A stretch of DNA of 63,746 bases, filler included, from Reclinomonas americana ATCC 50394 (GCA_048213135.1; 4 parts of 3 records of this genome joined end to end with filler, not necessarily neighbours in it); one strand, 5' to 3'. Positions 1-63,746 are shown, counted from the whole stretch's first letter. Translations and numbers: made by a program. The notes: generated by a model from the sequence alone, not told the origin.

Positions 1-871
1 ATTGCTGGAGGAGTTCTTGGTGGCTCCACTCGGATGCACCGGCCAGATTTTCTGCGGTGTTCCCGAGTCGGAGATGGGACGCATTGCTTCTCTTACTCCC
101 CCCGATCCGTGAGTCCATGCCTATGTGTTTTGCGTATCCACACATCGGCGCGTGTCTGACCCCTCGGCGCAGGTCCAAGATGTCGCCGGAGATGGTCCAC
201 GACCCACTGTTCCCACTGGTGGCCAAGTTCGCCGATCCCACATCGATCACCTTCAAGTCGTTTTATGTCTCGCTCAGTGAGTTTGCTGATCCGCAAGCGC
301 CCAACTCGGCGGCTTGGCGCAAGGCTTCCATCCCGGCGGCCAACATGCACACACATGCGCGCACTTTGGCTCGCCTGTACAGCCCGTTTGCGAACGGTGG
401 CGTTGATGTCGGTTCGTGACAGCTCAAGCACGTCGTCGTATTGGCAGCTTCTTGCTTACGCGCTGTGACAGGTGACGGAAACACGGGCGAGCGCATCGTG
501 TCGGCAGCAACGCTGGAGACCATGACGAGTGAGCACTCGAATGCTGAATCCGACGAGACACTGGTGTTCCCGGCATCGTTTGGCTACGGCTTCATGCGCC
601 GTTGCGTGTTCAGTTTCGGCGTGCCCCACGAGGAGCACCCGCAGGCTTTTGGGCACACCGGCATGGGTGAGTGGCGTCACTTGTTCGTGCACACAACGAG
701 CACTGTTCGAGTCCTGAGGGTGTAAATGCAGGTGGCTCTGTCGCCTTTGCGGATCCGGAGCACGGCATCAGCTGCGCGTACTTGATGAACCGCATGAATG
801 GCTTTGGCGGCACTCGTAGCTGCCAGGCGCGCATCGTGCAGGCCATCTACGACTCGCTGAAGGCAAATTAG
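1..871 (+). CDS. Beta-lactamase-family (EstB/AmpC-like) serine hydrolase, copy 1, 5' end outside window
   Basis: Spliced exons give IPAANMHTHARTLARLY, FGHTGMGGSVAFADPEHGISCAYLMNRM and stop TAG 869-871. Intron positions match copy 2. Confidence 0.85.
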
Positions 872-1011
872 CAGGCGGAGGAGGAAAGAGTTGTCTCGAT
901 CAATTGCAAGTCTGTGTGAATAACTCAAGCAGTGAAGTTGCATCGACGTCGAAGCGCGTGGACAAGTCCTTCACTTGATTGTTTCAGTTGTCAAGGAGAG
1001 AGTGTGAGAGC

Positions 1012-1295
1012 ATGTCTGTCCACGGCCACTGTGATGCTGCGTTTGCGCCTGTGCGCGCTGTGATGGAGGAGCTGCTGACCAGTGGCAAGGAGGTGATTGC
1101 TGCTTTCTGCTCACTCACCCAGTCATGCATGCATGTGTACTTGCCTTACTGTGGATGCAGTGTGGACTCGCCGTGTGTGTGATGCAACACGGGAAAGTGG
1201 TGCTCGACTTGTGGGGTGGTCATACGGACGCGACAAAGGAGCAGGAGTGGAGTGAAGACACGATTGTGAATGTGTTTTCCACTGGCAAGGTGAGT

Positions 1296-1381
<86 letters not shown>

Positions 1382-1585
1382 TAGTAGTAGTACGTTACGT
1401 TACGTTACGTTACGTTACGTTACGTTACCGTTACGTTACCGTTACCGTTACCGTTACCGTTCCGTTACCGTTCCGTTCCGTTCGTTTCCGTTACNNNNNN
1501 NNNNNNNNNNNNNNNNNNNNNNNNNNNNNNNNNNNNNNNNNNNNNNNNNNNNNNGTACGTACGTCGTCGTAGTCGTAGTACGTCG

Positions 1586-1638
<53 letters not shown>

Positions 1639-3153
1639 TGCAAGATTGTTCGTATTTTTCCGACTTTGCTCTTCCCTTCCGTCACTCGTTCTCTGCCTCC
1701 CTTCTGTCGCTTTCTTTCATGTACATCCGTTGTATTCGAAGCAGATGAGTGCACACATGTTCTAGACAGTCAAGTTTTATTCTGAACGCCTGCGCAGGGT
1801 TTGACTGCACTCCTTGCCGGGATCATGGTCGACAAGGGCTACTTGTCGTTCGACACGCCAGTGGAGGAGCTGTGGCCCGAGTATTGCCGCGTGAGTCGCC
1901 TCTGTCGTGGACAAGCCTTTCTTGCTACGAAGCTCATTGTGAATGCAGAACGGCAAGGAAGGCACGCTCTTCCGCCACTTCCTCACGCATCGCTCCGGAA
2001 GTGCTGCGCTCGACAAGCCACCAGCACCTGGAATCGTCTACGACTGGGATGCTTTCGTGCACTTGCTGGAGGAGTCGGTGAGTGCACCATTGATGCGCAT
2101 GCTACAATGTTGTGTCGTCATCTTCTCATGAATGCGCCGCAGGAGGCATGTTGGGAACCCGGCAGCAAGCAGGGATATCACGCAGTGACACTGGGGCATC
2201 TCGTTGGCGAGATGCTCATTCGCGCGTATCATCGCCACCATCCCGATCGCCCCCGTCCCACATTCAGCGGACTGCTGGAGGAGTTCTTGGTGGCTCCACT
2301 CGGATGCACCGGCCAGATATTCTGTGGTGTCCCCGAGTCGGAGATGGCGCGCATCGCCACCCTCATCCCCTTGGATCCGTGAGTCGTCCATGGCAGCGTG
2401 CCCAAGTCGTCTGTAAAAAGCACTCACACTGGTGGCAGAGCCGGCGTGCCAGCCGATGTGGCCAACGATCCAGTATTCCCCATGTTGGCCAAGCTCTACG
2501 ATCCCACATCCTTCACCATCAAGGCAATCTACGGCAGCCTCCCCGACCTCGCCAACCCGCAGGTGCGAAACACGCCGGAGTGGCGCAAGGCCAGTATTCC
2601 CTCGGTCAACATGCACACGCACGCTCGTGGCCTGGCGCGCCTGTACAGCCCGTTTGCGAATGGCGGCATCGATGTTGGTTCGTCCTTCGCCTGCCTGCTC
2701 GATCCTTTTTTTGGTGACTGCAGCTTATATACAGCGACAGGTGACGGAAACACGGGCGAGCGCGTCCTGTCGGCGGAGACACTGGAGGTCATGACCAGTG
2801 AGCACTCGGAGGCGGCATCGGACGAGACACTGGTGTTCTCGGCATCGTTCTCCATGGGCTTCATGTTGAAGAATCTGTTCAATGGTGGCGTCTCATACGC
2901 AGAGCATCCGCGTGTGTTTGGCCACAACGGAACAGGTGAGTGTGCTTGGGCGACAACGCCTGCATTGCCAGTGACTTGACCTGAACACGCCGCCACACGT
3001 ACAGGCGGCTCGGTGGCCTTTGCGGATCCGGAACACCACATCAGCTGTGCATACGTAATGAACCGCATGAATGGACTCGGCGGTGCTCGCAGCTGCCCCG
3101 CACGCATTGTGCAGGCTGTCTACGATTCGCTGAAGACGAGTGACTCCCAATGA
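1012..3153 (+). CDS. Beta-lactamase-family serine hydrolase, copy 2
   Basis: MSVHGHCDAAFAPVR start, SxxK motif (FSTGK, 1276-1290), WEPGSKQGYHAVTLG, FGHNGTGGSVAFADP; GT-AG introns; stop TGA 3151-3153. Confidence 0.9.
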
Positions 3154-3339
3154 AACAATCAGTCTGACATGCTTGTTGCGCACGGTGTCCCTGTACTCCT
3201 GACAGAAGAAGATGACAGTCACAACGCACTGAAAGGGCGTACAGATTTGCCAAGAGAAATGGAAAGGAAGAAAGGAAAATTCTTGTGTGGGGAAAGAAAG
3301 AAACGGGGGAAAGCATCGCTTGCTGTGTGCGCGGTGCTA

Positions 3340-6300
3340 TTACTCGCGCTTGTGACCCGGTGGCGGCGGCAAATTGCCCTCCGTGATCTCGCGCAGCAGA
3401 CGCTCGCGCTCGCGGTTCTTGATGATGTTCTCCACGCGGCGCATCTCACCGGCCAGCATCTCGCCGATCTGCGAGGGGAGTTTGATGTGAGACGGGGAGG
3501 TGGAGGGAGGAGAAGGAGAAGGAAGTGGAGGAGGAGGAGGAGGAGGAGGAGGAGGAGGAGGAGGAGGAGGAGGAGGAGGAGGAGGAGGAGGCGGAAGGGG
3601 GAGGGAGGAGGAGGAAGAAAAGAACAACAATAACAAAACAACAACAGCAGCAACGAAACAACATCAACCAACAACAACAACAACAACAACAGCGACAACA
3701 ACAACACAAGAAGAAGAAGAAGAAGAAGAGAGANNNNNNNNNNNNNNNNNNNNNNNNNNNNNNNNNNNNNNNNNNNNNNNNNNNNNNNNNNNNNNNNNNN
3801 NNNNNNNNNNNNNNNNNNNNNNNNNNNNNNNNNNNNNNNNNNNNNNNNNNNNNNNNNNNNNNNNNNNNNNNNNNNNNNNNNNNNNNNNNNNNNNNNNNNN
3901 NNNNNNNNNNNNNAACGCCCAGCCTTCGCCGTGCGAGGGGAGCACGAACGCGTCTGCAGAGGCGTACAGGCGCGGCATGTCGCTGACCTTGAGCTCCTCT
4001 GTGATAACGTCGAAGCACGGCAGCTCCTCGAACGGAATGTGCAGCTTCTCCTCCGCGAAGCGCACAATCTTCTTGAGAATGCGCATGCGGTCGCGCGGCT
4101 GCGGGTCCAGGTACAAGTAGGTATGCAGCACCAGGCACACGCCATGGTTGCCCTTGTTGGGATTCTCCTCCGTGACGCGGAACTCGCGGAAGTAGGCCTG
4201 CGAGCAAAGAAAAGTGAGCGACAATGCAGTAGAAAAGAGAAGCGCAAAAAAGATAGACGGCACCTCCAGCAAGCCGGCCCAGTTCTTGCGGTCCTCCCAC
4301 TTGAAGATGGACAGGAACACAAAGTGGCAGTTGCGGTTGCCGCGGCCAGTCCTCGGGCATTGCTCCTCGGTCAGTTGAGTGTGATCTGCGCTCACACAAC
4401 ACACCAAGCGTGAGGGACAGCTCGAGAAGCAAAAAGGGAGAAGGACAGCTGATGCCAACCGTGCACGGTCAACAGACGACGACGGCCAGCCGGCTGGCGC
4501 TGCGACAGAACAGAGAATCAGCAACAACGATAGAGGCGAAAATCACGAAACATGTGCCGACTCACCGCGTGGTCGCCACCCTTGGAGGCAGCGAGCAGCT
4601 CGCGAAGCTTCTGGCGCAGCTCATCGTCGACAGCATCGCCCAACTCCGAAACCACCTTGTGGATCGCCGAGTTCAGCGTATCGTCGTCAACATCAGAAGC
4701 AGCGGCAGCGGCGGCGGCCTTCTTGCTCTCCTCCTCCTCGCGGTGTCGCGCCTCCTCTTCACGACGACGCTCCTCTTCCTCGCGACGCGCCTGCTCCTCC
4801 TCTGCACGCTTGCGTGCGTCTTCGAGATCCTTGGCCTCCTCCAACACCGACAGCAGGCGCTCGCGAAGAATGCGCTCCGCCAGCTCCTCGCTGGTTGGCT
4901 GGTGAGCCTCCTTCTCCTTGGGTGCCGAGTGGTGAGCCTCCTTCTCCTTGGGAGCCGAGTGGTGATCCGATCCTGCATCGAACCGGTGAGCACCACCAGA
5001 AGAAACCACAAGGAAGACAGTCAACAACTACGATACCGTGGTGTCCATGGCCGTGTCCGTGATCGTGTCCATGATCGTGTCCGTGGAAGTGATTCACGGC
5101 ATGCTCGTTGGACACCGCGGGTGGCGGCGGAGGCGGCGATGGCGGGGGACTAGACGCCGCCTGCTTCTCGGCAAAGAGACGAGCCAGATTCTCGCGCTGC
5201 ACGAGGGTGACAGTGAGACGACTGCAACGGCTGCTGCTGCTGCATATCGCGGGCGGTGACACACCTCACGCGCGAGGCGCGCCTCCTCCTTCTGACGCTC
5301 CTCCAACTCGATCAACTCGTGCGGTGGCACCACCTTGGAGATCTCGTTCATGTCGGCCATGTGCACAATCAAGTGGTACTCGATGCGCGCATCGCGGTAC
5401 CAGCCGCGCCAGTCGTTCATGAAGGCTGCGAAGGAGGGAAGGACAAGAGAATAGAACAGACGGAGTCAGTGAACAACGCCCCTGCTTCTGCTGCTTGATC
5501 GACTCACTTGCTCCGGGCAAATAGTTGGTCACCGACAGGAAGGGCGCCGTCACGGCCGGGTCGTACAGATCCGTGTCGATTGGGAGTGGAATGCGGTGGA
5601 GCATGTTGCTGGCGAAACCGGCGCGGGCAAAGGCCTCCAGCAGGAACTTGGACGGCACCCACACCTCGTCGACGCGGCTCGAGTGAGTGTACCACGACGG
5701 CGGGATCTCCGAGGCCTCGAACATGGAGCGGCCAATCACGTACGCCGGGCGTCGGCCGTACTGAATGAGACCATTGTAGGGGAAGCGCGGGTACCGCTGC
5801 GGCGTCTTGTGCGAGATCCACACGTCGCGGTACGTTTGCTCGGCCACTGACGGGAAACAAGGTGAGTGGCGGCGGCGGCGGCGGTGGGGGAGAGGAGAGG
5901 GGGGGACACACGCAACATTGGCTGTCGATCGTCTCCGACTCCTTGATCATCATCTGCTTGAGCTCGTTCTCCTTGGACTCGGGGAAACCGGGGCACAGGC
6001 AGTCGTCGCCAGCCACAATGCGCACCGGGTAGTGCTGCGGAGGGGGAAGGCGTGAGACAAGGAAGAGAGGTGAGCGACGCGGAGACACTCTCACCTTGCT
6101 CAGCGCAATGGCAAAGTTGGCGGCCTCGATCATCAACCTGCAAAACACCCGCAAGTCAGAGAGAAAAAGAGAGAGAGGATGGAGAAGCGACGCGTGTACG
6201 CACCCAGTGCACGAGCAGGCGCCAAAGTCCCAAATGACGCGAATCTGCTTCTGTGGCACCTCCACAGCCGCCAACAAGCGCGCCCGCTCATCCTCCGAAC

Positions 6301-6654
6301 GCGACGCCTCGCGCACCTGCTCGGCCAACAGACGAGCCGCAGACTCAGTCTCGCTCTCGCGCGACTCCTCCTCCTCTTGCGCTGGTGGTGGTGGTGGTGG
6401 TGGCGGCGGCGGAGGAGGCGGAGGAGTGTGCGCACGTGGCACTGCGTGACAGCAAGTGAGTTATCCAATTTGCAGTGCAAGTTGGGTGATGTGCGACAAC
6501 GGCGTTTGCCATTGTGTGTGTGAGTGTGAGGTGAAGAGTGGACTAAAGGGAGAGGAGAGGAGGATAGAGTGTGCGTGAGTGAACGAGGAGAGGTGCAAAG
6601 ATACGCATTTCTCTTTGTGCAAATGTGTGTATGCGTGAGTGATAGTGTGTGTGC

Positions 6655-6693
<39 letters not shown>

Positions 6694-7293
6694 CGTGTGT
6701 GAAGGCGAGGAGGAGTGAGTGACACGTGTGACTAACACAAGAGAGTGAAATGCACAGTCAACGCACGTCAGTCGACGCCTTTCTCTCTCACACACACAGT
6801 GTGTTGCGCGTGCGTGTGCGTAGTGCGCGTGTGCGTGTGTGCACGAGTAAGAGAGCGCGCGTGCACACAAGTAAGCATGATTCGACACACACGGAGAAAC
6901 ACCACTTTCCCTCCCTCTCACTCTCTCACACACACACTCTCTCTTACCTTCCTCCTCCTGCTGCTGCTCCTCACGCCGATGCTCATCCCGCTGCTGCTGC
7001 TGCTGCTGCTGCTCATGAGGATGCGGATGATGGTGCCCGCCCAACTCCGCCACCTCTTCCATTGCCTTTCTCTGCTCCTCCTCCATGGCCCGCAACCGCT
7101 CCTCCTCCTCCTCCTGCTCAATGCGCTGGCGGTGGTACTCGGCCTCATCCTCGCTGCGGTGCGAGTATCGGTGCGGTTTGCCCGTGCGATTCGCGCTCAG
7201 TGAGATCAGTAAGAGGAGGCCGCCTACCACGCCTACAATGATGAGCCACCCGCGTGGACTCACGTGTGACCACCAGTGACGTGAGCGACGCAT
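3340..7293 (-). CDS. Type II membrane glycosyltransferase, family 4 (GT-B fold)
   Basis: Signal anchor WLIIVGVVGGLLLLISL; RSMFEASEIP..VDEVWVPSKF; FVFLSIFKWEDRKNW; LYASADAFVLPSHGEGW (GT4 E-x7-E region running into the gap). C-terminal part is interrupted by an N-gap. Confidence 0.85.
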
Positions 7294-7542
7294 TTCCCGA
7301 CAATGAGAGTGAGAGAGATTGCAATTGTGCAGTGTGGAGGGCGGGAAATTTTGTGGCGTTTTCGCGCGCTTATTTGCCGGTGACGATACCACCCCGAGCT
7401 GGTCAAAGACATAGCTTGAGAGTATGAGACTTTGCGTGATTAGGGGCAGCACAAAAATCTAGAGGCTTGCGTACGACGGAGGAAGGCTCTAAAACGAACT
7501 CAAAATACCGATGCATTGATATTGCAACCCTTCTCCTCTCCG

Positions 7543-7680
7543 TCCTCCTCCTCCTGCTCAATGCGCTGGCGGTGGTACTCGGCCTCATCCTCGCTTCGAT
7601 GTGCGAATCGGTGCGGTTTGCCCGTGCGATTCGCACTCAGTGAGATGAGTAACAGAAGGCCGCCGACGACGCCTACTATA
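7543..7680 (-). other. Diverged duplicate of GT4 exon 1 segment (7103-7240): alternative first exon or pseudo-exon
   Basis: Ungapped alignment at offset 440; encodes IVGVVGGLLLLISLSANRTGKPHRFAHRSEDEAEYHRQRIEQEEE; differences are mostly synonymous. Confidence 0.9.
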
Positions 7681-7821
7681 ACGAACTCAGGAGCAGCCCG
7701 CTCAGTTGGACCACGGGACGCAGAAGGAGCATCTCGATCGCGCAGCCTGATTGCCTCGCCGTATTTTACAAAACGGCAACCGGTCGGCTGAACGGACGGT
7801 GAATCACACTCGGCGTTGGTC

Positions 7822-10800
7822 ATGGAGGAGGAAGAAGGTGCGCCTTTTGCGCGGGGTATTTGTGAGCGATAGACAGTGAAGCACAGAGAGAGGCGATGAC
7901 GCGCGCACAACGAGAGAGAGAAGCGATCGTCGCCTCAAACCAGTAACGTCCAATGCACGCGCTCACTTCTCTCTTCTTTCACACAGGCGACTGGAACATC
8001 ACAGTGGAAGATGTCGGTACCTCCTTCATCCGGCTCTCATGGGAGCCCCCCGTGGCTCCAGAGCCCGGCAAAGACGTTGAGTGTTGGTCGAAAAGAGATG
8101 ACTCACTCAACGATCACTCGCTCTCTCACTCACTTCTCTCTCCCTCTCTCACACACAGATCTTTACGTACACGATCCAGATCAAAGACCACGAGGCCGGT
8201 GGCGCAGGACGCGATCAGTTCGAAAAGGTCACTCTCTTTTCTCGATCGCTCTCTCTCCCCCACTCATCTCTTCGCGTCTCCTCAGTGTGGCATCAATCGC
8301 TTCCTGATCACCGATCTGGACGCCAATCACTGCTACTGGATCTTCCTCACCGCCGTCAACGCCAGCAACCGGACTGTGGCACAGACCAACTTTTACGTGC
8401 TCACGGCGGCGCACACGCGACCGCTGCACCTCGTGGAGGCCTCCGAGGACTTTGCGGTGGTGGCACTGGGAAGTGAGCCCAAGGCCGCCTCCGCCAAGCG
8501 ACACAAGCATAAGCAGCAGTCGCAGTCGCAGTCACAGCAGCAATCGCAGGCGCGGCATCGGTCGAAGCGCAAGGGGAAGCATCAGACGCCGTCGTCGTCG
8601 CGCGATTCGCCTGGCAACATGCCCAAGTCACATGCGGCGCGGTCGAAGAGCAAGCACTCGCCGGGTGAGTGCTGCGTGATACGGTCTGTTGGTCACGAGT
8701 TGTGTTCACGCCTCATTGTGTGGCGCAGCGATCTCCGATCTGTCGACCAACTCGCTCGGCACGTTTCTCGGCACCGACGACGACGTGTCGGGATTGGAGG
8801 ATGGAGACTCGGCGATTCTGGGAGATGATGACGACGACGGCATTGGGGATCTCGATGCTGATGACGACGATGATGACGATGATATTGACAGCAGTCTGGC
8901 CGACGAGGTTGATTCCGACGATGATGATGACGACCGACCAGGCTCCAACTCGGTGGTGGAACATCGTGTCTTTTTTGCGGAATTGTCGGATTTTCTGCGC
9001 CTGGGGATTGGAGCCATTGAGGAGTACCGATTGCCTGGTGGCAGTGGGTCGACGCCATCGCTGCAACGCACGACGTCGTCGTCGTCGGCGGCGGGGAATG
9101 GTCATTCCACTCGCGTAATCAAACCCACGCACAGCGATGCTGCGGTGAGGATGATGCACAGACACACCCGTCCTCGGTCTCTCGCCCAACTCTCTTGTCA
9201 TCTCGTCGTCTGTTTGCATTCATCTTTTCCACTTGCCAGTGTTAGTCTTCCTGCTCTGCTGCGCTTGTCGGGCTGTTCTGTTGGTATTCACCTCTCTGTC
9301 GTGCTGCACTGGCTCTTGTTCTCGTTTCTTGCTGCCGTTGGTTAATCATATTTCCTCCTTCCTTCCACCTTCTCCTCAGCCTCTTCGTCTCGCCCACCTT
9401 TCGCTCACTCACACTCCCGCAGCGCGAATCACAACTGACACGCGAGGCGATGAATCGAGCGCATCGCCTGTTCACCGAGTACGCTGAATGGCGCAGCGAT
9501 GATTTGTTCATTGACAACGAGCCGTTCCGTGCGGACTGGGACATGGATGTGGGACCCGTGACCCTCTACCCCTCCACCAAGATGGCGCACTTGGCCGCCA
9601 GCCGTTTCGATGGAGCAAGTCGTGCAGGTAGTGGCCGTCGTCATTTTGACTTCTCGCAGTGTGGGCCGACTCTCACTGCCTCCTTTTGCAGGCACCTCGA
9701 AGAGTGAAGTTCTCAAGCTTCTCGACAGCGTCTCGTCGGGTGGCAAGAGCGCGGTCATGGCATTCGAGTGCGACGCATTCCACGTGGCCGATCACGGTCC
9801 ACTGGTGTTGAATGATGTCGGCCTGATGTCGGAGGTGGATTTGGCGCGAGTCGGGCTGCTCCGGCAGAGTCAGAGTCAGCGTCGTGGAAGCCGACCGAAT
9901 ATGTTTGGTGAAAGTTGAGTGCGGCGAGGTTGTGCAGGGAGGCCACCGAGCACATCGTTGCTGGCACTTGAGATTGTGTTTCTCTTTGAAGCATCCTCAC
10001 TGCCTTCCACCTGTCTCGTTGGCCCTCATCTGTTCGTCTCCCTGCACGCCATTTGTTTGTCTTTCTTCTCTCTCTCCATATCTTTGCTGTTGTTGTTGAT
10101 ATGCTGGATATGGTTGAAGTTGGTCATCAAGACAGCTGTTTGTTTGTCTGCCTCTTCTTTCTCTCTCTCCCTATCTTTGCTGTTGGTGTTGATATGTAAG
10201 TTGGTCGTCAAGCCGGCTGGTTGTTTGTCTGCCTCTTCTTTCTCTCTCTTTCTCGGTCTCTGTCTCATGGAGGAACCCTCTTATCTGTTTCATTCCACTC
10301 TCTGAACTCAGTTTTTCTCTCCATCTACTCCGTCGGGCTGCCTGCTTATCTGCGTCTCCCTTTCCCCAATCTTTCCCTCTCCCTCTGTTTCCCCTTCTCC
10401 CCCCCCCCCCCTCCTCCCCTTCTCTTCCTCTCCCTCAACCTCTTCTCTCACTTTTGCATCCACCCAGACGACGATCAAACCGAAGGCAGCAAGAGACATC
10501 GCCTCGACACTCGGTTCATGCCTCCGCTGCCGCCAACCGACTCGCGAGACTCGGACGAGGAGAGTGGCGATGAAAAGGTATGTGACGATGCGCGCATAGG
10601 TTGCCCCACATCTTCATCATTCTACACCAGCTCACATCATCTCTCATCGCATCAGCCTGCCGTCTCGAAACCCATGTTTAGAAAGCGCAAGAATATGAGC
10701 CTATCATTAGGCGGCAATCCGCGACCCGACGGCAGTCACCAGGATGGCGCGGCGCGCTCGCCTTCCAGTGCCACCCGGCCGCAGAGTGCTGCACTGGCGG

Positions 10801-13800
10801 CGCTGCTGGAATTTGTACAGTTTGAGGACACTAGAATTAGAAGGAAAAATATGCGTGGTGCGTTGGTTTTGCAGTCGTTCTTGCTATCAGTCATGGCGCG
10901 CTCACCTACCACTCTTGCAACGCAGCACGTGACATGTCACCGTATGTGCGACAGCGAATGCTCTCTGCCGTGCCATTGGCCGGCGTTGGTGGTGATGCGG
11001 ACAGGTGAATTTGGTTGACGAGAAGTGTCACATGTTCACATTCCACTCACTCTCCGCGCCACTCCACCGCAGTGTCGATGACCTGGCCGACATTGCGTTT
11101 AATTCGGCGAAACACCTCGACCGCGCCGAGGCGATGCGCGCCCTGGCCACTTGGGAAGGTGAGGGAGTGCTCGACAAAAATAACGTCCAATCGATGCATG
11201 CGCCACTCAAAGCGTTTGTACTTCACAGAGGCACACACCATGGTGGCCACCCACTTGCAGCCGGAGACGGCGTATGTGTTTTGGGTCGCGACCACCAATT
11301 GCGACGAGTGGGTCATCAATCCGCGCAATCTGACCCTCAGCAAGCCGCTTTTGGTAACCACAGGTCAGGCACCCGCACCTCGGCCTGCTTCGTGAAATCT
11401 CTTGTCGCACTCATTCGTGTCGACGCAGTGCGGTTGCCGCCGACGAATCCTTCTGTTGTCACGTCGAATACGGAGTTTGTGCACTTGGCGTGGGAGTATC
11501 GCGAACCGAAACGTGTCGCACGGTCGCGACGGGCATCGGATGCCGAGCAGCCGCTGCGGTATCTCGTGCGTGCCAAGCTCAGTGCCAAAATCACGACGAT
11601 GAATGAGCTCGGCGAGATCGAGAGTGTGGACAGAGGTGGCAGTGGTGACGGCGGCGACGACGATGACGACGGTGACGATGGTATGCGTGATGCGACCGCA
11701 GCAGAGTGGTGTCATTGTGTTTACCTCTGCCTTGCAGAAGAACGGCAGCGTTGGGTGGCAGTGGAGCTGCTGACCGAGGGCACCGAGTGCGTGTTCACCA
11801 ACCTCGTGCCGAATGCCGTGTACACGATTGAGGTGTGCGCCGTGCGCGGATCGGACATGCATTCCAGCAGTCTCATCTTTGATGTGCTCACGGGTCAGTC
11901 GCTGTCTGCTCGATCCCTTGCCTTGATCGGCGATTGATTGACCGCCGTTCTCCGCAGCTCCGCGCGTCCCACCACCGCCCGATATTGTGGAGGTGGCAAG
12001 CACGTGGATTCGACTGGCTCTGCCGCGCATCAAAACAAGTGCCACGGAGTTTCATCATGTCGAGCATGGAGTTGCGTGTGGTTGCATGCACCTGTGTCTC
12101 CAATGCTTGACTCCTCCAGCTGATTCTTGTACGGAAACTCAGTTTGATTTGGAGATGGACGCTGGAGACGGAAGTGGATTTGTTTCCGTGCCGATGCGAT
12201 TCGAGCCACAATCAGAGCCTACAGCTGCAGCAGCAGCGGCGGCGACTGCCGCACCACAGCCGAAGGAACGGCACCACAGACCGCCCGATCTGCGGCGTCT
12301 TGACAAGCACGGTGGCGGTGAGGATAGCGGTGGTGCAAGCAGCAGCAGCAACACCAAGTACTCGGTGGCAGTGGTCGGCAATCTGAAGCCATGTTCATGG
12401 TGAGCGCTGCGAGTTGTGCTGCCGACTTGTCCCCCATTCATTGCTCACCCACATCACTCTTCTGCGTGCTAGTTTGTTGCTGCGACTGCGAGCGTACAAT
12501 TGTTCGCGGTCGGCCGTGTCGGCAGAGCGCAACATCAGTCACTTTGCGGAGCCCATCGAGGTGTACACGGGTGAGTCACATCGAGACATACTACCATCCT
12601 CTGCAATCCTTTTGCATTCACCCTCTGTGCGTGTGATGCGCGTTAGGACCCTTTCCGCCCATTCGGCTGACCTTGGTGGAACGCACCCACGATCGAGTTG
12701 TGATCTCGTGGGACATGGCGGAGCATTTGGAGCAGAGTGAGCGTCTCGCGTGCGATCGCCTGCTCGACCGCTATCATGCGCGAGGAAGGCGGCTGAAGGC
12801 CGAAAAGAATCGCCTGGAGCGGGCCATTCGTGACGAGCAAGCAAGACTGGAGCGAGAGGCCGAGGCCGCTCGACTCACCAAGGTTACACCTGCTTGTTGA
12901 TGCGCGCGCCAGTCGTGGACTGCAGTAATTCACACGCTGCCCCTTGCGTTTTCAGAAACCCTCACGTCATGCACTGGCAGCCGCGGCCAATGCACTGGAT
13001 CTCGGCAGCTGCAGTCAGCCACTGCCCATGCCCGAGATCTCACTGCCGGCAGGAGCCGGAGGTCGCTTCAGTGTGGCCGGTATGTTCCACTTGGGAGAGC
13101 AGGATGCGGATGGGGGAGACGGCCCGCCGCGCTACAGAAGACAGAGCTGGATGGAGGAGTCGCCACGACGACCGTCGGGTTCTGGCGAGCGCGAAGTGGT
13201 GCTGCGAGCGGAACGTGAACGCAAGGTCACTTTCTATTGCGTGCACGCAGTTCTTTCTTCGACGGCAGTGGTAACTGACCGTTTTACAGCTGCGCAAGCT
13301 GCTGCTTACCATGTCGCCAGTTCCTCTGGGAGGGGGACTCGTGTCGGCGCCACCACCGCGACCTGCGCTGGCACTCGATGGCGCCGGTGTGCGACGGTTG
13401 TCGCTTGCGGAGAGCGCGAGTGGCGACAGCACGGCGAGCCCGCCCGAGCAGCTGTCATCCCCGCTGCTTGTGCAATTGCAGGCCGAGAAGGAGCGAGTGG
13501 AGCAGGAGATCACCAAGACCGCCAATCAAAAATGGCGCGGCGCAGGTCTGTCCTCGCTGCCCGACGAGCAGGCCGAGGGTCTGGCTTCTCGAGACTTTGT
13601 GTACACGGTGGAGATGAAAAAGTTGCGCGGCTTCCCTCGGCGACGCAAGGGCGCAGCGGCACATCGTCTCGCCGATCGCCTGTCGCGCGGCGTGACTGCC
13701 GAGGCTGCAGCGCGGGCCGAGGATGAGGCGGCGGCATTGGAAGGTGAAGTAACTTGCTTGTTGACGTTTACTGTGTGTGCGTGTGTGCTCACGCGCGGTG

Positions 13801-25968: not shown

Positions 25969-28178
25969 TGGTTCCGCAGTCCGATTCCCACCTACGCCCC
26001 GCTGGCATACTCGTGCTCCGCTGGTGGCATTCGCTGCCTCGCCTGGCACCGCCAGCTGCCGCGCCTGGCCATGGCCTCCAATGACACGGTGTTTTTGTAC
26101 AATCTGCAGGAGGGCGGTGAGTTTACTTCCCACTTCTCCCCCAGTCTCTCTTCATATGTCACTCATGGAAGTCGACGCACAGCGGGTGGCTGGATGGACC
26201 CGCTGCATCACGACATGATGTTTGAGATTGCGTGCATGTCGTTCCGGCCACAAGCTGGTCTGTGTCTCGCGGTGGCCTGCCGGTGGGGCGTGTGCGTGTG
26301 GCGCGCTGCGTCAGTGGCCGGTGCCACGTCGGTCGGTACCAGCTCGGATCCCAGCGGCGCGTCGCGCGTCGCCATGGAGGCCGATTTTTGGCGCTTCCCC
26401 AATCACGCCCCAGTGACGTGTCTCGACTGGTCACCCGATGGTGCGCTGCTGGCCACGGGGTCAGCGGCCGACTCGTCTGTCGTGTTGTGGCGCGAGTCGG
26501 ATCCGTATGGACGGTTGGTGGAGTGTCTATATTTTCAGAAGGGCAAGATAGGCACTCATGTCCTCTGTTGCTGCGCAGGCCAACGGTGCTGCACAATGCT
26601 GGTGCCTCGCCGTCGCTGGCAGCCATTGTCGGAGTCAGCTGCGTCAAATGGAGTCCGTCGGGCGAGAAGCTGTTTGTCGGCACCACGTTGCGTGCCTGCT
26701 GTGGCGCTGTGTTGTTTGAAGAGGTGCTGACTGAGTGACCACAGAGTTGGCACCGTGCGCGTGTGGAACACCAAGTCGTGGCGGTGTGAGACGTGGACGA
26801 GTCTCGGAGCTCCGTGTCATGTGAGTGAGAGGGGAGGAAGGCGAAAAGGGAGACGGCGACGTAGAGAAGGATGGGAAAGGGAGAGAGAAAGAGGAGGCGA
26901 AACAGAATGAGAAAGAGAGAGAGAGAGAGAGAGATGGGGGAGCGCAACGCACTCAGCGAGCGTTTGTCGCTTTGCGAGCCGGAAGATGGCCGGGAGAGAG
27001 AGGGGGGAGGGAGGGAGGGCGGGGGAAGCGCAGGGAGTGAAACACAGTGACATGTCTTCCTTTCGATCTGCAAATATTATCTTTCCATCTCTGCCTCTTT
27101 CTGCTTCGCAAACCAGCAATCGATTGCTGAGTGTCTCCCGCTCCGCTTGATTTTCTTCACTTCCCCCACCTCCTTTACTCTCTCTCTCTCTCTCTCTCTC
27201 TCTCTGCTCATTTCACTTCCCACTCGTTCTTTGTTGCTGCTCTGTCTTTTTTTGTCGCCTGGTTCTCACCTCGGTCTCCTCCTTGCTCGTCAGACGGCCT
27301 GCTGGTCACCGGATGGCCTGTACTTGCTGTTTGCCTGCCGAGGTCAGCCGCACGTGCATTGCATCGAGTACCGTCGGCGCGGAGGAGAACTCGGTGCGCT
27401 CCCCGCTCCCTTCTAGTCAGCGCCCATGCTCGAAAGGGAGCTGATGTTTCTTGTTCTTCGCGCAGAGGGTGCGTACTCGTGTATCGAGCCCGGCGAAGGC
27501 CAGGTCAACAGCGTCAACCCGCGAGAATTGCGTGGAATCCAGCAGCTGGACTGGGACCCGACGGGATCCCGCCTGCTGGTGGTCTACGATGCCGCCGACG
27601 ATGAGCAGCTGGCGCGGGAGGAACGGTGTGTGCTCACCGCTGTTCATGATTGCTTGCTTGCACTTCTGTGCTCACTGTGTCGCGACAGAATGCGCAAAGC
27701 GGCTGCGGAGGCTGGCGGGTCGGCGATTCACGAGCGCATCGATCTCGCTTTCCCCGTGTCGCCCAGTCCGGCTGCGAAGCGCGGACGCTCGCCTGGATCG
27801 TCGACTTCGAGTCCGGCGGGCTCGTCGTCGTCGGCACTCGACTGCACCAGCGAGGTAGCTATCTATGCCACGGTGCGACAACCGGCGCTGGAATTGAGTC
27901 TGAGGTGACTGTCGGCGCTCGTTTTCTCTGCTCTTGCCCGCTTTTCACTTTGCTTCCGCAAAAATAATAGGGGATACCTGCGCACACCATCGGCGAATGG
28001 TCACGTGACCAATCTGGCGTTCCGTGAGAACTTCCCACGCGGCGCTTTCTTTGCAGTGGTGAGAAAGTGTCGACGCGTACTGCTGCGTGTGGTTTATTGC
28101 TCAGCCGCTCGGTTGCACAGGGTTGGGAGACCGGTCGCATCACGTTTGTTCCGCTCTATTTCGACCCAGTGGAATGAG
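25969..28178 (+). CDS. AAAS: Aladin (WD40 nucleoporin), 5' end in gap
   Basis: IRCLAWH..LHHDMMFEIACMSFRPQAGLCLAVAC; HAPVTCLDWSPDG; VKWSPSGEKLF; C-terminal FRENFPRGAFFAVGWETGRITFVPLYF, which parallels the Aladin C-terminal motif. Confidence 0.85.
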
Positions 28179-28232
28179 GGGAGGGAGAGGGAGAGAGAGA
28201 GAGAGAAAATATATCATAGACGATAAGTGCGG

Positions 28233-28431
28233 CCCTCAGACTGGAGCGGGCGCTCGAGCGCACGCATGTTGTGTTGGTGTTCAGATCACGAGTCGCGCAG
28301 GAGACACAGCGCACCGCTGGCGTTCCAGGCTGCAACGAACATGTGTACGCGCGCTCACGGAGGCAAACGGTGCAGCTGCGGCCTGCGTGCACTTCAGAAT
28401 CTGTTCTCACCATTTCGTCGTCATCATCGGG
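28233..28431 (-). ncRNA. Box C/D sno/scaRNA candidate with U2-complementary guide
   Basis: Minus strand ccc-g-ATGATGA (C box), guide TGGTGAGAACAGAT then T and CTGA (D'), terminal CTGA-ggg. The guide pairs with conserved U2 AUCUGUUCUUAUCA. Confidence 0.6.
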
Positions 28432-28472
28432 AGATAGGAGAGAAAAATAGAGAGACAGAAAAGAAAGAGAAT

Positions 28473-28596
28473 CCCCTCAGATTGAAAACTTGCGCTCACC
28501 GGCGGGGAATGACGAGCCGACGCGGCACCGCGACAAAGCGCAGCGCGGCGACGACTCGACAGCCCGCTTCGCAGTTGTGTTTCGTCATCACGGGGG
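28473..28596 (-). ncRNA. Box C/D scaRNA candidate guiding U4 snRNA A65 2'-O-methylation
   Basis: cccc-GTGATGA ... AAGTTTTCAAT-CTGA-gggg with a terminal C/G stem; 11-nt guide complementary to U4 AUUGAAAACUU; the D+5 rule hits A65. Confidence 0.75.
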
Positions 28597-28879
28597 CAGG
28601 GAGAGGGAGGAGCGCGCGAACAGAGAAAAGGAACTAGCGAGGAGCAATCAGGGCAGCAGAACCACAGAACGCTGTCAGCAGCACACGGGGGAAAGTGCAC
28701 CACACTTAAGTTGGCTGAGCTTCATGAGCAAACAATGAGAGGCACACAAAAAGCTGAGCCACCAAGCACAGACATGCATCGCAGTGGGCAGAGTTGAAAG
28801 ACCAAAGACAGAAGCCAACAACAAGATGCGACGACAGATGTCGAGCAAAGCAGTGACAATGAGAGCGTACAAGCGCTGA

Positions 28880-29260
28880 GCCACTGCGCGTCACGACGAA
28901 GCGCACAGTACGGCAGACCTGCAACAGCAATGAAAGACGCACAAAAAAAGATGTCGCGCGGGTTGTCGAAACATGCACAAGAGACAGTCGAGTTGCAAGA
29001 GCAAAGAGAGCAGCATCCAACTCTGCGACTCAGAGAGGCACACAAAGAGGCCACAACATGCCACGAGAGTCATCGAACGTTGAAGCATGCATACAAGTAG
29101 CCGAGTTGCAGAAGCACACAATAATGAATGGCAGAAAAGGACCTGAAGCACTGCGTGTCACCACCAAGCGCACCGATAGGGCAGGGCTGCAAGAGCAATA
29201 CCGAACCGCACAACATTGAGACAAACAGAGGAGCTCAAATAGCAGAGCCAAGACAACCAG
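28880..29260. repeat. Two degenerate copies of a short repeat
   Basis: CACTGCGYGTCAC.AC.AAGCGCAC..GGCAG..CTGCAA.AGCAAT near 28882 and 29149. Confidence 0.55.
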
Positions 29261-29320
29261 CAAGCATCGAAACGCGCCCACACGATGCGAGCCTGCACCA
29301 CACGAACGGAGGAGGAGGCT

Positions 29321-30190
29321 TCATTGCTCGCCTCCACCGGCAGCTGCTGTCTTTCTCCGCTTTCGTGCGCGTTTGGGAGCTGCGCCAGTGTCCCCTCCAT
29401 CTTGCTCAGCGTCCCCGTCAGCAGCCTCGCCATCGCCATCGTCGTCGCAGTCGCCACTGGCGTCGAGGCCGCGAGCTGGAGATGAAAAAAAGAGGAAGGA
29501 GAGGGTGAGAAGGGAAGATGGGAACAGGGTGAGGGGGAAAGAGAGAGACAGAGAGAGGAGGAGGAGGAGGAGGAGGAGGAGGAGGAGGACGAAGAAGAAG
29601 AAGAAGATGATGACGAAGAAGAAGAAGAAGAAGCAGGAGGAGGAGAAGAAGCAGGAGGAGGAGAAGAAGAAGGAGGAGGAGGAGAAGAAGAAGAAGACGA
29701 TGATGATGATGAGGTGAAGAGAGAAGAGTGAAGAAGGGAAGAGGGGAAGAGAGTGAGAGGGTGAGACAGACGGCAAAGTCACAGAGAAGAAGAGAAAGAG
29801 AGACGAACAAGAGAGGAGAGGAAGGAAGGACAGAGAGAGACTCAGAGAGCGTGCAAGGAGGGCAACGGGCAAGGGAAAGTTGAGAGCATGCATCCTCATT
29901 CTCTCTCTTCTCTCTTGTGTGTGTGTGTGTGCGTGTGTTTCTCGTTCTCTCTGATATGCACCCTCATCGACCAACGCAGAGAGCGCAGTGTTGACTTGTT
30001 GCTTCAGACTGAGCACAGTAGAGGCCAGAGCCGCAAGAGCTGCAAACAAGAGCAGTCAGTCACTCACACACACTCACATGCCTCTCTCTCTCTTACCTTC
30101 TGATTGCTCCATGCCTGTTGTGTCAACGCTCTCGGTGACCTCGGCCACCACTTGACCAGCGACGAGAACACGCGCTCGTGCGCCACTCAT
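29321..30190 (-). CDS. Small GON7-like (KEOPS/EKC subunit) protein, 3 exons
   Basis: MSGARARVLVAGQVVAEVTESVDTTGMEQSE|ALAALASTVLSLKQQVNTALSALVDE|ARGLD..DDDGDGE..PKRARKRRKT; two phase-1 introns; layout of beta strands, helix, acidic tail and NLS. Confidence 0.55.
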
Positions 30191-30379
30191 GATTGTGTGA
30201 TTGACGAGGACACAGAGGACCAAGTGAGTGCCTGCATGCACTGCATGCACGTATAGTCATGCCGACTGTGTAGCCTTCTCTGCAACGTGGTATGACGTGC
30301 AGGCGCAGAAAGAAAGCGCTGCGACGTTTGTATCGGTGTCACTTGTTCCCGAATTGATCGCGAAGTCAAATCGATATCT

Positions 30380-30845
30380 CTCTCCTCCCTGCAAGCACGA
30401 CCGCTGTTGCACGCAGGCGGCTGCGTAGAATAGAGCACTGGGCCCTCCCCCTTCTCCTTTCCCTGACTCGCAAGCATCAGTGAAGCTCACGCTGTGGAGA
30501 ATTCGGAGTTCGATTTCGGTATTGGGACTCCAAATCTCAGTGAACGCACGGCCTCGCTTGCACACTCGCGTACGCATGTAATAGAGCACTGGGCCTCCTC
30601 CTTCGCGTTGCTTCGACTCGGAGGCATCAGTGAAGCTCACCCTCTGGCGAAGAGTTCGGTTTCGAATTCGGTATCGTGACTTCGATGCTGTTTCTCTCCT
30701 CCGTGAACGCGCGCCCTCGCTTGCACGCTGTCGTACGTATGCAATAGAGCACTGGGCCTCCTCCTCCACCTTGCGTCGCCATGAGTGAGGCATGAATGAA
30801 GCTCTCGCTGTGGCGAAATGTTCGGTTTCGATATCGCGACCGGAA
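30380..30845. repeat. Three-copy ~150-165 bp imperfect tandem repeat
   Basis: Invariant AATAGAGCACTGGGCC at 30429, 30580 and 30743; also shared GCAT.A.TGAAGCTC and TTCGG..TTCGA blocks. Confidence 0.85.
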
Positions 30846-31342
30846 ACCTGTCTCACCACCACACAGCGCTGCACAATGTTTGCAAGAAGCCGAGTCACGT
30901 CGAGTAGAAGGCTCTGTAGTTTCGTCTAACCAGCGTGTGGAGACGTGCCCTCTGCGGTGCTTGTCCTCCAAAAGGAAAAAGAAACTAAACTGGTGCTCCT
31001 TCGATACCTCCCTCGCCACCTCGTCTCCCTCCTCGCGTCCGCCTCATCGTCGACCAACAACCGACCGTCATGATCGTGTCCCCACGAACCAGACAGCAGC
31101 AAGCGGTGTCCAATGTACTTTTCGGCATCGCGATCGCGATATTCCGACACTCACTTTCACTCTCTCTGTCTCTCTCTCTCTCTCTGTCTTGGACACTTTG
31201 AACACTCTGCTGCGCTCCTTCTCCACCCTGCGTTGCCCAGCGTCTGCAAATTATCAAAACTGTTTCATTATAAACACTCGATCGCACGCGGGCACGTTAG
31301 GCGCGCGGCACCGCCTCTCTCTCTCACACACACACGCACTCA

Positions 31343-31802
31343 TCATGCGGTGGACGGAAGGTTGCAGTCGTACTCGACCTCCAGCGTGCGCTGGCTCAGG
31401 CATCCACTGGCATTGTTCTGCACGCACGCACACTGTAAGAGACAAGTCGACTGCAGACTGGAAGAGATGAGAGAGAAAGACACACACCTCAAACTCGGCG
31501 ACTGTGGTGCTGCACGAGTTGCGATTGTGGCACAGGTGGTTGAGGAAGGCCGAGCCGGTAATGTCGTGAATCCACGAGCAGGCGGCGCGCGCCTGGCTCG
31601 CCGCCGCCGTGGGCGTCGGTGAGAGCACCGAGCGCGACTGCGCGACAATCTTGGCCGAGCGCAGCATGATAATGCGGTCCGGAGGGCACGACACGGTCAG
31701 CGCAGTGCCATTCGTCCGCAACGCGACATTGGCGCTGGCCACGCACGCGCACACCGCAAGCACCACCACCACCACAATGAGGCACACACTTCGGGAGGAC
31801 AT
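31343..31802 (-). CDS. Small secreted SUEL/Gal_Lectin-like domain protein
   Basis: Signal peptide, then LTVSCPPDRIIMLRSA..C..LNHLCHNRNSCSTTV..GC..RTLEVEYDC; one intron 31487-31418. Confidence 0.65.
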
Positions 31803-32273
31803 GTCTGTGTTGTTCTGGGGCAGGTTGTGCGCGCTCGATGACGAGGGTTGAGGAATTAAACGAGGTCAGATTGCCCCCCCGGTGGATCGGCCCGGACCTC
31901 CGATTGCGCGATGGATTTCGATGTTGTTGTTGTCCCGAGTTCGTGGTCATTTTTGTCCGAAGTCACGTGGTGAATCGGACAACTGGGTGTGGGCGACTGT
32001 GAGTGAGTGGTACTGGTGGAGTGTGCGCACGAAGAGGGTGGGAGCGATGACCGTACGTTTTGAAAAGTCGTGTCCGGATTTGTGCGGTAAACAAAAGTGA
32101 GGAGCGATATTATCGGTAATCTCTTGAAAAGACAAGTCCGCCCATATGCGCTGCTCTGCGTTCGAGCGGACTGAACGAAGAGCTGATGTTGCACTCTGCT
32201 GCCGAGACGAGCACTGTTGCCTTCNNNNNNNNNNNNNNNNNNNNACCTGCTGCTGCCTCAAGATTGGTGTTTG

Positions 32274-32575
32274 TGTTGATGTTTTGGATACGGTTGAACT
32301 TGGTCATCAAGACAGCTGTTGCTTGTTTGTTGGTGAATGATTTGTTGTTGTTGTTTGGAAATGGCCATCACGAAAGCTCTCTGACAGTCCCTTGTTGACC
32401 CGGCTATGGCCTTTCCCCGAATTCGATGTGCCGTGTACGATCGCAAGAGCGTCAAATCCACTGCTCAACCACGCTGTATGCAGTGAAGATCGCAGTTCTA
32501 GAACCTGCTGCTGTCACAAGCTGGTGCTGTGTTGATGTTTGGATACGGTTGAACTTGGCCATCACGACAGCTGCT
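32274..32575 (+). repeat. Dispersed repeat copies (same family as 10094)
   Basis: TGTTGATG..GGATACGGTTGAACTTGG.CATCA.GACAGCTG at 32274 and 32530. Confidence 0.8.
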
Positions 32576-32864
32576 CTCCGACAGTCATCCTCCTTTCAGG
32601 CGAGACCAATCGCAGCCGACCTGATGTGTCCATGTGCCAAAGTACGCGACCACAGTCAAGCCAAAAAGACTCCACTCCCACACTCTCTCCCTCCCTCCCT
32701 CCCTCCCTCCCTCCCTCCCTCCCCCTTCCTGCCGCAACCATTACACACATTTATGCACACTCCACTGAAACAGCAACAACAACAACAACAACAGCAGCAC
32801 ATCCTAAAAGCCAAGAACAACAAAAAGCCCTCAATACCTCCTCCCTCCAACCAACCACCCCCAC

Positions 32865-34937
32865 TCAGTCGCGATGATTGCGCATCATGACCTCAAACTG
32901 CACAAACAGATCCGGCTGATCGGCCAGCAGCGGTCGCACGGCGGCGAGTACTTGTGCCTTTGGCTGTCTCCCATCGTTCAACTCCTTGATGGCGGCCAGC
33001 AGCTGGCGAAACTGGTCGGGTTGCAACGTGCTGCGCACTCGGCGGAAGAACTCCTGTCCCTCTTGCACAGTGGCACCACCACTGCGTCGGCAGAGAGAGT
33101 GACTGTGTGTGAGAGTCACACGCACCCACCACACACGTGTGGACAGAGAAGTACGCAACTGTTGAGAGGAGACGGGTGGACTCGGCGAGCGCGAGCGATT
33201 CGACGACAGATCGTGACTCCACGTGAACTGACGTTGCAGCGTGGACGGCGACGAGGAGGCCAGCACTGTGCCGGTGCGCTGTAGTGGCGGTGGTGGTGCT
33301 GACTGCTGCTGTTGCTGCTGAGGTGGTGGCTGCTGCTGCTGTCGCTGCGGAGGTTGTTGCTGCGACGCGGCGCTCGGTCTTGAGTTGACCGGCGAGCCGT
33401 CGCCGAGATTCATGTCGTCAAACGCGGAGAGCGACGCCGCAAACTGCGACTGCTGAAGCGAACTAAAATTGCCGGAGGCTCGCAGCGGTGCCGAGGAAGC
33501 GGCGAGGCCAGACGAGCTGCAATGACCAATGAGCAACGCTACACTTGCCCTCCTCGCGATGAGCAAGACTCGGGAATGGTAACAAACCCGAACCTGCTGC
33601 TGCCTCCTCCACTTGCTGCTGATGACTGCGCCCCCGACGGTCCTATTGAGCTGCCGTTGCCTGGAGACGCGCATTAAGAATAAGACACCTCCTCAAGTCC
33701 TTCCCCTTCTCCTCCCCACTCAACTCGGTCTCGAGACCTGCGGTCGCACCACCGGTGGCGCCGACGCCGTCACATTGCGATCAATCGCCGCAATAATCTC
33801 GTCAATGCCCTCCAACGCAGACCCGCCTCCACCCGAACTGGCCCGCACCGGCTGCGGCTTCAGCAACTGCGACGCGCTCCCTCCACCATTCGCCGACTGC
33901 GCCAGTGGAGGCGGAGACGGCGATCGATGCTCCGAGTGCGGCGCGCTAATCACCACTGCCGACGGATCACGAATCACCGGTCGATTGTCCGTGCTGCGAC
34001 GAGAACCGCCCCCCGCACGTGTGGAACTCAAGTGCGGACGGGAGGACGGCGAGGTGCGGCCGTTGCCCATGGCCGCTCTCAGCGTCTCATCCAAGAAGCT
34101 CTGGCGCAAGATCTTCATGAGCACACACGCACACACCGCGCGGTAGCATGCACTGCTGTCGCACGCACACACACCTCTGCAGCTACATAGTGATCGAACG
34201 AAGGCGGTGCGGCGTTGGGACCGACGGCATCGGTGGAGAGCGAGCGCAGAATCGATTCCTTGACGCCCTCCAGTCGTTGCACGTCGACGGCCAGCTTTTG
34301 TACTTGCGCAGTCAGTGCCTCGCGTTCTCTTCGCAGTTGGGCGTTCTCGTCTGCCAGGCGGTGGTTCTCGCGATCCTGCAGAGTGGGAGGGAGGGTGGAG
34401 GGGGAAGGAGGGGGGAAGGAGGAGAGGGGAGGGGGAGAGGGGAGGGAGGGAGGGAGTGAGTGAGTGAGTGAGTGGGTGTGTGTGTGTGTGAGTGGGTGAG
34501 AAAGAGAGAGTGACAGTGAGAGTGAGTGTGTGTGTGTGAGAGAGAGAGAGAGTGAGTGAGTGAGTGAGTGAGCGAGTGAGTGAGTGAGTGAGTGAGTGAG
34601 TGAGAGAAAGAGAGAGAGTGCAGACTGACTGCAGGGTGCAGAGTGACTGCAGTGAGTGATGTTGTGAGAGTGACTGCACCTTGTGATCGACTTGTTCCTG
34701 CAGATCGAGCACTTGACTCTGTGTGCGTTCCAACAGCTCCTGCTGCTCATAGTAGCGGTGTCGCATGGCACTCAGCTCGGTCTCGTACTGCTCGCTCTGT
34801 GTGAGAAAGAGTGAGTGAGTAAAGACAACAATCGCGCTCTCTCACTCTCTCTGTTTGTGTTGCACCTTCTTGGCATATGCTCTTTGCACAAGACGCACAC
34901 CGTACTCGAGCAGTGCGTCGGGAGGGTGACCCTCCAT
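32865..34937 (-). CDS. At4g15545-like coiled-coil protein with C-terminal PAH-like domain
   Basis: N-terminal coiled coil ending LTAQVQKLAVDVQRLEGVKESILRSL; C-terminal EGQEFFRRVRSTLQPDQFRQLLAAIKELN..DLFVQFEVMM. Confidence 0.75.
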
Positions 34938-35204
34938 CGTATTGGTGAGGAGTGAGAGGCACGCGCGACCGTTGGATGAAAACGGGTTTTTTGTGTGTGA
35001 AATGAGAAATTTCACGCGCTTGAAGGCGCAGCATTCGTCGGCATCGCGGACGGAGAACGCGTATGAGTGAAAAAGAGGAAGGGTGAGCAGGCAGCCGAGG
35101 TGCGCGTGCACAGGCAGTGTCAATTGCAACCAATCCCGCCAACGGATTTCGAACACAGCACTTGCAATCGATTGCTGTTTGTATTCGCTGCGTGTGGACA
35201 GTGA

Positions 35205-37223
35205 CAGCGAAGGCACGTCGCTACGATAGAATTCCAGATAGAAAATGAGGAGACAAGTCCCCAACGATGCAGCAGGGTTCAGAGCTCGTGTCGATCGGGA
35301 AATGCTGAATCCGGCAATCGACGGTATCGTTCGAATTCGATCGCAAGCTCGAGGCTCTTGCGGACGGCTCATTGGGGGCCAACGAATCGGAGCATTGTTG
35401 CTTGCCTCAGGAAGCGCCTATTGTGGCACGTCGAATTGCATCGGCCTCATTTGCAAATGATCATGGCAAGTATTGCAGCAGGCACAGCACAGCTGGCCAG
35501 GGGTGCTCGCCGGGGGTCAGTTGCTGTGACTGTGGAGTCACCATGGATCATGGTGTCTATCTTCGAGGTCCAGCCGCGGGCCCACTGTGGATCCTTGCAA
35601 TTGCCGAGTGTGCTAGCTACTTCCCCTATTGGTACAACTCTCGATTGTGCACCGAGAATATGCACGCACACGTGGCCGAGGTACAGTCGGCACCACGCTC
35701 GCTCGCTCTCACATACCGGTACCGGTACCCACCCGCCGGCCCTCCACGCACGCACACTGTGCTTTCTTCAAGATATCGATCAACTTTGTCGAGAGCATGC
35801 ATTGCAACATCGGCACGATCATGATGCCTCATTGAGAACATGCATTCGCACACAACAGCTCCTTCTCACCCCGGCCAAGCTGGCGATACATCATCCGCGC
35901 CACCCCATATTGGACCCTCACGTTTTATGGGCGAGTGCATATTCTTCGGCGAGGAGATTCAAAGAATCTGGCTGCGTTTGTCTCCGTCAAGACAAAATTT
36001 CTAGCGAGTCACACATTGTTTTTGACCACAAAGTTGCGTGTTGAGAGAGAAGAAAAGAAGTTGACTCGTTGTCCGCCCTGTACACAACGTGTATGATGTG
36101 TGTACACTCATCGAGTGTGTGCAAGAGAGACCGCTGAAGCGCGACACTGTTGCAGAAAAAACCATCGATTTTTCTCCACTCACGTCCGCCCACCACTCTC
36201 CACTGCGAGTGGTCCACCCGCATGGACAGTGCTCCGCGCCCTCCCTTCGCGCCGCCCTCAGGTATGCACCTCGCCTCCTCTTTTGTCAAACTTCAGCCTC
36301 ACTCCCAATGCCTACATCGTACTTCCTACACCTCACTCACTGCATCACTTCTCGCACACAGGCGACGACGACGACGACGATGGCGTGTCGCCTTCAATGC
36401 CCACCNNNNNNNNNNNNNNNNNNNNNNNNNNNNNNNNNNNNNNNNNNNNNNNNNNNNNNNNNNNNNNNNNNNNNNNNNNNNNNNNNNNNNNNNNNNNNNN
36501 NNNNNNNNNNNNNNNNNNNNNNNNNNNNNNNNNNNNNNNNNNNNNNNNNNNNNNNNNNNNNNNNNNNNNNNNNNNNNNNNNNNNNNNNNNNNNNNNNNNN
36601 NNNNNNNNNNNNNNNNNNNNNNNNNNNNNNNNNNNNNNNNNNNNNNNNNNNNNNNNNNNNNNNNNNNNNNNNNNNNNNNNNNNNNNNNNNNNNNNNNNNN
36701 NNNNNNNNNNNNNNNNNNNNNNNNNNNNNNNNNNNNNNNNNNNNNNNNNNNNNNNNNNNNNNNNNNNNNNNNNNNNNNNNNNNNNNNNNNNNNNNNNNNN
36801 NNNNNNNNNNNNNNNNNNNNNNNNNNNNNNNNNNNNNNNNNNNNNNNNNCAATCGCGAGTGCGCGTTGGCGGCGTGGGAGGAGGCCATGTCCACGCAACT
36901 CTTGCAGGCACTGGTGCGTCCGCACTGCTGTATTCTCCTCAAGTCTTCTTCTTGCTCATCACCACCATCGTCGCACACAAAAGGAGGACCACATGGTCAT
37001 TGTACGCTCTCAATTACCGCCGGCGCTCGCCTATGAGGATGCCATGGCCGCCCTCCGTCAGCACCCGTCATTACGGCATCGCACGCTGTCCATCGACGAT
37101 GACGTGGGCGAGGAGGAGGACGACGACGAGGAGGAAGAGGACGACGACGACGAGGAAGACAATGACAACACTGGTGGGGATCCGTTGAGCGATGCCGAGT
37201 GCGCTCCACCAAGAAGAAGATGA
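35205..37223 (+). CDS. Hypothetical protein with acidic C-terminus; structure uncertain, spans a gap
   Basis: Open frame of about 280 codons (35205-36044) and a terminal exon ending DDDVGEEEDDDEEEE..PPRRR*; no recognisable domain. Confidence 0.3.
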
Positions 37224-37820
37224 ATCAATCGTTTTTTATGAGACAGAGAAAGCAAATGTGTGGGCAGTACAATGTTATCATTATTTCAATCACTTTCTTG
37301 TGGCGAGCGTGTGCCTTCTCCACCACCACCACACCACTGCGTTGCGACGACATCATCGTTGTTTATTGTGCTTTCTTCTTGCGTGTGTCAAGACTGCGCA
37401 TCGCCAAATACGGCATCTATTGCGACACCAAGAAATGAAACCGGTGATACCGCAGCGTCGTCGCCACTCCTCCTACGTACTCGGTGCCGTGTCTACTCCT
37501 TGAGCAGCAGGCGGCGGCGGGGACTGCGCTGGTCGCCAAGGATTCCCTGGGATGCTGTGTTTCACCAATCAGAACAAGCGCGCGCGGAGTTTTCTTTTGC
37601 TGGCAACAAACAAATTCGAACCCGAACACCACTCTCTCTTTCTCTTTCTCCCCTCTCCTCCCTCTCACGTGTGTGTGTGCTATCTTGTGCGCTCTCTGAT
37701 GCGCTTCAACCGCTGCCGCATATGTGCCTCCATATGCGGAATGTTTCTCCTTCAGTTCAACATCGCCGACGACGCACAAACACCAATAGCGCAAAAAAAG
37801 AGAGGAAGACAGAGGGAGCG

Positions 37821-37854
<34 letters not shown>

Positions 37855-50585: not shown

Positions 50586-52287
50586 CCCCCCCCCGCCCCC
50601 CCGTCTCTCTTTCCTCGCCGTCTGTTCGCGCATCGCAGCCACTCTTCACAATTTCTATTCCTCTTCTCCCTTTGTTCTCGCCTTCTCCTTTCCCCTTTGC
50701 TCCACTATCCATTTACCCGGGTTTCCTCTATTACCCACCTTCCCTCTCCCTCCCTCTCCTTCCCTCTCCTCCCTTCTCCTCTCTCTCTCTTTCTCCTTCT
50801 TCCTCTTTCTCTCACACTTGTTGCGCCACAGAATCTCCTCGGGGTCCTCGCTGTGGTCACAGAGAGCGGCGAGCTACAAGTATGGGCCATACCCTCCGCA
50901 GGTTCATTTCTTGTCACCTTGCTCTCCCCACCCTCTCCCACTCACCCCTCTCCATCTCCCCCTTAGCCGTTCTCATCCACGTCGACTCCACTCCCTCTGC
51001 CGATCACCCACCGGCTCGTTGCCTCGCTCCACACATCGTGGCCTCGTACAACGTCTTGCAGAAGCACGGCTCAATTCCTTCCGCGGTCGACTGGAAGCCC
51101 CTGTTGCGCTCCCAAATCGCGGCCGACAGCGGCGGCGGCGGCGGCAATGGAGATGCTCGTCCACAATATTCAACCACAGCTGGCTTCCAGCTGGCGATTG
51201 GCACATCGCAAGGTTACGCCGCCCCATCAACTTCCCTTTCCACTTGTCTGTTCCTCCGCTCACTTGCCTTCCTCCACCACCAGGCCACCTCGGCGTGTTT
51301 TCCCTGAACGAGCGCACAGGTGGAGATCGCGAGGTGGAACTCGTGTGCACCAGCTTTGTGCGCTCCACCACATGTGCTGTCACGGCAGTGTGCTGGGCTC
51401 GCGGTGTGTCACCCAGCTTTGTGCTGCTCGGCAACGAAATCGGTGACATGGTGCTGGCCGACGCCGCCGATCCGTACTGGATGCCGCTGAGTCGGTTACC
51501 ACATCGCGGACGCGTCCTCAGTATCGCCTGGCCACTGGAGACCATCTCGCCTGTGTGGACCACCAGTCATTGGCAGCTGCGGCAGATGCGGAGAGTGCCG
51601 AAGCGCATCGCCGTGGGACTCACCGCTCCAGCCATCGACTTGTCGTTGCCCGTGGAGGTCAGTGTGTCAGCGTTAATCATATCCACTCTCGTTGACGACT
51701 CACTCGTTGGTTGCAGGTCTCGCGTCGCCCGTGCTGGGCCGCCCGTGTGACGGCGTTGGTTCGTTGTTGGGTGTGGGGGGGAGCTGGTACTGCTTGGTGT
51801 GAGACTCACGCCTCCCTTGTTGCAGTCTGTGGCCGCCAGTCCTGCTGCTGACGCCATCGTGGTGTCCACAGCCGAGGGCTTTCTCGTAGTACAGAGAGCT
51901 GTGGAGCGTGAAGTTCTGCTGCGCGTGGTATGTCATCCACTACCGACATCCTTCGTCATTTGCCAGCACTAATGCACAATGCACGCAGTCGGTCGACTAC
52001 ACCGGTGAAGACAACTCGCTCCACATAGAGGCGGATCGGTACGGCTGCTCGGCACTCTCGCCACCATTCGAACCACCGGCTGGCTTGGTGAGGACCAATG
52101 TGTGCAGAGAGTGGAGAGGAGTAACTGTGAGGTCCTCTATCGTCTCACTTGCAACGCTCAGATGGTGCTGCCGCCCACCAACTGCGCGCTGACGAGTGTC
52201 GACGTCGACAGTGAGGCGGCACCGGATGGGTCCACTCTGTTTGCGGCTTCGGCGGCGGCCGGGTGGATATTAATCGGGCACATATGA
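48917..52287 (+). CDS. Probable TFIIIC WD40 subunit (GTF3C2/Tfc6-like)
   Basis: Acidic then Lys-rich N-terminus; GEPIRQLKWCP, LCHDGGRILGMSWLP, LLGVLAVVTESGELQVWAIP, IPSAVDWKP, LAIGTSQGHLGVFSL. Confidence 0.55.
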
Positions 52288-52335
52288 AGAAGTAATAACG
52301 GCGATGAGGAAAATCTAGGCCAGTGCAGTTCATTC

Positions 52336-55300
52336 TCACTGTCGTCGAAGATGGAAGGCGTGGCGTGACGGCCGTCGAGCAAACACCATGCGCAGCAGCG
52401 ACTCCCACAGGTATACCAGCGCAATGTCGGCCATGAGGATGGTGGTCAAACTCATCGAGAACTGGCGATTCGTGGTAACAATCGAGTGAGGAATGAGCGC
52501 GAGTGGAGAGGCAATGGCGAGAGAAACGCACCGTCCACGACGGGAAGGCGACCAGATCCAGCACGCCATACACTGGCAAAATCTGGGTACTCAGCACCAG
52601 AATGGTGACCACCGACACGGTCAGTGCCGTTCGCAGTCCCTTGTTCTCCGACAGCGACGCCATAAATGGCCGGCCCTGCGCGGAAGTGTGAGTTACACAC
52701 ACGGGTATGACCCTCTGCGAAGACGCGAGTGATGCAAACCTGATAGTTGCCAAGGAAGGTGGCGGTGTGGATTGTCATGTTAAAGAGGTACATGACAGTG
52801 TTGAGGAGTGACGGCTTGAAGTCGTCATCCAGAGTCTTTCTGCTCGCGACAACGACGGTGAGGACGCGTCAACAACCCCGTTTCGCACGTGCGACGCAAC
52901 ATCAGATCCGACGGGGGCGGCGACGCGGCATTAACCATGCCGACGCCAGTGAGCATCAGACCGAGGTGGATGAGGAACTGACCACCCACAGACAGCGCCA
53001 TGTACAGGCTGAGAATGGAGGTTTGCGGACGCTGCGGACTGATGATATTGATGGGCTGCGCCGGAGTGCGTGTGCATGTGTCAGTGAGAGTGCGGGAAGG
53101 AGTGCATAGGTGCATGCACACACCTTGGTGCGGGACAGCAGCATGAAACACGCGGAGAGAATCAACTCCGACACAGTCATTTGGCTGTTGGGCAGCAAGA
53201 GGTGAGACAGATTTCTCCCAACAGGGACCACTTCACAGCGCGCCACGCAACAAATCGCCATACTTGACGCCCTGCATGTACAGCAGCGACAAGCCGTACG
53301 CACTCATCAGCGCATTCACGCCGAGTGTCTTGTACATTTGCACCGTGGTGACCAGAGTGCTGCGACCGCGTCGAATAATGCTGCACACTGCCCGACCGAA
53401 GAACAAGTGAGAGAGTAGGAGGAGGAGTAGGCTGCAACGAGCGATGTGACACGCACCGGCGGCCAGTGATTGGGTGCGGGCGGCAAAGGGTGCTGCGATG
53501 GATGCATCACCGACTTGCACCAGCGGCGAATCCTCCTCAATCACCTCCTCTTCCACCTCCCCCTCTGGATTTGCCGGCGACTTCGACTCAGCAGCCGACG
53601 ATTCGCCACCCTCAGTCACTCCCGTCTCCTCCGTCTCGACAGTGCCCGAAGAGCCGGCCGCCGACGAGGAGGCGGCTTTGCTCCGTGCGCGAGCCTGCAA
53701 AAGAGAAGAGAGTGAGGCTCAAGAAGGACGAGGAGAACAGAAGAAGAACAGAGAAGCTCACCTTGCCAACCAGCTCCTTGATGTCCTTTTTCGTCGTGGG
53801 CCGTGGGGCTTCCTTCTTCGCCGAGGCGGCGGCGCGTGCGGCCAGCAAATGGCCGCCGGCATCAATCGATTTCTTGTGCGTCTCCGAATTCAACAACGCA
53901 ATGCCTGCGCGGCACGCAGCGGGTGAGCCGTGTGGACCCACACACACACTCACACTCAATCACGACAAACGCACCAACATTGGCCTGCTTCAGAGCGCCC
54001 ACATCGTTGGAGCCGTCGCCACACATCATGGTGACGCAGCCGGTGTGGCGCAGGGCCAACAAAATGCTCTCTTTTTGCTCCGGCGACACGCGAGCAAAGA
54101 CGGTGACGAGCTTGGCCACACTAAAAAGAGGGAAGTGAGAGGGAGAGGGAGAGGGAGAGGGAGAGGGAGAGGGAGAGGAGAGGAGAGGAGAGGAGAGGAG
54201 AGGAGAGGAGAGGAGAGGAGAGGAGAGGAGAGGAGAGGAGAGGAGAGGAGAGGAGAGGAGAGGAGAGGAGAGGAGAGGAGAGGAGAGGAGAGGAGAGGAG
54301 AGGAGAGGAGAGGAGAGGAGAGAGGAGAGTACGGACGACGGTAGGAGAACGGNNNNNNNNNNNNNNNNNNNNNNNNNNNNNNNNNNNNNNNNNNNNNNNN
54401 NNNNNNNNNNNNNNNNNNNNNNNNNNNNNNNNNNNNNNNNNNNNNNNNNNNNNNNNNNNNNNNNNNNNNNNNNNNNNNNNNNNNNNNNNNNNNNNNNNNN
54501 NNNNNNNNNNNNNNNNNNNNNNNNNNNNNNNNNNNNNNNNNNNNNNNNNNNNNNNNNNNNNNNNNNNNNNNNNNNNNNNNNNNNNNNNNNNNNNNNNNNN
54601 NNNNNNNNNNNNNNNNNNNNNNNNNNNNNNNNNNNNNNNNNNNNNNNNNNNNNNNNNNNNNNNNNNNNNNNNNNNNNNNNNNNNNNNNNNNNNNNNNNNN
54701 NNNNNNNNNNNNNNNNNNNNNNNNNNNNNNNNNNNNNNNNNNNNNNNNNNNNNNNNNNNNNNNNNNNNNNNNNNNNNNNNNNNNNNNNNNNNNNNNNNNN
54801 NNNNNNNNNNNNNNNNNNNNNNNNNNNNNNNNNNNNNNNNNNNNNNNNNNNNNNNNNNNNNNNNNNNNNNNGGGAGAGGGAGAGGGAGAGGGAAAAAAGA
54901 GAGGGAAGAGGGAAGAGGGAGAAGAAGGAGAGGGAGGGAGTAGGAGAGGGAAGGAGGGGGAGAGGGACAGAGAAGTAGAGAAATAAGAAGAAGACGAAAG
55001 GAAGAGCGAGGCTATGCATAGCTGTGTTCTTCACTGTGATCATCGTTTCCCTCATCGCTGTGCTCCTCGCTGTGCTCATCGCTGTGCTCTTTGCTGTGCT
55101 CCTCGCTTTGCTCCTCGTGTGCTCCTCGCTGTGCCCCTCGCTGTGTTCATCGCTGTGTTCACGGCCTTCCTCCTTGCTGTGCTCTGCGCTGTTCTCCTCG
55201 CTCTCCCTTCGCTCTTCTCCTCAATCTCTTCCACGCACCGATCCAGCCACTGAGAATCCTGCTCCAATGCTCGCATAATGGCCGCGCCAGTCACGCAAAT

Positions 55301-58300
55301 GTCGTAGTCGTTCACCAGCGCTTTCACGTGGTTTGCCGTCCAGCCCTTGTCAACGTACGAGCCGTCAGGAGCTTGCCACACCAGGACGCCTGCCAGTCGC
55401 AGACTCGTGTAAGACGACCGAGGTCACACAACACGCAGCAAAGTCTCCACCAACGCCACCCACCTCCCTCGGTGACGGTGAGAACAAGGGGTTCACGATT
55501 CACCAGCTCGAGTTCGCGTGAAACGTGAATGGCGGTGAGCGGATTGTCTCCGGTGATCATGCACACTTGATGGCCGGAGTCGAGAATCTGCGTCATGGCA
55601 GCGGCGGTGTCTGGCTTCAGCGGGCAGCGGAACACAGCAAAGCCGGCAATCTGCATCTGCGATTCGACTTGCTCGCGCGACAGGCTGTGCGCCACCTGCC
55701 GCAGTTCACTGCGCTTGTCACTAATGGCGGCACCGTCGTCGGTGCGAACTTCTGCGACGCAAGGGTGAGTGCTGTGGCACACAATATAAGGCCAGGCGTC
55801 ACACACACATGCAGCTAGCTTCACCTCGAATCACGCGGTAGGCCAGCGCCAAGACGCGATTGCCGGCATTCATGAGGTCGCGCACCTGGCGATCGTACCA
55901 GGCGGGGACTTCGGCGAGCGCATGCCGCACGGTTTCTGGCGAGCCTTTCATGACGGCGACAAGCAAGAGTGGAGCAGTGCGGTCGGTCGACGAGGCGACA
56001 GCTGCGAGGGGACGACAGGTGAATAAAAGCAAACGAGGGAGCTGCCGCAGACACAAGCACGCAACAGACGACACTGCTCATGCGCTGAAGACGCGACTGG
56101 AAGGCGTGACGCGCGAGGATGCGGACCTCGTTGAGGGTGCCAGCTCGCCGAGTGATGACATCGGCTGCGAAGAAGACAGGGGAGATGAGGTGAGGAGCCG
56201 TCAAATACACGGAGCGTGGTCGCTTCGAACCTTGAGAGATGCCCCAATTGATGTGCTCCAGAGCCGCCTTCTCCATCGGGTCGCCGACCACGTTGCGATC
56301 GAGAAGCACCAACGAGTGGCAGCCAGCAAGCACCCACTGCGCGGATTCCGGAATGGCGTCGCGAGAGCAAATCACTTCACTGTAAGAAACGGGAAAGCGT
56401 GAGTGACATACGTAAGCGTATATCACAACCAAAGCAAACGCGACAGTGCATACGAGAGCGACAAAGACAGTTTCACAGACAGATATAAAAACGGACAGAC
56501 AGACAGATACGAAGACAAAGGCAGAGAGGGAGAGAGAGAGAGAGAGTCAGAGATACAGTCAGAGATACAGAGGCAGACTGAGATTGAGATCGAGAGAGAA
56601 AGAGAGAGACAGACAGAAAAACACAGACATGAAGAAAGACAGACACAGACATAGAGAAAGAGAGAGAGAGAGAGGAGGGAAGGCAGACACTCAGACAGAC
56701 GGAGAGAAGAACGCACTTGTTGCTCTCCTTGTCTCTCCCTCCCCCTCCCTCCTTCCATCTCCGTTCCTCCCTCTACGTCTGCCTGTCTTTCAACAACCAC
56801 GAAACTGTGAGGCGGAAGGGACCGCCGAACGTGGAACGACCACACCCTCCATTTGCATCTCGTCCGACGTCAGCGTGCCTGTCTTGTNNNNNNNNNNNNN
56901 NNNNNNNTCCCTGCGCACTGTCAAAGCCCGTGCGCAGAACGTAGCCGACGCAGCCGTTGTCGCCAACTGTGCGGCAACTCAGATGTGAATCATAGCAGCC
57001 TCTTCTCTTCACACACAGACAGAGCGAAACTCTTCAACGCCTTGTTGCGACGCGCAGGCGACGAGTCGTCGGCACTGCCAGAGGTCTGCACCAATTCGGT
57101 GCCGCCAAAGACCACGTGCAAGCGATCGTGCTTGTCAATATCGACCAGCTCGTCCAGGCCGCGCGATTCGATGCTTTCCTGCAGCGGCGATGAATGGCGA
57201 AGGGTGGGGAGGCGGAAAAATGAAGGGGAAAGATGAAGGGCGGGACATGGAAAACGAAGTGAAAAGATGAGGGTGGGGAGGCAGAAAACGAAGTGAAAAG
57301 ATGAAGGGCGGGAGGCGGAGGAAACACGAAGTGAAAAGGCGAAGGGTGGGACACGGAAACACGAAGTGAAAGATGAGGGTGGGGAGGCAGAAAACGAAGT
57401 GAAAAGATGAAGGGTGGGGAGGCGGAAAACTAATGAAGGGTGGGAGGTGGAATCACGAAGAAAACTGTCACTTGAATTTCGCGCGGTCGTGCGCTGTGTC
57501 CCTTACAGTCTATGATTCTCTTTTTTGTGCTCTCTCTCGCGCCCATGCCTGTCTCTGTCTCGCCCTCTCTCTCATCCTCCGACTGCCTCTGTCCGTCTAT
57601 CCCTCACTCTCACACGAACACTCAGCCTGTCAGCCAGTGTCTCTCTCTCTCTCTCATCTATCCACCTATCTCTCTGACTGCACGGCTATCCCCAGTGCAC
57701 TTTGCCTCGCAGTAGCTCTTTCCTATCTTTCTTGCTATCTCTCTCTCTCTCTCTCTCCATATCCCTCTCCCCTACTATCCCTTGCCCCCCCACTCACCTT
57801 CGTGGCGGGCGTCGACTCGCCCGTCAGCATGGCCTCGTTGACTACGGCGTTGCCGGTGAGCAACAGCATGTCACACGGCACTGTCGTGTTCGAGTGCAAG
57901 AAGCACAGATCGCCGGGTACCAGCGTGCCCGCCACCACACTCTTCCAGCGACCGTCGCGGAAGGCATTGATCATGTTCTGCTTCACGTTGACCACGCGCA
58001 ACCGATCGAGGTTCTTCTTGCGCGTGGCCACGACTGTGCCCTCAAACACCACCAGCAGGGCGAGCACCAGCAACGAGAAGAGTACGTAGTCGTCGGCACT
58101 CCACAGGAGCACCGAGGCCACCTGCACCAAGAGGGTGAGAAGGAAAATGTAAGGTTGAAGTCTCGCTGCGGTCGTTCTCACCTGGAAGACAAAGAACGGC
58201 GCGACGGCGTGCTCTTTGAAGAGGTCCAGGAACGTCACATTCGGCCATGCGAACTCGTTGTTGCCGTACCACTGCAGCGCCGAGACCGCATCCTCGGTCC

Positions 58301-59358
58301 TCTGTCCAGGATTGGCGGCTGTTTACGAGGGAGATGAGATGCGGACGTTGTTGAGATGACAAGAACGCACAGAGTTGTTGAGAGCGCACCAGCACCCTCC
58401 AGACCCGCCGTCTGCACGTAGTAGCCGACTGTGCGTGGCACTCCCATGTTGCTCGGCACGAACTCGTCCTGCTCAACATCGAGAACGAATTTGCGGCAGC
58501 GGTACACAAAAAACACGTGCATCATGTCGACGTAGGCCAGCGGCATTTCCTCTGCAAGGTCCACACCGACGGAATAAGAAAACAAGCAGAGACCTTGGTA
58601 CTCTCCTTTTTCGCGCACCATCCAGTGGTCGGCCGAGCACACGTGGAATCGACTGCACCGGGACAATCTCACTCTTCATGCGGCGATCGGTGCCCATGCA
58701 CACGCGAACGTGCGTGGCGGCGGCCGGAGAGCGAACGCTCTGTGCGGGAGAGATGTTCAAAGGGACGAAGCAGAAGGGACAGTGAGTGCGAATCGCACCT
58801 TGTACGCCACCAGAGCACACATGGCCACCGACCAGTGCGTGCAGAGATGCAGAATGACATGCAATACAGCCACGCCGCCGGCCACGGAGGTTGTCACGGG
58901 TGTCCAGTCCCACACGGCGGTGATCACTGAGGATAGGGAAAGGGAGAGAGAAGGGAGAAGGAGAGGGAGAGTGAGAGGGGAGAATGAGGGAGAGAGTGCT
59001 TGCGAGACTAGTCTGCCTCAAAGATGTACGCAGTGATCTGTCTATTTCATGCAGTGTGAGTGAGACGACGGAGCAACATCTCTCTCTCTCTTTTCTCTCT
59101 CATTGCGAGATTGCATTCAGCTGGTGTATCTCTCACTGTGATAGAGTGTGCGTGCGTCTGCTGTACATCAACACTTGTCTCCACTCGTTCCCCTCGTCTC
59201 TTGGGTCTGCTGCATCTCATCACTTGTCTCCACAGTTCTGCATGCTCTCTCTCTCTCTCTCACACACACACACTCTTTCTTTCTTTCTCTTCACATTCAG
59301 TGTGAGAGAGCATGAATCACCTCAACGCTTGTCTCCACAGCATCACCCGCATCTCTCA

Positions 59359-59398
<40 letters not shown>

Positions 59399-59510
59399 TC
59401 ACTTGTCTCCACAACGCGCACATTTCTCACTCTCACACTCAAGCTTCGTGCATACACGACTGCTGAGTGCACCATCTCATCACTGACTCCATAGTGTCAC
59501 CCTGCTGTCT
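52336..59510 (-). CDS. ATP13A1: P5A-type ATPase (Spf1/ATP13A1), 5' end and TM3-4 region in gaps
   Basis: [31 protein letters not shown], (D)KTGTLT at the gap edge, [63 protein letters not shown]. Confidence 0.95.
55020..55205. repeat. 12-bp intronic minisatellite
   Basis: CTCCTCGCTGTG variants repeated about 14 times inside an ATP13A1 intron. Confidence 0.8.
57190..57460. repeat. ~32-36 bp intronic minisatellite
   Basis: GAAAACGAAGTGAAAAGATGA(A)GGGTGGGGAGGC variants repeated about 7 times. Confidence 0.85.
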
Positions 59511-59608
59511 CCTGCCACTTGCAACGTTCCACGCATCGACGTGCAGCATGAGAGTACACGTGTTCTCTCTATATGTGCACTTGTGTGTGTGTGTGTGTGC
59601 GTGACTGC

Positions 59609-59646
<38 letters not shown>

Positions 59647-59702
59647 NNNNNNNNNNNNNNNNNNNNGTCTCTGTCTCTGTCTCTGTCTCTGTCTCCGTGC
59701 AG

Positions 59703-62700
59703 CGTTCATTTCCCGCACTGTGTCTGACGAAGAGGAGCAGGCTGCAGGCAACATGCGTGCGCGAGGTCACCATCACAAAGCTCGACAACGCCGCGTGGGC
59801 CACCATTGCCGTCATGTCGTTCTTGGGGCTGCTGGTGCTGATTGGTGAGTTACAGGGACACAAGTGCGCCAAGCCCCGATTTGTGTGCGCGCGGTCTTCT
59901 GTTCTTTCTTTCCTTATCTCCCATGTCTCTCATTCGCTGAGTGGCTGTGCCTGGCTGCCTGCTGACCAATATCCCTTTTCTCTCTGCGTGTGTCTTCCTG
60001 CTCTCTCTCTCTCTCCCCTCTCCGTTTATGCGTGCGTGTGTTGGCTGCTTGTCTGTCTGCCAACCAAATCACCTAACTCTCTCTCTCTCCTCTCTCGCTG
60101 TGTGCGTTCATGCGTTTGTTTGTGCCCCTCTCTGTCGCCGAATGTGGATGCTGTTGCTTTGACTGCTTGTCTTTCTGCCAGCCAAACAACCCCTCTCATT
60201 CTCTCTCTCCCTCCCTCTCTTTTTCTCCGTATGTGCATACGTGTGTGCCGCTGACTGCCTGTCCATCTGCCGACCAATCTGTGTTCTCCCTCCACTCTCT
60301 CCCCTGTCTCGCCGTACGTGTACGAGTGACATCCTGTGGTTTAATGTGCTTTCTGGCACGTTCACTGCTTCTCTCACTCCCTGGTCCGTGCCTCTTCTCT
60401 ACGCCCATGCATGTGTGCTTTCTGTTCGCCGACCAGTTCACTGTTTCCCGCTCTCCTTTGTCTGCATTCGTGTTTTCCGACGTTTCACTACTTCTCTCTT
60501 ATCACTCCCTATCTCTCTTCTTTCTACACTTGTGACTCACGGTGCGATTCAACATCTTAGGATCGGTGTTGGAGCTGTGTGGTTTCGGCCGCCCAGCTGC
60601 TGCTGCAGAGGTATGTACATCACGCTTCATGACACTTCATAATCTCGTCACATCCTTACCGCTCACTTCTGTCATTTGCCTCATTCTCGTGCATTCCTCC
60701 CTCGTTTGCTCATTGTCCTGCCTCACTTCACTCTGCTGCAAATCTTGCCTCCTCGTTCCTCCCTCCCTCCCTTACCCCTCCCTCCCTCCCTCCCGCCTCC
60801 CCCTTCCTCCCCATCCGTAGTCCCTCGTGGAAATCCCCACCGAAACCCCCGGCACCACCGCCCCCACCACCCCCGACTCCTCCTTCCGCGGCTCCGTCCT
60901 CGCCAAACAATCATCGGGATCCGGCAAGAAGTCCTCATACATGGCCAGCGGCAACGACGCCAGCGGCGACATTCAGTTCTCCGACCGTCGCCTGCTGATT
61001 GATCACGCAGGTGCGCGCGTGCTCGTGCACACGCGCACACATCGGTTGTATCCTTCCGTCTCCATGCTCAACGTGTATCCACCCTTTCCCTTTCCTCCTT
61101 TCCCTTTCCCAGATCACGACCGACCACCCACCCGTCGCCACGCCTCCGTCGCCCGCACCCGCGCCCCCTGCACCAGCTACGTCACCCGCTTCTTCCTCTC
61201 CTGGTCCGCCATCAGCAACACGGAGAAGCTGTTTGCACCGTCACCCGATGCGGCACTGGCGTGCCTGAATGGAATCGTTGCGTGGCCAGAGAGAGAGAAT
61301 GCTCTGTTTTCTCGCACGCAGTCGAAGATGAAAGAATGTGGCCACACGAGAGACCAGTTGCACGTGAGCGAACGTAACTCTTGGACGATGGCGCGAGAGC
61401 TGAGAGTTAGAGAGTACCTGCTTCTCACAAACGACATGCACGAGGTATCAGACAGAGGGAGAGACAGAGAGCCTCCCTTATTTACTTCTCCTTCTCCTCA
61501 CTTTCCCCTCTCCCTTCCCCTCAACCTACCCTTCCCCATTCCAGCGCGTCCTGTCCATGTTCTGGATCATCCTCGGCCACTCCGACCTATTCATGCTGCA
61601 ATTCCTCCCCAACGTCATCCTCCTCTTCAGTCCGGGCGGCGCTGCCACGCAGTGGCCCCTCTCAATCATCCAGGGTGCCGAGGTGCGCTACGACATTGAC
61701 TGGTCAGTTTGTTGCCTCCCTCGCACTCACTGTCCACTTTCCGCAGTTCTCGGTCGACACATTCTTCACGCTCTCCGGTCTGCTGGTGGGTGTCAACGCG
61801 TTGAAGGAGTTGTACCCGGTCAAACGCACCGTTGGTGAGTCTCCCATCTTGTGAGAAGAGTGAGCGAGTGAGTTGAGTGAGTGCAGTCTGTGAGCGAGTG
61901 CAATAAGAGTGAGAGAGAGAGTGTGTGTGTGTGTGTGCGAGGGAGAGTGAGTGAGTGAAATAAGAGAGTGTGCGTGAAAGAGCGAGTGAGTTGAGTGACT
62001 AACTGCAGTGAGTGAGCTAGTGTACGAGTGCGTGAGTGGGAGAATGTACGAGGGAGTGTGAAAGAGAGAGAGAGAGAGAGAGTGAGTAAGCGAGAGATTT
62101 GAGTGACTGCAGTGAGTGAGTGAATGAAAGATAGAGAGTTTNNNNNNNNNNNNNNNNNNNNCAGTGAGAGAGTGTACGAGGGAGTGTGAGTGAGTGAAAA
62201 TGAGAGTGTGTGTGAGTGAGATAGTGAGAGAGTGAGTGAATGAAAAGAGAGCGTATGTGAGAGAGTGTACGAGGGAATGTGTGAGCGAGTATACGAGAGA
62301 GTGTGAGAGAGTGAGAGTGAGCGAGAGAGCTGGATGACTGCAGTGAATGAGCGAGTGTACGAGTGCTTGAGTGGGTGAGTGAGTGAGTGAGTGTGAGTGA
62401 GAGAGAGAGAGAGAGACAGTGTTGGAACTTTTGTTCCCTACCCTAATGTCGTCATTGTCGGTCTCATGAGGAGCTGCTCCTGGTGAACGGGTGACGGGTT
62501 AGGGGGTCTAGGGTAAAGGCGTAGAGAGCAACTATTGAGTCGCACTACAAGGGTAGGGAACAAATTATCTAACAACAGCGAATGAGGGGATGAGTGAGTG
62601 ATCGGTGAGCGAGTAAGTGAGTGTGTGAATGAGTGAATGGGACAGAGCGAATGAGAGAGGGAGAGAGAAGAGAGTGAGAGTCCAAAATCGAAATTGACGA

Positions 62701-63746
62701 CCTCCTTTGCGCTTACTCGGTTGTGCACAGACGGCGAGCCTAAAGGACACCTCAACTGGTTCCTGTACTACTTCCACCGCTACTGGCGACTGCTGCCGAG
62801 CTTGGTCATCCTGCAGACGGTGGCGTGGAAGTTGAGCAAGTATTTCGGTGCGGGGCCGCTGTGGTATCAGTACCAGATCGGTTACGACGCCAACTGCGAC
62901 AAGTACTGGTGGACGGTGCGTGTAAAGTGAGCGTGCAGTCCATTCCTTGGCGATGCTGACGTGCGCGCGGCAGAATCTGCTGTTCATCAACGGATTCTAT
63001 CCGTGGTCGCAGCAGGACCAGTGCATTGGATGGGTGAGTGTGGGGAAGCGGAAACGAAGAGGGGCATGTTTTTTTGCATTCTCTGTAATCTCCCATTCTC
63101 CCTCCACTTTGTCTCGCACTTCCTTGTCCCGTGTCCACGGAGAATGAGAGAAATGTCTCTCCTCTCTTCTCTCTCTTTTCCTCTGCAGTTCCTTATCCTC
63201 TTTCCCTCTCCATCTCGTACTCTCCTTCTTTTTTCTCACTTTCCCACCCAGGTGTGGTACCTGTCGTGCGACTTTTGGGCGTTTGCCGTGACGCCGCTCT
63301 TTTTGATTCTGGTGAGTCGCCGATCGCGTTTGTCCGCCTCCAATCAGGCGCTCACCGCTCCCTTCCGCGCGCAGTACAAGCGACGCAAGTGGCTCGGGTG
63401 GCTGTCGTTGCTGTTGGCCCTCAGTGGCAGCCTCATTTACAGCGTTGCGGATCATTGCCACTGCCCGGTATCCCTTTGCGCTAATGCTGACAGGCTCAAT
63501 GTTTCTGTGCTACAGGCGGTCATCATTCACGTGAAGAAGATCCCAGTCTACAACGTAGTCTCGAATGACATGGACTACAACACGTATTACTACAGGTTTG
63601 AGATCGGTTGTGCAATGCCAGCTGTTCTGGCAACTTGTACACTGAACATTTGACATGCTGATTGCAGCAAGCCGTATGCTCGCATTCCACCGTACTTGAT
63701 TGGACTGTTGCGTAGCTATCGTGTGCGCTCATTCTCTATCCTCTCT
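59703..63746 (+). CDS. NRF-6/OACYL-like acyltransferase-3 family membrane protein, partial at both ends
   Basis: WSAISNTEKLF..LACLNGI|RVLSMFWIILGHS; GAE|FSVDTFFTLSGLL; YFHRYWRLLP; CDKYWWT|NLLFINGF..CIGW|VWYLSCDF. Confidence 0.9.
62420..62574. mobile_element. 155-bp MITE-like insertion with TGT...ACA ends, 25-bp TIRs and 4-bp TSD
   Basis: Left TGTTGGAACTTTTGTTCCCTACCCT vs reverse complement of right TGTTAGATAATTTGTTCCCTACCCT (21/25, inner 15 perfect); ACAG at 62416-62419 and 62575-62578. Confidence 0.8.

What the first reader, a model, noticed from the sequence alone, without database searches (positions are those of the whole stretch)
7493..7823. Synonymously diverged copy of the GT4 signal-anchor exon, bounded by a 10-bp direct repeat
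Seen: 7543-7680 copies 7103-7240 with no indels. Nine codons differ synonymously (ATT/ATA, GTG/GTC, GTA/GTC, CTC/CTT, CTC/CTG, CTG/CTC, AGC/AGT, CAC/CAT, CGC/CGA) and two change amino acid (YS to FA). AACGAACTCA occurs at 7493-7502 and 7680-7689, the latter exactly at the homology edge. The copy lies in an open frame from an ATG at 7823 (overlapping the FN3 gene ATG in CATG) to a stop at 7500. It has a phase-1 donor (AAG G|GTTGCA, 7528) matching the phase of real exon 1. Inference: protein-level selection, so either an alternative first exon giving a different cytosolic tail, a membrane microprotein mimicking the enzyme anchor, or a captured gene fragment. The changes are not adenine-specific, so it is not DGR-like.
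Basis: partly seen in the sequence, partly recalled or inferred. Interest (0 to 1): 0.78.

Follow-up and report, generated by a model that had tools for sequence, protein, structure and literature searches.

The report
Displaced duplicate gene start, copy-variable
A short piece of the first exon of a sugar-transferring enzyme gene is really repeated just upstream of the gene, but the second chromosome copy in the same assembly carries three copies that decay with distance, so it looks more like a pushed-aside former gene start than a conserved alternative first exon, although protein-coding use of one copy cannot be excluded without RNA.

Summary
Observation confirmed: 7543-7679 copies 46 codons of exon 1 (9 silent and 2 replacement codons), with a 10-bp repeat, a 107-codon frame and a phase-1 GT. 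The second haplotype (contig C47) has three copies at about 440-bp spacing. The middle one is a whole displaced gene start (promoter, ATG, core) differing from the working exon by 5 silent and 1 replacement change. The outermost, the orthologue of the window copy, has two 4-nt insertions, 4 replacements and a nonsense codon, and lacks the 7823 ATG and the GTTGCA donor. The junction is shared by both contigs, so this is not a simple misassembly. Best reading (0.55): a partial duplicate whose silent bias was built up while the sequence worked as a gene start, now expanded and displaced by unequal exchange between the repeats. Against it: the window copy's silent divergence (about 0.3) is 4-6 times the allelic level, and a residual excess remains (p 0.014-0.037; 0.05-0.24 after removing allelic differences), so a translated copy stays possible (0.22). 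No RNA runs or close relatives were found. The scan noted two similar silent-diverged duplicated gene starts elsewhere in this genome (unchecked here).

The parts
7543..7679 (-). Copy of exon-1 codons 19-64 (signal anchor and start of the stem), frame intact
7103..7239 (-). Source segment inside the working exon 1
6948..7293 (-). Working exon 1 of the GT4-family gene (115 codons plus 1 nt; hydrophobic segment from residue 16; donor G|GTAAGA)
   Evidence: no replacement change against C47 in the core
3914..7293 (-). GT4-family glycosyltransferase gene model, 11 exons, 744 codons without a stop, cut by an N gap at its 3' side
7680..7689 (.). Direct repeat, copy at the upstream edge of the duplicate (match extends to 7676)
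7493..7502 (.). Direct repeat, second copy (match extends to 7489); supplies the TGA stop; one mismatch in both C47 copies
7503..7542 (-). Junction sequence after the copy (reads ...NINASVF); present 3 times in the assembly, all at this locus
7527..7528 (-). Candidate phase-1 donor G|GTTGCA; context differs in C47 (GTCAAT, GTCACA)
7500..7823 (-). 107-codon open frame through the copy; ATG absent and 4-5 indels in C47
7294..7492 (-). Presumed promoter/5' leader of the GT gene; part of the ~440-bp unit that is present twice in C47
   Evidence: promoter role inferred from position
7690..7821 (.). Unique flank, probably 5' leader/promoter of the FN3-like gene; only a doubtful likeness to the GT 5' region
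7822..7837 (+). First exon of the head-to-head FN3-like gene (ATG overlaps the 7823 minus-strand ATG)
   Evidence: FN3 label only weakly supported (E 0.068)
6441..6443 (-). Exon-2 acceptor (AG 6443-6442) and first base of exon 2

Best explanation
The copy is a real, old partial duplicate of the gene start and is now most likely a dispensable, displaced remnant. Step 1 (inferred): a local duplication put the exon-1 core 440 bp upstream, flanked by a 10-14 bp repeat, either as a whole promoter-ATG-core unit whose front part was later deleted, or by repair synthesis from the nearby exon. Step 2 (product shown on C47; mechanism inferred): the two 138-bp repeats misalign and exchange, which duplicates the 440-bp unit and pushes the previous gene start outward while a new one takes over. 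A start displaced this way differs from the working exon almost only at silent sites, because it was a working exon of an allele until displaced. Step 3 (shown on C47): the outermost copy decays. The window copy's silent bias is then mostly inherited from time spent as, or being overwritten by, a working exon 1, not proof of present use.
For: Three copies on C47 against two in the window, five in the whole assembly. The C47 middle unit has promoter, ATG (C47:168826), N-terminus and core of the real exon but the copy's junction; it differs from the C47 working exon by 5 silent and 1 replacement change in 45 codons, one of the five at the junction. Its switch from real-type to copy-type sequence falls in or after codons 29-44, where the copies are identical. 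The outer C47 copy has 4 replacements, 1 nonsense codon, 1 silent change and two 4-nt insertions inside the core: graded decay outward. ATG 7823 is absent in C47 and the 144-nt flank has 8 substitutions and 5 gaps. All 12 of 13 modelled donors that could be read in C47 are identical there; the candidate donor is not, and both GTT-type donors follow a non-G base and have G at +6, unlike G|GTTGCA. Two of the nine silent differences (GTG/GTC, GTA/GTC) are allelic variants of the real exon, one is junction sequence, and AGT is shared with the C47 middle unit. The two C47 spacers differ at 22 of 324 sites, about the allelic level.
Against: The window copy differs from either working allele by 10 silent changes in 32 sites (0.31), against 0.054 for the gene (27 of 499 sites) and a median 0.074 over 81 filtered coding segments; so it is not simply the other allele, and no donor lineage that divergent was seen. 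It has only 2 replacement changes and an intact membrane segment. Without the junction codon, P(9 of 11 silent) is 0.014-0.037 if only the real exon was selected. Five of five polarisable silent differences put the rarer A/T-ending codon in the copy, suggesting that they arose on the copy's own branch. Its private silent changes are interleaved with markers shared with the C47 outer copy, which simple conversion from a real allele does not explain well. The damaged C47 frame is restored overall (+4, +4, -2) and stays stop-free to the same TGA.
Confidence: 0.55

Rival explanations
1. The upstream copy is still translated. In the window haplotype a transcript starting inside the FN3-like gene uses ATG 7823 and either splices at 7529 to exon 2 (enzyme with a 46-residue cytosolic tail and a shorter stem) or ends at 7500 (107-aa membrane microprotein mimicking the anchor). 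In C47 the middle unit (own promoter and ATG; 76 aa if unspliced) has taken over the role, releasing the outer copy.
For: Residual silent excess. Each haplotype keeps one intact in-frame copy next to the real exon, both ending NINASVF with a silent TTT/TTC before the same stop. Window copy private changes 3-5 silent to 1 replacement, against 1 silent to 5-6 in the C47 outer copy (Fisher p 0.03-0.19). Three of 13 modelled G-preceded donors lack +5 G, one being G|GTCACT, so weak donors occur. Six of 21 homologues with an N-terminal hydrophobic segment start it at residue 35-49 (35 examined).
Against: The only in-frame ATG overlaps the neighbour's ATG, so the transcript would have to start inside that gene. 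ATG, flank and donor context are not conserved in C47. The flank shows no significant coding signal (4 of 8 silent, p 0.13; a non-coding control reached p 0.04 in its best frame). GGTTGCA is not enriched in 264 kb (28 seen, 33.5 expected). The outer C47 copy carries more damage than the spacer divergence suggests if it had been released only by the later duplication (inference).
Confidence: 0.22
2. Neutral filler from birth: a break in the shared promoter was patched with DNA copied from exon 1 about 250 bp away, leaving a 10-bp target duplication. The silent skew is chance, plus selection on the real exon alone, plus the fact that the finding was picked for this pattern.
For: Repeat beyond chance at the edge; near-match between the bases after the repeat and the core start; removing the 187-bp insert leaves a 341-bp head-to-head gap. 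After subtracting 2-4 allelic silent differences p is 0.05-0.24. Filler copied from nearby sequence is described in maize (PMC2686159, passages).
Against: p 0.014-0.037 before subtraction; silent divergence 0.31 with only 2 replacements implies little neutral time; two other silent-diverged duplicated starts are noted in this genome (unchecked).
Confidence: 0.17
3. Assembly or haplotype chimera.
For: The assembly is fragmented (16441 contigs) with two haplotypes; perfect 209- and 222-bp local duplicates seen at two other loci may be assembly artefacts. The third copy on C47 could be a join of two alleles. No reads could be checked.
Against: The same junction and repeat occur on two contigs with about 8% independent divergence around them (27 of 324); no N gap lies within 3.1 kb of the window copy; the copy is 4-6 times more diverged at silent sites than the haplotypes are.
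Confidence: 0.04
4. Product of a mobile or homing element (retrocopy, Pack-type capture, or a WHO-like element carrying its own gene start).
For: 10-bp flanking repeat; tandem units with outward decay resemble WHO/FBA1 arrays (PMC7282813, passages).
Against: No poly(A), no terminal inverted repeats at the insert ends, junction sequence found nowhere else in the assembly, no room for an endonuclease gene in the 302-bp spacer, no Rfam match.
Confidence: 0.02

Closest known systems
Partial gene duplicates, with or without recruitment (Katju 2012, PMC3449122; passages read)
   Same: Only part of the ORF is duplicated; flanking non-coding sequence completes an open frame; paralogues are subject to ectopic conversion.
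   Different: No expression or function shown here; copy number differs between the two haplotypes and the orthologous copy is broken in one.
FBA1 fragments in WHO homing-element clusters of Torulaspora/Lachancea (Coughlan et al. 2020, PMC7282813; passages read)
   Same: A gene end is replaced by recombination with a fragment, the old end is pushed outward, arrays vary between alleles, and some fragments are intact while others are frameshifted.
   Different: 5' end instead of 3' end; no endonuclease gene between the copies; no cleavage or drive shown. It may work alike in outcome, but it is not a member.
Tandem alternative first exons of Drosophila hydra (PMC1904467; passages read)
   Same: Tandem copies of promoter plus first exon, variable in number (true of the C47 middle unit).
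   Different: hydra copies keep upstream region, start and whole exon, and at least four were shown to be used by 5' RACE; here the copy stops about 50 codons short of the real donor, the window copy lacks the real promoter and ATG, and use is untested.
Filler DNA from double-strand-break repair (maize p1 locus, PMC2686159; passages read)
   Same: Insert copied from a site close to the junction; size near the reported range (1-131 bp).
   Different: Filler does not by itself predict a silent-site bias; here the junction part has no identified template.

Membership tests
Alternative first exon (hydra type) | In-frame start codon conserved upstream of the copy | tested here: not met
   ATG 7823 is absent in C47; the C47 middle unit has its own ATG
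Alternative first exon (hydra type) | Donor of the right phase and of a type used in this genome | tested here: inconclusive
   Phase 1 matches; G|GTTGCA matches none of 13 modelled donors and is not conserved, but weak donors occur
Alternative first exon (hydra type) | Transcripts spliced from the copy to exon 2 | not testable with these tools
   No sequencing run was listed
Partial gene duplicate (Katju definition) | Derived from part of a single ancestral ORF | tested here: met
   Five core copies, all at this locus; no other donor
Partial gene duplicate (Katju definition) | Ancestral and derived copy told apart with an outgroup | tested here: inconclusive
   No close relative found: best homologues about 56% on exon 5, none matching exon 1
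WHO-type homing element | Endonuclease gene between gene and fragment | tested here: not met
   The spacer is about 300 bp with no such ORF
WHO-type homing element | Displaced gene ends in allele-variable arrays, older ones more decayed | tested here: met
   2 vs 3 copies; middle copy intact, outer copy broken
Retrocopy (TPRT insertion) | Target duplication plus 3' poly(A) tail | tested here: not met
   Repeat present, no poly(A) at either end; definition recalled, not from a call
Pack-MULE-type capture | Terminal inverted repeats inside the target duplication, repeated elsewhere in the genome | tested here: not met
   No inverted repeat at the insert ends; junction 21-mer only at this locus; definition recalled
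Diversity-generating retroelement | Adenine-specific differences between template and variable repeat | tested here: not met
   Differences involve all four bases; definition recalled

The most novel reading that the evidence does not exclude
In this protist, gene starts are turned over by an endonuclease-free ratchet: exchange between an exon and its upstream fragment repeatedly installs a new promoter-plus-first-exon and parks the old one upstream, where it stays translated for a while as an alternative first exon or a 76-107 aa membrane microprotein copying the enzyme's signal anchor. The two other silent-diverged duplicated starts noted in this genome would be the same process.
Probability: 0.2. 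Interest if true: 0.62.

Novelty: new member of a known kind. Interest (0 to 1): 0.33.

Why it matters
As most likely read, this is an ordinary partial duplication with copy-number variation, useful mainly as a caution: silent-only divergence between tandem gene starts can arise without the extra copy being used, and the C47 haplotype shows one such case. If the upstream copy is translated, or if such displaced starts are a genome-wide class, the locus would be a compact natural test of how alternative first exons or anchor-mimicking microproteins are born; one RT-PCR and one long-read amplicon would decide it.

Tried and rejected
Sequencing runs: none was listed for 5900-8500, so no reads were laid; this is no evidence on expression. 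Relatives: exon-1 protein search 0 hits among 481 candidates; core pattern 0 matches in metagenome contigs; 48 metagenome loci related to exon 5 had no match to exon 1 or the 6901-7900 DNA; best HMMER hits about 56% identical; no look-alike windows in other genomes. The 107-aa frame has no usable Atlas hit and only a sub-threshold Pfam match shared with exon 1. No Rfam match at E 0.1. Idea that the unique flank is a decayed copy of the GT promoter and N-terminus: one in-register alignment scored 3 of 200 shuffles in the window haplotype but 44 of 200 in C47, and 13 to 912 of 1000 over four scoring schemes; inconclusive. Idea of older decayed copies in the spacer: 34 of 1000 for the copy, 238 of 1000 for the real exon; rejected. 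Idea of a hybrid subgenome at silent divergence 0.3: 76 of 81 segments were below 0.2, and the other 5 lie in a tandem-repeat gene (segments were pre-filtered for at least 2 silent changes and few replacements); not supported in the sampled region. Other duplicated starts: not located in 28 DHHC loci plus 16 wider stretches nor in 30 loci from 128 EF-hand matches. Local-duplicate scan of 264 kb and 222 kb: 10 and 7 hits at 84% or more after leaving out one tandem-repeat gene; only the window pair shows a 10:1:2 codon-position skew. The CpG count was faulty and was redone; the Fisher input over-counted and was redone. One GT exon (4972-4566) did not align cleanly at a tandem repeat. Literature: 7 searches gave no paper on endonuclease-free displacement of gene starts or on glycosyltransferase anchor microproteins; the library lacks most subscription journals. 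Supplements were not read.

Full report
Observation. The duplicate is real. Self-BLAST gives 7096-7239 against 7535-7679 at 90.3%, E 4e-50. The 10-mer occurs at 7493-7502 and 7680-7689 only; such a placement arose in 164 of 20000 random draws. It extends to 13 of 14 nt, so the ATT/ATA codon is junction sequence. The frame from ATG 7823 is open for 107 codons and stops at a TGA inside the second repeat; the GT at 7528 is phase 1, like the real donor.

The gene. An 11-exon model from 7293 to the N gap at 3914 reads 744 codons without a stop. Single exons hit GT4/GT1 Pfam families weakly; a 50%-identical homologue has PF00534 and PF13692, and its domain falls among GT4 clusters. Of 35 homologues examined, 21 have an N-terminal hydrophobic segment starting at residue 5-49. 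The organism was not identified; the best homologues are about 56% identical, so there is no outgroup for exon 1.

The second haplotype. The assembly holds the locus twice, on C152 (the window) and C47. The core occurs five times, two on C152 and three on C47; the junction three times. On C47 the cores lie about 440 bp apart. The middle unit carries promoter, ATG, N-terminus and core of the real exon, followed by the copy's junction; it differs from the C47 working exon by 5 silent and 1 replacement change, plus one silent change in the N-terminus. This is the product expected when the real exon of one chromosome exchanges with the upstream copy of another; codons 29-44 are identical in four of the five copies. 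The two C47 spacers differ at 22 of 324 sites, the window spacer from them at 27 of 324 and 41 of 325. The outer C47 copy, the orthologue of the window copy, has four replacements (one puts Asp in the membrane segment), a nonsense codon, one silent change and two CGCG insertions. Its flank lacks ATG 7823 and differs by 8 substitutions and 5 gaps in 144 nt. One oddity: a 2-nt deletion restores its frame, which stays stop-free to the same TGA.

How much selection signal is left. Haplotype divergence is 27 of 499 silent sites (0.054), 3 of 1700 replacement sites and 58 of 1120 intron sites in this gene, and a median 0.074 over 81 pre-filtered coding segments. The window copy is at 10 of 32 silent sites from either working allele, so it is not just the other allele. 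If both copies were neutral, p is 2e-5. The fair null is that only the real exon was selected: with transition and AT bias, p is 0.008-0.022, 0.014-0.037 without the junction codon, and 0.05-0.24 after removing two to four allelic differences. Two silent differences are allelic variants of the real exon and one is shared with the C47 middle unit. Five of five polarisable silent differences give the copy the rarer A/T-ending codon, which points to change on the copy's own branch. Private changes are 3-5 silent to 1 replacement in the window copy and 1 silent to 5-6 in the outer C47 copy (p 0.03-0.19). The flank shows no significant coding signal. So the sequence was constrained as protein for much of its history; whether it still is cannot be shown, and the finding was selected for this very pattern.

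Donor and start. Of 13 modelled introns in the two genes, the 12 that could be read in C47 have identical donors; two begin GTT, both after a non-G base and with G at +6. G|GTTGCA fits neither that nor the common type, is not enriched (28 seen, 33.5 expected), and reads GTCAAT and GTCACA on C47. Weak donors such as G|GTCACT do occur, so it is not excluded. The only in-frame ATG overlaps the neighbour's ATG, so its transcript would have to start inside that gene.

Mechanism. Most likely (0.55): a partial duplicate of the gene start arose locally (origin inferred); unequal exchange between the 138-bp repeats then adds units and displaces working starts (product shown on C47); displaced copies begin with silent-only differences and decay outward (shown on C47). 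Rivals: still translated as alternative first exon or 76-107 aa microprotein (0.22); neutral filler with a chance skew (0.17); misassembly (0.04); mobile element (0.02).

Comparison with known cases. It is a partial gene duplicate in the sense of PMC3449122 (passages). In outcome it resembles the FBA1 fragments of WHO clusters, where old gene ends are pushed outward and decay (PMC7282813, passages), but there is no endonuclease gene, so it is not a member. It fails the conserved-start test for a hydra-type alternative first exon (PMC1904467, passages), though the C47 middle unit has that anatomy. Filler copied from nearby DNA is described in PMC2686159 (passages). Definitions of retrocopies, Pack-MULEs and DGRs are recalled. 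Seven literature searches (listings and abstract starts only, apart from the four papers named) showed no description of endonuclease-free start displacement.

Earlier notes. The scan lists two more silent-diverged duplicated gene starts in this genome; I could not locate them, so they are leads only. The WHO comparison came from a note on another genome and changed my reading. No sequencing run was listed.

Verdict. Real feature; new member of a known kind; interest 0.33. The most novel reading left open, a recurring ratchet of gene-start replacement with parked starts still translated, has probability 0.2 and would deserve 0.62.

Noticed in passing
G000:C47:168330-169225 (L002): Three-copy version of the locus; the middle unit could encode a 76-aa anchor-only peptide from a duplicated promoter and ATG, or splice at G|GTCACA to exon 2.
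   Followed up: yes
L002, outer copy near C47:169100-169150: Both insertions are the palindrome CGCG; with a later 2-nt deletion the frame is restored and stays stop-free. Unexplained; may be chance.
   Followed up: partly
C47 spacer next to the working exon (about C47:168500-168560): A cluster of about 14 differences in 45 nt against both other spacers, suggesting one complex replacement event.
   Followed up: no
window 3-862 and 2273-3135: Two segments 70% alike with sub-threshold beta-lactamase-family (PF00144) matches and an in-frame stop at 2380-2382; probably tandem serine-hydrolase paralogues, further copies nearby on both contigs.
   Followed up: partly
window 5916 and 8076: Two modelled introns start GTT..G after a non-G exon base, in line with a second donor class noted elsewhere in this genome.
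   Followed up: partly
window 4499-4484: A 16-nt micro-exon is needed to keep the GT gene in frame; donor C|GTCGTC, same in C47.
   Followed up: partly
L080 2338-2546/2972-3180 and L088 1734-1955/2516-2737: Perfectly identical 209- and 222-bp local duplicates absent from the partner contigs; possibly assembly artefacts, not checked.
   Followed up: no
window 6947-6442: Intron 1 is 506 nt, far longer than the other GT introns (about 60-100 nt), and stays open in the exon-1 frame in this haplotype only (441 vs 234 codons stop to stop); likely due to microsatellites.
   Followed up: no
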